From NCBI GenBank assembly GCA_963662275.1, contig OY759316.1:3552001-3616000 (forward strand): 64,000 nucleotides of DNA, read 5' to 3'. Below the pieces are notes generated by a model, which had not been told where the DNA came from, did no database searches, and worked only from the letters and a program-made list of their open reading frames with translations. This document shows positions 1-64,000 of this stretch, one piece after another. This stretch comes from Candidatus Cloacimonadales bacterium. GTDB taxonomy: Bacteria > Cloacimonadota > Cloacimonadia > Cloacimonadales > DAONDQ01. The position numbers were made by a program, and so were the translations under genes. Each line of letters begins with the position of its first letter. Positions within the stretch are counted from its first letter, which is position 1.

Positions 1-819
1 ATGCATGATATCCCTGGCAACGGTATGATCTTTATCCTCATTCCTGAGAATATCATAAATAATGAGGACACCGATGATATGATCCAAATTATCACGATAT
101 ACAGGGTAGCGTGTATATCCCTGCTCCCTGGCAAATACTTCCACATCATGAAGAAGTGTATCTTCATGGATAGCTATGACATCCATCCTGGGTACCATGA
201 TATTCTTCGCTTTTTGTTCATTAAACTCCAGCGCATCTTCCAACATATTCCGCTGTGGTTGAGCCAGGTCTTCATCTTCGGAAGTCTGGGAAAGAATGAA
301 AGCCAGATCGTCTTTTGTAATATAAGAGAAACCGGGCATGGCTTGAATTTGAAATACTTTAAAAAACAGATTTGTAAAAGAAGTAACAATTAAAACTATT
401 GGTTTTAAGATAATATAGAAAAATCTGAGAATAGGAAACAAGATCGGAACAAGTTTGTTGGGATAGTCACGAAAAATTGCCTTTGGTAGAATCTCACCAA
501 AAACAAGAATAATCCCAGCCATGGCTAACGAAGATATCTTGGGATCAATGATATGATTAGGTATTTTTTCCTGTACAACATAGGTTGTGATAGAAGCGAT
601 AACGATACTGGCAACGTTATTTCCTACCAAGGTTGTTCCGAAGAATCGGTCAGGTGATTCAATAAAGTGAAGGAGTTTCTTTTTTCGAATACTATGCTTC
701 GCATCCTTCTCAAGTTGCAGACGATCAAGTGACATAATCCCTGTTTCAATTCCTGCAAAAAAGAAAGTTAATGATAGAAAAAAAAGGAGCATCAGTAACA
801 ATAAAAAAATACTGAGCAT
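1..819 (-). CDS. CNNM/hemolysin-family (DUF21 + CBS) membrane protein, 3' end outside window
   Basis: Not in the ORF track because there is no stop in the window. Manual translation from ATG at 819 (overlapping the prfA TAA) is open to position 1: MLSIFLLL..FFAGIETG..GTTLVGNNVA..FGEILPK..IMVPRMDV..GYTRYPVYRDNLDHIIGV, which are typical CNNM and CBS motifs. Confidence 0.9.
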   Translation of the reverse strand, partial: MLSIFLLLLMLLFFLSLTFFFAGIETGIMSLDRLQLEKDAKHSIRKKKLLHFIESPDRFFGTTLVGNNVASIVIASITTYVVQEKIPNHIIDPKISSLAMAGIILVFGEILPKAIFRDYPNKLVPILFPILRFFYIILKPIVLIVTSFTNLFFKVFQIQAMPGFSYITKDDLAFILSQTSEDEDLAQPQRNMLEDALEFNEQKAKNIMVPRMDVIAIHEDTLLHDVEVFAREQGYTRYPVYRDNLDHIIGVLIIYDILRNEDKDHTVARDIMH

Positions 820-1895
820 TAAGCGTTAACCTTCTCCTCTCTGTAAGCTGCACGTAAAGCCGTTATGAATTCATCCAATTCACCATGTAATAAACCATCA
901 ATGTTATATGTTGTCAAGTTGATCCTATGATCTGTTACCCGTGATTGGGGAAAATTATACGTCCTAATTTTGGCTGATCTGTCCCCTGTGCCTACCTGGG
1001 ACTTGCGACTACTCGCAATTTCTGCTTCCTGTTTTGAGATTTCCATATCTAGTAAACGGGAGCGTAGAACATTCATCGCTTTATCTTTATTCTTTAATTG
1101 TGATTTCTCATCCTGGCAAGTGACTACAATTCCAGTAGGAATATGCGTAATCCGAACTGCTGAATCAGTTGTATTGACACTTTGTCCACCATTCCCTGAA
1201 GAACGGAAAACATCGATTCTGATTTCATTGTCCTTGATATCTATATCTACTTCATCTGCTTCAGGTAAAACAGCAACAGATACAGCAGAAGTATGAATTC
1301 TTCCACCTGCTTCCGTTTGCGGAACACGTTGCACACGATGAACACCGCTTTCGAAACGCATTGTTCCATACACATTATTTCCGCTAAGTAGAAATACGAT
1401 TTCCTTGAATCCACCTAAACCTGTTTCATTCATATCAAGAATCCGGAGTTTCCATTTCATTCTTTCGGCATAATACGAGTACATCCTGAATAATTCAGAG
1501 GCAAAAAGCGCAGCTTCTTCTCCCCCCGTTCCAGCTCGAATTTCAATAATGGCATTCTTCGCATCATTCGGGTCTGTCGGAACCAATAGATCATTTAATT
1601 CAGATTCAAGAGCATCCATTTGTTGAGTTAAGTCATTCTTTTCTTCTTCAAACATTTGGCGAAGCTCAGAATCTGATTCCTTATGCAGCATTTCATCACA
1701 TTCTGTAAACTGTTGTGAGACGGAACGATATTGATTATAACTATGGAAGATGGCAGATAAATCCTTAAAACGACGGGATATGTCTCGATACATCTTAGGA
1801 TCAGATAATATTTTGGAATCAGACATCTTGGTCTGCAATTGCTCAAATTCAAATTCCAGTTCTTTTAATTTTTCAACAGGTAGCATACGATTCAT
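819..1895 (-). CDS. prfA: peptide chain release factor 1
   Basis: GGQ motif (SSGNGGQSVNTTDSAVR), PxT motif (RVPQTE), ESGVHRVQRVP, IRTYNFPQSRVTDHRI. Confidence 0.97.
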   Translation of the reverse strand: MNRMLPVEKLKELEFEFEQLQTKMSDSKILSDPKMYRDISRRFKDLSAIFHSYNQYRSVSQQFTECDEMLHKESDSELRQMFEEEKNDLTQQMDALESELNDLLVPTDPNDAKNAIIEIRAGTGGEEAALFASELFRMYSYYAERMKWKLRILDMNETGLGGFKEIVFLLSGNNVYGTMRFESGVHRVQRVPQTEAGGRIHTSAVSVAVLPEADEVDIDIKDNEIRIDVFRSSGNGGQSVNTTDSAVRITHIPTGIVVTCQDEKSQLKNKDKAMNVLRSRLLDMEISKQEAEIASSRKSQVGTGDRSAKIRTYNFPQSRVTDHRINLTTYNIDGLLHGELDEFITALRAAYREEKVNA

Positions 1896-2896
1896 TATTC
1901 CTTATGTTTTTCTGATGCAATATTGGAGATATCCACAACGTTTGTATATTCGGAAATATCCATATCCAGGGCAGCTTTCATAGCAATCATCGCTACTTCC
2001 ACCATCTCATCATCCGGAGGTTGAGTGGTAATCCGCTGCAAAGCCATACCCGGAATAATCATTATTTTCACTAGAGGATGATGTACATTCTTACCTGATA
2101 GTTTCAGAATTTCATAGGAAATGCCTGAAACAAGGGGAATCAATAGAAAATGGTAACCGAGACGCAAAGCCCAATGCGGTGGATGATGTAAGATCAATGT
2201 AGCAACCAGCGTATCTACTATCGAGAAGAAAAGTATCGCTACCAGTAGGACAAAGACCATGAAGCTAGTACCACATCTGGGATGTAATGTCGAAAACTTC
2301 TGTATATGAGCAGTATCCAATTCGGAATCCTGTTCATACGCATGAACATTTTTATGCTCTGCACCATGATATTGAAATACTCTATGCACATCTTTCAGCC
2401 GACTGATGATCCAAACATAGATTACAAAGAAAATAATTCGAATCAAACCGGCAAAGAGATTAAAGCCAAGGTTATTCTTTGAAAGATTAACCCAGTCAGC
2501 TACCTTATATGGTAAAATACCAAATAGCAGAAATGCCAAGCCAAAAGCGATGAAATATGAGAAAATGGTTTCCACCTGGTTTCTCACATTCGATTTTTCC
2601 TTAAACTTCTCATTCTTGTTCTTTTCATCTTCTTTAAGATCTAGTTCATAACGTTCTGCTGAGAATGATAATGTTCGAAAGCCAATGATCATCATTTCAA
2701 TCAAAGAGACAAATCCCCTGATGATCGGAACTCCCATCCATTTTATTGTTTGAGTAACGCTTATAAAAGGTTCTTTTTTCAGCTCGATTGTCTTATCAAC
2801 TCTTCTTATTGCGGTTGCCAAATGTTCCGGACCACGCATCATAACACCTTCAATTACTGCTTGTCCACCTACATTTATCTGTTTCTTTTCGCTCAT
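1895..2896 (-). CDS. DUF1385 membrane protein
   Basis: VGGQAVIEGVMMR, FQYHGAEHK and HPRCGTSF motifs. Usual rpmE-DUF1385-prfA context. Start moved to MSEKK (2896) because the longer ORF runs through the rpmE terminator. Confidence 0.92.
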   Translation of the reverse strand: MSEKKQINVGGQAVIEGVMMRGPEHLATAIRRVDKTIELKKEPFISVTQTIKWMGVPIIRGFVSLIEMMIIGFRTLSFSAERYELDLKEDEKNKNEKFKEKSNVRNQVETIFSYFIAFGLAFLLFGILPYKVADWVNLSKNNLGFNLFAGLIRIIFFVIYVWIISRLKDVHRVFQYHGAEHKNVHAYEQDSELDTAHIQKFSTLHPRCGTSFMVFVLLVAILFFSIVDTLVATLILHHPPHWALRLGYHFLLIPLVSGISYEILKLSGKNVHHPLVKIMIIPGMALQRITTQPPDDEMVEVAMIAMKAALDMDISEYTNVVDISNIASEKHKE

Positions 2897-2920
2897 TCCG
2901 CTTCCTTTATTAAATGCATA

Positions 2921-2957
2921 AAAAAAGCACCACAAGCCTTTCCAAGCATTGTGGTGC
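2921..2957 (-). terminator. Rho-independent terminator after rpmE
   Basis: Stem GCACCACAA/TTGTGGTGC followed by a U-run on the minus strand. Confidence 0.75.
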
Positions 2958-2971
2958 AAAAGATTGAGTAT

Positions 2972-3184
2972 CTATTCTTCCGTGCTTTTACGATTATATT
3001 TTTTATTGAATTTTTCAACACGTCCAGCAGTATCCAGGAGTTTTTGTTTTCCTGTATAGAATGGGTGACATGCATTGCAGATATCAATATTGAGTTTTTC
3101 TTTCGTGGAACTGGTTTCAAATTCATTTCCACATGCACATTTAACTTGTACTTTCTCGTATTTGGGATGTATACCTTGTTTCAT
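2972..3184 (-). CDS. rpmE: 50S ribosomal protein L31 (Zn-binding type)
   Basis: [34 protein letters not shown]. Confidence 0.97.
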
Positions 3185-3368
3185 TTTTTATCTCCTGTAA
3201 ATGAACCTCATAGCGAGAGACATCATTTTTCATTAACCTGTTATATGTCAATAAAATTCACCATACTATCATCTATGTCTCATCAGTATGCATTTCTTAT
3301 ACCATCAAAGAACAAAAAGAGGACGGTTTTACTTCAGTAAATACCTACATTCCCCTTCGCACTTCGAA

Positions 3369-4670
3369 TTATCTGTTTACCATTCCATCATAGAGCGGAA
3401 AGCGAGCTGTCAATTGGCGAACTTCCATCTTGATCTGTGCTAAAACTTCTTCATTGTCATGATGATCAAAAGCCCGTTTAATAAATTCTGCAATCACTTC
3501 CATTTCCGGTTCCTTCATCCCACGTGTCGTGACGGATGGAGTTCCAATTCGAACTCCCGATGCCACAAAAGGTGAACGAGTATCGAAAGGTACTGTGTTT
3601 TTATTAACTGTGATACCGGCAATATCCAGAGTCTCTTCCATTTTCTTTCCGGAAGGACTGCCTGATTCTTCAGGACCAAGATCAATAAGCATCAAATGAG
3701 TATCAGTACCACCAGATACTAGCCTGAAACCATTTTTCGTTAGTGATTTAGCCAAATGATTCGCATTGTCAAGCACCTGTTGCTGATATACTTTAAAATC
3801 AGGAGATAATGCTTCCTTGAAGGCAACTGCCTTGGCTGCGATGATATGCATCAAAGGACCACCCTGTATACCTGGAAATACGTTCTGGTCAACAGTTTTG
3901 GCAAATTCTTCCTTACAAAGGATCAATCCGGCACGTGGACCACGTAATGTCTTATGTGTAGTCGTTGTAACGACATCGGCATAAGGAACAGGATTTGGAT
4001 GTAAGCCGGCTGCAACAAGACCTGCAATATGAGCCATATCAACCATGAATTTTGCTCCAACTTCATTTGCAATTTCCCTGAATTTTTTAAAATCAATCGT
4101 ACGCGGATATGCACTGGCACCTGTTAAAATTAGTTGCGGTTTATGTTCATGGGCTAATTTACGAATGACATCATAATCAAATTGTTCAGTCTTCGGATCA
4201 ACACCATAGTGGATAATGTTGTATAATTGTCCGGAAAAGCTAAGCGGATGTCCGTGGGTCAAGTGACCTCCATGTGCTAATTCCAATGATAAAACAGTAT
4301 CTCCTGGTTTGACAAGACTGAAATAGGCTGCCATATTTGCCTGTGAACCAGCATGAGGCTGGACATTTGCATGATCGGCACCGAATAATTCCTTCGCTCT
4401 TTCGATTGCGAGTCTTTCGACAACATCAATGAATTCACAACCTCCATAATAGCGACCATAAAGATCATAATTAATTTTACCAGTTTTCTTGCTCCAACGA
4501 TATGGATAACCTTCAGCGTACTTGTTTGTTAGAACAGAACCTTGGGCTTCCAGGACAGCACGGGAAGTGAAATTCTCTGACGCAATGAGTTCTAGATTTT
4601 CAATTTCTCTGACCAACTCATTTTGCATGGCTTCGTAAAGCTCTGGATCAATTGCTTTAATATAGCTCAT
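3369..4670 (-). CDS. glyA: serine hydroxymethyltransferase
   Basis: [37 protein letters not shown] (PLP lysine), [10 protein letters not shown]. Confidence 0.97.
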
Positions 4671-5110
4671 GAATGATTCTCCTCATATATATTAATTTTT
4701 TTTAATCGATTATCGTGTCGCCCACCCTCAAATTCTGTCTGGAGAAATTGGTTAATAATATCCTCTGCCAGACAAGTTGCGATGAACTTTCCAGGTAAAC
4801 AAAGAATATTGGCATTATTGTGTTTACGGGCTAGCCGGGCAAAATCAGTGCAATGACATAAGGCTGCCCGAACATGTAATACTTTATTCGCCACAATAGA
4901 CATGCCTATTCCGCTGCCACAGACCAGGATACCATAATCACAATTCCCTTCACCCACAGCTTGTGCGGCTGGAAAACCGGTATCAGGATAATCTATAGAA
5001 CTATTTGAATACGTTCCAAAATCCACAATTTCAGCATACTTTCCGACAAAGGGTTTAATCGCTTCTTTTAAATCGTAACCTGCATGATCTGAAGCTAATG
5101 CTATTTTCAT
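4667..5110 (-). CDS. rpiB: ribose-5-phosphate isomerase B
   Basis: [37 protein letters not shown]. Start moved to 5110 because the upstream extension lies in a repeat. Confidence 0.95.
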
Positions 5111-5130
5111 AAATGCCTCTATTTGTCGTT

Positions 5131-5273
5131 GTAGGGATAGACCCATGTGTCTATCCGATACCTGTTAAATTTGGATAGACAAGTGTGTCTATCCGATACC
5201 TGTTAAATTTGGATAGACAAGTGAGTCTATCGATACCTGTTAAATTTGGATAGACACGCGGGTCTATCCCTGC
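5131..5273. repeat. GTAG-type REP cluster: four GGATAGAC-N6-GTCTATCC palindromes, 38-bp period
   Basis: Palindromes start at 5135, 5173, 5211 and 5248 (the third is one base short). The cluster begins GTAGGGATAGAC and ends with the inverted GTCTATCCCTGC. Confidence 0.88.
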
Positions 5274-6178
5274 TATTTACACATAATCGCACATAAGGCG
5301 ATTGAATATAATTTAGTCTTTGTAGAATCTCCCCGAGATGATAATACACAAGGAACACGAGCACCTGCGACAAAAGCACCCAATTCAGCATTGGCAAGTT
5401 TGGTCATGCCTTTATAGAAAACCTGTCCTGATTCGATATTCGGGAAAAGGATACAATCAACATCACCGGCAACAGGACTCTTAAACCCTTTGATTGCTGC
5501 TGATTCAGCATCAACCATAAGATCAAAGGATAAAGGACCTTCAATGATAGCTTTTTTAAATTGTCCTCGTTCTGCCATTTTTGATAAAACTGCGGCTTCA
5601 TAAGAGGACATGATTTTGGTAGAAACTGTTTCTGCGGCAGATAAAAGACCGATTTTGGGATTATCAATACCTAAGGCATTAGCAACATTGATCAAATATC
5701 CGATTTGAGCCATCTTCTGATTAAACTCAGGAAGTGGAAGAATAGCTACATCACTCACGATTAGCAATTTATGGTAAGTTGGAACTTCCACAACTGCCAC
5801 ATGGCTTAATACTGCGCCTGGATTCATGAGCCCATTTTCTTTATTCAGGATAGCACGCATATACTTATCAGTGGAGATCAATCCTTTCATTAAAATATCT
5901 GCTTGCTTCTGATTAATCACATTGACTGCTTTTGATGCAGCAACTGTATCGACGGTTTCATGCATAATCGTGAATTTTTTTATATCAATTTTCTCTTCTT
6001 CACAAATTCTCTTTATGATATTTTCATCACCAATCAACAAACCGTCAACAATACCCAAATCTATCGCATCACTAACAGCGCAAATCGTATGTGAATCATT
6101 AGCATATGCGGCAACAAGTCTTTTTCGCGGATTAGCTTTGACGACATCAACGAGTTGATCTAATTTACTAATAGGCAT
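5273..6178 (-). CDS. phosphate acyltransferase (phosphate butyryltransferase-like)
   Basis: ADILMKGLIST, SHVAVVEVPTYHKLL, EGPLSFD, VAGDVDCILFPNIESG, LSSRGDS. Confidence 0.88.
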   Translation of the reverse strand: MPISKLDQLVDVVKANPRKRLVAAYANDSHTICAVSDAIDLGIVDGLLIGDENIIKRICEEEKIDIKKFTIMHETVDTVAASKAVNVINQKQADILMKGLISTDKYMRAILNKENGLMNPGAVLSHVAVVEVPTYHKLLIVSDVAILPLPEFNQKMAQIGYLINVANALGIDNPKIGLLSAAETVSTKIMSSYEAAVLSKMAERGQFKKAIIEGPLSFDLMVDAESAAIKGFKSPVAGDVDCILFPNIESGQVFYKGMTKLANAELGAFVAGARVPCVLSSRGDSTKTKLYSIALCAIMCK

Positions 6179-6397
6179 AAATCCTCCATCAATATTAATA
6201 TTTTATTCAAGTTTTTAGTCAATCATCCTAATGTCAAGGAATTATGAAAGGACAGAAGCTTTTTGCGAATAGATGATTGCTGATATGAAAGAAAAGACAA
6301 CTCTTGAGGATTTAATTTTTGTGATAACTGTTAGGAAATATACGGAAGTAAAAAGAAAAAGGATACTGAATATATCTGAACACGAATATGGAAGTTT

Positions 6398-6448
6398 AAA
6401 AAAACTCCTGTCCATATATGTAAATTCGGTTCATATGGGACAGGAGCT
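6398..6448 (-). terminator. Rho-independent terminator
   Basis: CTCCTGTCC..GGACAGGAG stem with a T7 run on the minus strand, just after the stop at 6466. Confidence 0.75.
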
Positions 6449-6465
6449 ATAAAAGATTTAACTCT

Positions 6466-8742
6466 TTAGAATTTAACTACTTTACGTACAGTATGAATAG
6501 AACCTGTATTCATCATAATATAATAAATCCCTGAAGCGCATTTAGCTCCCTTCAAATCATGTCCATTCCATAGTATTTCATATGAACCAGCATGCTTGGA
6601 AGCGGAAACTAACGTATTAACACGTTGACCTTTGATATTGTATACATCAATGGTAACTCGATCATCAGTATGTAAACCATACTTGATCTGGGTAGCAATT
6701 TGGAACGGATTCGGATAAATTGCCTGGATTGATGTATCTTTCGGGGTAATGGGTATTGTTGTATGATTGACTTCGATTGAAACGGGTCCATTGAGAGAAG
6801 TTAAACCTGACAGCTCAGTGTATTGAATCCAATAATAATAAACAACATGCTCCGTACCAATTTCATCATCATTATATGAATAAGTATGAGCTTCTGAAGT
6901 ATTAGACGCTGGTATTAATTCTTGTGTCAGGCAATTTGCAGTATTGATCATGTTTTCTGTGTTTCTGAATACATGATATCCTAACAAATTAGTTTCAGTT
7001 TGAGCAACCCATGATAGTAACACATTTGTTTGCTGACTAAGCGAAGCTGTGAAGGAAGTCAATTCAACTGGCAATGTTTGGTCAACTTCAGCAAGAGTCC
7101 AATCTAAATCGCCTTCAGGACTACTCAAAAAAGAAACTCCCTGAGCGATAACATAACTATAAGATCCCTGATTATTGACATTGTATAAGCCGAAATACTC
7201 CCATGGTCCTTCACCTATTATATGTTTCCGATAATACACTTTCAATTGTGGTGAAGAAGATAAAATAGTTGGAAACGAAAAAGTGATATCAACTGTACCT
7301 TCAACGGTACCGGATGTTTGCCAAGTATGGGCAAGACCGCTAATCCCATTATAAATTGGAGCAGTGTTGCTTAGAATAACCTTTAAATCAGCAACAGTCT
7401 GAGAACCAGTAATCGAAAAATCCTTATTTAGGAGAGTCAGATCATAACCATTAAAAGACAAAGAACCGCTTGTAAAGTCTAGTGTTGTTGTGGTAACATC
7501 ATTAGGGAGTATGGCATAATTTCCCGAACCAGGATTTACATTGATCGAATTCACAACAGTTGGAATGATATCAGATGAATTTATTCCCAGGACTGCATTA
7601 ATGTTAGTCGCTCCATCACCGGATATTCCTCCATCTCCATTATAAAAGAATAGAGCTGTTCCTGTGATACTCCCGGTTACAATAAGATCGTAATTATCTA
7701 ATGTAATTGAACCATTAACAAAAACGAGATCGGTTGTTGTAACACTATTTGGCAGGATCATTGAATTTCCGACACCCGTTGTGATTGTGAGTGAAGTCAT
7801 CATCATTGGCAATGATGATGGTGTTGTTGTTGTCACCGTTACAATGGCACCAATGCCGGTTTGGGATGGTGCACCAATCCCACTATATGTAAAATATGGT
7901 GTTCCGTTTAGAATACCAAAGATAGTTAGATTGTAATTCCCAAAGTTTAACGATCCGGTTGTAAAGGAAATATTTCCGCATGAAGCTGCTGAAGTGAGGG
8001 TAACTGCATTTCTAATCGTCACTATATTGGCTGAAGATGCCGGAATGAGTGTTGCATTTATCCAAGTTGAACCATCCAGTGAAGATTCCCAGGTAGAGGT
8101 CTGATTCCAATTACCATTTGCTTTCGTACGAAAATAATCACTAGCGTTGGTTTGTCTTGTACCGGAAAGGGTCATCGTACGATTATAGAAAATTGAAGTT
8201 GAAGAGCTGGCATTCCATGCATAAACTCTGACCGTCATTGTTTGCCCATTAGTCATGTTGATAGATAAGGCGGAATTCGTGAAAGTATATGGACTTGAAC
8301 TGGTAAAAGTATAATCAGCAAGTAAAGAAGTATATGTTGAGAAACCATCAAGTGAATAGCGAATTGCACTATGCATATTAATCTGACTTGCTTGGAGTAT
8401 GATTGATAAATTGGTGATTTTGATATTTGCCGTAGCTGTTAATCTGTATTGATAATATCTTTGTTCATTCATTGAGCTGATATTCCAAGAATTTGAATTT
8501 GCTCCTGAGGCATTATATGTAATTGTAGGAACAGGTGCCGGATTACCACGTGTCAACGTAGATCCAGTAACAGAACCAACATTTACACAGCTCCCATTTG
8601 ATGTTAAAGCCCATTTTCCAGAACATGTCTGAGCATAAGCAAAGCCTGTCATGATAATGAAAATCAGAAAAACAAAAATCCCTTTCTGCTTAAAACTAAT
8701 TTTACTCAATCGTTCCTCCTCCTTTCTTAACAATGCATTCAT
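6466..8742 (-). CDS. secreted Ser/Thr-rich surface protein with C-terminal FlgD-Ig/T9SS-type sorting domain
   Basis: Signal peptide ending AYA-Q, LPVELTSFTA motif, C-terminal IYPNPF..VYNIKGQRV..WNG..ASGIYY. Confidence 0.8.
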   Translation of the reverse strand: MNALLRKEEERLSKISFKQKGIFVFLIFIIMTGFAYAQTCSGKWALTSNGSCVNVGSVTGSTLTRGNPAPVPTITYNASGANSNSWNISSMNEQRYYQYRLTATANIKITNLSIILQASQINMHSAIRYSLDGFSTYTSLLADYTFTSSSPYTFTNSALSINMTNGQTMTVRVYAWNASSSTSIFYNRTMTLSGTRQTNASDYFRTKANGNWNQTSTWESSLDGSTWINATLIPASSANIVTIRNAVTLTSAASCGNISFTTGSLNFGNYNLTIFGILNGTPYFTYSGIGAPSQTGIGAIVTVTTTTPSSLPMMMTSLTITTGVGNSMILPNSVTTTDLVFVNGSITLDNYDLIVTGSITGTALFFYNGDGGISGDGATNINAVLGINSSDIIPTVVNSINVNPGSGNYAILPNDVTTTTLDFTSGSLSFNGYDLTLLNKDFSITGSQTVADLKVILSNTAPIYNGISGLAHTWQTSGTVEGTVDITFSFPTILSSSPQLKVYYRKHIIGEGPWEYFGLYNVNNQGSYSYVIAQGVSFLSSPEGDLDWTLAEVDQTLPVELTSFTASLSQQTNVLLSWVAQTETNLLGYHVFRNTENMINTANCLTQELIPASNTSEAHTYSYNDDEIGTEHVVYYYWIQYTELSGLTSLNGPVSIEVNHTTIPITPKDTSIQAIYPNPFQIATQIKYGLHTDDRVTIDVYNIKGQRVNTLVSASKHAGSYEILWNGHDLKGAKCASGIYYIMMNTGSIHTVRKVVKF

Positions 8743-9113
8743 GTTTTTTGCCTAACAGAATCATATGAAAATCAATCTCATAATATATTCATAATTGATA
8801 AAAATCAAAATTAATTTGTCAATTATTATGTAAAGCTATTTCTATAAATGCGCAAAATACTAGATATCATATTGTTGAGTTTGTTTTAGAAAATCTTGTA
8901 ATCTAGATATTATTGGAAATAAAGAAAGAAAATTCTATTGTGCGAAATTCGGAATACAAATGAAGAATAGAGACTGAAGAATGAAGCAACCAAACAGCCC
9001 AAGAATCGTTCATTCGGGTGTTAGTGTCAAAATCGGGCTACTTGCCTCTTACATTCTGGTCATTTCAAAGTCATCTTGGCAAGTTGAACTCCAAGAGTTC
9101 TCAGATAAATGCT

Positions 9114-12100
9114 CTATGGCAGTGACCTTGCTAAACGGAAGCCCAGGAAGTAGTTTCGATCGTTCTGTAAATAAGTATAACGAGCAGAAACTCTACAATA
9201 TTCAATACTACTATCCCAGCATCCACCACGGAAAACTTTCAAGTGTTCAGGAGGCATGATTGGTCCGGTTGGGTTTTGAACGGGACTTATACTATAATAA
9301 TCAGCATTATACCAGTCCCAGCACCATTCGCAAACATTTCCGCTCATATCAAAAGCACCCAATTCGTTCCACAGTTTCTGACCTATAGGATGTGTAGTAC
9401 CATCAGCATTTCCCACATACCAGGCAGCAGCCCCAATGTTTTGATAGGCTGTTTCATCTGGTCCCCAAACACCGCTAAATTTTGCTTCATGAATAGGGTC
9501 ACCCATAATTCCGAACCTTCCTCCTTTCGCAGCAAATTCCCATTCTGCTTCTGTAGGTAATCTGTAGCCCCCATATACCCTTGGTCTAAAATCGCAGGTA
9601 AAGCCATTATTAAAGGTCTCATGATTCCAGTCTAATACAGGTGTCCATACATCAGGATCTTGAGTTTGATGAACAACACCCAATGTATCTGTCCATGTAA
9701 AAGTATAACATTGCAGCAGTCCTTCTGCTTCACTTCTTTTATTGCAGTAAGCAAGTGCTTCATACCAACTGACTCTCTCAACAGGTCTATCTGATCTACC
9801 TACAAAAAAGGAAGGATTGAATCCCATAGTGGCATAGAATTCAGATTGTGAGACTTCATTCCTACCAATGTAATAATCATCAGTTAAAGTCACAGGATGA
9901 CGTAATCCATCTTGATCACTAGGTCCAAAAAGATATGTGTCTCCCATCGTGAAAGATCCATGTTGAACAAATACCATACCTGGTACGGAAAACACAGCAA
10001 TCTCATAAGCAGCCGTAATGATTGGACTCGGATCCATATTATCAAAATAAGCTCTCGCTTTCAAGACTGTTGTAGAAGACACAGTAAAAGGAGTCGTATA
10101 TAAATTGGATGCTTCGGTAGGAGTGGAACCATTTGTAGTATATCGAATCTCAGCTCCATGGGTAGCACAAGATATCGAGACAGAGATTGGCTGTTCATAC
10201 CGTATAGGATGCTGTGGGTCAGGTCCTCCAGGATAATTGAATACTGGGCTCGCAATGTCAATTGTATAGGATGCAGTAACAACCTGGCTTGGATCCATTT
10301 GACCCCAGAAAGCTTTTGCTTTGATCGTAGTGGTACTCGCGATAATGAAAGGAGAAACATATAGCGTAGATGAAGCAGTAGGGTTGCTTCCGTTTGTCGT
10401 ATATCGAATCTGGGCACCATCCGTTGGGCAGGACATGGAAATTGTTTGAGGTGTTCCATAGCTGTCTGAAGATGGCAAAATAACCGGATCTAAAACAGTT
10501 AAGGTATAAACAGCAGAAACAATCAGGCTTGAATCACCACCCTGGTTGAAAGCAATTGCCTTCAAGGTTGTCGTTCTCGTGATTTGAATTGGACTAGAAT
10601 ATAAAGCTGAATTCATGGTAGGTTCCGTGCCATTTGTTGTATACCTGATTTGCGATCCGACAGTTGCGCAGCTTAAGACCACAGATTGGGGTGTATCAAA
10701 TGTACCTCCGGCAGGCTCAAAGATTGGCTCAGCAACCGTTAATGTATAGACGGCTATAGCAATCAGACTTGAGTCTCCAATACGTAAACTTGACTTTGCC
10801 TTTGTGCTTATACCGACATCGCCTGTACTTGAGCTAGTAATTTTTGTCCTTGAGGCAGCATTGTTTTGAACTGCTTTTTCTCTTGTGACTGCCACTCCTC
10901 CCTGGTTGAAGGCAATAGCTTTTAACGTTGTTGATCCAACTATCTGTATTGGATCAGTATATAAAGTAGAAGTGACATTGGGTTCATTACCGTCAGTTGT
11001 ATATCTTATTTCTGCCCCTATCGTTGCACATGAAATCCTAACTGTTTGTGCTGAGCCATAAGTTCCACCGATGGGATTGAATGTAGGTTCAGCTACTGTG
11101 AGGTTATAAACACCAATACCAATAAGACTTGCGTCACCACCCTGGTTGAACGCAATTGCCCTTATTGTTGTTGAGCCAAGCACTTGTATAGGATTAGTAT
11201 ATAGTGTTGATGTAACATTAGGTTCATTTCCATTTGTAGTATATCTGATTGTTGTGTTAGGTGTGACACAGTGAATGCTAACTGTTTGGGTAGCACCATA
11301 AGTACCACTACCGGGATTGAAAGTAGGTTCAGCCACCGTAAACGAATAGACAGCAGTAACGACATGGCTTGGATCCATCACTCCAGAGAATGCTTTTGCT
11401 TTCAAGGTAGTAGTGCCATTGACAATGATTGGATCTGAATATAGGCTTGATGATGCAGTAGGATTACTGCCATTGGTTGTATATCTGATCTGCGCACCTT
11501 CTGTAGCGGACGTAATGGTAACAGATTGAGGTTGGGTATAGGAACCGGAAGGCAATTCAAAAACTGGATCAGACACTGTTAATGAATAAGCAGCAGAAGC
11601 AATCGAACTTGCATCCCCACCTTGGTTGAACGCAATCGCCTTGATTGTCGTAGTTCCCAGTACTGGTATAGGAGCTGTATATGTAGTAGAAGAACTGATA
11701 GGGTCATCGCCATTCGTAGTATACCTGATTGTTGAGCCAACAGTCGTGCATCTGATGGAAACTAATTTAGTTGAATTATAAGAACCAGCTACGGGCGTAA
11801 AAGTTGGTTCTGCCACTGTCAGAGTATAGTTTGCCAAAGCGATCAGGCTTGTATCTCCACCTTGATTGAAGGCAATCGCTTTTAAGGTTGTTGATCCAAC
11901 TATGTTAATTGGACCTGTATATAAAGTTGAAGAAATAATGGGTTCATCACCATTGGTTGTATATCTGATTGTCGTGCTGGGAGTCGTACAAGAGATACGA
12001 ACTGATTGTGGTGCACCATAAGTACCACCGACAGGATTGAAAGTCGGTTCTGCAACAGAAAATGAATAGACAGAAGTCACAACCTGGCTTGGTTCCATTT

Positions 12101-13997
12101 CACCATAGAAAGCTCGCGCCTTGATTGTCGTCGTTCCTGATACGCTTATTGGCGCAGAATACAAATTTGATGCAGGGGTAGGGTTCGTACCATTGGTTGA
12201 ATATCGAATCTGAGCACCTGCGGTAGCTGAGGTAATGGTCACAGATTGCGGTGTGTTATAGGAGCCTGCAGGCAGATCAAAAGCTGGGTCAGCTACAGTT
12301 AATGTATAGACGGCAATACCTATCAGACTTGCATCTCCACCTTGATTGAAGGCGATAGCCCTGATAGTTGTCGTTCCTAGTATTTGTACTGGATCCGAAT
12401 ATAAAGTTGAATAGATAGTAGGTTCATCGCCATTCGTCGTGTATCTTATTTGTGAACCTGCAGTCGAGCATCTGATGGTGACTAATTTGGTTATGTTATA
12501 AGAACCACCGGCTGGACTGAAAGTCGGTTCAGCCACTGTTAATGTATAGATGGCAATCGCTATCAGGCTTGAATCCCTGCCTCTACTGTTTGATTTAGTC
12601 TTTATACTTGCAACATTACCGCGACTGAGTGTTGTAGTTTTTTCACTTGAGACATCACCTTTACTGAGAGATTTCCCCTTTACATTTGAAACACTACTTT
12701 TTGCATGTGTTTTAACCAGTACACTGGATACACCACCTTGGTTGAAGGCAATCGCCCTGATAGTTGTCGATCCCAATATTTGTATGGGTCCGGTATATAA
12801 AGTTGATGAGATCGTAGGTTCATCACCGTTCGTTGTATACCGAATCTCAGTATCAACCGTTGTACATGATATTCTAACCGTTTGTGTAGAGCCATAGGTA
12901 CCGCCAACAGGATTGAAAGTCGGTTCAGCCACCGTTAATGTATAAACAGCAATACCAATCAGACTTGAATCCCCGCCTTGGTTGAAGGCAATCGCCCTGA
13001 TAGTTGTCGAGCCGAGGATTCGTATGGGACCTGTATATAACGTCGATGTGATCGTAGGTTCATCACCATTTGCCGTATATCTGATCACCGATCCTTGAGT
13101 CACACATGATATGCTTACAGTTTGTGTCCCGCCATAAGTACCACCTGGAAGACTAAAAGTCGGTTCTGCTACGTTGAATGAATAAACAGCAGAAACGATT
13201 TGGCTTGAATTCCAACCTTGCTTGAATGCTCTCACCTTCAAAGTAGTTGTTCCCAGAATACTGATCGGATTTGAATATAAAGTTGAATTAACAGTTGGAT
13301 CGATACCATCTGTAGTGTATCTTAATTCGCTCCCGGGAGTTGCACAAGCTAAACTAACAGATTGGGGCGTGCTATACGAACCACTGACAAGGCTGATCGT
13401 TGGATTATCCACTGTTAATGAGTATAGAGAAGTCATTATTTGACTTGGATTTAAACCCGCTTTGAATGCTTTTGCCTTTAACGTTGTCGATACCTGAATA
13501 TCTATTTCACCTGTATATAAAGTAGAAGCAAAATTAGGGACCATTCCATTTGTAGTGTATCTAATTTCTGCATCGAGAGTGGTACATGAAATACTGACAA
13601 CTTGAGGGGTATTATAATTTCCGCCTGCTGGTTGGAAAGTAGGGTCAGCCACGTCAGTCACTGATGTAATAATATAACTAGCAGAAGCTGTGAGACTTGT
13701 ATTCCAATCTTCTTTAAATGCTACTGCCTTTAAAGTTACTGCTTCCGTGATTTTTATTGCTCCAGTGTAAGGCATGGATGTCACTACCGGTTCTGTCCCA
13801 TCAATAGTATATCTAATTTCAGCACCGTAGGTTGAACAGGAAATAGTTACCATCTGTTGATGAGCATATGTACCCGAAGCTAAACTGATAACGGGAGTAG
13901 CTATTGTATAGATTTCAGGCTCTGTGGTCTTATGACTGCAACTGACAAGTGTAAAAAGCAGTAAAATACAATAAACAATCCATGTCATTTTTTTCAT
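9114..13997 (-). CDS. large lipoprotein: 15 chitobiase/Fn3-associated (CHB_HEX_C-like) repeats plus C-terminal FGE-sulfatase (C-type lectin fold) domain
   Basis: Lipobox LVSC. Fifteen repeats with IRYTxNGxxP. C-terminal YRLPTEAEWEFAAKGG, NELGAFDMSGNVCEWCWDWY, RGGCW..GFRLAR. Confidence 0.88.
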   Translation of the reverse strand: MKKMTWIVYCILLLFTLVSCSHKTTEPEIYTIATPVISLASGTYAHQQMVTISCSTYGAEIRYTIDGTEPVVTSMPYTGAIKITEAVTLKAVAFKEDWNTSLTASASYIITSVTDVADPTFQPAGGNYNTPQVVSISCTTLDAEIRYTTNGMVPNFASTLYTGEIDIQVSTTLKAKAFKAGLNPSQIMTSLYSLTVDNPTISLVSGSYSTPQSVSLACATPGSELRYTTDGIDPTVNSTLYSNPISILGTTTLKVRAFKQGWNSSQIVSAVYSFNVAEPTFSLPGGTYGGTQTVSISCVTQGSVIRYTANGDEPTITSTLYTGPIRILGSTTIRAIAFNQGGDSSLIGIAVYTLTVAEPTFNPVGGTYGSTQTVRISCTTVDTEIRYTTNGDEPTISSTLYTGPIQILGSTTIRAIAFNQGGVSSVLVKTHAKSSVSNVKGKSLSKGDVSSEKTTTLSRGNVASIKTKSNSRGRDSSLIAIAIYTLTVAEPTFSPAGGSYNITKLVTIRCSTAGSQIRYTTNGDEPTIYSTLYSDPVQILGTTTIRAIAFNQGGDASLIGIAVYTLTVADPAFDLPAGSYNTPQSVTITSATAGAQIRYSTNGTNPTPASNLYSAPISVSGTTTIKARAFYGEMEPSQVVTSVYSFSVAEPTFNPVGGTYGAPQSVRISCTTPSTTIRYTTNGDEPIISSTLYTGPINIVGSTTLKAIAFNQGGDTSLIALANYTLTVAEPTFTPVAGSYNSTKLVSIRCTTVGSTIRYTTNGDDPISSSTTYTAPIPVLGTTTIKAIAFNQGGDASSIASAAYSLTVSDPVFELPSGSYTQPQSVTITSATEGAQIRYTTNGSNPTASSSLYSDPIIVNGTTTLKAKAFSGVMDPSHVVTAVYSFTVAEPTFNPGSGTYGATQTVSIHCVTPNTTIRYTTNGNEPNVTSTLYTNPIQVLGSTTIRAIAFNQGGDASLIGIGVYNLTVAEPTFNPIGGTYGSAQTVRISCATIGAEIRYTTDGNEPNVTSTLYTDPIQIVGSTTLKAIAFNQGGVAVTREKAVQNNAASRTKITSSSTGDVGISTKAKSSLRIGDSSLIAIAVYTLTVAEPIFEPAGGTFDTPQSVVLSCATVGSQIRYTTNGTEPTMNSALYSSPIQITRTTTLKAIAFNQGGDSSLIVSAVYTLTVLDPVILPSSDSYGTPQTISMSCPTDGAQIRYTTNGSNPTASSTLYVSPFIIASTTTIKAKAFWGQMDPSQVVTASYTIDIASPVFNYPGGPDPQHPIRYEQPISVSISCATHGAEIRYTTNGSTPTEASNLYTTPFTVSSTTVLKARAYFDNMDPSPIITAAYEIAVFSVPGMVFVQHGSFTMGDTYLFGPSDQDGLRHPVTLTDDYYIGRNEVSQSEFYATMGFNPSFFVGRSDRPVERVSWYEALAYCNKRSEAEGLLQCYTFTWTDTLGVVHQTQDPDVWTPVLDWNHETFNNGFTCDFRPRVYGGYRLPTEAEWEFAAKGGRFGIMGDPIHEAKFSGVWGPDETAYQNIGAAAWYVGNADGTTHPIGQKLWNELGAFDMSGNVCEWCWDWYNADYYSISPVQNPTGPIMPPEHLKVFRGGCWDSSIEYCRVSARYTYLQNDRNYFLGFRLARSLP

Positions 13998-14050
13998 TCG
14001 ATTCTCCTAAAAAAGCGGATTATGTAAAAGTATATAAGTCATGATTTCAA

Positions 14051-16063
14051 CTAGAATCTATAACCGAGAGAGACTGTTGAAGAATAGAGTTGAAAATCAG
14101 AATTCGTCATCGTATCACTAAGATCATTGATATTGAAATCAAATCGAAAATCAAGAGACCATTCATTCTTGCCAATATCCCATTGGTATAAATCGTTTAA
14201 CTTCCATCCAAATCCAACAATGAAGCCGTACTTTAGATTAAGCATGTCATCTGTAGCTGTGGATATTTTCTTATAAATAAAAGAATGGTAGTTATCAGTA
14301 TCGTTTTGGCTGTCTAAAACCAGTTGATTCATATCATCTTCTAAATCATCCAATCTCGGACTCCGATTATTTTTATGATTCATCAGGAAAGAGAAGGAAG
14401 GTCCTACATAACTGAAAACGCTGAATTTTTTTGTCCTTTTTTCAGTGTATCGAGAAATGTTTTGCTGAAGCATGAGAAGAATTGGTACAGTCACATAATC
14501 TAACTGTGTGTCCACATATCCGGTTAAGGAATGATTAAATAAACTGACTACAATTGAGTCACTATTATATTCAATAAAATCCGGATATTGATTATCAAAG
14601 GAATAGCTATAACTATATCGTTGCCAGAGAATTTCCGGTTGTAGTAGAATAGTTGTTGCAGCTTGGTGCATAGGGAATGAAAAGAATAGACCCAAGTTCT
14701 GGGATGTTCCAATACTGCCGTGTTTCGAAGTATTTGTGTATCGCCCCATGGGGTGGAGTGATTGATCAGAATCTTGAATGTAAAATTCATATCGTAGCTT
14801 ATAATTCAATTCATTACCCCATATTGAACCGACTCCAGCCCCATATTTCATACCCCAGTTAAATGTCTGAGGTGATGGCTTGTTATCAGAAGATTCAGCT
14901 TTTGTATTATCTGGCACAATCTGAGGTATCTCTTGAATACTATCCATATAATTAAAGACTTTTTCTTTCTCCGGGCTGGAAGAATTTCCTATAACCATGC
15001 GGTCTTTAGCAGAACCAACGATTTCGGCTTTTATGATAATAACCATTTCTTTTTCAGTTTTGGTGATTTTATCATATCCTGTTAGAAACCTGATTCCAAA
15101 TACCCACCAGGGAAGATCTTTCAAAAGTGGTATTCCACCCCTTTCCCTGGTATCTTCCGTATCATACAAACCACCAATTACAGTTTCCTCACCATCAAAC
15201 ATCACCAGATCAGTTGTGGATTGACTTTTATTAATGATGGTTGTAATATCTCCGGGAACAGCGGAACTACGTTCCACCCGTGCAATCAGATGAATTGCTT
15301 CTTTTCCTGAATCCGTAATAATTATAGGCATTACATCCATAATTACACCTGTGGAATAGAATTTATCGGTAACATTACCTGCTTCATCTTTCTGCTTCAC
15401 GGAGAAGTCCTGTCCTACTTGAATATAACCTCTTTTACCGGAAGCTACAACAAGAGTAGGTTTTGCGATAACGGAACCTTTCTGATTGGTTTCAATAACC
15501 TTCAAAACCGTGCTGACATCAATCCGCTGCTGTCCGGTTGCCCACCCTTTCGAAAAACCACTGTTCATTAGCGAAGAAGGAACGCCCACAGCACCATTGA
15601 AATTAAAATTAGCTGTCACTTTTCCTTTCAGCAACGTACTCCAGTCTATCCCTAAAGCGTTTAAAAAAGACTTATCTGCAACAAATGCAATGGAACTGAT
15701 CCTTACTTGTTCAGTATTCAATGTTACATCTTCATTCGTCTTTTCAATAGAAATAGGAGATTTTACGATGACAACACCATTTTGTTCATCAATGATCAAA
15801 CCTTGTTTCAGTGCGATTAAATCCAGAGCCTGCTTCCAAGTTAACTGATGAATTGGAATACCAATCGGATCATTGCTATTACTTAAATTCATTAATTTTC
15901 GCCCTGTATATTTCACTGATAAGGTCTCTAGTGCTTGCAAAGCACTATTAAGAGGCATATCATCTGTCAGAGAAATCGTCTCTTCCTGACCTGGTTCAAT
16001 CGCTAAGATAGAAATAGGTAGCATCATGACGAAAAGCAGAACTAGAAATATGAAGTGTTTCAT
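14051..16063 (-). CDS. secretin (PilQ/GspD family) fused to C-terminal outer-membrane beta-barrel
   Basis: Secretin motifs AKPTLVVASG, IQVGQD, DGEETVIGGL, GIPLLKDLP, EMVIIIKAEIV. After a linker, amphipathic strands (LQPEILW, LDYVTVPILL, YVGPSFSFL) end in SLGYRF. Confidence 0.8.
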   Translation of the reverse strand: MKHFIFLVLLFVMMLPISILAIEPGQEETISLTDDMPLNSALQALETLSVKYTGRKLMNLSNSNDPIGIPIHQLTWKQALDLIALKQGLIIDEQNGVVIVKSPISIEKTNEDVTLNTEQVRISSIAFVADKSFLNALGIDWSTLLKGKVTANFNFNGAVGVPSSLMNSGFSKGWATGQQRIDVSTVLKVIETNQKGSVIAKPTLVVASGKRGYIQVGQDFSVKQKDEAGNVTDKFYSTGVIMDVMPIIITDSGKEAIHLIARVERSSAVPGDITTIINKSQSTTDLVMFDGEETVIGGLYDTEDTRERGGIPLLKDLPWWVFGIRFLTGYDKITKTEKEMVIIIKAEIVGSAKDRMVIGNSSSPEKEKVFNYMDSIQEIPQIVPDNTKAESSDNKPSPQTFNWGMKYGAGVGSIWGNELNYKLRYEFYIQDSDQSLHPMGRYTNTSKHGSIGTSQNLGLFFSFPMHQAATTILLQPEILWQRYSYSYSFDNQYPDFIEYNSDSIVVSLFNHSLTGYVDTQLDYVTVPILLMLQQNISRYTEKRTKKFSVFSYVGPSFSFLMNHKNNRSPRLDDLEDDMNQLVLDSQNDTDNYHSFIYKKISTATDDMLNLKYGFIVGFGWKLNDLYQWDIGKNEWSLDFRFDFNINDLSDTMTNSDFQLYSSTVSLGYRF

Positions 16064-16935
16064 TGGTTTTCCTTTTTTATAGACAATGTGATATCTTCAA
16101 CAACACCGGTCGTGTTGATTTTGAATTTTACCGTTTCATTTCGATTATCGATACTGGCAAGCCAACCATTTTTCACTCTATCGCCTTGTGATAGTATTCT
16201 GATTATGCCATTAGGATCTTTCATGAATATCCGATTCGCTGTCATTCCAATTAATCTCGCTTGGTAAATATCGATCAAAGATGAATATTCTATCTTGATA
16301 TCCGCTGTTGGTGCATAGATTTTCATTCTGAAAGTACTTGGATAGGGAGATGGAGATTTGGTAGGTTTCAATTGAATCAAATCGGCTGTTGTTCCCAATG
16401 AGTCATAATACGCATCAAAAACTAAAGTAAAACTCACGGAATCACTATTTTCAACATTATCTGACATAATTGCCAGACTTTCCACTGTATATAGTGCTCT
16501 TTGCTGTTCCACCTGATTGACGAAGTTATACATATTTTTATAAGTTGCCCTACCTGTAACGATATATTCGTTATAATTTGTTGTCTTTATTTTCCCGTTA
16601 CGTGAGTAGCTAAAATCAAAAATAATATCCGTACTTATATAGTTACAAATTTTTAACAGATACTGAAAGGTAATGGGTGATGTATCCTGCAACATAATCA
16701 GTTTGTCTGCTGTGAGCATTTTTTGCATTTCCTGGGATTGCTTATCAGCGGTGGGCATGTTCAATAAAAAATTCTTTAAACTATCAACTGAAGTACTTAC
16801 CGTCTCATTTTTCTTTTTAAGTTTAAGTGATATTTTTGTCATTCTCATTTGTGTAACAAAACTGACAACAAATAATAGAATTAGAAGAAACAACAAAACA
16901 ATCGTATTACGGAGGGTATTACTCATAAATCTCAT
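16060..16935 (-). CDS. PilO-like (possibly PilO/PilP fused) pilus alignment protein
   Basis: N-terminal TM and coiled coil. GRATYKNMYNFVNQVEQQRALYTVESL is PilO-like. C-terminal LSQGDRVKNGWLASI is PilP/GspC-like. Located just upstream of the secretin. Confidence 0.6.
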   Translation of the reverse strand: MRFMSNTLRNTIVLLFLLILLFVVSFVTQMRMTKISLKLKKKNETVSTSVDSLKNFLLNMPTADKQSQEMQKMLTADKLIMLQDTSPITFQYLLKICNYISTDIIFDFSYSRNGKIKTTNYNEYIVTGRATYKNMYNFVNQVEQQRALYTVESLAIMSDNVENSDSVSFTLVFDAYYDSLGTTADLIQLKPTKSPSPYPSTFRMKIYAPTADIKIEYSSLIDIYQARLIGMTANRIFMKDPNGIIRILSQGDRVKNGWLASIDNRNETVKFKINTTGVVEDITLSIKKENQ

Positions 16936-19055
16936 GGTAATACCTCCAGGCTATGTACGGCTTTCTCAACTACATCCGATTTGGGATACTGTTCAATGAC
17001 AATTTTGAAGTTTTCCTTCGCTTGTACAGTATCTTTCAAAGCTAAGTAGCAAGCACCTTTCATATAATATGCATCCGGTGTTTTTTTCTTGTTTTCAGAT
17101 ATGATCTGATCAAAAATCAGAATTGCTTCCCCGGATTTGTTTAACATATATAAGCTTTCTGCCAACATATATTTACAATAATAGGCATAGGGACTATTTG
17201 GATGATTTTGAATAAATAGTTTGGCTTTTTCTAAAACAACTTCATTCTTGTTATTATCATACAATGTACGTAAATTCTGATATTCCTGTAGAGTGCTGTT
17301 CTTAGGTTTGCTCTTCTTTGTTTCATTCTTCGAAGTAGTCGTTTTCTGATTCTGTTGCTGTACTTTGTTATTGGATACTGCTTGATTTAAATTTTTCGCA
17401 GTAGAATTCGCTTTTTGAACTGCCGAAGGAATTGCTTTATTTTCTATGGCTTTTTCCTTAACTGGCGGTGTCGGCATCTTCTGCCCTTGCATAATTGTTT
17501 CCAGCTTGGGATAAGAAAACGATAACTCGAAATTCCACATCTGTGTTTTTCCAATAACTTGATTAGTCACTTTAGATATCTTGCCATCAGGAAAAAGCTG
17601 TGCAAAGGCAAGAATATTAGTTCGTTTACTTGTGATTCCGGTTATCGTAAATGATTCTTTGTCGCTTTTTAGATTAATAATCCAACTGATAGGATGATTA
17701 CCCACAGAATTGGCTAAGACATTGAGAATATAACCCCATTCATTCTTACCTTTTAAGAGTTCAAGAATTTTTTGCTGCTGTCCCTGCAGAGACTCAACAC
17801 TCATCAAGCCAGCGATATTGCTTTCAAGTTTTGTTTTATAGGAACGTAACTCACTTTCGAGAACTACATTTGCTTTTTTTTGATGGCTCAATTCATTACT
17901 CAGATTTAGAAAATTCCTTGTAGAATATGCAGTATAAAAGAAAAGTAAGAAAAGAATGATAAAACCATGCCAAGCTAGTTTAAAAATCTTCTGACTTTCA
18001 ATTATCTTTTTTTGTAAGAAATTCGTATTGATAAATTTCTTATTCATCGAATCCATCGATTTCCAGGCAAGGGCAATAGGAATTGCATATTCAGCTAAGT
18101 CTTCTTCTGAAATAGGGTCTGACTCATCTTCACTAACAAGCATATTTTTAAAAGTCATCCTGGAAACTTCTGTTTTGGGAAATTTCTTTTGAAAATATGA
18201 AACATCTTCATTCTTACTATTCTCACCTGCAAGAATTAAATATTGAGGATCTGATATTTGAGCTTCGTCCAAGCCTAAGAGCAACTTTGAATAAATTTCA
18301 TCCCGATTCGTAAACAAATGACTCGCTGTCTGGATCGGAAAAGATTTTACAAAAGCACCATCCCTAATCAAGATTCCTCTTTTGTACTCGAATCCTAGAT
18401 ACAATAGAAGAGCATTAGTATCTGCAGGAAAATCGTAATTCGCATTTAGGATATTAATCAATGAAATGTCATTGGGATCCATAATAGTATAGAAAAATCG
18501 TTTTGCTGTGTGTTCTCGATTATAGCGCCATAGATAATCCAGTAAATTATTAACACCTTTATGTACAATGACCGTACAGTTATCCCCAATCTGGGGAATA
18601 ATTCCAAAAACGGTTTGTTTGTTCTTTCTGTCATCCGGATTCAGTATTTCCTTATTGATAACTCGAATAATATTCTTTGATTGTGCAGACACATTCAGTT
18701 GATAAACTGACAATCTTTCATCATTGGCATTGAGGGCAATTCTTCCTTCATCTAAAGCAAAGAAATCAAGCAACCGTGATTCTGGAGGAATAATTTGGGA
18801 GTCACTTGTATCTGATTCTTGTTCAGCTTGAGTTGTAGTATGATCAAATGGTAAAACGCTTGAAAGATGAAGATCTGTTTCTTCATCCTGAACCACAAAT
18901 TCCTGATTCGGTCTATCGGCATAAAAAGACTTATCCAGCATTGTTTTTTGCAGGTTTATCAGCATGGCAGTACCATTGTACCATCTCATCTGAACAATTT
19001 TAAAACTGGGATTGTCTTCAAATATACCGAAAATGACTTTATCTATATACTTCAT
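16932..19055 (-). CDS. PilM/PilN-like fusion with C-terminal TPR domain
   Basis: Cytoplasmic N-region ending YAIPIALA..NFL, one TM segment, coiled coil, PilN-like WIINL..FTITG, basic linker, then TPR repeats (PNSPYA..YMLAESLY..PDAYYMKG..IEQYPKS). Confidence 0.6.
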   Translation of the reverse strand: MKYIDKVIFGIFEDNPSFKIVQMRWYNGTAMLINLQKTMLDKSFYADRPNQEFVVQDEETDLHLSSVLPFDHTTTQAEQESDTSDSQIIPPESRLLDFFALDEGRIALNANDERLSVYQLNVSAQSKNIIRVINKEILNPDDRKNKQTVFGIIPQIGDNCTVIVHKGVNNLLDYLWRYNREHTAKRFFYTIMDPNDISLINILNANYDFPADTNALLLYLGFEYKRGILIRDGAFVKSFPIQTASHLFTNRDEIYSKLLLGLDEAQISDPQYLILAGENSKNEDVSYFQKKFPKTEVSRMTFKNMLVSEDESDPISEEDLAEYAIPIALAWKSMDSMNKKFINTNFLQKKIIESQKIFKLAWHGFIILFLLFFYTAYSTRNFLNLSNELSHQKKANVVLESELRSYKTKLESNIAGLMSVESLQGQQQKILELLKGKNEWGYILNVLANSVGNHPISWIINLKSDKESFTITGITSKRTNILAFAQLFPDGKISKVTNQVIGKTQMWNFELSFSYPKLETIMQGQKMPTPPVKEKAIENKAIPSAVQKANSTAKNLNQAVSNNKVQQQNQKTTTSKNETKKSKPKNSTLQEYQNLRTLYDNNKNEVVLEKAKLFIQNHPNSPYAYYCKYMLAESLYMLNKSGEAILIFDQIISENKKKTPDAYYMKGACYLALKDTVQAKENFKIVIEQYPKSDVVEKAVHSLEVLP

Positions 19056-19127
19056 GTTTCTTCCTTCCTAAGTCAATCCTTCAACTATAAACGCATATAG
19101 TTATATAGGTTAAACCAGGCAAGCTTT

Positions 19128-20339
19128 TTATGTTGATAACAATTGCATCATTCTTCTTTTATTATTAGCATAGCCCATGGCAGTCTCTGCAGTGATCAAT
19201 CCGCGTTTAAAAAGAGTTAGTAAATCTTGTTCAAGTGTTATCATACCAACTTTTTTTCCTTCCGACATCATCTGGTAGATTTCACCGATATTCTTGTTTC
19301 GAATTGCAGCAGAAACTGATGCATCCATAGACAAAATTTCTTTTGCCAGTGTTCTCTTTCCATCTTTCGTTGGTACTAATTTTTGGGAAATAATAACACT
19401 TAAGGTATCTGCTAAGCGGTTACGGATTCTATCTTGTTCTTCTGGGGGAAATTCTGCTACAATACGATGAATACTATCAATGGCTGAACTTGTATGTAAG
19501 GTTGAAAGTGATTTATGGCCACTATCAGTGATTTCCAATACTGTTGCAATGGTTTTGGCGTCTCGCATTTCACCAACGACAATAATATCCGGATCCTGGC
19601 GTAAAGAATCAATAGCCCCTTGAGCAAAAGATGGAACATCAACACCAACTTCTCGATGACGACACAATGATTTTTTTGATTCATGTACAAATTCAATTGG
19701 ATGACCAATGATAATTATATGTGCTTGGCATCTCTGATTGTTCATATCAATAATCACATCAAGAGTTGTACTTTTACCGGAACCTGTAATACCTGTGACA
19801 AGTATTAAACCTGATTTCTCATAATTCAAATCCATTCTATCGACAATCGGTTTGGGAAAATCAAGAAAATCAAGGCTATAAATTTTAGGATTAATTCTTC
19901 TAAAATTGATCGCTGTATATCGTCGTTCCAAGTATACATCACCTCGAAAGCGGGATTGTACATCTTCTTGTTCAAAAGCGACATTAACAGAGAAATCTAT
20001 ATTTTTATGCGTATAAAAAAATTCTTTCTGCGATCTGCTCAAATAACTGAGAATCATGAAAGAAGATTCAATTTCCGAATAAGTATCTACTTGAGGAAAG
20101 GGGGTTTTCCTTCCATGAACACGATACCATACTTGCGAGCGGGCACCTGGTGCACCAAAATCTATATCAGAAGCTTCGATTTCTTCCATATAGTGAAGAA
20201 GCATATATAAATGCTGTAAAGCTTCTTCCTGCCAGACTGGATTCTTTTCGATTAAGATATCCAGCTTTTGGCATAATTCAATTCCAGGAAGATTCAAACT
20301 CTGGTATTTTTCAAGTTCTGTAGAAAATGAGAGTCCCAT
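19128..20339 (-). CDS. pilT: PilT/PilU-family retraction ATPase
   Basis: Walker A GITGSGKST, HREVG.DV.SF, LRQDPDIIVVGEMRD, GH..STLHT, ISQKL, AAIRN. Confidence 0.85.
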   Translation of the reverse strand: MGLSFSTELEKYQSLNLPGIELCQKLDILIEKNPVWQEEALQHLYMLLHYMEEIEASDIDFGAPGARSQVWYRVHGRKTPFPQVDTYSEIESSFMILSYLSRSQKEFFYTHKNIDFSVNVAFEQEDVQSRFRGDVYLERRYTAINFRRINPKIYSLDFLDFPKPIVDRMDLNYEKSGLILVTGITGSGKSTTLDVIIDMNNQRCQAHIIIIGHPIEFVHESKKSLCRHREVGVDVPSFAQGAIDSLRQDPDIIVVGEMRDAKTIATVLEITDSGHKSLSTLHTSSAIDSIHRIVAEFPPEEQDRIRNRLADTLSVIISQKLVPTKDGKRTLAKEILSMDASVSAAIRNKNIGEIYQMMSEGKKVGMITLEQDLLTLFKRGLITAETAMGYANNKRRMMQLLST

Positions 20340-20352
20340 AATAATACCTTAA

Positions 20353-21210
20353 TTAGATTCTATTGGATTCATAACCGGTGAAAGAACCAATTTTCACCAG
20401 TGCTTTTTTCCATTTTAAGTAGAGAATTGTCATGAGATTGATGGTAAATCTCTTCGTTAATGATTCATCTTTATAGGTAAAAAACTCTATGATCTTTTTC
20501 CTGCTGTAATGCTGGACTTTAACTTCTGATTCAGCTCTCAAACTGGTAAATAGATAAGCAGGGGACATGAATGTCTCTTCCCCCCAGCTCTCGCCCGGAT
20601 GTAATCGTTCAACCTGGACATCACCTATCCATATGGAAATCTCGCCATTTTCAATAAGAATAATGCTGCCGGGATCATCAAAGAGGGAAATATCTGTACC
20701 AGAATCATAATTAACTACTTTAGCAATTTCATGAAATTCTTTTTTTTCTTCTGTGTTAAAGCCTCTGAGTAATTGTGAATCCAGAAGATTGTCTGTATCA
20801 TCTGATAATCCTAATATTGGTTTTAACAAGTTATTCTTTAATTCTTCATGACGTTTTAAACCAGCTTCGACAACTTTACATAATTCGTCTTTTGAAACAG
20901 GTTTTGTCAAATAATGAAATGCACCGCTACGTACAGCATTCATTCCTCTTTCTATACTAAAATATCCTGTTATGATGATGATTACAGCTAAAGGGTCTGC
21001 CATTTTAATTCTCTGCATTAATTCTAAACCATTCATCCCCGGTATTAATACATCGAGAATATACAAATCAAATTTCTCCATACAACTTCTATTGAGTGCA
21101 TCTGTTCCGTCAATCGCAGTACTGACCTCATACCCGATACTTTCAAGTAATTCTTGAAAAATAACTCGAATTTCCTGTTCATCATCAACAACCAGTATTT
21201 TGTTACTCAT
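20353..21210 (-). CDS. response regulator receiver plus cNMP-binding-like domain
   Basis: KILVVDDE, LDVLIPGMNG, ITG, YLTKP. C-terminal IILIENGEISI..LHPGESWGE resembles a cNMP-binding fold. Confidence 0.75.
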   Translation of the reverse strand: MSNKILVVDDEQEIRVIFQELLESIGYEVSTAIDGTDALNRSCMEKFDLYILDVLIPGMNGLELMQRIKMADPLAVIIIITGYFSIERGMNAVRSGAFHYLTKPVSKDELCKVVEAGLKRHEELKNNLLKPILGLSDDTDNLLDSQLLRGFNTEEKKEFHEIAKVVNYDSGTDISLFDDPGSIILIENGEISIWIGDVQVERLHPGESWGEETFMSPAYLFTSLRAESEVKVQHYSRKKIIEFFTYKDESLTKRFTINLMTILYLKWKKALVKIGSFTGYESNRI

Positions 21211-21225
21211 AATATCCTCGATCTG

Positions 21226-21792
21226 TTAAGGTAGATACAGATTTTTAAAATAACACCAGAAGGAGACCTTATTCTTCATCGTTGGTCTTCCTACTAGTGA
21301 GGATGGTTTTTCTAATGATAAATCAACACGTATCGAACGAATATCTGCCAAAGTGGCAGTAATATTGCCACTTACATCATAATATGTGAATGCAATTGAT
21401 TTAAACCATTGAACAGCATAAAAATCACTAACAGGTAGATTATGACAAGTCACTAATACATCTCTGCCCAATTGATTGTAATTGGTTCCCTGTCTGATCC
21501 ATATCGTATCTTTTACAGTACTTAGCGTATCACCGAATACATCCCACTGTGTGCGGAACTTGAATTCAGTTGCAGAGGCTGTCACAATAGCAGTACCATC
21601 ATGAATACCAATTCCTACTAAACCTAATGTACTTTGCATTTGGTTGCATAAATGTTCGGTATTCTTATGGATCGGAACGGTATCAGCCAGATCGCGAGAA
21701 TTTACTTGAATATTGAACAACGTCGTCATCATCGAAATCAGGAATAATCCACCTATCACCAGAGCAGCTAAGACGCCAATCATTTGAGCCAT
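21226..21792 (-). CDS. minor pilin-like protein
   Basis: N-terminal hydrophobic helix, FTYYD..IRSIRVDL motif, position inside the pilus operon. Confidence 0.6.
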   Translation of the reverse strand: MAQMIGVLAALVIGGLFLISMMTTLFNIQVNSRDLADTVPIHKNTEHLCNQMQSTLGLVGIGIHDGTAIVTASATEFKFRTQWDVFGDTLSTVKDTIWIRQGTNYNQLGRDVLVTCHNLPVSDFYAVQWFKSIAFTYYDVSGNITATLADIRSIRVDLSLEKPSSLVGRPTMKNKVSFWCYFKNLYLP

Positions 21793-21800
21793 AATAACCT

Positions 21801-22211
21801 CTAGTCCACTTTCCTGTACAAACGAGACATCGCTACAGACTGAATCGTTATCGGTGTCGTCGTTACGGTAACAGTAAGTTTTCGATATGTTGTCGTAGAA
21901 CCTGTTGTAGTTCCCAGAGAATCAACGTTTGCGACTCCAATCGTAACATTGTAGACCATATCATTTGCTATTGGCTGTACGGTACGGGTTCCAGAATAAT
22001 TTGTACCAATCTGCTCTATTGTCATTAACTTTCCATACAATTTGGCATCAACCTCATCCATATATCGCTGAGCTAAATTTGTTGCCTGTAAAATATACGT
22101 AGAACGTTGGAGCTGCTCTACTTCAGAGATAATACTTTTATTTGTGACGATTGCAAGCTTCGTAAAAAGAACAACAGATAGCAAAACAAGAATCATTTCA
22201 CGCAGTCCCAT
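21801..22211 (-). CDS. minor pilin-like protein (PilV-like)
   Basis: MGLREMILVLL hydrophobic N-terminus, ATNLAQRYMDE, YRKLTVTV. Confidence 0.6.
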   Translation of the reverse strand: MGLREMILVLLSVVLFTKLAIVTNKSIISEVEQLQRSTYILQATNLAQRYMDEVDAKLYGKLMTIEQIGTNYSGTRTVQPIANDMVYNVTIGVANVDSLGTTTGSTTTYRKLTVTVTTTPITIQSVAMSRLYRKVD

Positions 22212-22213
22212 GA

Positions 22214-24037
22214 TTAGTTATCCCCTGCTGTGGCATAAGCAACTTCACCTAAAGTTGTCAATCCATCACGTATACGAGCTAAACCGGATTGTCTCATGGA
22301 AAGCATCCCATGTTTTTCAGCTAATTCACGTATCGCTTCCTCATTGATTTCATTACCTGCTTTCACGATAGATTCTCGAATTTCAGGATAAAAATATAGC
22401 GCTTCCGCAATGTTGACACGACCTTTGAAACCATGACTGCATTTGGGACATCCTACTTCTTCAAAAATCTGTCCCTTTTCCAGTTCTTCCTGTTTTATAC
22501 CCAATTCCAGGGCAGCAGTCCAAAATTCCTTCGAGAGTGGTCTCTTGCAGAAGGGGCATAGCTGTCTAACCAAGCGTTGAGCAATGATAATATTGATGGA
22601 ATATGCAAGAAGAAAAGGTTCGATACCCATTTTATACAAACGAGAAATAGCACTCGGAGCATCATTTGTATGGAGAGTTGAAAATGTTAAGTGCCCAGTA
22701 TTTGCTAGCTTTACTGCTATTTCTGCAGTGATCCGGTCACGAATTTCACCAACCATAACAACATCCGGATCATGACGCAGGATAGAGCGTATCGCTTCCT
22801 CGAAACTCATTCTATGACTGATCTTTAATTGTCTTGCCCCATTAATAACATACTCAACTGGGTCTTCAACTGTCAAAACATTCAAGGTAGGATTAATAAC
22901 GTGATGTAAAGCTGCCATCAAGGTTGTACTTTTTCCACTTCCTGTAGGTCCTGTTACAATGATGATACCTTTCGAAGTAGAAATTGACTTGATAAATTCT
23001 TGTTCCGCCTGTGTTTGGAAACCAAGTTTCTTGAAGTCAGTAACCACTTTTCTGTCATCAATAACACGAATAACGATACTTTCAAATCTTCTTTCATATT
23101 CTGCTGAGACAATAGGTAAAACTGAAACACGAAAACGAATGATATGATCATCGATCAATCGTTGTGCAAATCCATCCTGGGCTGAATCACGTTCGAAACG
23201 ATCAATACCGACTGATCTGTCTTTGATTACTGCAATGTAAGCTTCTGGAGGAGTATTCTCTTGTCGAAACCAGAGCTGCAATTTTCCATCAATACGTAAA
23301 TATATATCAAATGATGTTTTACTTTGCGGTACGATATGAATATCGCTGGCACTCTTTCTTACAGCTTCGATCAAACTGCCTTCAAATAAATTTACTAACA
23401 GACTCTTGTTGATTTCATCATCTAATTCATGCTCATCGATTGCATTTTCGATTTCTTTCGAATCGACAATCATCTCCCCGGCTTCTTCTAATAATTGGAG
23501 AAATTCATTTTTCTGAGGAGAAATTTTATTGATGACTTCATCCAGATTTTTTAGCGGACAGTAGACAACTTCATACTTTCTGAATTCTGTTCTAAATGGT
23601 ATTTCATGAATCACTTTAACTGTTGGATCAGCAGCTAAAAGTAATAATGAATCTCGTGAACCAGGTTGCATTTTAAAGGGAAACACTTTTTCATAGAGAA
23701 GCTTTTCTTTAAAATCATTCGGAAACTTCTGGAGCAACTCCTTGGTTTGAGTGATTTGTTTTTGTTCCATAGATTCAACATCTATTTCTAATTTCCGAAA
23801 TGCATACATTTCTGCTAAAGTACCGAAAACAATATCATGAGCAATATTCAATTTATAGACCAATATTTGGGCAAGACATCTGGGGGTTTCTTCACCGGTT
23901 TCAGTCATTTTATACAATGCATTTATTAAGATAGCCCGATCAACCAATCCTTTTTCATCAAGGATTTGGGCTAACCTTGATTTGTCAAATAGTGATCTGT
24001 CGTTTTGACTATGATCACCAACACTCATATCACTCAT
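22214..24037 (-). CDS. pilB: PilB/GspE assembly ATPase
   Basis: ASDIHI, RIDG, QDG, GPTGSGKSTT, EDPVEY, LRHDPDVVMVGEIRD, TGHLTFSTLHTND, CPFC..CPKC. Confidence 0.92.
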   Translation of the reverse strand: MSDMSVGDHSQNDRSLFDKSRLAQILDEKGLVDRAILINALYKMTETGEETPRCLAQILVYKLNIAHDIVFGTLAEMYAFRKLEIDVESMEQKQITQTKELLQKFPNDFKEKLLYEKVFPFKMQPGSRDSLLLLAADPTVKVIHEIPFRTEFRKYEVVYCPLKNLDEVINKISPQKNEFLQLLEEAGEMIVDSKEIENAIDEHELDDEINKSLLVNLFEGSLIEAVRKSASDIHIVPQSKTSFDIYLRIDGKLQLWFRQENTPPEAYIAVIKDRSVGIDRFERDSAQDGFAQRLIDDHIIRFRVSVLPIVSAEYERRFESIVIRVIDDRKVVTDFKKLGFQTQAEQEFIKSISTSKGIIIVTGPTGSGKSTTLMAALHHVINPTLNVLTVEDPVEYVINGARQLKISHRMSFEEAIRSILRHDPDVVMVGEIRDRITAEIAVKLANTGHLTFSTLHTNDAPSAISRLYKMGIEPFLLAYSINIIIAQRLVRQLCPFCKRPLSKEFWTAALELGIKQEELEKGQIFEEVGCPKCSHGFKGRVNIAEALYFYPEIRESIVKAGNEINEEAIRELAEKHGMLSMRQSGLARIRDGLTTLGEVAYATAGDN

Positions 24038-24055
24038 TAAACAGCCCCTTGCTTG

Positions 24056-25396
24056 TTAGTGAGGTGTCGGCGGTGAAACCGTTGCGATTTCTGCTGATAC
24101 TACGGTTAAAAATGTAATAGCGATGGCAATGAACAATCCTACGAAAGTTTGAATATATTCGATCAGTGCTTTCATTTTATACGTTGTCTCTGCTTCATAG
24201 AAGGAAGAAATCTGTTGGGCTGCCTGGAGAATGTTACCGGTTTCAGCTCCTGTCCGCAACCGAGTTAAAACGGTTCTATTGAACACTTCAGAAGCCTCCA
24301 TGGCAGGAACAAATGCTTCCCCTTCTTTTAACATCAAAGGAATTGTGATGTTCTTTATTGCATTCTCCATATATTTATTACGACAGGCATCGGCTGCGGT
24401 TCTTATCGTCTCGATATTATCACCGGCACCACTATAAATGGTAGCAAAAACACGAAAATAGATTTCAAGGCTTTGTTTATAGATTAAATGACCAATCATC
24501 GGTAATTTGATTAAATGCTGATCACGCCAGACCTTACCTTTCTCTGTAGACCACCACCGTGCAACAATGATGATCGGGACAATAATAACGATGAGAAGAT
24601 AAATATAGGTCTTACCTAGCCAGTTACTCATTGCCAGCGTTCCCTTTGTAAGAGGAGGTATTGGCATACCGAACCGAACAAACATATTGGCAGTCGAAGG
24701 AAAGATATCCACAACATAATAAGCGAGAGCACCAATTGTCGCAAATATTGAAAATGCCGGTGCGATGAGGGCTTGCTTGACACTTTTTCGAATTTCCGTA
24801 TCTCTTTCCACGAATTTGGTTGTTGCTTCAAAGATCTCAGCCATATTACCGCTTTTTGTTGCAAGACCAAGCATGAAAGCAGGGAATCGTCCAAAAACAT
24901 CTTCATATCTCTTGAACACTTCTTTGCCTTCAACACCATTTTTTAACTGGTTTTCTATTTGGAGCAATGTTTCCTTCATTACCTTATTGGTTTGTTCTTC
25001 AGCTAACATGCTTAATATCTTTCCAAAGCTCATTCTATCCTTCAACATATTTGTACTCAGCTTAATAAACATCATAACATCATCTTTTGAAGGCTTCATT
25101 TTAATATCAAGTAAAACAGGGCGAATTTTAAACTGGTGGTACCCCATTCTCTGTAAAGCACTGGCAACTTCTTCTTTTGTAAAGGCATTCTGTCTTCCAG
25201 TAAATGTTTTTCCACTTGGAAGCTTTACCATATAGATGAATTCTCTTTTTTCTTCAATCGAAGAAATCCGGAGTTTATGGCGTTTAGTTAAAATACCAAT
25301 TTGTTCCTTGGCTTTTTTCTTATTGTACGCCATGAGGGATCCAGAGATTAATTTGCCTTCATTTGAATAGGCTTTGAACCTGAATTCCTTAATCAT
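24056..25396 (-). CDS. pilC: PilC/GspF inner-membrane platform protein
   Basis: Two T2SSF-like domains (KSGNMAEIF, GAETGNI), LPMIGHL, PPLT motif, TM segments. Confidence 0.85.
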   Translation of the reverse strand: MIKEFRFKAYSNEGKLISGSLMAYNKKKAKEQIGILTKRHKLRISSIEEKREFIYMVKLPSGKTFTGRQNAFTKEEVASALQRMGYHQFKIRPVLLDIKMKPSKDDVMMFIKLSTNMLKDRMSFGKILSMLAEEQTNKVMKETLLQIENQLKNGVEGKEVFKRYEDVFGRFPAFMLGLATKSGNMAEIFEATTKFVERDTEIRKSVKQALIAPAFSIFATIGALAYYVVDIFPSTANMFVRFGMPIPPLTKGTLAMSNWLGKTYIYLLIVIIVPIIIVARWWSTEKGKVWRDQHLIKLPMIGHLIYKQSLEIYFRVFATIYSGAGDNIETIRTAADACRNKYMENAIKNITIPLMLKEGEAFVPAMEASEVFNRTVLTRLRTGAETGNILQAAQQISSFYEAETTYKMKALIEYIQTFVGLFIAIAITFLTVVSAEIATVSPPTPH

Positions 25397-25630
25397 CTTA
25401 TACCACCATTAAATCGTCATTTATTTGTAAGCATTTTCCTTTCGTTAGATATACTAATAAAAAAGGGAGATTTTACCTCCCTATTCTGCATCAATTCAAG
25501 TTTTGTCAATGTTTTTAGCAGAACAAGGGATGAATATGACATACATAATTCTATTATTTTTTTAAATAATCTGAGATAAGTGTCTTTAGCATTCCACTTG
25601 TTCACTACTTGATAAACACACTATTGAATA

Positions 25631-25656
25631 GAGAAAGGGGGGAGAATCCTCCCCCC
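25631..25656 (-). terminator. probable terminator after pilin cluster
   Basis: GGGGGGAG-AATC-CTCCCCCC hairpin about 20 bp after the last pilin stop, with a short T-run on the minus strand. Confidence 0.6.
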
Positions 25657-25675
25657 AACATGAATTTGGATTCAA

Positions 25676-26119
25676 TCAATTAGTGATTGTCGTTGTTAAT
25701 GGGCTTGCAGCAGAAGCTGTAACGGTTACAACGGCTTTAACCAAAACACCGGCTTTCGTCTTTTCTGTTCCCTCACCTGTAATTGTGATTACGGTTGAGC
25801 TGGTATAACCAAGAGTAAACGTACCTGTATCATCTGTTAAAGTACCATCATCTGCAAAACCCATAGCAATACCAACACCTGCTTTTGCAGCAGTTATGTT
25901 AGCACCGAAACCAACGGTTCCGGATCCGCCACCGCCACCCTGGCTTGCAGGAGTCTTGTAATACTGCATGGCAGCAGCGCCAAAGTTCTGAAGTTCACCG
26001 ACCAGAGCCTGGCGGTTTGAGTTCGTGGCTTGTGTGGCAAACATTGTGATACCGACTGCGACGGCGACGCCAACGATGATAACGCTAAGTACGATCAAGA
26101 GTATTTGTTGTGTTCCCAT
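25676..26119 (-). CDS. major pilin-like protein (paralog 3)
   Basis: MGTQQILLIVLSVIIVGVAVAVG hydrophobic N-terminal helix, 147 aa, upstream AGGAG RBS. Confidence 0.8.
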   Translation of the reverse strand: MGTQQILLIVLSVIIVGVAVAVGITMFATQATNSNRQALVGELQNFGAAAMQYYKTPASQGGGGGSGTVGFGANITAAKAGVGIAMGFADDGTLTDDTGTFTLGYTSSTVITITGEGTEKTKAGVLVKAVVTVTASAASPLTTTITN

Positions 26120-26144
26120 TTTTGTTTCTCCTTTCCTTGTTGTT

Positions 26145-26588
26145 TTATTTGATTATGGCTGTTGCTAATGGACTTGCTGCAGTTGCTGTTACTGTAACTT
26201 TCGCTTTTACTAGTTCACCGGCTTTTGTCTTTTCTGTTCCCTCACCTGTAATATCAATAGTATCTGAATCTGTATAACCAAGTGTGAAGGTTCCTGTGTC
26301 ATCAGTTAATGTGCCAGCGGCTAAAAATCCCATGGCAACACCAACCCCTAATTTTGCAGCAGCTAAGTTAGCTCCGAAACCGACTGTTCCCGTTCCGCCA
26401 CCACCGCCTTGGCTGACTGGAGTCTTGTAATATTGCATGGCTGCTGCACCGAAGTTTTGAAGTTCACCGACCAGAGCCTGGCGGTTGGAATTCGTTGCCT
26501 GGGTCGCAAACATTGTAATACCGACAGCGACAGCGACACCAACGATGATCACACTAAGTACGATAAGTAGAATTTGTTGTGTTCCCAT
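26145..26588 (-). CDS. major pilin-like protein (paralog 2)
   Basis: Same N-terminus as its neighbours, 147 aa, AGGAG RBS. Confidence 0.8.
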   Translation of the reverse strand: MGTQQILLIVLSVIIVGVAVAVGITMFATQATNSNRQALVGELQNFGAAAMQYYKTPVSQGGGGGTGTVGFGANLAAAKLGVGVAMGFLAAGTLTDDTGTFTLGYTDSDTIDITGEGTEKTKAGELVKAKVTVTATAASPLATAIIK

Positions 26589-26613
26589 TTTGTTTCTCCT
26601 TCTTTAAGTTTGG

Positions 26614-27057
26614 TTATTTTAGGATAGTTGTTGCCAACGGATTAGCATTAGTTGCAGTGATCGTCATCCTTGCAGATACAAATTCATTTGCCTTGGTTTT
26701 TTCTGTGCCCACACCTGTAATGGTCACTACGGTGGCACTGGTCCAACCAAGAGTAAAGACACCTGTGTCATCTGTTAAAGTACCTGCAGCAGCATCAAAG
26801 CCCATAGCCACTCCTACGCCTGCTTTTGCACCTGCAAGATCAGCACCGAATCCGGGAGTACCGGCTCCACCACCACCTAAACTTGATGGTGTTTTGTAAT
26901 ACTGAATTGCAGCAGCACCAAAGTTCTGAAGTTCGCTTACCACAGCTTGTCTGTTCGAGTTCGTCGCTTGTGTAGCAAACATCGATATACCCACAGCGAC
27001 CGCAACACCAACGATGATCACACTTAGTACAATCAGAAGTATTTGTTGTGTTCCCAT
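26614..27057 (-). CDS. major pilin-like protein (paralog 1)
   Basis: Start reassigned to MGTQQ at 27057 (AAGGAG RBS), which gives 147 aa like the paralogs. Confidence 0.8.
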   Translation of the reverse strand: MGTQQILLIVLSVIIVGVAVAVGISMFATQATNSNRQAVVSELQNFGAAAIQYYKTPSSLGGGGAGTPGFGADLAGAKAGVGVAMGFDAAAGTLTDDTGVFTLGWTSATVVTITGVGTEKTKANEFVSARMTITATNANPLATTILK

Positions 27058-27159
27058 TTTAAGCTCCTTTGTTTGTTTTTGTGAAACATTAAGATCTAAA
27101 TTTTTTAGATCTGCCAAAATTTTATCAATCACACTATGGAAGAATCATCAACCTATAAC

Positions 27160-27174
27160 GCAAGGAGTGTACCA
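27160..27174 (-). promoter_or_regulatory. sigma54 (-24/-12) promoter for pilin cluster
   Basis: Minus strand reads TGGTAC-ACTCC-TTGC (GG-N10-GC), about 100 bp upstream of the first pilin ATG. Confidence 0.72.
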
Positions 27175-27609
27175 CATTTGAAAAAAAATAGAAAAAACAA
27201 GACTATCGTTTATGCATATACTGTAACGTATTGATATATTGGCAGATGAGATATAACAAAAGTTTATTGTCTTTGCTCTCTTTTTTAATTATTCGTTGTT
27301 TAAATTGATAATATGACATATATTAAAGACATTATACATGGAAAAACACTATTATATGACATTGTTGCTTTTGAATCTCTCACCCTGCAGGATTTATCTC
27401 CGAGATGACTAATGCTAAATGATGATATAAAGTTTATTCATTACGAACTGAAGATGAACAAAATAAATGATAAAATCTATGTTACCTTAACTAAATTAAC
27501 TCAGAGCAAATGATCAAAATGTTTTTGAGAATTTAATTCCAGTATTCCTAATTTGACTATCAAAATTAGGTAGTCATTTACACAGCAGTATGATACACGA
27601 CCAAAGAAA

Positions 27610-28713
27610 TCATGGAACAATCCGGCAAATGCGGAAACCAGTACAATCACCGACGTAAGTAGGGTCGTTACTGTTCCGGTATGAAACAACACACATGTCG
27701 TAAGTTGTGAACCAGCAGCCACCGCGACGTATACGCCGAGCATCACTAACAGCACCATGGGGATTATTTTGTGCACCGCTTGCATAAGTACCATTGATGT
27801 CCCAATTCCACTCCCAGACGTTACCGCTCATATCATACAGCCCCAATTCGTTAGCTGCTAAGGTACCGACTGTGTGAGATGTGCCACAGTTGTACCAAGC
27901 GACAAGTCCGATAGTATTACTTCCACTATAAGTGTAATTGTGGGTCAAATTACCACCCATTGCTGCAAATTCCCATTCCGCTTCTGTGGGAAGACGATAA
28001 CCATTGGCTGTCCAAGAGCAGGATATATTGACGTGATTATTATCATTTACATTCCAACCCGCTGGCCAAGTGTCTGGATTAGTGCCATAAGTGCTGTAAG
28101 TGTAGCAAGGTGTCAGACCTTCACTAATGCTGCGTCTATTGCAATATTCGATAGCATAATACCAAGACACATAATTAACTGGGTAATTCGCACCAACTCC
28201 GTAACCATGAGAAGGATTCGATCCCATTACTAACGAATCCGCAGACTGTGTAATTTCAAATTTATCAATGTAAAACGACGATACAGTAACATCTGAAGTG
28301 CCATTGTTAAGTGTTCCACGTTCTACGAATACAAAATTATCTGGAATTTCTATTGATACAGTCATTATTCTGTAAAAATGATAAAATCCTTGTATATAAC
28401 TTGTCCAATTAATGGTTCCTTCTGTCTTTGTGAAACTACCCTCTGAGGAAACATTTGTGAAAGATACTGAGCTTATGGAATCGGAACCTTCCACTATATA
28501 ACTTCCAGCATAAGGGACTTCAGTCCAGGAAATAATTAGAGAATCACCAGTTACTTGAATTGAAACATCATCAGGTGGATTTACATCAAAGCTATCCCTT
28601 TCACTAAAATATGCTAATTGTGTGTGAGTACTGCTTTGAGCATAATCAGGGCTGGTACCACATAATCCAATAATTACAAAACAAAATAGTGAAACTAGTA
28701 TTGTTGTTTTCAT
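27610..28713 (-). CDS. secreted FGE-sulfatase (SUMF1/C-type lectin fold) domain protein
   Basis: Signal peptide, Fn3-like N-region, YPVNYVSWYYAIEYCN, GYRLPTEAEWEFAAMGG, ANELGLYDMSGNVWEW, RGGCW..GFRICR. Confidence 0.88.
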   Translation of the reverse strand: MKTTILVSLFCFVIIGLCGTSPDYAQSSTHTQLAYFSERDSFDVNPPDDVSIQVTGDSLIISWTEVPYAGSYIVEGSDSISSVSFTNVSSEGSFTKTEGTINWTSYIQGFYHFYRIMTVSIEIPDNFVFVERGTLNNGTSDVTVSSFYIDKFEITQSADSLVMGSNPSHGYGVGANYPVNYVSWYYAIEYCNRRSISEGLTPCYTYSTYGTNPDTWPAGWNVNDNNHVNISCSWTANGYRLPTEAEWEFAAMGGNLTHNYTYSGSNTIGLVAWYNCGTSHTVGTLAANELGLYDMSGNVWEWNWDINGTYASGAQNNPHGAVSDARRIRRGGCWFTTYDMCVVSYRNSNDPTYVGDCTGFRICRIVP

Positions 28714-28988
28714 AATATACCTCCGTATATAATTTAGAGTATTTTCATGAAAAGCAAAATAACTTTTAATAATTGGAATTGAAGAAATATAGTGAACAAT
28801 ATTTCTAATTCACTTCAATTGCTGTAAAGAATGGGTAGAAGTTGATAGACAGTAGCTTATAGTATGAAGAAACATTGAGAGTACAGCGCTCCCATATTTT
28901 GAGCATAAGAGGGGGGATATTTTTACTCACATTTGAAAAGGATGCTTGATCAATCCCCCCTTGGGAAGGGGGGTAGGGGGGTCTTTTT

Positions 28989-29390
28989 TCAGAACAGTGT
29001 CTCCAATCCCAGACTCTTTTCCCGTGCAATTAACTTTTCTTGTAAATCTTCGAAAATACCACCTATGTTCTCCAAAACATCATGATGTGCATATCTAATC
29101 ACTATTATCCCGAATTCTCTAAGCAACTCGCTACGTTTTCTGTCATAACTCTCTTTCTCTCCGTGACTATCACCATCAATTTCGATAGCAACCTTGAGTT
29201 TAGAGCAGTAAAAATCTACTATAAATGATGAAATTGGCTTTTGTTTTGTCCATTTATATCGGATTAGCTCCCTGTTAGATAAAATATTCGTCCACATTTT
29301 AATTTCATCTGGATTACCCGCTTTACGGTTTTCTCTTGCATATTGTTTCAAGATAGGATCATAAGGAAATATTCTATCTTTATTATGCAT
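28989..29390 (-). CDS. DUF559 (Vsr-like) endonuclease, copy 1
   Basis: ARENRK..EIKMW..KQKPISSFIVDFYC..IEIDGDSH..YDRKRSELL..GIIVIRY. Confidence 0.9.
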   Translation of the reverse strand: MHNKDRIFPYDPILKQYARENRKAGNPDEIKMWTNILSNRELIRYKWTKQKPISSFIVDFYCSKLKVAIEIDGDSHGEKESYDRKRSELLREFGIIVIRYAHHDVLENIGGIFEDLQEKLIAREKSLGLETLF

Positions 29391-29447
29391 TTACCCTCCA
29401 ATATTAGGTGCAAAGTATCTTTTCGACCCCCCTACCCCCCTTCTCAA

Positions 29448-29686
29448 GGGGGGATATTTTGCCGAAAAGGATGTTTGATCAATCCCCGCTTGAGAAGGGG
29501 GGATATTTTGCCGAAAAGGATGTTTGATCAATCCCCGCTTGAGAAGGGGGGGATATTTTGCCGAAAAGGATATTTATCAATCCCCGCTTGAGAAGGGGGG
29601 ATATTTTGCCGAAAAGGATGTTTGATCAATCCCCGCTTGAGAAGGGGGGATATTTTGCCGAAAAGGATGTTTGATCAATCCCCGCT
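29448..29686. repeat. 49-bp tandem repeat x5 (last partial) within spacer 1
   Basis: Unit GGGGGGATATTTTGCCGAAAAGGATGTTTGATCAATCCCCGCTTGAGAA, with 1-bp indel variants. Confidence 0.9.
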
Positions 29687-29761
29687 GTTAGCGTGATATA
29701 GAATGTACCACCTTGGGAATGATCAATCCCCCCTTGGGAAGGGGGGTAGGGGGGTCTTCTT

Positions 29762-30163
29762 TCAGAACTGTGTCTCCAATCCCAGACTCTTTTCCCGTTC
29801 AATTAACTTTTCTTGTAAATCTTCGAAAATACCACCTATATTCTCCAAAACATCATGATGTGCATATCTAATCACTATTATCCCGAATTCTCTAAGCAAC
29901 TCGCTACGTTTTCTGTCATAACTCTCTTTCTCTCCGTGGCTATCTCCATCAATTTCGATAGCAACCTTGAGTTTAGAGCAGTAAAAATCTACTATAAATG
30001 ATGAAATTGGCTTTTGTTTTGTCCATTTATATCGGATTAGCTCCCTGTTAGATAAAATATTCGTCCACATTTTAATTTCAGCCGGATTACCCGCTTTACG
30101 GTTTTCTCTTGCATATTGTTTCAAGATAGGATCATAAGGAAATATTCTTTCTTTATTATGCAT
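29762..30163 (-). CDS. DUF559 endonuclease, copy 2
   Basis: 133 aa, differs from copy 1 at only a few residues. Confidence 0.9.
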   Translation of the reverse strand: MHNKERIFPYDPILKQYARENRKAGNPAEIKMWTNILSNRELIRYKWTKQKPISSFIVDFYCSKLKVAIEIDGDSHGEKESYDRKRSELLREFGIIVIRYAHHDVLENIGGIFEDLQEKLIEREKSLGLETQF

Positions 30164-30356
30164 TTACCCTCCAATATTAGGTTGCAATGTATCTTTTCGA
30201 CCCCCCTACCCCCCTTCTCAAGGGGGGATATTTTTTGCTCCCACCTGGGAAGGATGTTTAATCAATCCCCCCTTGAGAAGAAGGATATTTTTTACTCCCA
30301 CCTGATACGATGTTTAATCAATCCCCCCTTGGGAAGGGGGGTAGGGGGGTCTTTTT

Positions 30357-30758
30357 TCAGAACAGTGTCTCCAATCCCAGACTCTTTTCCCGTGCAATTA
30401 ACTTTTCTTGTAAATCTTCGAAAATACCACCTATGTTCTCCAAAACATCATGATGTGCATATCTAATCACTATTATCCCGAATTCTCTAAGCAACTCGCT
30501 ACGTTTTCTGTCATAACTCTCTTTCTCTCCGTGACTATCACCATCAATTTCGATAGCAATCTTGAGTTTAGAGCAGTAAAAATCTACTATAAATGATGAA
30601 ATTGGTTTTTGTTTTGTCCATTTATATCGGATTAGCTCCCTGTTAGATAAAATATTCGTCCACATTTTGATTTCAGCCGGATTACCCGCTTTACGGTTTT
30701 CTCTTGCATATTGTTTCAAGATAGGATCATAAGGAAATATTCTTTCTTTATTATGCAT
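30357..30758 (-). CDS. DUF559 endonuclease, copy 3
   Basis: 133-aa near-identical paralog (KIAIE variant). Confidence 0.9.
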   Translation of the reverse strand: MHNKERIFPYDPILKQYARENRKAGNPAEIKMWTNILSNRELIRYKWTKQKPISSFIVDFYCSKLKIAIEIDGDSHGEKESYDRKRSELLREFGIIVIRYAHHDVLENIGGIFEDLQEKLIAREKSLGLETLF

Positions 30759-30944
30759 TTACCCTCCAATATTAGGTTGCAATGTATCTTTTCGACCCCC
30801 CTACCCCCCTTCTCAAGGGGGGATATTTTTTGCTCCCACCTGGGAAGGATGTTTAATCAATCCCCCCTGTTAGCTGAAATATAGAGTGTACCACCTTGGG
30901 AATGATCAATCCCCCCTTGAGAAGGGGGGTAGGGGGGTCTTTTT

Positions 30945-31346
30945 TCAGAACAGTGTCTCCAATCCCAGACTCTTTTCCCGTGCAATTAACTTTTCTTGTA
31001 AATCTTCGAAAATACCACCTATATTCTCCAAAACATCATGATGTGCATATCTAATCACTATTATCCCGAATTCTCTAAGCAACTCGCTACGTTTTCTGTC
31101 ATAACTCTCTTTCTCTCCGTGGCTATCTCCATCAATTTCGATAGCAACCTTGAGTTTAGAGCAGTAAAAATCTACTATAAATGATGAAATTGGCTTTTGT
31201 TTTGTCCATTTATATCGGATTAGCTCCCTGTTAGATAAAATATTCGTCCACATTTTAATTTCAGCCGGATTACCCGCTTTACGGTTTTCTCTTGCATATT
31301 GTTTCAAGATAGGATCATAAGGAAATATTCTATCTTTATTATGCAT
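30945..31346 (-). CDS. DUF559 endonuclease, copy 4
   Basis: 133-aa near-identical paralog. Confidence 0.9.
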   Translation of the reverse strand: MHNKDRIFPYDPILKQYARENRKAGNPAEIKMWTNILSNRELIRYKWTKQKPISSFIVDFYCSKLKVAIEIDGDSHGEKESYDRKRSELLREFGIIVIRYAHHDVLENIGGIFEDLQEKLIAREKSLGLETLF

Positions 31347-31912
31347 TTACCCTCCAATATTAGGTGCAAAGTATCTTTTCGACCCCCCTACCCCCCTTCT
31401 CAAGGGGGGATATTTTTTGCTCCCACCTGGGAAGGATGTTTAATCAATCCCCCCTTGAGAAGAAGGATATTTTTTACTCCCACCTGATACGATGTTTAAT
31501 CAATCCCCCCTTGAGAAGGGGGGTAGGGGGGTCTTTCAGAACTGTGTCTCCAATCCCAGACTCTTTTCCCGTGCAATTAACTTTTCTTGTAAATCTTCAA
31601 AAATACCACCTATGTTCTCCAAAACATCATGATGTGCATATCTAATCACTATTATCCCGAATTCTCTGGATATTTCGGAGTGAGAGAGCATAGTGTACGC
31701 TCCAACAGAGCCACGTCTTCGGAAAAATAGAGCCACCTAATTCGGAGATGAGAGCCACTCTTCTATTTTCAATAATTAATACAGGTAATATACAAAAAAA
31801 TAAGCTATAACTAATCTTTTTGCGACGGCTGCCGTGAAGTGAGGCCGTAGGCCGAGCGAAGCGGCAGCCGTCGCCGGGAAAGTTGTAGTACCATCCCAAG
31901 TATTAACTATCG

Positions 31913-32659
31913 TTATTCTTTCTTAATGCCATTGCGTTCTCTCATTGACACTTTACCATCGATAAAAATAGGATAGGAATCGTGTATAATCCGGTCAAGG
32001 ATGGCATCGGCAAGGGTTTCCTGACCAATCTTCTCATGCCATCCTCCGGTTCTGAACTGAGAACAGAAGATCGTTGATGAGTGCTGATGCCTCGCTTCGA
32101 TAATCTCCAAAAGATCTCTTGCCTCTTGTTCTCTGAGTGGTGTCAGCAGCCATTCATCAAGTATCAGCAGTTTGATCTGCTTGTATTGTTTTATGACTTT
32201 CTTAAAAATACCTTCACCTCTGGCAACTGCCAGGTCATCCAGCAATTCGGGAAGTCGTATATATCTGACAGGATAATAGTTCCGGCAGGCTGCTATCCCG
32301 AAAGCACAACCCAGCCAGGATTTCCCGTTTCCTGATGCTCCCATAATGATTATATTCCGATTTTCGCTGATGTAACTGCAGGTTGATAAACGGATAATCT
32401 CAGATCGATCCAGCTTTCTGTCATCATGATATTCTACGTCTTCAATACTTGCCTGGCTGAACTTCAAGTTTGCCTTCTTAATTAGCCTCTGCAGTCTGTT
32501 ATTTTTGCGTCTGGCCCATTCAGCATCTACGAGCAGACTGAAGCGTTCTTCGAAAAGCAAATCCTTAAATGCACCATCATGTAATTGCTGGCAGAAAGTA
32601 TCAGCCATAGCACTCAAATGCATCTCGTGAAGCTTATTGACTGTTGATTGGCTGATCAT
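31913..32659 (-). CDS. istB: IS21 helper ATPase IstB
   Basis: GASGNGKS Walker A, LLILDEW Walker B, LEIIEARH, ADAILDRIIH. Confidence 0.95.
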   Translation of the reverse strand: MISQSTVNKLHEMHLSAMADTFCQQLHDGAFKDLLFEERFSLLVDAEWARRKNNRLQRLIKKANLKFSQASIEDVEYHDDRKLDRSEIIRLSTCSYISENRNIIIMGASGNGKSWLGCAFGIAACRNYYPVRYIRLPELLDDLAVARGEGIFKKVIKQYKQIKLLILDEWLLTPLREQEARDLLEIIEARHQHSSTIFCSQFRTGGWHEKIGQETLADAILDRIIHDSYPIFIDGKVSMRERNGIKKE

Positions 32660-34200
32660 TTATTTTTCCTCCCGTAGTAGTCTGCACCTCTGGTAATACC
32701 AAAATCAGAAGCAGGATCATTCTTTGCAGTCTCTGCCGCATTATTGATCTTATCAAAACCCGTCTTGAGTATGGTTTGGATATTTTTATAACCGGGATTG
32801 GGTGTATAAGATAATGCCCTTTGACATGCACTTTCGAGCCTCTGCACAGAATACCTGTCAGCTGATTTCAGAAGTGCCATACAGGAACGGTATCCCTGCT
32901 GTTCAACACGATAGGATGCCAGAATAGACTTAATTACGATCATCGTATGTTCCCCTATTTCCTTTGCCCAGGAGATAAACCTCTCTGCATTCCATTCCTG
33001 ATATTTCTGATGCTGTTCAGGCATATGTTCAGGGAGTGTCTGATACTGACCGGGATGACCAAATTTCCTGACATGGGAAGCGATTCTGTTGGAGTTATAG
33101 AAAACCTCGACAACTCTGCTTGTGATGCGTACATCCACATAGTATTTTATGTATTCATAAGGAACCGAATAGTACATCTTATCCACGCTTATATGATAAT
33201 TGAACTGTACTGTTGCCTTTGACCAGGCAGCAAGCTCATATGGCGACAATGACAATGGAATAAGCATGGGCTGTTCTTCTGCCTGAAAGACACTTTCTCT
33301 GCTTCCTTCTTTCTTTTGAAAGGGCTTGGTATTGAACTCTCCCAGTTTTTCCCTGATTGACATATTGAGTTCATGAAGCGAAAAGAATGTCTGGTTTCGC
33401 AAGGCAGCAATGATCCAGGTTGAGATGACTCCAACTGTGCCTTCTGCACTGGGCTTATCCTTTGGTCTTCTAACTCTGGCAGGTATTACCGCAGTATCGT
33501 AATAAGCAGACATTTCTCCATAGGTTCTGTTGATAACGGGAGTATACCACGACACATGGTCAACTCCCGTCTTAAGATTATCAGGAACAAGTATTTTAGT
33601 AACTCCATTAAAGTACTTGAAGCTATTTATATGAGCCTGAATCCAGCTTTCCATATTCATGGAAAGAAAGGCTTCCACATAGGAATAACCACTGTACGGG
33701 AGGGTTGCTACAAAAACATAGGCTTTGATCGGTTCACCGGTAATGTTGTTTTTGATGGCGGCAGTCTGTCCAGCCCAGTCCACTTCCAGCTTTTCTCCTG
33801 GTTTGTGTTTTATTCGCATGGTTGCTTTTGTCTTTTGTGAGTAATCATGGTAATGTTTGCAAAATTGCGTATACTTGTAGGGAATAGCCTGATTATTCCT
33901 GCATCCCTCAGAGTATTCATGCCAGAGTAGCGACAGTGTTACACCACTCTTGGCAAGTTCCTTGTGTATGTGTTCATAATCAGGCATCTTCTGCGGGTTT
34001 GACGATAAGTAAGCCGGAAAGAGCTGCTCTTCGATCATCTCATTTGTTAATGTATCAGGAAGCGGCCATTCAAGGCTCTGGTCTGTTGCCCTTTGAATGA
34101 TCATCGACACGTTATTGCGGGAACAGGATAAACTCGCCGCTATGCCTCGTCTGCTTATTCCCTGGCTGTGTAAGCGAAGGATCTCTCGGTAATTGGTCAT
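32656..34200 (-). CDS. istA: IS21 transposase IstA
   Basis: N-terminal HTH (MTNYREILRL..SRRGIA), PGEKLEVDWAG, VPDNLKTGV, PKDKPSAE, YSVP. Start set at ATG 34200 with GGAGG RBS. Confidence 0.95.
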   Translation of the reverse strand: MTNYREILRLHSQGISRRGIAASLSCSRNNVSMIIQRATDQSLEWPLPDTLTNEMIEEQLFPAYLSSNPQKMPDYEHIHKELAKSGVTLSLLWHEYSEGCRNNQAIPYKYTQFCKHYHDYSQKTKATMRIKHKPGEKLEVDWAGQTAAIKNNITGEPIKAYVFVATLPYSGYSYVEAFLSMNMESWIQAHINSFKYFNGVTKILVPDNLKTGVDHVSWYTPVINRTYGEMSAYYDTAVIPARVRRPKDKPSAEGTVGVISTWIIAALRNQTFFSLHELNMSIREKLGEFNTKPFQKKEGSRESVFQAEEQPMLIPLSLSPYELAAWSKATVQFNYHISVDKMYYSVPYEYIKYYVDVRITSRVVEVFYNSNRIASHVRKFGHPGQYQTLPEHMPEQHQKYQEWNAERFISWAKEIGEHTMIVIKSILASYRVEQQGYRSCMALLKSADRYSVQRLESACQRALSYTPNPGYKNIQTILKTGFDKINNAAETAKNDPASDFGITRGADYYGRKNK

Positions 34201-34816
34201 TGCATTGACCTCCATGAATTGATTTACACTGATACAGTGCATTAATTCATGTTGGTTTTTTCTTTCAAAATAGCAAGGTGGCTCTATTTTAGCGAAGACG
34301 TGGCTCTAAAACTCCGTACAAGTGGCTCTCATTTAGAATATTATTCATTCTCTAAGCAACTCGCTACGTTTTCTGTCATAACTCTCTTTCTCTCCGTGGC
34401 TATCTCCATCAATTTCGATAGCAACCTTGAGTTTAGAGCAGTAAAAATCTACTATAAATGATGAAATTGGTTTTTGTTTTGTCCATTTATATCGGATTAG
34501 CTCCCTGTTAGATAAAATATTCGTCCACATCTTAATTTAAGCCGGATTACCCGCTTTACGGTTTTCTCTTGCATATTGTTTCAAGATAGGATCATAAGGA
34601 AATATTCTTTCTTTATTATGCATTTACCCTCCAATATTAGGTTGCAATGTATCTTTTCGACCCCCCTACCCCCCTTCTCAAGGGGGGATATTTTTTGCTC
34701 CCACCTGGGAAGGATGTTTAATCAATCCCCCCTTGAGAAGAAGGATATTTTTTACTCCCACCTGATACGATGTTTAATCAATCCCCCCTTGGGAAGGGGG
34801 GTAGGGGGGTCTTTTT

Positions 34817-35218
34817 TCAGAACAGTGTCTCCAATCCCAGACTCTTTTCCCGTGCAATTAACTTTTCTTGTAAATCTTCGAAAATACCACCTATGTTCTC
34901 CAAAACATCATGATGTGCATATCTAATCACTATTATCCCGAATTCTCTAAGCAACTCGCTACGTTTTCTGTCATAACTCTCTTTCTCTCCGTGACTATCA
35001 CCATCAATTTCGATAGCAACCTTGAGTTTAGAGCAGTAAAAATCTACTATAAATGATGAAATTGGCTTTTGTTTTGTCCATTTATATCGGATTAGCTCCC
35101 TGTTAGATAAAATATTCGTCCACATTTTAATTTCAGCCGGATTACCCGCTTTACGGTTTTCTCTTGCATATTGTTTCAAGATAGGATCATAAGGAAATAT
35201 TCTTTCTTTATTATGCAT
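34817..35218 (-). CDS. DUF559 endonuclease, copy 6
   Basis: 133-aa near-identical paralog. Confidence 0.9.
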   Translation of the reverse strand: MHNKERIFPYDPILKQYARENRKAGNPAEIKMWTNILSNRELIRYKWTKQKPISSFIVDFYCSKLKVAIEIDGDSHGEKESYDRKRSELLREFGIIVIRYAHHDVLENIGGIFEDLQEKLIAREKSLGLETLF

Positions 35219-35393
35219 TTACCCTCCAATATTAGGTGCAAAGTATCTTTTCGACCCCCCTACCCCCCTTCTCAAGGGGGGATATTTTGCCGAAAAGGAT
35301 GTTTGATCAATCCCCGCTGTTAGCGTGATATAGAATGTACCACCTTGGGAATGATCAATCCCCCCTTGGGAAGGGGGGTAGGGGGGTCTTCTT

Positions 35394-35795
35394 TCAGAAC
35401 TGTGTCTCCAATCCCAGACTCTTTTCCCGTTCAATTAACTTTTCTTGTAAATCTTCGAAAATACCACCTATATTCTCCAAAACATCATGATGTGCATATC
35501 TAATCACTATTATCCCGAATTCTCTAAGCAACTCGCTACGTTTTCTGTCATAACTCTCTTTCTCTCCGTGGCTATCTCCATCAATTTCGATAGCAACCTT
35601 GAGTTTAGAGCAGTAAAAATCTACTATAAATGATGAAATTGTTTTTTGTTTTGTCCATTTATATCGGATTAGCTCCCTGTTAGATAAAATATTCGTCCAC
35701 ATCTTAATTTAAGCCGGATTACCCGCTTTACGGTTTTCTCTTGCATATTGTTTCAAGATAGGATCATAAGGAAATATTCTTTCTTTATTATGCAT
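35394..35795 (-). pseudogene. DUF559 copy 7 with premature stop
   Basis: Same GAA>TAA change as copy 5, at 35709-35711. The remaining 102 codons are open from the next Met. Confidence 0.85.
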
Positions 35796-35857
35796 TTACC
35801 CTCCAATATTAGGTTGCAATGTATCTTTTCGACCCCCCTACCCCCCTTCTCAAGGGG

Positions 35858-36080
35858 GGATATTTTTTTACTCACACCTGATACGATGTTTAATCAATCC
35901 CCCCTTGAGAAGAAGGATATTTTTTACTCCCACCTGCTACGATGTTTAATCAATCCCCCCTTGAGAAGAAGGATATTTTTTACTCCCACCTGATACGATG
36001 TTTAATCAATCCCCCCTTGAGAAGAAGGATATTTTTTACTCCCACCTGATACGATGTTTAATCAATCCCCCCTTGAGAAG
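35858..36080. repeat. 56-bp tandem repeat x4 in terminal spacer
   Basis: GGATATTTTTTACTCCCACCTGATACGATGTTTAATCAATCCCCCCTTGAGAAGAA, period 56 (GATGTTT at 35941, 35997, 36053). Confidence 0.88.
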
Positions 36081-36113
36081 GGGGGTAGGGGGGTCAAATT
36101 CTGAATTTCGTAA

Positions 36114-37535
36114 CTACCCTCTATATTCTGAAGGATCGATCAAATAGTGAGAGAATTTCAGATACAGGTTCTGCCTGGGTATCTTTGATTGATCTGCGGC
36201 AAGAGAAATATTTCCATGGCAGCTCTTAAGAAGCTCTACCAGATATTCTTTTTCAAAGGATTGCTTAGCTTCCGGATAAGGTAACTGTGTTAAACGATTT
36301 AAAGACATTTCCTGTTCTTCAGCAAATATGTAGTCTGGTAAATCCTCTGGCACAAGAGCTGAATGTTCTGCCAGGATTACTGCATGTTCCAGGGTATTTC
36401 GCAACTCACGAATATTTCCTTCCCATTTTCTGGAATCGAGTATAGATAATACAGGTTTTGAGATGGTTAGCTGCTTCCCGTATTTCTGGCTGAATTCCTT
36501 CACAAATTCATGAGAAAGCAGTTTTATGTCTTCATGTCTTTCCCTGAGTGAAGGAATATGAATATTTATGATATTCAATCGATAATATAAGTCTTCCCGG
36601 AAATTACCATTGACGACTTCCTGTTTGATATCCTTGTTCGTAGCTGTAATGACACGTACATCAACATGAAAGTCCCTGTCTCCACCAACTTGACGAATCG
36701 CTCCCTTTTCCAGGGCTTTTAATAATTTGACTTGGAATGCCAAGCTTGTTTCCGTTATTTCATCCAGGAATAATGTGCCTCCGTTAGCTTCCATGAAGTA
36801 GCCCATTTTATCACGAACAGCATCTGTAAATGCACCTTTTTTATGACCAAAGAGCAAACTCTCTAGAAGTGTTTCTGATAAACTCCCACAATTGACTGCT
36901 ACAAATACTTGTTCCTTACGTTTACTATTCTGATGAATGAGTTCAGCAAATAATCCTTTGCCAACACCAGTTTCACCGGATATGAGAACGGTTGTATCTA
37001 AAGGAGCTATCTTCTGGACTTTATTAATGACAGATTGAATAGACAAGCTTGTCCCAATCACTCGTTGACCATCAAAGTTATCCTGCAGTAATCGATTTAA
37101 GCGGTCATTTTCCTCGACCAGCCATTGTGTTTTTAATATCTTCTTTACCATGAGATTGATCAATTCCAAGTTGCGAACAGGCTTCAAGATAAATTCATCT
37201 GCACCTAATTTCATGGCTTGAACTGCTGTTTCAATTGTAGCATGACCAGATATGACAATGACAGAGATGAAAGGCCATTGCATCTTGATCTGCTGAATCA
37301 GTTCCAAACCATTTTCACCGGGTAAAACCAAATCTGTCATGGCAATATGGAATCTTCTCAACTCTAGTTGCCTGAGTGCTTCCACGACTGTTAAAGCAGT
37401 AACTACTTCATAATCCTGGTACAACTGCATACTGAATAATTCCAAGGCATTCGGATCATCATCAACGATGAGAATCCTCGGTCTTACTTTATTGTTTTGG
37501 ATAACAGGTGTTGGTGATTCCTGGTTTTTTTTCAT
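36114..37535 (-). CDS. sigma54-dependent response regulator (NtrC/PilR family)
   Basis: Receiver domain, GETGVGK, ESLLFGHKKGAFTDA, GGTLFLDEI, FREDLYYRL, WEGNIREL, C-terminal HTH. Confidence 0.93.
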   Translation of the reverse strand: MKKNQESPTPVIQNNKVRPRILIVDDDPNALELFSMQLYQDYEVVTALTVVEALRQLELRRFHIAMTDLVLPGENGLELIQQIKMQWPFISVIVISGHATIETAVQAMKLGADEFILKPVRNLELINLMVKKILKTQWLVEENDRLNRLLQDNFDGQRVIGTSLSIQSVINKVQKIAPLDTTVLISGETGVGKGLFAELIHQNSKRKEQVFVAVNCGSLSETLLESLLFGHKKGAFTDAVRDKMGYFMEANGGTLFLDEITETSLAFQVKLLKALEKGAIRQVGGDRDFHVDVRVITATNKDIKQEVVNGNFREDLYYRLNIINIHIPSLRERHEDIKLLSHEFVKEFSQKYGKQLTISKPVLSILDSRKWEGNIRELRNTLEHAVILAEHSALVPEDLPDYIFAEEQEMSLNRLTQLPYPEAKQSFEKEYLVELLKSCHGNISLAADQSKIPRQNLYLKFSHYLIDPSEYRG

Positions 37536-38629
37536 GATGCATCCTCCACAGGCAACTTAATAGTAACTGTTGTACCGACCAGCGGTTCTGAGATGACGAC
37601 AATATTTCCATGGCAATCGTGGATTACCTGCTTCGTAAAAGATAATCCTAATCCCAGGTGTTCACTTTGATCATCTTTCCTGGTTGAAAACCCCATTTGA
37701 TAAATAAAAGGCATATCTTTCGGGAGAATTCCTGATCCAGTATCTCTAATTATAATCTGAAGATATCCTTTTTCCATCTTTGTTTCAATATATATGTTTT
37801 TCTCTTCCTGGTCACATAAAGATTCAATAGCGTTCCAGAGAACTGCGTCAAGGCAGTAACTCAGATCACCATGAACCATTTTTATTTCCGGCAAGTGCTC
37901 AGATAATTCTAGCTGAACATTCACATTATGCTTGAAGAAGAGATTACTTTTTGCGATCTCCAGTTCATTCAGAATCACTGAATTCACATTAATCTGCTGA
38001 ATAAATTGTGATCTATTTGCTTCAATTTTATCAGATACACTTTTTAAAGATGCATCTATCTGAAAGCCTGATTCATAAATTTTCTTTAGCGCATTACTTT
38101 GAGGACTTTCACGCATCAGGATCTGGACATAACCGATGATCGTGTTTAACGGTGTGTTAATATTGTGAATCAATCCTTCGAGACGCTTCTCCAATATATG
38201 ATTCTGCTGGTTCTTGACTAACTGGAATTGAACGTGATTACACCATTCCTCATTCCGTATTTCTAAGGTTTGATTAGAAATTATACCTAATCCAATTGTT
38301 TTATTATTCTTCTGGATTTTAGTCAGTTTAAGATAAAAGGAAGTATCTGTACCTGGCAAAGTAAAAGCCATTGTCACAATTTGATTCATTTTCATATCAG
38401 GTCGATAATCAATCAATTCCAAGAGCTTAAAAATATCCTGCTTATGCAATTGCTCATGCGTACTAATTCCTAATAATTGCAGAAAACAGGAGTTCCAGCG
38501 AATAAGTTTCCAAGACTCATCAGTAATGAAGACACCGTCAGAAAAAACATCAATCCAGTTAAAATCCTGGATCTCCAACGATTCTATCATATCCTTTTCA
38601 GCAACTGATGGTTCATTTTTTGATATCAT
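37532..38629 (-). CDS. PAS-domain sensor histidine kinase
   Basis: H-box HNINTPL, NAIES, DTGSGI, GFST, GLGLS. No TM segment. Confidence 0.88.
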   Translation of the reverse strand: MISKNEPSVAEKDMIESLEIQDFNWIDVFSDGVFITDESWKLIRWNSCFLQLLGISTHEQLHKQDIFKLLELIDYRPDMKMNQIVTMAFTLPGTDTSFYLKLTKIQKNNKTIGLGIISNQTLEIRNEEWCNHVQFQLVKNQQNHILEKRLEGLIHNINTPLNTIIGYVQILMRESPQSNALKKIYESGFQIDASLKSVSDKIEANRSQFIQQINVNSVILNELEIAKSNLFFKHNVNVQLELSEHLPEIKMVHGDLSYCLDAVLWNAIESLCDQEEKNIYIETKMEKGYLQIIIRDTGSGILPKDMPFIYQMGFSTRKDDQSEHLGLGLSFTKQVIHDCHGNIVVISEPLVGTTVTIKLPVEDAS

Positions 38630-39835
38630 CTAAACGCAAATTCCTTTCATTTTGATATACTCACTTAAACCCATACGGAATATCTGCATCGCTTTCCGTA
38701 AATCTTCTTCATTGAGAATATACGCTATTCTTAGCTCATTTTTGCCCAACCCCGGTGTGGAATAAAATCCTTCCGCAGGGGCAGTCATGACCGTCTCATT
38801 ATCTACAGAATAATTCTTCAGCATCCAGATGATGAAATCCTCAGCATCTGTTATTGGCAGTTTAGCTATAATATAAAATGCTCCCCTGGGTTTCACACAA
38901 ATTATTCCAGGAATTAACTGAAGCTCTCCATATACAAGATCACGCCTCGACCGATAAGCTTCAATGATCTTTCGAAAATAATCTTCCCCTAATACAATAC
39001 AGGCTGTGGCAGCCATTTGATCAAGAGTAGGCGGACAGAGTCTTGCCTGGGCAAATTTTAACGTGGCAGCCATGAGAGATTTATTCCTGGAAATGATACA
39101 GCCAATACGTGCACCACAAGCACTATAGCGTTTTGAAATACTATCAACCATAATGGCTAGATCATCCATGCCGGGGATGGATAGAATACTCGTATGCCTG
39201 GCTCCATCATAAACAAATTCACGGTACACTTCATCAGATATGACATACAAATTATGTTTCTTTGCTATAGCAGCAACCATTTCCATCCCAACTTGATCAT
39301 ATACGGTTCCGGTGGGATTACCCGGGTTGCATAACATGATCGCCTTGGTCCTGGTATTAATCAAAGCTTCAAATCTATCTGCTGAAGGAAGGGCAAATCC
39401 GGTCTCTGCATAGGTCGTCAAAGGAACAAGTTTTACACCTGTCATAGATGCAAATCCATTATAATTTGTATAAAATGGTTCGGGGATAATCACTTCATCA
39501 CCAGGGTTGCAGGTTACAAGCAAAGCAAATACAATCGCTTCTGAACCTGCGGTAGTAACAATAATGTCCTCAATGGAAATGGCAATATTGTTCTTTTGAT
39601 AATAATGAACAAGGCTTTGGCGATATCTGTCTAAGCCTTGGGAAGGACCATACTCCAGTACTTTTTCATCATAATTATGATAAACTTCAAGCATCTCTTT
39701 CGGAGTTGGAATGTCCGGTTGCCCGATATTCAGATGATAGACTTTAATCCCATTTTTCTTCGCTTCATTTGCATAAGGCATCAGTTTTCGAATTGGTGAT
39801 GCCTGAACTTCCTCGGCACGTTTGGAGATATGCAT
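38630..39835 (-). CDS. class I/II PLP-dependent aminotransferase (aspartate aminotransferase-like)
   Basis: LNIGQPD, CNPGNPTG, SDEVY, DSISKRYSACGARIG. Confidence 0.92.
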   Translation of the reverse strand: MHISKRAEEVQASPIRKLMPYANEAKKNGIKVYHLNIGQPDIPTPKEMLEVYHNYDEKVLEYGPSQGLDRYRQSLVHYYQKNNIAISIEDIIVTTAGSEAIVFALLVTCNPGDEVIIPEPFYTNYNGFASMTGVKLVPLTTYAETGFALPSADRFEALINTRTKAIMLCNPGNPTGTVYDQVGMEMVAAIAKKHNLYVISDEVYREFVYDGARHTSILSIPGMDDLAIMVDSISKRYSACGARIGCIISRNKSLMAATLKFAQARLCPPTLDQMAATACIVLGEDYFRKIIEAYRSRRDLVYGELQLIPGIICVKPRGAFYIIAKLPITDAEDFIIWMLKNYSVDNETVMTAPAEGFYSTPGLGKNELRIAYILNEEDLRKAMQIFRMGLSEYIKMKGICV

Positions 39836-40051
39836 TTTTCACCTCATACTTCATTTTTAATTTGTCATATTAAAAGGACAAATAGCTAATAAAGAAAATG
39901 ATGTCAATCTTTATCTTAACAATATATAAAGAGTTAGGAACATACTATGCTTTTCTTACCGTGTGACATACAGATGAGACATGTAGATGATATTATCTCA
40001 TAGAGGAATAACTGTAAAATACAACCTTTAAATTGGGAATTGGCAGAACAA

Positions 40052-40140
40052 ACACCTAGCACCTAGCACCTAACACCTAGAACCTAACACCTAAAACCTA
40101 ACACCTAGAACCTAACACCTAGCACCTAGAACCTAGCACC
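40052..40140. repeat. heptamer tandem repeat (ACACCTA/GCACCTA/GAACCTA), about 12 units
   Basis: Directly visible. It overlaps the last codons of the DUF374 gene. Confidence 0.85.
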
Positions 40141-40757
40141 TTCTGCAAAACACTTCCCGGCAGTCTTTTTAACTCATCCTGTATCTTTAATAGTGCAGCA
40201 GGTATCTCATCTTTGTTTTGAATATAAGTAGGTTCTCCATAATAGAGTTCAATTGTCGAAAATGGCTTGGGAATGCGGAACTTATCCCAGGAATTCACAA
40301 TCCATTCCCTGCTGATATGAACACCAATGGGAATAATGGGAGAACCGGATAGCAAAGCAAGATAAAGTACCCCATCGCTCATTTGTTCTGCAGGTCCTTT
40401 GGGTCCGTCAGGAGTGATTGCTACTACATGATTTTTAGCTAATTTCAGCATCTCTCGAAATGCTTGGCTTCCCCCTCTCGTGGAAGAACCGCGAGCAGTT
40501 GTATAGCCCAGCACTTGAGCTGGTCCAGCCACCAATTGACCATCTTTTGAGGAGGAAATCATCACCACACCATTTGTATAACGATGCTGAATCAGGAGAG
40601 GAAGTAAATTCCGATGCCAGAATACATAGATCACCGGTTGTGTTGTTGCACGGTTCTGTTTGATTTTGAAGTGTATGGTCAAATTCAATAGGAGAAGCAG
40701 CCAGGCTCCTAAGTATTTTTCTAATCTCAATCCAATGTACTCTAGGGTTTTGTACAT
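40119..40757 (-). CDS. lysophospholipid acyltransferase family (DUF374) protein
   Basis: FWH, SSSKDG, RGSSTRGG, ITPDGPKGP, SWDKFRIPKPFS. Confidence 0.9.
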   Translation of the reverse strand: MYKTLEYIGLRLEKYLGAWLLLLLNLTIHFKIKQNRATTQPVIYVFWHRNLLPLLIQHRYTNGVVMISSSKDGQLVAGPAQVLGYTTARGSSTRGGSQAFREMLKLAKNHVVAITPDGPKGPAEQMSDGVLYLALLSGSPIIPIGVHISREWIVNSWDKFRIPKPFSTIELYYGEPTYIQNKDEIPAALLKIQDELKRLPGSVLQKVLGSRC

Positions 40758-41878
40758 ATCAACTGTTCAATCAGGTCTGCTGTATTTTTGGAAGCGGAGC
40801 GATTTCCCAACAAATCATGAATTTCAATCAAAGCCGAAGCAAATTCAGTATAGCGCTTATGGTTCCCGAGGATTTTATCTATGTTCATGCGGATATTTTG
40901 CGGATTAGCATCATCCTGGATCAATTCGGGTGCAAGATCACGATCAAGAATGATATTCGGTAAACCGATGCGCTTGATCTTTACAAAACGTTTTCCTAAT
41001 TCATAGGACATCTGCTGCGCTATATAAACGATAAGAAAGGGAGTTCCAATATAAGCTGCCTCAAGAGTCGCTGTTCCGGAAGTGATGCAGAGAAAATCGG
41101 AATGTTTCATCATGGAATATGTATCACTTTTAATAATATGCGGTTTCACCGAAGATGAGGATAAAAGGATTTGGCTGAAAATTGCATCTGGTACTGTGGT
41201 TGCCTGTGAAATAAGAAATTCATATTGATTTGAAGAATAGAGGGCAATTGTTTTCATGAAAACAGGTAAAAGCCGTTTCACTTCATTAATGCGGCTTCCA
41301 GGGAAAAAGCCCAGCCATCTTTTTTCTGGATCAAGATGATGCATTCGAGCGAAATCTTCTTTCGTCTGTGAAATTTGTATCTCTTCAGCAATCGGATGTC
41401 CTACATAAGAGCAAACAACACTTGCATTTTCCAATAAAGGAATTTCGAAAGGAAGGATACAGGCAACGTGCCTGGTATATAAACGCAATTGCTCTACACG
41501 ATGAGCTTTCCACGCCCAGAATTGAGGACTGATATAATAGAGAACATGGATGCCAAAGAGTGTTGCCATTTTGGCAATTCGCATATTGAAACCAGGATAA
41601 TCCACTAAAACAACTAAACTGGGAGGATCAGTATGAAACCATTTTTCTATTTGCTTTTCCATCTCCAGGAAAAACTTCAGATGCTTGGCAACTTCCACGA
41701 AACCCATCACAGCAAACCGATCAAAGGGAACCAGGGCTTTAAAACCCGCTTCCTCCATACGAGCACCACCAATACCAAAATGTTCAACATCAGGATGCCG
41801 AAGATTCATCTCACGAATGATCTGTGAAGCATGTAAATCCCCGGAATTCTCACCGGCTATCCAGAATATACGTTTCAT
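40742..41878 (-). CDS. lpxB: lipid-A-disaccharide synthase
   Basis: AGENSGDLH, AVMGFVEV, VDYPGFN, SPQFWAW, YVGHP, PGSR..E, SGTATLE, GLPNII. Confidence 0.95.
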   Translation of the reverse strand: MKRIFWIAGENSGDLHASQIIREMNLRHPDVEHFGIGGARMEEAGFKALVPFDRFAVMGFVEVAKHLKFFLEMEKQIEKWFHTDPPSLVVLVDYPGFNMRIAKMATLFGIHVLYYISPQFWAWKAHRVEQLRLYTRHVACILPFEIPLLENASVVCSYVGHPIAEEIQISQTKEDFARMHHLDPEKRWLGFFPGSRINEVKRLLPVFMKTIALYSSNQYEFLISQATTVPDAIFSQILLSSSSVKPHIIKSDTYSMMKHSDFLCITSGTATLEAAYIGTPFLIVYIAQQMSYELGKRFVKIKRIGLPNIILDRDLAPELIQDDANPQNIRMNIDKILGNHKRYTEFASALIEIHDLLGNRSASKNTADLIEQLICTKP

Positions 41879-41951
41879 ATTTCTCCTATGAAATTGATCT
41901 TGATTTCAAATTGGTTTGAAAGAAAATGCCGTCAAGAATTTCATTTTCCAT

Positions 41952-42148
41952 GTAGAGCATGTTGCTGACCATGCTAGCTTCGTGGAGTAGGATTCCGATC
42001 CTACTGAATTTCAGTGTATAGCATGATGCCGACCATGCTAGCTTCGTGGAGTAGGATTCCGATCCTACTGAATTTCAGTGTAGAGCATGATGCCGACCAT
42101 GCTAGCTTCGTGGAGTAGGATTCCGATCCTACTGAATTTCAGTGTAGC
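41952..42148. repeat. 64-bp tandem repeat x3 carrying two hairpins (BIME-like GTAG REP cluster)
   Basis: Units start at 41952, 42016 and 42080. Each has GTAG-AGCATG-N8-CATGCT and AGTAGGAT-TCCG-ATCCTACT. Confidence 0.9.
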
Positions 42149-42201
42149 ATTTGATTCTCTGCTCTTCTCCTACAAGCTCACCGACTACTCAGAGTATACC
42201 A

Positions 42202-42250
42202 GTTTCAATCCTGTTTCATTCCTGTTTCATTCCTGTTTCATTCCTGTTTC
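42202..42250. repeat. 11-bp tandem repeat ATTCCTGTTTC x4
   Basis: Directly visible. Confidence 0.8.
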
Positions 42251-42414
42251 GAGAAATAGGAATGAGCTTAGTGTGAAACTGGGATAAACTTGGATAGAAC
42301 TTGGTATAATATACGTGGAATTGAAATGACCTATCTGCCGATGAGGAATCAGCGCTCCAAGATACGTCTGCTTTTCGCACTGTAAGCTGTACCCTGTCAA
42401 ATGTTAGCTTCTGC

Positions 42415-42585
42415 CTATTTCACTTCCAGCGTCAGTATTCCATCCCATGTGGCAGGTGGATTCTTAATCAGGTATTCGCAGCGTTCACGCATCGTGAGAG
42501 AGGGCTGGTCTTTCAGTCGGTTACATATTCCGACACTTTTAATAAAATGGGAAATTGAATATTTCTCAGTAGAGTGAGCAAAGTT
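42415..42585 (-). pseudogene. gene remnant resembling the C-terminal tail of class III adenylate/guanylate cyclases
   Basis: Manual translation ..KDQPSLTMRERCEYLIKNPPATWDGILTLEVK*. There is an in-frame stop upstream and no start. Confidence 0.55.
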
Positions 42586-42715
42586 TTAGGTTACTGGAGA
42601 GGATAAGAATTTAACTTTTCCTAATCCATCTCTTGCTTTCCTAATTATTCAGTTTAAATTCTAATACAATATAAACAGAAATAAGAGTGAGTTTTTGAAA
42701 AAAAAGGGAGGGGAT

Positions 42716-43096
42716 ATGCTAGTTACACTGCATACTGATAAATCTGTGAGAGAAACTGCAGTAGCTTTACAGGCTGCTGTTGTGGCAAATAATTTTGGCG
42801 TATTGCAAATTCATAATCTCAAGGAAGCAATTGTAAAAAAAGGACTGGAATTTACTAACGAATGCTTAATTTACGAAATATGCCAGCCACTCCAGGCGAA
42901 AATGATTCTTGAAAAAAACATGAGCCTTTCCACCTTATTACCTTGTCGCATATCCATCTATGAAGATGGAGGGAAAACTGTCTTGGCTACATTAAAGCCA
43001 ACCTCTCTCCTGGCAATGTTCAATCTGCCTCAACTGGCAGCTATAGCCCTGGAAGTAGAGGAAACAATCGTTAAAATCATGCAGGAATCGGTATAA
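42716..43096 (+). CDS. DUF302 domain protein
   Basis: NNFGVLQIHNLKE, EICQP..A, LLPCRISIYE. ATG at 42716 follows GGAGG. Confidence 0.85.
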   Translation: MLVTLHTDKSVRETAVALQAAVVANNFGVLQIHNLKEAIVKKGLEFTNECLIYEICQPLQAKMILEKNMSLSTLLPCRISIYEDGGKTVLATLKPTSLLAMFNLPQLAAIALEVEETIVKIMQESV

Positions 43097-43140
43097 CTAC
43101 ACGCGGTTATGTTATCTCCCTTAATCTTATAATACAAATG

Positions 43141-43165
43141 AGACGCCCGGTTCGGGCGTCTCTAC
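43141..43165 (-). repeat. solo GTAG-type REP between convergent genes
   Basis: Minus strand GTAGAGACGCCC-GAACC-GGGCGTCT. A related copy is at 53438-53462. Confidence 0.75.
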
Positions 43166-43167
43166 TA

Positions 43168-43608
43168 TTATTTTGCGTCATGTTTATGACACTTGTGATG
43201 ACACATCTTATGCATCATAAGCATCATTATGCCTACTCCGATGAGGATATGCTTTGCACAAATAACCGGAATGAAACGTGTGTGATCTTCAGTGATCTCA
43301 AACATACCCAAGGGCATGGCTTTCCCTCCACCACCGCCACCGTTACCACTATTTGCAGAGATCTTTTTAACAGGCTCTTCATTTTCTTCTTCTGGTGTTT
43401 TCGGAATATCTTGTGCTTTCGAAACGGGTTGACCTTTCTTTCTCCCCCCCTGGTTTGAACCTGAGCCAAAGCCAAAGCCAAAAGAGACCGCCGTGACGGA
43501 AATGAATGTCCTATTCATGATTTCACGGGGCTCACCAAAAACGATTGTTGAACTCATATGCTCACTAAGTTTTTCTAAGATCGATTGCAGAATTTCCTTG
43601 ATTTCCAT
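43168..43608 (-). CDS. GerW/YtfJ-family protein
   Basis: VFGEP, VSFGFGFGSG, GGGGGG..PLG, TRFIPV. Confidence 0.8.
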   Translation of the reverse strand: MEIKEILQSILEKLSEHMSSTIVFGEPREIMNRTFISVTAVSFGFGFGSGSNQGGRKKGQPVSKAQDIPKTPEEENEEPVKKISANSGNGGGGGGKAMPLGMFEITEDHTRFIPVICAKHILIGVGIMMLMMHKMCHHKCHKHDAK

Positions 43609-44148
43609 GAGAAACCTCCTTTAATAATTAATTCTATAATGCAGATATCTTTGAACAAGTAATTTTTAAAAAATACATCGACAGAGATATATTATTACTG
43701 TAATGGATTTTCGCCAATCAAATTTGAACCAAGAGCAGAATAACTTAAAAACTATATTACTTGACGCTATCTTGTAATATTCTCATCTCACCTGTAGAGA
43801 GCAATATAATTTATGATTTTGACTGATAAGTCAAAAGGAGAACTGCTATGAGTAGCCGATATGTATTGCTGTGTATACCATTTTTCAGACCAAATATCTA
43901 CGCCAATTCTATCCTTAGTTATCATAAATGAATAGCAGAAGCGTACAGCGGACAGCGGACAGCGGACAGCGTACAGCGTACAGGTTCGAGGCAGAAGGTG
44001 CCAGATGCCAGGTGCCAGGTGTCAGTTTCATACATTCCTCCCTTTGGACAAAGGGGTGGTTGTAGGGGCGCTCGGAAGTACGCCCGTCTTCGGAGAGTTT
44101 GAGAGCTACATTACAACGAATTATCTGAATAAATAAAAGGAGTTCAAA

Positions 44149-45141
44149 ATGAAATTATATAACATTCTCCTGCTTTTCTGCTTTGCATTGTTACTTACTT
44201 CCTGCATTACTTCTCCAGACGGTCCACCGCAATATGATAGCTTTGTTTGTTGTATCAATGCAGATGGTACAGGTTTCCAAAAATTAATCAGTATCTCGCA
44301 ACTGCCATTTGAAATATCAAAATTATGGGATTTATATACAACGAAAAATGGAAAACTGATCTTTGCCGCTGATAAGTATTATATCAGCGAACCAGATACG
44401 ATTGCACCCGTACCTTTTATTGATATCAGAACAAATTTTGGGATAGGAATGACTTTATCAAATGATGATAAAGCCTATATATGTAGTAATGGTGATCTGT
44501 TCAAATACGATTTTCAAACACATAACCTAACTAATTTAACAGACGACTATCATGGATATCTTATGAACCCAAGAATATCAAATGATGATTCAATAATAAC
44601 AATGATTCAAAAAGATTCAATTTCATATAATCCAACGACTCTTTGTTATTACAAATTATTAGATTCAACTATTCATCTTTTACCAGAAGGGGGTTTATAT
44701 ACTCAGAATGGCATTTATTCTCCATCAGATAATAGGCTATATCATGAACAAAACAATGGGCTATACCGAATAAACTTGAATGGAGAAAATAACGAACATT
44801 TACTTTCCTATTCACCACTTTCATCAAAATCATTCAATCTGACATTTTATAACGATAATCTTATACTGATTAATTTATCCAACTTACTAAGTTTGTATGA
44901 TATTAACTCAGGTCTTGCTACTTTTACCCATCAATTGGATGCTCAAAATGAAATCAATGTAAAATGTACTAAAAATGCAAACAGGATATATTACACTGTT
45001 GGCAACAATATCTTTTATCATAATTTAGACGATCAAACTTCATTCAAGGTTCCAAATACTTCAGGTAGAGAATTTGCCATGTGCCCAACCTGGGATGGCA
45101 ATAAAATATATTATATTGCAAACTTAAGGATAAACAAATGA
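44149..45141 (+). CDS. lipoprotein, probable beta-propeller (TolB-like)
   Basis: Lipobox LTSC, INADGTG, TNLT..P.IS.DD, PTWDGNKIYY. Confidence 0.7.
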   Translation: MKLYNILLLFCFALLLTSCITSPDGPPQYDSFVCCINADGTGFQKLISISQLPFEISKLWDLYTTKNGKLIFAADKYYISEPDTIAPVPFIDIRTNFGIGMTLSNDDKAYICSNGDLFKYDFQTHNLTNLTDDYHGYLMNPRISNDDSIITMIQKDSISYNPTTLCYYKLLDSTIHLLPEGGLYTQNGIYSPSDNRLYHEQNNGLYRINLNGENNEHLLSYSPLSSKSFNLTFYNDNLILINLSNLLSLYDINSGLATFTHQLDAQNEINVKCTKNANRIYYTVGNNIFYHNLDDQTSFKVPNTSGREFAMCPTWDGNKIYYIANLRINK

Positions 45142-45306
45142 GAAACGGCAGAAGCGTACAGCATACAGCGGACAGCGTACAGGTGCAAACATTCCTCCCT
45201 TTGGTTAAAGGGATGGTTGTAGGGGCGTGCGGCAGTACGCCCGTCTTCCTGAGAGTTTGAGAGCTACATTACAACGAATTATCTGAATAAATAAATGGAG
45301 TTCAAA

Positions 45307-46296
45307 ATGAAACTATATAACATTCTCCTGCTTTTCTGTTTTACCTTATTACTTTCATCCTGTTTTGAATCTCAGCCGGAAGGTACGCCTTATGATGATT
45401 ATTTATGTGTTATCAATGCAGATGGAACAGGATTAATTCGACTACATAATGCAAGTGTTCTTCCTTTTGCAATGTCTCAACTCTGGGATTTATCTGTTAC
45501 TCAGGATGGGAGATTGATATTTGGAGCAGATAGATACTATATTACTGACCCGGATACGCTTAATCCAGTACCTTTCTCAGATTTGTTAACTGATACAGTT
45601 AGAAAAATATCTTTTTCAGAAGATAATAAAGCCTACTATTGTAATAATGGTGATTTACTTCAGTATGATTTATCAACTCAGATTACATCAAATCTGACCC
45701 AAAATATAAATGGTAATTTTAAGTGTCCCACAATTTCATCAGATGATAGCATAATTACTCTGTTCAGTATAGAACCTGACAGTAATGCCACAAGGAGACT
45801 TTGTTACTATAACTTATCAAATGATAGTCTGTATATGATCCCACAAGCCGGAACCAGAACAAATAATGGTGTATATAATTCTCGAGATCATAAAATATAT
45901 CATGAACAAAATGAAGGCTTATATCAGGTTAATCTGGATGGGACGGCGAATACTCAATTATTATCCTATTCTTGTTTTTCCAAGCAAGCTTTTGGAATTA
46001 ACTTAATGAATGATTTAATTACCACTATTGATTTTGAACTTGTTCTAAGGGTATTTGATATCAATGCTAACAATACGAGCTTTATGCAGCAATTGGATGG
46101 TCGTAAAATCTTAGCAAAGAACTCAAAAATGGCGAATCGAATCTTCTATATATATAATGGTGATAGCTATTATAAAGACTTTGAACTTCAAAATGTTGTT
46201 AAAGTAACGAATATTACAGGTGACTTTACAGTCATGTGTCCTAGTTGGGATGGTAGTAAAATCTTCTTTATCGCATATATGAGAGCATCAAAATGA
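45307..46296 (+). CDS. lipoprotein, paralog of 44149-45141
   Basis: Lipobox LSSC and the same motifs. Start set at the second Met by alignment with the paralog. Confidence 0.7.
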   Translation: MKLYNILLLFCFTLLLSSCFESQPEGTPYDDYLCVINADGTGLIRLHNASVLPFAMSQLWDLSVTQDGRLIFGADRYYITDPDTLNPVPFSDLLTDTVRKISFSEDNKAYYCNNGDLLQYDLSTQITSNLTQNINGNFKCPTISSDDSIITLFSIEPDSNATRRLCYYNLSNDSLYMIPQAGTRTNNGVYNSRDHKIYHEQNEGLYQVNLDGTANTQLLSYSCFSKQAFGINLMNDLITTIDFELVLRVFDINANNTSFMQQLDGRKILAKNSKMANRIFYIYNGDSYYKDFELQNVVKVTNITGDFTVMCPSWDGSKIFFIAYMRASK

Positions 46297-49200
46297 ATAA
46301 GATTACTTTTTCAGTACTAAATATAATAATGTTTGTTATCATTGTTTTCCCTTTACATGCTTTTTATATTGATAATGCATTTGGAAATGCAATTCATGCA
46401 GATTCAGTTAAAACCGCCTGGTCAAAGTCTGGAGTCACTGACGGTGTTGAAAACATATCATACACAGGAATTGAATATGATATTACTACGTTACCAACAG
46501 AATGGGTAGGACATGCTCCATATAATGCAGTGAATGCTAATGCAAATGCAACCGACAATGCCTATGCTTTTACAAGAGCTATAAGAATAATGGATTCTTT
46601 ATCTACCAATATGAAAACACTTAAAATTCCACAAGGTACCTATAATATTACTGGTTCATTACAATTACCCCCTAATATAATCATAAAAGGTGATGGTTCC
46701 GGACAAACCATTCTTAATTTTATTGTACCTGAAAATCCAACATGGACTGCACATTGCCTGAATGCTTTTGAAATGATAGACATAGATCATACAGGAATAG
46801 AGGACTTGACTATTCAAAGGTTCTGTTTACCCAATGGAGGTAATGATTTGCATCAATATTTGATTGCTCCAAGTCATGGTGGCATGGATAATTCCAACAA
46901 TATTTTCATAAGGAAATCTGATCAATGTTGGGTCACAGGTGTTGAATCCATCGAACCTCTTAGGCATCATATGGAAATCGATAGCTGTAACAATATCACA
47001 GTTTCAGGATGCTACTTTGATAGCGCAAGGATACGTAGCGGTGGCGGTTTCGGATATGGTGTGCAATTATTAAATGGAGCCAATCAGTGTCTAATCGAAA
47101 ATAACATCTTCCATCACAATAGGCATGGTGTAGTATTCAATGATGGTTCACATTACAATGTTGTTGCTTATAATTACATAGGTGATAGTGAATGCGTTTC
47201 TGAATGGAATCCTCTTGGTCTGCCAACAATAATTATCCGTTCAAGTTATGGAGATATTAGTTTGCATGGGCAAAACGATGAAGAAGGATTTCCACTTACT
47301 TTCCAGGGTCCATACAATAACTTGATTGAGGGTAACAACTGTGATATTTTGGCAGTTGATACATCACATAAGGAAAATGGTGTGAATAATGTTTTTTTAA
47401 GGAATCGGTTAAAGAATGATGGTCTGCATATTTGCGGAGAGAAAGATTTAGATAGTCATATTGTTAGTGCTTTACACGATATGTTCTTAATACCATCTTG
47501 TTGGCCTGTGGCATTAGCTATGATATTTTCAGACTTAGCAACAACATGTTCCACATGTCTAATTGCTAAAGTAAATGATCCCGATTTATTTGCTGATCAG
47601 CCGAAGCAAATTTCAATAAATAACTGGTTACAAAACAACTCCTGGTGGAAATCTCAAATAATGGGATATCCATACAGACAGCATAGTAATCATGGTCAAT
47701 ATGAGAAAGTAGTACGAATGAAATACATTGGTTTCTGGGGGCAATGGAAAGAAAAAACAATTAATGATAGCCACGATGGAAGACAAGATTTCACTTATTT
47801 TCGGTACGCAATTGATCCCGATTCGAATAACCCGAGTTACTTTAAAGATGAAGATTGGCCTTATGGTCCGCAATCTAATATCAACCCAGCTAAAAGACGC
47901 TGGGACAGCGGGGGTGCAATCAAAACATTCTCACGAACGGATCCACCTGGTGGGAAATTTGTAATAACTACTGATTCAACATTTACTGGCAATCTTGTAG
48001 TTGATGCAGGAACATCTCTAAGCCTTCGGCCGGGAGTCATACTGAAATTCACATCGGGACATGGTATTATAGTTAACGGTGGTCTGGAAGCGATTGGCAC
48101 TCCAGCTCAACCTATAACATTTACGAATTCTGACTCAGTTAATATCCGATTACAAGGTTTTATTCCGAATACCGTCTGGGATGGGATGCATGTGTCTGGC
48201 AATGCTGGATCTAAACCTATAATCACCTTATCAAATTGCAAATTTTCTCATGCTACAGATTGTGCTTTGAAACTTGAGCATTATGAGGAAGCCACGCTGG
48301 ATAGCTGCTTATTCGAGAATAATACCGGAATGGGTGCCATCTCTGCTGATGACGGCAACCTGGTTCTGACAAACACAACATTTACAGATAATACCAGGTC
48401 AGGCGAAGATTATGGCGGTGCTGCGTTAACCCTTAAAAGCACAATAGCGGACATAGAGAATTGCAGTTTTTCAGAAAACGAATCTCATGTAAAAGCCGGT
48501 GCCATCCAAATTACAGGTACTGAAGGAGATTCCAGTACAGTCAATCTCACCAACTGCTATTTCAGCAACAACTTCAGTGAAGCAAGTTCTTATGCCGGAT
48601 GTGCAATCAATGCAGAGGATTACAATGGACCTATCAACGTAGTAAACTGCTCCTTTATCAACCAGAGAAAAGCAATTCACAGCACACTTACACAAAATAT
48701 GTTCATTTCTAATTCCCTTTTTAACAATACAAAAGATCCAAATGATAACCTGGTAATCCCAAATAATACCAGTACCGGGTATAAATACATTTTAGAGAGT
48801 AATTATTTTGCATTATTGAATTTAGGCACGATTTCTCCAGTTGTTACTATACTTGATACTATCTATACAGGAAATGCCGGTATTATCCTTAATGAGGATG
48901 AAGAACAAACAGGATTGTTTCAGACATCAAAATTAGTAAATACCGGTAATAAAGATGCTAATCTTGCTGCTCTTGATATATTGGGTCATCCGCGTACAAT
49001 AGGTAGAAATATCGATATCGGCGCATTTGAAACCTTAAAAGCCGAGATTCGTATTGATACGCTTGCTGTGGATTTCGGAGATACTCCGGTAGTATCTGAT
49101 CCTTCATTTGCTGTGAAGGAATATTCCCTGCGAATATACAACTTAGGCACATATGATTTAAACTTAGACAGCTTATCTGTACCAGCAGGATATACAGTGG

Positions 49201-51662
49201 AAACGACATCCCTGGTAATTCCTTCCGCTTATATTTATCATGAAAATGTAGATACAACATCATATGAACATGATCCGGATTCGAACAGCTCTTCATATAT
49301 AACCCTGAAGATCAAATTTTATCCTGTTAATCATAAGATTGATTATCAGAATAAGATGATCACATTTACCACAAATGACAGCCTGAACCAGCATATAGCA
49401 ATTTCAGTTAATGGCATAGGCAGGGCAGCACAATTATCTGCATCCTGTGATACTTTGCAGCTTGCTGACTTTCCGGCAAACAACACACCGTCTTTTGGAG
49501 ATGAATATATCAAAGTATGGAATTCAGGTAATATACCTCTTGTTATTGATTCTTTGACAGCTCCTAAGCAATTCCAATATGCAATAACGACAGTTTCGCC
49601 ACCTGGCAAATCAGTTATTTCCAATAAAGATATCAATTACCATAGAGGGAGAGCACAGCAGGATTTTTCATCAAAGAGGATATCTGAAGATTCCAGTGTA
49701 AGGTTACCGGCTTTGAAACCAGTGTCCAAAATTCAAAAAACGAAATCTAATCCCTCAAAATCAGGTTCAGATCTAACCTGGCTGAATTCAGGCTCACTTG
49801 TATTGAACCCCAATGATACTGTTTGCGTGAAAGTAAGATATAAGCCATATGAGATAAAGAAATACGCGGGAAATCTGCGATTCATAACAAACGATTCTTA
49901 CCAGGCAATTCATGAGATCTATATAGAAGGGCACGGAGATACACTAGTTGTGAGCAAAAATCCAATTCCTCCCGAAGTATCAGGCAACATCACCAGCGAT
50001 ACTTTATGGGTGTGTCCTGAAATCCAGGTTATGGATTCCGTTAAGGTTGCGAATGGAAAGACTCTGACAATATCACCATTCCACCGCAGTATAAAAATTA
50101 AAACTGAACCCCATATTGGTTTCATAGTTGAAGGCAATCTCCATGTCACAAATCTTGCGGATTCAATAGTGACTTTTACGGCAGTTGACCCCAATGCCGG
50201 CTGGTGGGGTATACAATTCAGGAATAACCTGTATGGCAGTTCAAATTTCAACCATACAATCCTTGAATATGGGACAAGCAATTTACGACCGATAACATCC
50301 GGCGGTATTATTTCTGCACATGATTATGGCATATTGAGTCTGAATTATTGTAGTTTAAGACATAATCATGCAACGGGAAATGGAGGGGCAATCAGTACGC
50401 AAAACAGTGTTATATCAGTCAATCACTGCGCTTTCACAAACAATTCTGCGATGAATGGGGGAGCTCTCTCATACACCGCGATTGCCAACAGTCAGAGTCA
50501 AATAAGTTACAGCAGCTTTTCCGACAACACTTCAACTAAAAGTGGAGGAGCTTTATTCTTAACGGGTATAGGTGAGATATCTCTTTATACCGACACTTTC
50601 AATCAGAATCTTTCTGCCAAAGGGGGAGCAATTGAATTCTATGAGAAAGCAAACAGATCTTTGATTACTAACTGCACTTTTACTGAAAATAATGCTTCTT
50701 TAAAAGGCGGAGCAATCAATGCAGAGAAATCCAGTTTTACTCTAAACAGCAATAATCATTTTAATGCAAACCATTCCTATATATCAGGGGGAGCTGTTAA
50801 TGCTGAGAAATGCCAGGTTAGTTCCGAAAATGATATCTATTCCGATAACTACTCAGCAATTGGTGGAGCTTTCGCATTGAATTCCTGTGAATACCTGGTC
50901 AGGAATAGTACATTGTCAGAGAATTCAGCCTCGAGCAATGGTGGAGGTATCTGTGTCAGTGATTCATCCACTATGATATATACTTCTCCAGACACTCTTG
51001 TCTGTGAGAAGAATATACATAGCAATGTAATAAAAACGAATTTTGCTATTGGAAATGGCGGAGGAATCTATATTTCTGAAACCTGTGACTTTCATGGCAA
51101 TGCCCTGGAAGATAACGAAGCAGCTAATGGCGGTGGAGCATATATTATAGCAGGAAATATTGCGTTTGATTCCAATACTGTCGCAGGAAATATTGCCGAA
51201 CACGGATGTGGTCTCTTTATCGAAGATAATGCCATCAATATGACAAATACACTCATTTGGGAAAACGGATCAGAAACTGATAAACCGATCTTCCTTGAGC
51301 ATGCCAGCCAAGTGAACTTAACAAATTGTAATATTCCACCGCTAGGATTTGAGGGTACTCCAGCCAGCATAACAAAGATAAATTGCCTATCTATAGATCC
51401 TCAATTCGAAAAGCATTTTTCAACGAATTGCTTTCCCGCCTATGCTTTAAGTAAAGTATCAAAATGTGTGAACGCTGGTTTACCTGGTACATTTGTACCC
51501 AGTGGTGAAACTGATGCAAATAATTCATTGCGAATCACTGATCAACATGGTACAGAGATAATCGATATTGGAGCTTACGAATTTCAGTTTATCAGGCTAC
51601 ATTGCTGCTTAATGACAATATATCAATTCTTGCTGATTCATCAACAACAGAGAGTCAATTGA
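46293..51662 (+). CDS. large secreted right-handed beta-helix protein (pectate-lyase-like N-domain, polymorphic-membrane GGA(I) repeats, Ig-like domains); N-terminal part of a frameshifted gene
   Basis: Signal peptide, IPQGTYNI..IIKGDG, many FxxN..GGAI repeats, two DIGA(F/Y)E motifs. Confidence 0.75.
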   Translation: MNKITFSVLNIIMFVIIVFPLHAFYIDNAFGNAIHADSVKTAWSKSGVTDGVENISYTGIEYDITTLPTEWVGHAPYNAVNANANATDNAYAFTRAIRIMDSLSTNMKTLKIPQGTYNITGSLQLPPNIIIKGDGSGQTILNFIVPENPTWTAHCLNAFEMIDIDHTGIEDLTIQRFCLPNGGNDLHQYLIAPSHGGMDNSNNIFIRKSDQCWVTGVESIEPLRHHMEIDSCNNITVSGCYFDSARIRSGGGFGYGVQLLNGANQCLIENNIFHHNRHGVVFNDGSHYNVVAYNYIGDSECVSEWNPLGLPTIIIRSSYGDISLHGQNDEEGFPLTFQGPYNNLIEGNNCDILAVDTSHKENGVNNVFLRNRLKNDGLHICGEKDLDSHIVSALHDMFLIPSCWPVALAMIFSDLATTCSTCLIAKVNDPDLFADQPKQISINNWLQNNSWWKSQIMGYPYRQHSNHGQYEKVVRMKYIGFWGQWKEKTINDSHDGRQDFTYFRYAIDPDSNNPSYFKDEDWPYGPQSNINPAKRRWDSGGAIKTFSRTDPPGGKFVITTDSTFTGNLVVDAGTSLSLRPGVILKFTSGHGIIVNGGLEAIGTPAQPITFTNSDSVNIRLQGFIPNTVWDGMHVSGNAGSKPIITLSNCKFSHATDCALKLEHYEEATLDSCLFENNTGMGAISADDGNLVLTNTTFTDNTRSGEDYGGAALTLKSTIADIENCSFSENESHVKAGAIQITGTEGDSSTVNLTNCYFSNNFSEASSYAGCAINAEDYNGPINVVNCSFINQRKAIHSTLTQNMFISNSLFNNTKDPNDNLVIPNNTSTGYKYILESNYFALLNLGTISPVVTILDTIYTGNAGIILNEDEEQTGLFQTSKLVNTGNKDANLAALDILGHPRTIGRNIDIGAFETLKAEIRIDTLAVDFGDTPVVSDPSFAVKEYSLRIYNLGTYDLNLDSLSVPAGYTVETTSLVIPSAYIYHENVDTTSYEHDPDSNSSSYITLKIKFYPVNHKIDYQNKMITFTTNDSLNQHIAISVNGIGRAAQLSASCDTLQLADFPANNTPSFGDEYIKVWNSGNIPLVIDSLTAPKQFQYAITTVSPPGKSVISNKDINYHRGRAQQDFSSKRISEDSSVRLPALKPVSKIQKTKSNPSKSGSDLTWLNSGSLVLNPNDTVCVKVRYKPYEIKKYAGNLRFITNDSYQAIHEIYIEGHGDTLVVSKNPIPPEVSGNITSDTLWVCPEIQVMDSVKVANGKTLTISPFHRSIKIKTEPHIGFIVEGNLHVTNLADSIVTFTAVDPNAGWWGIQFRNNLYGSSNFNHTILEYGTSNLRPITSGGIISAHDYGILSLNYCSLRHNHATGNGGAISTQNSVISVNHCAFTNNSAMNGGALSYTAIANSQSQISYSSFSDNTSTKSGGALFLTGIGEISLYTDTFNQNLSAKGGAIEFYEKANRSLITNCTFTENNASLKGGAINAEKSSFTLNSNNHFNANHSYISGGAVNAEKCQVSSENDIYSDNYSAIGGAFALNSCEYLVRNSTLSENSASSNGGGICVSDSSTMIYTSPDTLVCEKNIHSNVIKTNFAIGNGGGIYISETCDFHGNALEDNEAANGGGAYIIAGNIAFDSNTVAGNIAEHGCGLFIEDNAINMTNTLIWENGSETDKPIFLEHASQVNLTNCNIPPLGFEGTPASITKINCLSIDPQFEKHFSTNCFPAYALSKVSKCVNAGLPGTFVPSGETDANNSLRITDQHGTEIIDIGAYEFQFIRLHCCLMTIYQFLLIHQQQRVN

Positions 51663-53269
51663 TTTTATCTGATTCAGCTCCGGTCAGTTTTAATCATTCT
51701 AACCTGGTTGGCTGTAATGTGGAATCAGATAATACCTATCTCAGCTTTACTGAATCATATTTGAAAAACGTGCATATCCTGCAGAAGACAGAATCACTTT
51801 TAGCTGAGAACTCATATTTCAATTGCTCGAATATAGAAGGTTATAATTTACCCATAACTGATAAGGATTCTCTTTCAGTAATGGTTATCAACTGTATCTT
51901 TGAAAATATGCCTGATTCAACAGCGATAAGGCTTTATTCTTATCCCCGTTTTAAGATAGCAGGTAATACAATTTCCAACTATTACTCAGCTCTTTCCTTA
52001 TTCGAATATGGATTGGGAAATGATAATGAAGTTTCTAACAATACATTTACCGATAATCAATTTGGCTATGGAATACAAAGTTACCATTCCTATGCCAAAG
52101 TCATAGGCTCAAATGTGATTAAGAATAATTATATTGGTATCGCCGGACTTAGAAATTCAGAAATTGTAGTATGCGGATCTCCTAATCCACCATTACAAAT
52201 GATATATGATCAGTATAACCTGGAAATGGCTTTTATGCATGACAGCTTTCCAGGTAAGATGTATCATAATGTCGTCTTCGATATCGTTCATCCCAATGAT
52301 GCGCTAATCCAGTGTATGAACTGTCCCTATACTGAAATTCATGATTTAACACACAATAACTGGAACGATACAAAAGTTGACAATTATCTTTTACCAAGTG
52401 ATTACATGAACAATGAACCGGTATGGGACTTAGCAGCATCAGATTTACCAGGGTTATTGCCGGAAGCTGAAATTTACGAAATGGCTCTCAATAACATCCA
52501 AATTGGGAACTATCATTTAGCTGAATCCTTATTAAAACAGATTATTTCTGAATACCCTAATTCCATTAGTTATGTGAAATTAGCTGAAAAACAATTACTG
52601 GCTGCTTACAGTACTGCTGGCGATGACTTCTTTGTACTAAAGCATTTCTACGCATCAGAACCTAATTTGCATAATGATAATGGAATAGATCAATTAACAG
52701 ATTATCTGGTAGTTCGTTGTTTAATCAAATTAGAGGATTATGAATCAGCGATTCAATGGTTTGAATCTGTCATTTCAAATCCTGATACGCCCGAAGATGG
52801 CATTTATGCCACAATTGATCTCGCTTATACATATTTACTGATGAGCCAGGAAAAGAGTGCTCCGACTGTTGCAACGATATATCCAAATCTCGTTCCTCGA
52901 TCAATGCAGGAGTTTAAAAAGAAATCGGATGACAATATAAATCTGCTGCTGAAAGGCTTTCAGTCACAAAATACAGTGACTCCTCCTCCAATTACATTCA
53001 AAGTCTATCAGAATTACCCGAATCCCTTCAATGGCTCAACAACCTTCTCCTTTGATTTGCCTCGAACAGGTAAAGTGAAACTGGCTGTTTATAATATCAA
53101 AGGGCAATTGGTGAAAGATTTCCGTTTAGATTCCCTGGCTAAAGGAAAGCAGAAAGTTGTTTGGGATTGCAGAAACAAAGATGGTAGAGGTATAGCTTCA
53201 GGTATCTATTTTTATCGAGTCAGGTATGAGGGCAAAACGGTTACTAAAAAGATGTGCTATGTGAAGTAA
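51602..53269 (+). CDS. C-terminal part of the same protein: beta-helix, TPR and FlgD/T9SS-type C-terminal domain
   Basis: No signal peptide or RBS. Ends QNYPNPFN..YNIKGQLV..ASGIYFY. The frame stays open back to 51542, overlapping the previous ORF. Confidence 0.7.
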   Translation: MLLNDNISILADSSTTESQLILSDSAPVSFNHSNLVGCNVESDNTYLSFTESYLKNVHILQKTESLLAENSYFNCSNIEGYNLPITDKDSLSVMVINCIFENMPDSTAIRLYSYPRFKIAGNTISNYYSALSLFEYGLGNDNEVSNNTFTDNQFGYGIQSYHSYAKVIGSNVIKNNYIGIAGLRNSEIVVCGSPNPPLQMIYDQYNLEMAFMHDSFPGKMYHNVVFDIVHPNDALIQCMNCPYTEIHDLTHNNWNDTKVDNYLLPSDYMNNEPVWDLAASDLPGLLPEAEIYEMALNNIQIGNYHLAESLLKQIISEYPNSISYVKLAEKQLLAAYSTAGDDFFVLKHFYASEPNLHNDNGIDQLTDYLVVRCLIKLEDYESAIQWFESVISNPDTPEDGIYATIDLAYTYLLMSQEKSAPTVATIYPNLVPRSMQEFKKKSDDNINLLLKGFQSQNTVTPPPITFKVYQNYPNPFNGSTTFSFDLPRTGKVKLAVYNIKGQLVKDFRLDSLAKGKQKVVWDCRNKDGRGIASGIYFYRVRYEGKTVTKKMCYVK

Positions 53270-53294
53270 TCTGGATTAGAGAATATGCAAAATG

Positions 53295-53320
53295 AAAAGG
53301 CTGCCTTCTGGCAGCCTTTT
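53295..53320. terminator. Rho-independent (bidirectional-type) terminator
   Basis: AAAAGGCTGCC-TTCT-GGCAGCCTTTT. Confidence 0.85.
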
Positions 53321-53553
53321 CTATAGATGATTACATGTTTTGCATCAGGATGAATAAGAACACTAAGTAACATGAGAGTGTCTATCAAATGATAGAAATA
53401 TAACTTATCATACATACATCCTTATTAAGCAAAGTGGAAACGCCCAAGTTGGGCGTCTCTACTTCTTTCATTCTGCAATTGTGGTACCTGTTTCTTGTTA
53501 TTTTCAGATATTTCTATTGACAGCTAACCATCTTCAATTTCATACGTAATAAA

Positions 53554-53571
53554 TGAATGGCTATTCATTCA
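53554..53571. promoter_or_regulatory. palindromic TetR operator (FadR/YsiA-box-like)
   Basis: TGAATG-GCTATT-CATTCA, downstream of TTGACA (53517-53522) and upstream of the TetR gene. Confidence 0.65.
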
Positions 53572-53630
53572 TATGAATCATTTTCATTATTGAATGTATT
53601 TAATTATAACGTTACATGGAGGTTACTACA

Positions 53631-54245
53631 ATGGAAATTAAAAAAGATTTATCGAACAAGCAATTGTCAAAAAGGGAAGCGATTATCAATGCTGCCATCA
53701 ACGTATTTGCCCGAAAAGGCTACATGAAGGCAAAAATCTCTGATGTTGCCCAAAAAGCGAATGTAGCGGATGGTACCGTTTATTTGTATTTCAAGAACAA
53801 GGATGATCTGCTGATTCAAGCTATGCGGGAAATGCTGGAAGATAAACTGATAAAAATACGCCGCAAGATAGCTAAAAAGACTACAGCACGTGAAAAGCTC
53901 TTTAAATTTGCAGAATTGCATATTGATCTATATATCAAAAATCCTGATGTTGTACGCTTTATGGTTGTAGAATTACGTCAAAGCCAGGAATTTTATAAAA
54001 AATATCCGACTTTTGCTCCGATGAATGACTATCTGAATTATGTCCAACAACTCGTTGAAGATGCCATTGCTGAGGGCAGTATTCGAAAGGTTGATTCCAA
54101 GACACTTGCCTTGATGATCATTGGTATGATGGATTTTGTCCTGACCCAATGGGCTCTTGGATCGGAGAAACTTTCTCTTCATGAGATTACAGCCAACTTC
54201 ATAGATATCGTCCATTCCGGATTGCGGATTGATCCTAAAGAATAG
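53631..54245 (+). CDS. TetR-family regulator (FadR/YsiA-like)
   Basis: IINAAINVFARKGY..ISDVAQKANVADGTVYLYFKNKDDLL. ATG 53631 follows GGAGG. Confidence 0.9.
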   Translation: MEIKKDLSNKQLSKREAIINAAINVFARKGYMKAKISDVAQKANVADGTVYLYFKNKDDLLIQAMREMLEDKLIKIRRKIAKKTTAREKLFKFAELHIDLYIKNPDVVRFMVVELRQSQEFYKKYPTFAPMNDYLNYVQQLVEDAIAEGSIRKVDSKTLALMIIGMMDFVLTQWALGSEKLSLHEITANFIDIVHSGLRIDPKE

Positions 54246-55704
54246 CAACTGCCAGGAACATTCCATGTTGAAAGAAAACAGTATCCTATTCAGATACATC
54301 ATACTCCCAGCCATAATCATATTCAGCTACGGAGTAATGCAGGCGCAAACTGGATTGACCTTAGAGCAATCTCATCAACTAGCGCTGAAGCATAATCAGC
54401 AGATTATTTCAGGGAATGAGTTCTTGGAATCTGCTAAAAACCTGCAAAAAGCTTCCTTCACAAAATTCCTGCCAACATTCCAGTTTATGGGTGATTATAC
54501 ACGTATGAACAAGCAGTTCAGGTATGAGCAGGGACTAGGCTTAGATAAGATTCTCCAGGGAATGGTGCAGGTTAATCCGGCAGTGAGTACAGACCCATTT
54601 TATCAGACACTGGCAGGAATGGCACAGCAAGGACTTATCCCCAATGAATTGGATTTATCATTGGGGGAAAAGAACAACTACCTTCTTACTTTTTCAGCAA
54701 CCCAGCCCCTCTTTACAGGCGGTAAGATTAGAGATCAGTATCGTATCAGTAAATATAGCAAAAACGCAGCAGAAATATCGTTGTTGCAGACTAAAACGGA
54801 AATCATCATGAAAACCGATACTGCTTACTGGACGACCGTATCCGTTGGTGAGAAAGTCAAACTTGCACATCAATACCAGTCCATGTTACAATCTCATGTG
54901 ACAGATCTGCAGAATATGCTGGATGAAGGTTTAATTACCAATAATGACTTATTGAAAGCACAAGTGAAGAAAACAGATTCAGATATCCAGGTGATGCAAG
55001 CTGAAAATGGATATGCCTTATCTCATATGGTATTGAATCAATTGCTCGGGCTATCACTTGATGATAGGACACCTTTGCTGGATTCCTTATCCAATGAGAT
55101 ACATCTCCAAACAGCTTATATGAATCAGATGAAAACACCTCTAAATCGTCCTGAAATACAGCAACTACAGCAGGTAATGGGTATCAGCAAAACGATGCTG
55201 CATTTGGCTAAGTCAGATTATTTTCCAAACCTTATGCTCCAGGGCAATTACACATACATAAATCCCAATCCGTATAATAGTCTTCAGACTGAATTTGGAC
55301 ATGATTGGCAGATCAGCCTGCTTGCCCAATGGCAATTGTTTGATTGGAATGCCCGTGGTTTTGATGTCAGTGCAGCACGTCATAAGAATAATGCGCTCCA
55401 GGCAAAATTGAATGAAGCAACTGAGATGGTAAACCTGGAAATAGAACAGTCACGCATGAAATATGATGTTGCCGTTCGTAAAACTGAAATGACCCATCTA
55501 TCACTTAGGCAAGCTGAAGAAAATCTGCGCAATGCCACAGAGCAGTTTCATGAAGGTGTTTTGACCAGCAGTGAAGTCCTGGATGCACAGACAACCTGGC
55601 AACAATCCTACTCCAATTGGATAGAAGCTCAAGCTGATGCGCATATTCAAGAAACTACCCTTCGAAAAGCTTTAGGGATCTTAGTTGATAAGGAGAATTC
55701 ATGA
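54229..55704 (+). CDS. TolC-family outer membrane efflux protein
   Basis: LTLEQS..ALKHN, FLP, QPLFTGGK, LFDW repeats. The true start may be the ATG at 54265. Confidence 0.88.
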   Translation: MILKNSNCQEHSMLKENSILFRYIILPAIIIFSYGVMQAQTGLTLEQSHQLALKHNQQIISGNEFLESAKNLQKASFTKFLPTFQFMGDYTRMNKQFRYEQGLGLDKILQGMVQVNPAVSTDPFYQTLAGMAQQGLIPNELDLSLGEKNNYLLTFSATQPLFTGGKIRDQYRISKYSKNAAEISLLQTKTEIIMKTDTAYWTTVSVGEKVKLAHQYQSMLQSHVTDLQNMLDEGLITNNDLLKAQVKKTDSDIQVMQAENGYALSHMVLNQLLGLSLDDRTPLLDSLSNEIHLQTAYMNQMKTPLNRPEIQQLQQVMGISKTMLHLAKSDYFPNLMLQGNYTYINPNPYNSLQTEFGHDWQISLLAQWQLFDWNARGFDVSAARHKNNALQAKLNEATEMVNLEIEQSRMKYDVAVRKTEMTHLSLRQAEENLRNATEQFHEGVLTSSEVLDAQTTWQQSYSNWIEAQADAHIQETTLRKALGILVDKENS

Positions 55705-56693
55705 AGAAACCGAAAAAGATAAATCTTCTCTTGTGTATTCCTGTTATTGTCATTGTTGGAATTATCCTCTTTTATCTGATTACGCACATTCATCCTGCTC
55801 CACAGTATATTTTAGGAGAAATCGATGCCACCCAGGTAGATATCAGTTCGAAAATACCAGGCAGGATTGATTCTATTTTTGTAGAAAAAGGGATGCAGGT
55901 TGAAAAAGGCCAGGTTCTTGCCAGGCTGCTTTCCCCTGAAATTGAAGCTAAGGTTGAACAAGCTAAAGATGCTGTCAAATCAGCAAAAGCGCTCTTGGAT
56001 ATGGCATCGAATGGAACCCGTTCCCAGGATAAAGCTGCTGCCTATGAAATGTATTCTGCTGCGAAGGCTCAATCTGATTTTGCTTCCAAATCTTATCAGC
56101 GCATGAGTGTCCTGGTAGAAAAGAAAAGTATTTCTAAACAAGCTTTCGATGAAGTTGAAGCAAAGTATTTATCTGCCAAGGCACAGGAGGAAGCAGCCCT
56201 GCAGAAATGGAATATGGCAAAAGAAGGTGCTCGTATAGAAGAGATTCAAGCTGCTCGCGGTAATTATGAAAGAGCTGTCAATACGCTGAAAGAGGTTCAG
56301 TCATATTTAGATGAAATCAGTATCAAGGCATCCCAAGCAGGAGAAATTGATAATCTCATAGCTGATCCTGGTGAAATGGTAGCTGCCGGTTATCCGATAC
56401 TATCCATCGTTGATTTGAACAGTTGCTGGATTGTAGTGTATGTGAGTGAAGATAAACTCCCTCTGTTCAAAAAGGGAACATCACTCAATGCAGAAATCCC
56501 GGCAATAGGGAAGAAAGCATTTCCTTTTACGGTAAATTATATTAGCCCTGTTGCTGATTTTGCGACTAAAAGAGCAACCTCCGGCCAGGGGAGTTTTGAC
56601 TTAAAGTCATTCCAGGTACAACTAGTTCCAATACAGCCAATTCCAGATTTACGCCCTGGGATGAGCGCCAGACTTATGCTTCCCCGTTTATAG
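55701..56693 (+). CDS. HlyD-family membrane fusion protein
   Basis: ISSKIPGRI..VEKGMQVEKGQVL, helical hairpin, LRPGMSA. Confidence 0.9.
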   Translation: MKKPKKINLLLCIPVIVIVGIILFYLITHIHPAPQYILGEIDATQVDISSKIPGRIDSIFVEKGMQVEKGQVLARLLSPEIEAKVEQAKDAVKSAKALLDMASNGTRSQDKAAAYEMYSAAKAQSDFASKSYQRMSVLVEKKSISKQAFDEVEAKYLSAKAQEEAALQKWNMAKEGARIEEIQAARGNYERAVNTLKEVQSYLDEISIKASQAGEIDNLIADPGEMVAAGYPILSIVDLNSCWIVVYVSEDKLPLFKKGTSLNAEIPAIGKKAFPFTVNYISPVADFATKRATSGQGSFDLKSFQVQLVPIQPIPDLRPGMSARLMLPRL

Positions 56694-56706
56694 TATCAGA
56701 GATTAT

Positions 56707-57864
56707 ATGGACCACATCGTTCAGAAAATAGCACATGATGAGTGGAAATACAATCATCATCAAGCTTTCAATTGGATGGCTCTGTATGTGCTTCCCGTTG
56801 TGATAGCGATTCTGATTTGTCTCATTTATCAGCATCATGTTCTTGTGAAAATGCCGACTGTGATTGTGGACCAGGATAAGACAATCACTTCCCTGCGTTT
56901 GACAAGGATGTTGGATCAGCATAGATTTATCCATGTGAATGATAGAACAGACCAAGTGGCAGAAGGAATCAAAGCAATTCGAACTCGAAAAGCGTATGCG
57001 CTGATTATTATTCCACGTGATTTTGAAAAGAACTGGAAAAGCGGACAGCAGCCAGTCATTAGGGGATACAGTTACGGTACGAACCTTGTAGTGGGGAAAT
57101 CCATTCAAAAGGCAATTGTGGAAACGGTAAATCAAGTCAGCAGTGAAATCGTAGTTGGCAAATTAGCAGTCATGAGACACGAATCAACTGATTCAAAAGC
57201 AAACTTTCCTCCATTAAACCTGGATGTTCATAATCTCTATAATCCCGGGTATAATTATCAGTGGTTTTTACCACCGGGAGCTATTATCAGCATTCTGCAA
57301 ATGCTGATCGTCATGTTGGGTGCTACAGCATTTTGCAGTAAGAAAAGAAATCCAGGATCATCAGAGATAAGTTCCTTCTTCCAGTTGTATATTGGTAAAT
57401 CAATCCCAATCATCATTATCTACACACTCCAGGGTCTTTTCATCTGGCTTGTGCTATTCCCCCTGCTTGGCATTCCTGTCAGAGGAAACCTTCTAATAGG
57501 TTTACTCTTATGGGAAGCATTCATTATCACTAGCTATACCATTGGTTTTTCCATCTCCGCCATGATAAAGGATTCGATGATTGCCACAGTGGCTTCCATC
57601 TTTATCATGGCGCCTTCTTTTGCTTTTTCAGGTTATACATATCCATTTTGGGAAATGCCATTATTGCATCGTATCTTCGCATTGATCATGCCCTCCACTC
57701 ATTTCCTGCCTGCATTTCTCCAGTTTTTCCTGCAAGGCAGCGCTCTTTCTACCATGTTTCCGCAAATACTCAGCTTATGTATATTCTTCTTATGCATTTT
57801 TTTGCTTTTACTCATAAGTAAATTCATTCATAAATGCTACCCGAACGGATGGGAAAGAATATGA
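56707..57864 (+). CDS. ABC-2 type permease
   Basis: IVDQD..S..L, YNP..NY..FL.PG, FSGYTYP..MP. Confidence 0.85.
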   Translation: MDHIVQKIAHDEWKYNHHQAFNWMALYVLPVVIAILICLIYQHHVLVKMPTVIVDQDKTITSLRLTRMLDQHRFIHVNDRTDQVAEGIKAIRTRKAYALIIIPRDFEKNWKSGQQPVIRGYSYGTNLVVGKSIQKAIVETVNQVSSEIVVGKLAVMRHESTDSKANFPPLNLDVHNLYNPGYNYQWFLPPGAIISILQMLIVMLGATAFCSKKRNPGSSEISSFFQLYIGKSIPIIIIYTLQGLFIWLVLFPLLGIPVRGNLLIGLLLWEAFIITSYTIGFSISAMIKDSMIATVASIFIMAPSFAFSGYTYPFWEMPLLHRIFALIMPSTHFLPAFLQFFLQGSALSTMFPQILSLCIFFLCIFLLLLISKFIHKCYPNGWERI

Positions 57865-59045
57865 AAACGCTTATGATCTTTCGTAATAAACGGGAATGGA
57901 AGATACTCTCCAACGAGAAAACCATCTTCCTGCTCGTGCTTATTGCACCGATTATATACCTGTTCTTTTATGGTGCGATTTATCGAAATAATACAGTAAC
58001 CAAGGCTGATATTGCTGTGATTGACCAGGATCATACGAAGTTTTCCAGGCTATACATCCAATATTTGGAAGCAGACCCAGTCTTAAGCACTCAGAAGATT
58101 CAACTGACTGATGAAGCACAGCAACTCCTGGAGCAGCAGAAGATTGCAGGATACATCATACTTCCCATTCATCTTGAAGAGAATGTGAAGAGGGGAAATC
58201 AGGTAGTCATTGCAGCATACATCAATACAGGAAGTTTTATGCTGGCAAATGAGTTGAATAAAAGGTTTCTGCAAATCAATACTACACTTTCAACTGGTGT
58301 TTTACTGAAAAGCTGGCAATCACAAGGTATTCCCATGAATACAGCCATGAAACAGGCATTACCTATCAAAGTGGATATCTCCTCAGTCGGTAATGCGGGT
58401 TATGGTTATGGAAACTTCCTGCTGGTGGGTCTCTTTCTCCTTATTCTGCACCAGTTAATGCTAATTTCTATTACAGAATCCGTTGCCAGGGAAAATGAAA
58501 AAGGAACGATACTGAATTGGTTCAATACTACTGGGTGTCATACTCTCAAAGCGCTTGGGTATAAGCTTCTCCCCTACTATCTCATATTCATGGTATACTA
58601 TTTATTTGTTCCTACCCTTCCATTCAAGACCTTTCACTTAGTTCAGAATGCTAATTTCTTCAGTCTTTTCTTATTAGGATTACCGGCTTTCCTGGTAATT
58701 GGAGAAATTGGATTACTACTTGGAAGCTTTTTTAAAACGCAGTTACAGGCACTTCAATTCATTGCTGTGATGTCCGTTCCTATATTTTTAATGAGTGGTT
58801 TTTCCTGGCCTATCGAACAAATGCCTTGGGTACTCAGATATTTGAATTATCTGTTACCAACTCATTTCCTGCTCCTGCCATTTCAATCCATGACTCAATT
58901 AGGTAGTTCTTTGCAGGAACAATTCCCGAGTTGGATGATACTTTGGTTACAAGCCTTAATTTATTTCTTGCTACTGTATTGGAGATATATAAAAGTATTC
59001 CATAAGGTGGAATACAATATTGAAGCAAACCAAAATAGACAATGA
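57834..59045 (+). CDS. ABC-2 type permease
   Basis: IAVIDQD..SR, SVARENEKGT, MSGFSWP..MP. The start may be the ATG at 57861. Confidence 0.85.
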   Translation: MLPERMGKNMKTLMIFRNKREWKILSNEKTIFLLVLIAPIIYLFFYGAIYRNNTVTKADIAVIDQDHTKFSRLYIQYLEADPVLSTQKIQLTDEAQQLLEQQKIAGYIILPIHLEENVKRGNQVVIAAYINTGSFMLANELNKRFLQINTTLSTGVLLKSWQSQGIPMNTAMKQALPIKVDISSVGNAGYGYGNFLLVGLFLLILHQLMLISITESVARENEKGTILNWFNTTGCHTLKALGYKLLPYYLIFMVYYLFVPTLPFKTFHLVQNANFFSLFLLGLPAFLVIGEIGLLLGSFFKTQLQALQFIAVMSVPIFLMSGFSWPIEQMPWVLRYLNYLLPTHFLLLPFQSMTQLGSSLQEQFPSWMILWLQALIYFLLLYWRYIKVFHKVEYNIEANQNRQ

Positions 59046-59904
59046 GATCACGCTTTTTTCAGCAAAAGATTCTTTTGTAAATGCTGTGCTGATTGAATAT
59101 GATACATTCCAGGTCTGCATAGATACTCTTCACTTACCAACTGACAGCAAGGAATTATCTTCTTTCATTCTCTCAAAAAATAAACCATTGAAATACCTCA
59201 TCAATACTCATGGTCATAGCGATCACTGTTTCGGAAATCGGACTCTTTATCAGCCTGGTACTTATCTCATCTCACATGAGAAATATCTACTTACTAATTT
59301 GGCAGAGAGAGCTTTTCTGAAGAACGTTCCGACAAGGATCAGTTCTTCAAAAATCATGCAGCCGGATATCACCTTTTCTGAGAAACTCAATATCCCCGAA
59401 TGTGATATGCAAATCATTCATACACCCGGTCATAGTCCTGATGCCTCTGTTATATATCTAGCTGAGAAGAAGTTACTCATTACTGGTGATACTGTCCTGA
59501 ACAGTGATTCGGAGTTGATAGCTATTCCCTATTTCTACTGGGATGATTTGGATTTGATGCTGAGTTCCCTGGAAAAACTGTCCGAAATGGACATCGGAAA
59601 AATTTTGACTGGACATGGAAATCCATGTCAATATAATAAGATTGAAAAAGATATTCTATATTTGAAGAACTTCAAACGGCTGATGGATGAATTCATGGAT
59701 ATGAATGCACTTATGACGATAGATCAGATGAAGGAAATGACTTTCATGCAGATTAGTGCTGAAGATTGCCTACCCGGGACAAATAAGAAGGACTTTTGGG
59801 TACTGAAAATGCATCAGCTTAACCAGGAAAGATACATTGAATGGAAGATTAATGGTAAATCAGTAGAATCACTTGCTTTTTCAATGCAAAAGAATGAAAT
59901 TTGA
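59020..59904 (+). CDS. MBL-fold metallo-hydrolase
   Basis: INTHGHSDHCFGN, TPGHS, TGD, GHG. Confidence 0.88.
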   Translation: MKQTKIDNEITLFSAKDSFVNAVLIEYDTFQVCIDTLHLPTDSKELSSFILSKNKPLKYLINTHGHSDHCFGNRTLYQPGTYLISHEKYLLTNLAERAFLKNVPTRISSSKIMQPDITFSEKLNIPECDMQIIHTPGHSPDASVIYLAEKKLLITGDTVLNSDSELIAIPYFYWDDLDLMLSSLEKLSEMDIGKILTGHGNPCQYNKIEKDILYLKNFKRLMDEFMDMNALMTIDQMKEMTFMQISAEDCLPGTNKKDFWVLKMHQLNQERYIEWKINGKSVESLAFSMQKNEI

Positions 59905-59934
59905 AAGAAATCATATATCATACTGGAGGAATTC

Positions 59935-62430
59935 ATGAAGAAAATACTCTTATTACTAGTGATTGCAACCTTATTGATGACCTGCTTGTGGTCTGCTAAC
60001 CGGGTTATCGTTCGTTATGATAATCCAAGTACACAATTATTTCATCGTTTTTTAACAGAAAAAGCTGATATCGCAGCTTATCATCCCGGGATGTTCCTGG
60101 ATATAGTCGTTCCTCAAGAGCAAGTAACTCAATTACAGAATGAGTATCCTTCATTGCGCGTGATTCAGACCGAAGAACAAAGCCAGGCAAATCTTCACTC
60201 ACAGGAAAGGGATATTCCTGGCTATCGTTCCTATGATACAATGTTAACAGAATTACAAGCCATTGCTGCTGCACATCCTAATATCTGCCGATTATACAAT
60301 TTGGGAGAAACCTTGGGTAAACAGTATTTTGATGCAGGGAATAATCAGTATCAGCCGTATCAATTCAATATTTGGGCAATGAAAGTTTCCGATAATCCGG
60401 ATGTTGAAGAAGATGAACCCGGAGTTTATTATCTTGGACCTCATCATGCTCGCGAACCTCTTGCAGTTGAAGTAACCATGGAAATTCTGCATGAGCTTGT
60501 TGATAATTACGGTACGGATACTGAAATGACTGATCGAGTCAATAATATGCAGGTTTGGTTCGTCCCCCTGGTCAATCCTGATGGACATGAAGTTGTTTGG
60601 AGTGGTTTAGATATCTGGTGGCGTAAGAATATTCGAGATAATAACATCAATGGTGTTTTCGATAGCTATTATCAATATGGTTATGGTGAAGATGGTGTTG
60701 ACTTAAATCGCAATTATGGCACATATTGGGGTGCTCTGGGGGCAACAGATGATTTGTTCTCCCCTATATATCATGGAATCAGTGCTTTTTCTGAACCGGA
60801 AACCGTGATCATCAAGAACTTACTTGATTCTCATCATTTTGTTGCCGGTATCAGTTATCATACTTACGCCGGGCTTGTGCTCTACCCGACTGGATACTAC
60901 GTGGGAGCCAATGCTCCTGATTTTGATGCTTTACAAGCGTTAGCACAGGAAATGGCTGCTACAATACCGGATTATACAGCAGAATCAGAAGCTGAACTAT
61001 ATCCTGCCATGGGCGGAACGGATGACTATTCCTATGCAGAGCAAGGTACTTTTGCCTTCACCATAGAACTGGGAATCAATGAATTCATCCCACCTTCAGA
61101 GGAAATGAACGAGATCGTTGATCAAAATATGGATGCTGCCTTTATCCTAATGGATCGTGTTAAAACCTTATGTATCACAGGAATTGTTACAGATAGCCTG
61201 ACGAATCAACCCTTAGTTGCAACTATCACTGTCCCGGGAGTGGATAACCAGGGAGCCTATCGCAAACCATATCAAAGTGATGCTCAATATGGCAGATATT
61301 ATCGTTTGCTAGTTCCAAATTACCCGGTTATCAAATATTCTGCATACGGTTATAAGACAAAAACACAAGAAAATATATTACTGGATTTCGATGCACAAAC
61401 GATCATAGATTGCCAATTAGTTCCTGCCCTTCCTGCTTCTTTATCAGGAAGAGTAACGAGTGGTACTACCCTGGAAGCGATTTCCGGAGCAACTGTTAAG
61501 TTCCCTGGCACTCCAATTGGAGATACTGTGACTGATGCGAATGGGTATTTTACAATCACAAACACTTATGAAGGAACTTATACGATTGAAATCTACAAGG
61601 AAGGTTATGATTGGCTATGTGTTCCAGTGACTCTAAATGTCGGAGATAATCATATTGAATGGCAAATTCTGCTTCCTACCATCAATGTGACTTTTGAGTC
61701 CCCTTTGCAATGGATTACTACCGGATCATGGGTAACCACAACAGTGCAACATGTCTCCGGTTCACATTGCCTGACTGATAGCCAAGGTGATTACAGTGAA
61801 GTACCAGAATCAACAATAGCCCAATATCCTGTAGCAATTGATCTTCAAGATACACCGAATGTATCTGTTTCTTTTATGGTAAAGACGGATCTTCTCCAAA
61901 ATTATGATTATGTGAATTTTGAAGCCTCCAGGAATGGAACGGATTGGCTGACAATTGATTCCTATTACAATTCATCGAATTGGACACCAAAGACCTATAA
62001 TCTGAACCAATTCATACCTGGAAATCTGTATCTGCGTTTCCATATGGTCACAACGGGATACGGTATTGCAGATGGTATTTACATCGATGATTTTAAAGTA
62101 TTTTTGAACAGCCTTATTGTACCTGCAATTACGATTACACAGCCGGCATTGAAATTATCCTTACAGCAAAATAACCCGAATCCCTTTAATCCCGAAACCG
62201 CGATCAGCTATACAATACCAATGTCAGCCAATATCAGTCTGAATATCTTTAACATCAAAGGGCAAAAGGTTAGGACTCTTGTTTCCGAAAAACAGGAACG
62301 TGGAAATCACAGTATTCGTTGGGATGGAAAAGATGCATTAGGGAACAATGCTGCCTCTGGTGTTTATTTCTATCGACTTGATGCTGAAGGGCAGCCTTCT
62401 CAGACGAGGAAGATGCTGCTGCTGAAGTAG
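59935..62430 (+). CDS. secreted M14 zinc carboxypeptidase with CarboxypepD_reg domains and FlgD/T9SS-type C-terminal domain
   Basis: HHARE, VNPDG, WRKN, GVDLNRNY, FSEPET, SYHT, FTIELG. C-terminal NPNPFNP..NIKGQKV..ASGVYFY. Confidence 0.9.
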   Translation: MKKILLLLVIATLLMTCLWSANRVIVRYDNPSTQLFHRFLTEKADIAAYHPGMFLDIVVPQEQVTQLQNEYPSLRVIQTEEQSQANLHSQERDIPGYRSYDTMLTELQAIAAAHPNICRLYNLGETLGKQYFDAGNNQYQPYQFNIWAMKVSDNPDVEEDEPGVYYLGPHHAREPLAVEVTMEILHELVDNYGTDTEMTDRVNNMQVWFVPLVNPDGHEVVWSGLDIWWRKNIRDNNINGVFDSYYQYGYGEDGVDLNRNYGTYWGALGATDDLFSPIYHGISAFSEPETVIIKNLLDSHHFVAGISYHTYAGLVLYPTGYYVGANAPDFDALQALAQEMAATIPDYTAESEAELYPAMGGTDDYSYAEQGTFAFTIELGINEFIPPSEEMNEIVDQNMDAAFILMDRVKTLCITGIVTDSLTNQPLVATITVPGVDNQGAYRKPYQSDAQYGRYYRLLVPNYPVIKYSAYGYKTKTQENILLDFDAQTIIDCQLVPALPASLSGRVTSGTTLEAISGATVKFPGTPIGDTVTDANGYFTITNTYEGTYTIEIYKEGYDWLCVPVTLNVGDNHIEWQILLPTINVTFESPLQWITTGSWVTTTVQHVSGSHCLTDSQGDYSEVPESTIAQYPVAIDLQDTPNVSVSFMVKTDLLQNYDYVNFEASRNGTDWLTIDSYYNSSNWTPKTYNLNQFIPGNLYLRFHMVTTGYGIADGIYIDDFKVFLNSLIVPAITITQPALKLSLQQNNPNPFNPETAISYTIPMSANISLNIFNIKGQKVRTLVSEKQERGNHSIRWDGKDALGNNAASGVYFYRLDAEGQPSQTRKMLLLK

Positions 62431-62439
62431 CAGGCAGAA

Positions 62440-62993
62440 GCTTACAGCGGACAGGTAACAGCTTACAGCGGACAGGTAACAGCTTACAGCGGACAGGTAA
62501 CAGCATACAGCGGACAGGTAACAGCATACAGCGGACAGGTAACAGCATACAGCGGACAGGTAACAGCATACAGCGGACAGGTAACAGCATACAGCGGACA
62601 GGTAACAGCATACAGCGGACAGGTAACTGCATACAGCGGACAGGTAACAGCATACAGCGGACAGGTAACAGCATACAGCGGACAGGTAACAGCATACAGC
62701 GGACAGGTAACAGCATACAGCGGACAGGTAACAGCATACAGCGGACAGGTAACAGCATACAGCGGACAGGTAACAGCATACAGCGGACAGGTAACAGCAT
62801 ACAGCGGACAGGTAACAGCATACAGCGGACAGGTAACAGCATACAGCGGACAGGTAACAGCATACAGCGGACAGGTAACAGCATACAGCGGACAGGTAAC
62901 AGCATACAGCGGACAGGTAACAGCATACAGCGGACAGGTAACAGCTTACAGCGGACAGGTAACAGCATACAGCGGACAGGTAACAGCTTACAG
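62440..62993. repeat. 21-bp tandem repeat x26 (GC[A/T]TACAGCGGACAGGTAACA), made of three heptamers
   Basis: Exact 21-bp period from 62440 to 62985, plus a partial unit. Confidence 0.97.
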
Positions 62994-63018
62994 GCAGAGC
63001 AGAACTTGGCTTTAAAAT

Positions 63019-63049
63019 ATCCCCCCTTGGGAAGGGGGGCAGGGGGGTC
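63019..63049. repeat. solo copy of the DUF559-array 31-bp repeat
   Basis: ATCCCCCCTTGGGAAGGGGGGCAGGGGGGTC, one mismatch to the array repeat. Confidence 0.9.
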
Positions 63050-63633
63050 AAATTCTGCTCTGCTTTTGTGTTTTTCATCTTAAAAGCTTCCCTCTTTTGA
63101 GCACAAGAGAGGGATGAGAGGGTGAGTTCGTGGTTGACTTTCTTCTCTGCAAATCTTAAATCTTAAATCTTAAATTCTGCCCCTCTTCTCTGTACTTCGC
63201 ACTTCGAAGTTCGAACTTCGCACTTCTCTCAGGATCCTCTCACAAATCTCTCACATCCTAAGAGATTTCTCACGCTATTTTCTGTGAATTCCATCCTCTT
63301 CCTCTCCGAATTTTCTTTCTGCTCTTTTTCCGAGCTATTCCCTACTCCCTATTCCCTTTTGCCCTTTTCTTTTCCGCTCTCTTTCCGCCCTGTTCGCTAT
63401 ACGCTATTCCCTTCTGCATATACTATCCGGACGGTTGTGGTTTTTTTTGTAGCTTACATTGGCAATGTGTTGTAACTGATAATGGTATTGTCAGATTTTC
63501 CATCAGGGATTGCCAATCCCCTCATACAACAGAATGCCATTCTATGTTACAATGCTGTGGCTATTTCCTTCAGATAATGTGTTTGCATGGTTTTGTAGCG
63601 CTTACTTCAGGATGTATCTGGTATGAAGAGCAG

Positions 63634-63719
63634 ACAGCAGGAACGGCGTCCTACTCTACAGCCAAACAGCAGGAACGGCGTCCTACTCTATAGCCAAACA
63701 GCAGGAACGGCGTCTTGCT
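63634..63719. repeat. 32-bp tandem repeat (about 2.7 units), GTAG-type REP hairpins
   Basis: ACAGCAGGAACGGCGTCCTACTCTACAGCCAA at 63634, 63666 and 63698. The minus strand reads GTAG-AGTAGGA-CGCCGT-TCCTGCT. Confidence 0.8.
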
Positions 63720-64000
63720 TTACTTTAATAGCTGTGCCTTTTTCTCTTCCAATTCTGTCCATCTATCAAAACTACGGGATAGTTCTGATTCAATGGATTT
63801 TAGCTCTTCATCAATCTTGATGTAATCCTCAGATTTGAGTGAATTGTCATTCAATCTGTCATTCAGATTATTCTGCTGATTCTCCAAATCAGAAATACGT
63901 GTTTCCAGATCATCCAATTCCTTCTGGTCATTGAATGTCAACTTACGCTGGATACGCTCGGTTGTCTTTCTCACGTTCCTGGACTTATCCTGCTCTTCTT
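63720..64000 (-). CDS. C-terminus of ABC-F ATPase (Uup-like), 5' part outside window
   Basis: KLTFNDQKELDDLETRISDLE..RWTELE resembles the ABC_tran_CTD. The frame is open to the window edge. Confidence 0.75.
   Translation of the reverse strand, partial: EEQDKSRNVRKTTERIQRKLTFNDQKELDDLETRISDLENQQNNLNDRLNDNSLKSEDYIKIDEELKSIESELSRSFDRWTELEEKKAQLLK

Follow-up and report, generated by a model that had tools for sequence, protein, structure and literature searches.

Seven DUF559 nuclease units between inverted triplex-type repeats in a Cloacimonadales genome, and a candidate enzyme for a family of hairpin repeats

The DUF559 array

The locus lies in a 64,000-nt stretch of a Candidatus Cloacimonadales bacterium genome, called here the window, whose positions are used throughout. 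Between an FGE-sulfatase family gene on the left (27610..28713, minus strand, Pfam PF03781) and a gene for an NtrC-type sigma-54 response regulator on the right (36114..37535, minus strand, 88% identical to its ortholog in the sister species G001), seven 402-nt DUF559 units (PF04480, E 4e-25) stand in tandem at 28989-35795, all on the minus strand. The preliminary description had these as seven nearly identical genes; the seven units are there, but only 5 of the 7 are intact, namely copy 1 (28989..29390, 133 aa), copy 2 (29762..30163), copy 3 (30357..30758), copy 4 (30945..31346) and copy 6 (34817..35218). Copies 5 and 7 have a nonsense change in common, E29 to TAA, and copy 7 (35394..35795) is a pseudogene that also carries P52T. 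Copy 5 is in addition split into a 3' part of 132 nt (31536..31667) and a 5' part of 277 nt with the nonsense codon (34347..34623) by a 2679-bp IS21-family element (31668..34346, minus strand; istA 32656-34242, istB 31913-32659), which is flanked by a 7-bp target duplication, ATTCTCT. This element has 6 copies in the genome and is a later, unrelated insertion. The array had been described as free of RAYT genes and other recombinases, which holds for RAYT, none of which adjoins the repeat, but not for the IS21 transposase inside copy 5. Among the array copies, 15 of the 402 positions vary, in a mosaic pattern.

Around the units are 15 copies of a 31-mer, ATCCCCCCTTGAGAAGGGGGGTAGGGGGGTC, with 0-1 mismatch and in strict plus/minus alternation, and every DUF559 copy is bracketed by it, as had been claimed. 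That each spacer is an inverted pair of the repeat is true of 7 of the 8; the leftmost keeps the right half only (28953..28983, plus strand, a hairpin with a G tail), the left half of its doublet (28909-28952) being degenerate. The spacers contain tandemly repeated units, either 49 or 56 bp long, with one hairpin per unit: inside the inverted 31-mers there are 4.9 tandem 49-bp units in doublet 1 (29425..29756), 2 units of 56 bp in doublet 2 (30199..30351), and 4 units of 56 bp in doublet 7 (35831..36095), which ends 18 nt short of the ntrC stop codon. Doublet 6 (35253..35388) is related to doublet 1, and doublet 5 (34659..34811) is identical in sequence to doublet 2; doublet 4 lies at 31381..31533. 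Doublet 3 (30794..30939) is predicted to fold as a single long DNA hairpin (-44.2 kcal/mol, z -7.5, with 0 of 200 shuffles as good). We refer to the 31-mer repeat as family A; one lone family-A repeat, with 2 mismatches, occurs elsewhere in the window (63019..63049, plus strand).

Reality and origin of the array

It is extremely improbable that the array is an assembly artefact built on a single real DUF559 copy: no read or contig runs across it, but one copy holds an insertion sequence with its target duplication, the copies differ at the 15 variable sites, neither the type nor the length of the spacers is uniform, and the collapsed gene unitig is several-fold deeper than the flanks in runs of two studies. 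In contigs from these public runs the gene unitig had depths of 68.6 and 105.9 where single-copy flanks had 11-30, and the unitig of the 6-copy insertion sequence had 75.8 and 158.8; a unitig depth is not a copy number, no contig spans the array, and the best-matching runs are possibly the source sample. As far as the data go, the array is not an artefact, because its copies and spacers differ among themselves.

It had been proposed that the nuclease drives amplification of its own gene. This was not borne out: the 503-bp cassette is confined to this one array and is found nowhere else in the genome, so local unequal recombination between the flanking doublets is the better reading. One original cassette, flanked by doublets of 120-330 bp, would have been multiplied as these doublets underwent unequal homologous recombination and gene conversion, without transposition of the gene itself, and breaks at the repeats may have stimulated the process. 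The mosaic variable sites, the nonsense codon in copies 5 and 7, the identical spacers 2 and 5, and an empty site in G001 all point to recombination. The array would now be in decay, with one insertion sequence and one common nonsense codon.

The empty site that had been envisaged in a relative is present in G001, where a pilin-like gene is followed by 375 bp and then ntrC, and the intervening ~8.75 kb, including the FGE-sulfatase gene, is absent. The single DUF559 homolog of G001 is 48% identical to the array gene and is its sister on the tree (SH-aLRT 81); it is at a different locus and has a doublet of a variant repeat on either side. The repeat is present in 13 copies in G001 vs 115 in the array-bearing genome, and a search of 39 further genomes from the order found none.

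The DUF559 protein

The DUF559 family is very large, and its function is unknown. The array protein matches PF04480 over residues 15-120 of 133 aa with 88.1 bits (cut-off 20.6); NCBIfam NF007294 scores 55 bits, under its equivalog cut-off of 218, and a sub-threshold Pfam match to MTES_1575 (restriction-endonuclease-like, 44-120) overlaps the DUF559 match. With an AlphaFold model (pLDDT 88.1) as query, Foldseek returned 3hrl (E 7.9e-7), 3r3p (E 2.8e-4) and, at rank 24, 1cw0 (E 0.15); the match to the catalytic domain of I-Bth0305I has E 2.8e-4 and a TM score of 0.77 by target length. A profile search against 3hrl gave E 7.6e-29, and D59, E70, D72, H76 and D83 show no variation among 12 sequences. 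As modelled, the array protein has a Vsr/EDxHD (PD-(D/E)XK-like) nuclease fold. No N-terminal DNA-binding domain (NUMOD motifs) was found by Pfam in the 133-aa protein. The genes are free-standing between repeats, and a search for an intron or intein host yielded nothing above the gathering score in Rfam.

Structure and dispersal of the repeat

The family-A repeat consists of the blocks CCCCCCT, AGGGGGG and GGGGGGT, the first two separated by a 5-nt loop and the last two by one of 2 nt. Repeats of the BoxC/PIT/TM kind, which share this plan, have been known since the 1990s in hundreds of genomes; to our knowledge they still lack an assigned enzyme, origin or function. By sequence, the 31-mer is a class II intrastrand-triplex motif of this kind, with a pyrimidine block, a complementary purine block and a mirror purine block, a stem of at least 6 and short loops, which are the class II rules in the available text of Holder et al. 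2015 (PMC4666352). It had been described as REP-like, but it is not a classical REP: the sequence is that of a C-run, G-run, mirror G-run triplex motif and not that of a RAYT-type REP. The hairpin part of the 31-mer alone has a predicted -8.8 kcal/mol (z -1.6). The exact TM_ECO pattern, CCCTCNCCC-N3-6-GGGNGAGGG-N3-GGGNGAGGG, has 0 matches in the whole genome, and 1 match by the E. coli gene ycjD.

The repeat is not private to the array, and outside it inverted doublets predominate. At up to 4 mismatches there are 112 copies of the 31-mer in the 4.38-Mb genome, 97 of them outside the array, and blastn-short finds 115, of which 100 are outside. The 70 loci outside the array comprise 21 doublets in '-+' arrangement, 5 direct pairs and 44 single copies, with none in '+-' arrangement. 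The tails point outward in gene-less doublets, while in cassettes they point toward the DUF559 gene; given that no '+-' remnant was found, the doublets are not merely what is left of cassettes after a deletion. Family A is also not strictly extragenic: 23 of the 100 copies outside the array lie within ORFs of at least 120 aa, and ppx has an in-frame 44-aa insert relative to G001. Some of the copies within ORFs are part of larger repeated genes, indicating that some copies were amplified passively.

Other DUF559 genes and RAYT-like genes of this genome

Three further DUF559 genes (~40% identical) are each flanked by an inverted hairpin-plus-tail repeat of their own, so that all 4 DUF559 loci of the genome have one. 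The four families differ in abundance, with about 115 full copies of family A, 18 of B, and 2 and 1 of C and D. The genome also has 15 Y1_Tnp matches, 10 of which have their own, different, REP-like flanking inverted repeats; four separate DUF559-repeat pairs thus coexist with at least ten separate RAYT-REP pairs.

These Y1 genes, together with the GTAG that adjoins the hairpin of the 31-mer as it does in E. coli REPs, could suggest an ordinary REP, with a resident RAYT (Y1 HUH) transposase mobilising the 31-mer. We consider this highly improbable, given that the 31-mer is absent within 2 kb of all 15 Y1 genes, as are C-run triplex motifs within 500 nt of them, that 10 of the 15 own other inverted repeats, and that the variant repeat of G001 has GCAG in place of GTAG. 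The lack of a RAYT partner for the repeat was thus correctly noted from the array.

DUF559 genes and triplex-type repeats across phyla

The preliminary description had paired a non-HUH nuclease gene with a cognate hairpin repeat, and the pairing proved to be general, recurring at all four loci of this genome, in G001, and well beyond the order. In a set of 79 DUF559 loci from many phyla, 47 had an inverted-repeat score of at least 14, vs 6 of 474 control intervals, and 35 had a score of at least 18, vs 2 of 474, although these counts overstate independence because kin share labels. The 32 loci under the threshold include several with the motif on one side. The mirror third block is on the gene side in 96 of 149 hairpins and on the far side in 9.

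The repeat also co-varies with protein phylogeny, which had been proposed as a check: mapped on the protein tree, which overstates independence for the same reason, repeat class requires 26 changes vs a shuffled mean of 46.4, with 0 of 200 shuffles as low. In one protein clade of 25 rows, 21 have a CCCCTCC-type repeat, from at least 8 phyla, and the phylum label requires 29 changes on the DUF559 tree, indicating a patchy spread. DUF559 genes and triplex-type repeats are thus linked across phyla, the G tail consistently faces the gene, and the repeat type tracks the protein lineage. We found no published report of this pairing in the literature. The DUF559 gene of E. coli K-12, ycjD, has a TM_ECO at a distance of 170 bp. 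Dispersal is not a constant feature, since two complete genomes have just 2 repeat copies each, one at either end of the cassette. Some cassettes lie in frame inside other genes, a sign of mobility, including hsdR (6 loci), hsdS, methylase genes, Type ISP genes and valS; those in hsdR are apparently all at the same place, between HSDR_N and the ATPase domain.

Discussion

On balance, we think that DUF559 is probably the cognate enzyme of its own repeat family, and that the seven-cassette array formed by recombination and is now decaying. The action of DUF559 on the repeat is something that we infer from sequence. The protein would act by binding the module in its folded form, hairpin or triplex, and nicking next to it; the repeats would in this way be maintained or spread in trans, much as REPs are by RAYT but with another catalytic fold. 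Several observations count against this reading: the opposite tail orientations in gene-less doublets and cassettes, the 32 of 79 loci under the inverted-repeat threshold, the two complete genomes in which the repeat is confined to the cassette ends, and the copies within ORFs, some of them amplified passively.

The same gene-plus-repeat pairing recurs across many phyla, and DUF559 is therefore a candidate partner of a repeat family that has no enzyme. More tentatively, DUF559 proteins may be the missing partner enzymes of BoxC/PIT/TM repeats from E. coli to cyanobacteria, forming a second system parallel to REP-RAYT that uses a Vsr-like, structure-recognising nuclease. If so, DUF559 nicking would spread the repeats, bring cassettes into genes in frame and account for the instability reported at the motifs, and the seven-copy array would be the outcome of a nuclease that repeatedly breaks DNA at its own flanks.

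The strongest alternative, although an unlikely one, is that DUF559 is a bystander or cargo, amplified by unequal crossover, among repeats that are spread by another enzyme or by slippage and recombination. Direct repeat pairs bracket other genes too (genome positions 329665-330402 and 3968514-3969176), repeat copies are inside many unrelated genes, the doublets contain slippage-type tandem units, and the cassette itself is not dispersed. A passenger would not, however, be expected to be the single gene family found again and again between repeats of this kind in many phyla, with a fixed orientation, a repeat type that matches its lineage, and four separate pairs in a single genome; the available text of Holder et al. 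(PMC4666352) also reports no transposase or integrase near TM sites.

Less likely still is a classical homing endonuclease that cuts an empty target, for example in hsdR, with break repair copying the cassette, and with repeats that are not its substrate but serve tolerance or regulation. By the model, the closest characterised relative in fold is the homing endonuclease I-Bth0305I, as described in the accessible parts of PMC3239194 and PMC3384342, and the six in-frame hsdR cassettes at seemingly one place would fit such a target. The N-terminal DNA-binding region of I-Bth0305I has no counterpart in the 133-aa protein, however, there is no intron or intein by Rfam, and homing leaves the ~100 gene-less repeats and the tracking of protein by repeat unexplained.

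We regard it as very unlikely that DUF559 is a repair enzyme, of the Vsr type for very-short-patch mismatches or some other housekeeping nuclease, with incidental repeats. The modelled Vsr fold (1cw0) is in its favour, as is the Caulobacter DUF559 protein VsrA, which, going by the portion of PMC12907096 available, has been proposed to act in very-short-patch mismatch repair; VsrA likewise counts against a cognate enzyme of repeats. The only two C5 cytosine methyltransferase genes in this genome (PF00145, at 1.53 and 2.14 Mb) are at least 95 kb from any DUF559 locus, however, and seven tandem copies with two pseudogenes among them, in-frame cassettes and a patchy spread are unlike a housekeeping gene.

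A programmed inversion switch, in which the inverted repeats let the gene flip, is highly improbable: the available text of Milman et al. 2023 (PMC9881135) gives a 14-fold enrichment of 'DUF559 domain-containing protein' among genes predicted to be targets of programmed inversion, but this is expected for any gene between inverted repeats, and at this locus the seven copies all face the same way, the neighbourhood has no invertase gene, and promoter-like sites (7 vs 8.4 expected) reveal no promoter logic.

Comparison with known systems

Rickettsia palindromic elements are likewise short and palindromic and are inserted in frame in protein-coding genes, and we know of no enzyme for them; their sequence design differs from that of the DUF559-linked repeats. 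Vsr and Caulobacter VsrA share the fold and the DUF559 domain with the array protein, but here there is no cytosine methyltransferase nearby, and cassette structure, pseudogenes and patchy distribution set the DUF559 genes apart. EDxHD homing endonucleases such as I-Bth0305I (Taylor et al. 2011, PMC3239194, as far as its accessible text goes) resemble the modelled protein in catalytic fold and selfish lifestyle, and its invariant acidic and His residues may correspond to their conserved ones; unlike them, DUF559 here has no N-terminal DNA-binding domain and no intron or intein host, and it has flanking repeats plus many gene-less ones.

The BoxC/PIT/TM repeats, including TM_ECO, have the same succession of C block, loop, G block, short loop and mirror G block, and are likewise intergenic, often in inverted pairs, and present in many copies. 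Family A differs from TM_ECO in its plain C6/G6 blocks and 2-nt second loop. According to the available text of Holder et al. 2015 (PMC4666352), such repeats are very abundant in cyanobacteria and TM motifs are linked to rearrangement in E. coli; that text names no partner gene, reports no mobility genes, and contains 'endonuclease' and 'ycjD' 0 times. If the pairing with DUF559 is true, it would explain both the gene family and the repeats, and would point to a nuclease that may recognise non-B DNA structure.

The closest parallel is REP/REPIN-RAYT, in which there is also one gene per repeat family, usually single-copy and between inverted copies of its own repeat, with dispersed inverted doublets that fold into long hairpins and several pairs per genome. 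The differences are that the predicted DUF559 nuclease has a Vsr/EDxHD (PD-(D/E)XK-like) fold and not that of a Y1 HUH enzyme, that its repeat has a mirror G tail and copies in frame inside genes, and that the gene is tandemly amplified here. The pairing, if true, would thus be a second, non-HUH answer to the REP-RAYT problem. This complete genome, with four DUF559-repeat pairs of differing abundance and five intact gene copies in one of them, offers a test-bed for it, and at least ten RAYT-REP pairs in the same genome provide the internal contrast.

The DUF559 array

The array (window 28953-36095, minus strand) comprises seven units of a 402-nt DUF559 gene, whose 133-aa product matches Pfam DUF559 at 88 bits. 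The preliminary description counted seven nearly identical tandem genes, and seven units are present, but only five are intact (28989-29390, 29762-30163, 30357-30758, 30945-31346, and 34817-35218). Copy 7 (35394-35795) has TAA in place of Glu29, and copy 5 (31536-31667 and 34347-34623) has the same TAA at Glu29 and is also interrupted by an IS21-family element. This element (31668-34346, 2679 bp) encodes an IstA of 528 aa and an IstB of 248 aa, both identified by Pfam, and is bordered by a 7-bp target duplication, ATTCTCT. Four of its six copies in the source genome are 100% identical, so it has been active recently. The DUF559 copies vary at 15 of 402 sites, 7 of which alter the protein, and because the variable sites are mosaic and compatible with no single tree, gene conversion among the copies is indicated.

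The 31-mer ATCCCCCCTTGAGAAGGGGGGTAGGGGGGTC occurs 15 times in the array with 0-1 mismatch, in strictly alternating + and - orientation, so that each gene is bracketed, as originally described, by one copy past its stop and one before its start. The downstream copy lies 5-6 nt past each stop codon (6 nt at copy 1), the upstream copy 34 nt ahead of the start codon (measured at copy 1), and the G-rich tails of both point toward the gene. The spacers are indeed inverted pairs: they are "-+" doublets, tails outward, around 1-5 tandem units of 49 or 56 bp, each of which repeats the hairpin. As single-stranded DNA, one spacer doublet forms one long hairpin (-44.2 kcal/mol, z -7.5).

Terminator-like matches in the array region correspond to the repeats as they read on the non-coding strand of the DUF559 genes. 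On that strand, the upstream repeat plus a following T run has the score of an intrinsic terminator (9 such sites vs 3.1 expected; e.g. 29435-29453, 30209-30227, 30804-30822, and 31391-31409, + strand), and such repeats could stop antisense read-in. The promoter scan found 7 promoter-like sites vs 8.4 expected; we draw no regulatory reading from these or from the terminator-like matches. An Rfam scan of 28500-36500 (E up to 1) returned only sub-threshold chance matches (BsrG and miRNA models). We also considered an integron cassette array, with small same-strand genes between palindromic attC sites, but here one gene recurs in all cassettes and copies of the repeat are scattered over the genome.

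Reality and origin of the array

We consider the seven-copy array to be genuine, with rough support from read depth. In Logan contigs from public runs of two studies, the DUF559 gene unitig has depths of 68.6 and 105.9, the single-copy flanks of the array 11-30, and the unitig of the IS, which has 6 copies in the assembly, 75.8 and 158.8, where unitig depth is not copy number and the runs with the best matches may be the source sample itself. Public runs X1-X5 contain nearly identical DNA of this species, and none of the listed runs is an RNA run. No array-spanning piece was found among the four public runs examined, and two joints in run X2 were left out, their sides being 27-33 letters inside repeats. 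A collapsed-repeat artefact would not give an array in which copies and spacers differ among themselves and the IS interrupts one copy.

The sister species of the same genus (G001) provides the empty site that the preliminary description proposed to look for: about 8.75 kb, comprising the FGE gene, the array, and the IS, is absent at its locus. Its ortholog of ntrC, the right neighbour of the array, is 88% identical, and pilin-like genes follow ntrC after 375 bp, while the source genome has pilin-like genes left of the array. The latter are three tandem paralogs of 147-172 aa (25676-27132) with a common N-terminus, MGTQQILLIVLSVIIVGVAVAVG, and no Pfam match; in the sister species, a pilin-like gene adjoins ntrC.

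Within the source genome, the 503-bp gene-bearing cassette is found in the array only. Repeated unequal recombination and conversion between doublets flanking a cassette, followed by decay, would fit the array: no other site has the cassette, spacer 2 is identical to spacer 5, one nonsense codon is common to copies 5 and 7, and the variation among copies is mosaic. Nuclease cuts at the cassette's own flanks may favour such recombination. Transposition of the gene need not be invoked for the array. The suggestion that the gene drives its own amplification is therefore not upheld, since the cassette is confined to the array and recombination between doublets is the better reading. The original observation is real, with these corrections.

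Family A repeats across the genome

The source genome is a single contig (G000:C1) of 4.38 Mb with 39% G+C. Allowing up to 4 mismatches, it contains 112 copies of the 31-mer (family A), 42 of them exact and 97 outside the array; blastn-short counts 115. The genome-wide count that had been called for is thus about 115, most of it outside the array. These outside copies form 70 loci (21 "-+" doublets, 5 direct pairs, and 44 single repeats), none of the 70 in the "+-" arrangement, and the inner tandem units of the 21 doublets vary by locus. The coding DNA of the source genome and the sister species is 64-72% identical, and the gene-less doublet loci chosen for comparison of borders and target duplications are without a clear ortholog in the latter.

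ORFs of at least 120 aa contain 23 of 100 family A copies located outside the array, including those of both methylmalonyl-CoA mutase subunits, a DEAD-box helicase, Ppx/GppA, FecCD, and a multi-copy FG-GAP protein. In ppx, a 44-residue in-frame insert relative to the sister species corresponds to one 31-mer between inverted heptamer repeats. The whole repeat composite is in frame, and at this site ppx of the sister species also has residues coded by heptamers. Family A is often flanked by such short tandem heptamer or octamer repeats, inverted (e.g. CGAAGTA-type at G000:C1:4091250-4091450, locus L103, and many others). The multi-copy gene, of about 550 aa with FG-GAP repeats and a Por secretion tail (G000:C1 515006-516652, 2539891-2541540, 2641152-2642798, 2891775-2893421, 2893637-2895295, and 3886831-3888567), has one family A repeat within its reading frame; as the repeat rides within that frame, these copies multiplied passively.

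Of 15 Y1_Tnp (IS200/RAYT-like) matches in the genome, none has the 31-mer within 2 kb, which agrees with the earlier statement that no RAYT belongs to the array, nor does any have a C-run triplex motif closer than 500 nt. Inverted repeats that differ from the 31-mer bracket 10 of the 15, each with its own. Because ten of the Y1 genes have other repeats and none is near the 31-mer, REP-RAYT and DUF559-repeat pairs coexist unmixed in this genome. Ten REP-RAYT pairs are an unusually rich set for one genome.

Pairing of DUF559 genes with repeats

The source genome has three other DUF559 genes (at 1437032, 3032606, and 2244266, the last a pseudogene) that share about 40% identity with the array gene, and all three sit between their own inverted hairpin-and-tail repeat (families B-D). 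By blastn-short, the repeats of the three genes, in the order given, number 18, 1, and 2 full copies in the genome, plus partial copies. The single DUF559 homolog of the sister species, 48% identical, has on either side a doublet of a variant repeat (loop ACC, and CAG instead of TAG). Its cassette adjoins glgP, a locus other than that of the array, and the glgP locus of the source genome is without such a gene. At that place, 3' of glgP (G000:C1:212690-212760), there is only a lone family B/C-type repeat. The 27-nt core of family A occurs 115 times in the source genome and 13 times in the sister species, and is absent from the 39 other genomes searched in the order. A looser C-run triplex pattern occurs 220 and 20 times, respectively, and at most 3 times in others of the order; in one of these (G004), a match lies 86 nt from the genome's DUF559 match. 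DUF559 homologs in other families of the order have different hairpin-and-tail repeats, also as inverted pairs.

We then compared 80 DUF559 loci (79 scorable) from species-representative genomes of many phyla, aligning each domain's 300-nt upstream flank with its 300-nt downstream flank in reverse complement, with 474 random intervals of equal length from the same loci as controls. Flanking repeats are enriched at DUF559 homologs: 47/79 loci score at least 14 vs 6/474 controls, 35 loci vs 2 controls score at least 18, and 16 vs 1 at least 25. Repeat type also tracks the protein phylogeny. A quick ML tree built from 95 DUF559 domains (113 columns, many forks unresolved) needs 26 changes for the four repeat classes vs a shuffled mean of 46.4 (0/200 shuffles as low), and 29 for the phylum label. 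Of the 25 rows in one clade (SH-aLRT 91), 21 are CCCCTCC-type loci, and these come from at least 8 phyla. Because kin share labels, the flank and tree figures describe clustering and not independent events.

Cassettes lie in frame inside hsdR, between the nuclease and ATPase domains, at 6 loci, and also in hsdS, two methylase genes, three Type ISP genes, and valS. On a Pseudomonadales chromosome (L074, 465-3183), hsdS contains in-frame triplex-hairpin doublets at its N-terminus, centre, and C-terminus, the regions between its target-recognition domains, and the DUF559 gene is between hsdS and hsdM. On a Gracilibacteria contig (L086, 2129-5035), a valyl-tRNA synthetase reading frame contains a DUF559 domain within its catalytic domain. 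Repeat copy number varies: two complete genomes have the repeat only at the two cassette ends, another has 8 copies within a single hsdS-hsdM locus, and yet another has 54.

Comparison across genomes supports DUF559 as a candidate nuclease partner of a REP-like repeat. The proposed pairing of a non-HUH nuclease with such a repeat probably stands to this extent, with the amendment that the repeat is of the BoxC/PIT/TM kind. Searching the literature (titles, abstracts, and cited passages, supplements being outside this scope), we found no published report of the pairing; the closest printed trace is a table row of PMC9881135 in which "DUF559 domain-containing protein" is 14-fold enriched among predicted inversion targets.

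The DUF559 protein

The predicted structure of the array protein (pLDDT 88.1) matches 3hrl, a Neisseria DUF559 protein whose function is not assigned (E 7.9e-7), and the model also matches the homing endonuclease I-Bth0305I over its catalytic domain (E 2.8e-4); this enzyme differs in having an N-terminal DNA-binding part that the array protein is without. In a sequence profile search of solved structures, 3hrl is the sole clear match (E 7.6e-29), with only weak PvuRts1I-type others at E up to 10. All 12 sequences compared have D59, E70, D72, H76, and D83. A Vsr-type repair role, like that proposed for Caulobacter VsrA in a passage of PMC12907096, would accord with the weak match of the model to Vsr, but both C5-methyltransferase genes of the source genome are distant from every DUF559 locus, which argues against it. 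PADLOC gave only a weak local DpdF match (E 3.8e-5, 19.6 bits), and we did not accept a defence assignment.

Comparison with known triplex repeats

The 31-mer consists of a C-run, a loop, a complementary G-run, two bases, and a mirror G-run (CCCCCCT / AGGGGGG / GGGGGGT). This is the block order of the class II purine-motif intrastrand triplex as defined by Holder et al. 2015 (PMC4666352), and by block order, judged from sequence, family A is a class II intrastrand triplex motif of the known BoxC/PIT/TM kind. Among the 190 flanks of 95 DUF559 loci, 149 have a pyrimidine-to-purine hairpin, and a fully matching mirror block within 30 nt is found on the gene side of 96/149 hairpins vs 9/149 on the far side.

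A TM_ECO of E. coli K-12 is located 170 bp past the stop of the DUF559 gene ycjD, and a TM-like sequence covers the final codons of ycjD. A partial duplicate of the ycjD 3' end lies between ycjD and TM_ECO (L097, 3780-3907). PMC4666352 makes no mention of ycjD or any endonuclease, and reports no transposase or integrase remnants near TM sites. Family A is not TM_ECO itself, because the exact TM_ECO pattern given in that paper has 0 matches in the source genome; the two have the same design in different exact patterns.
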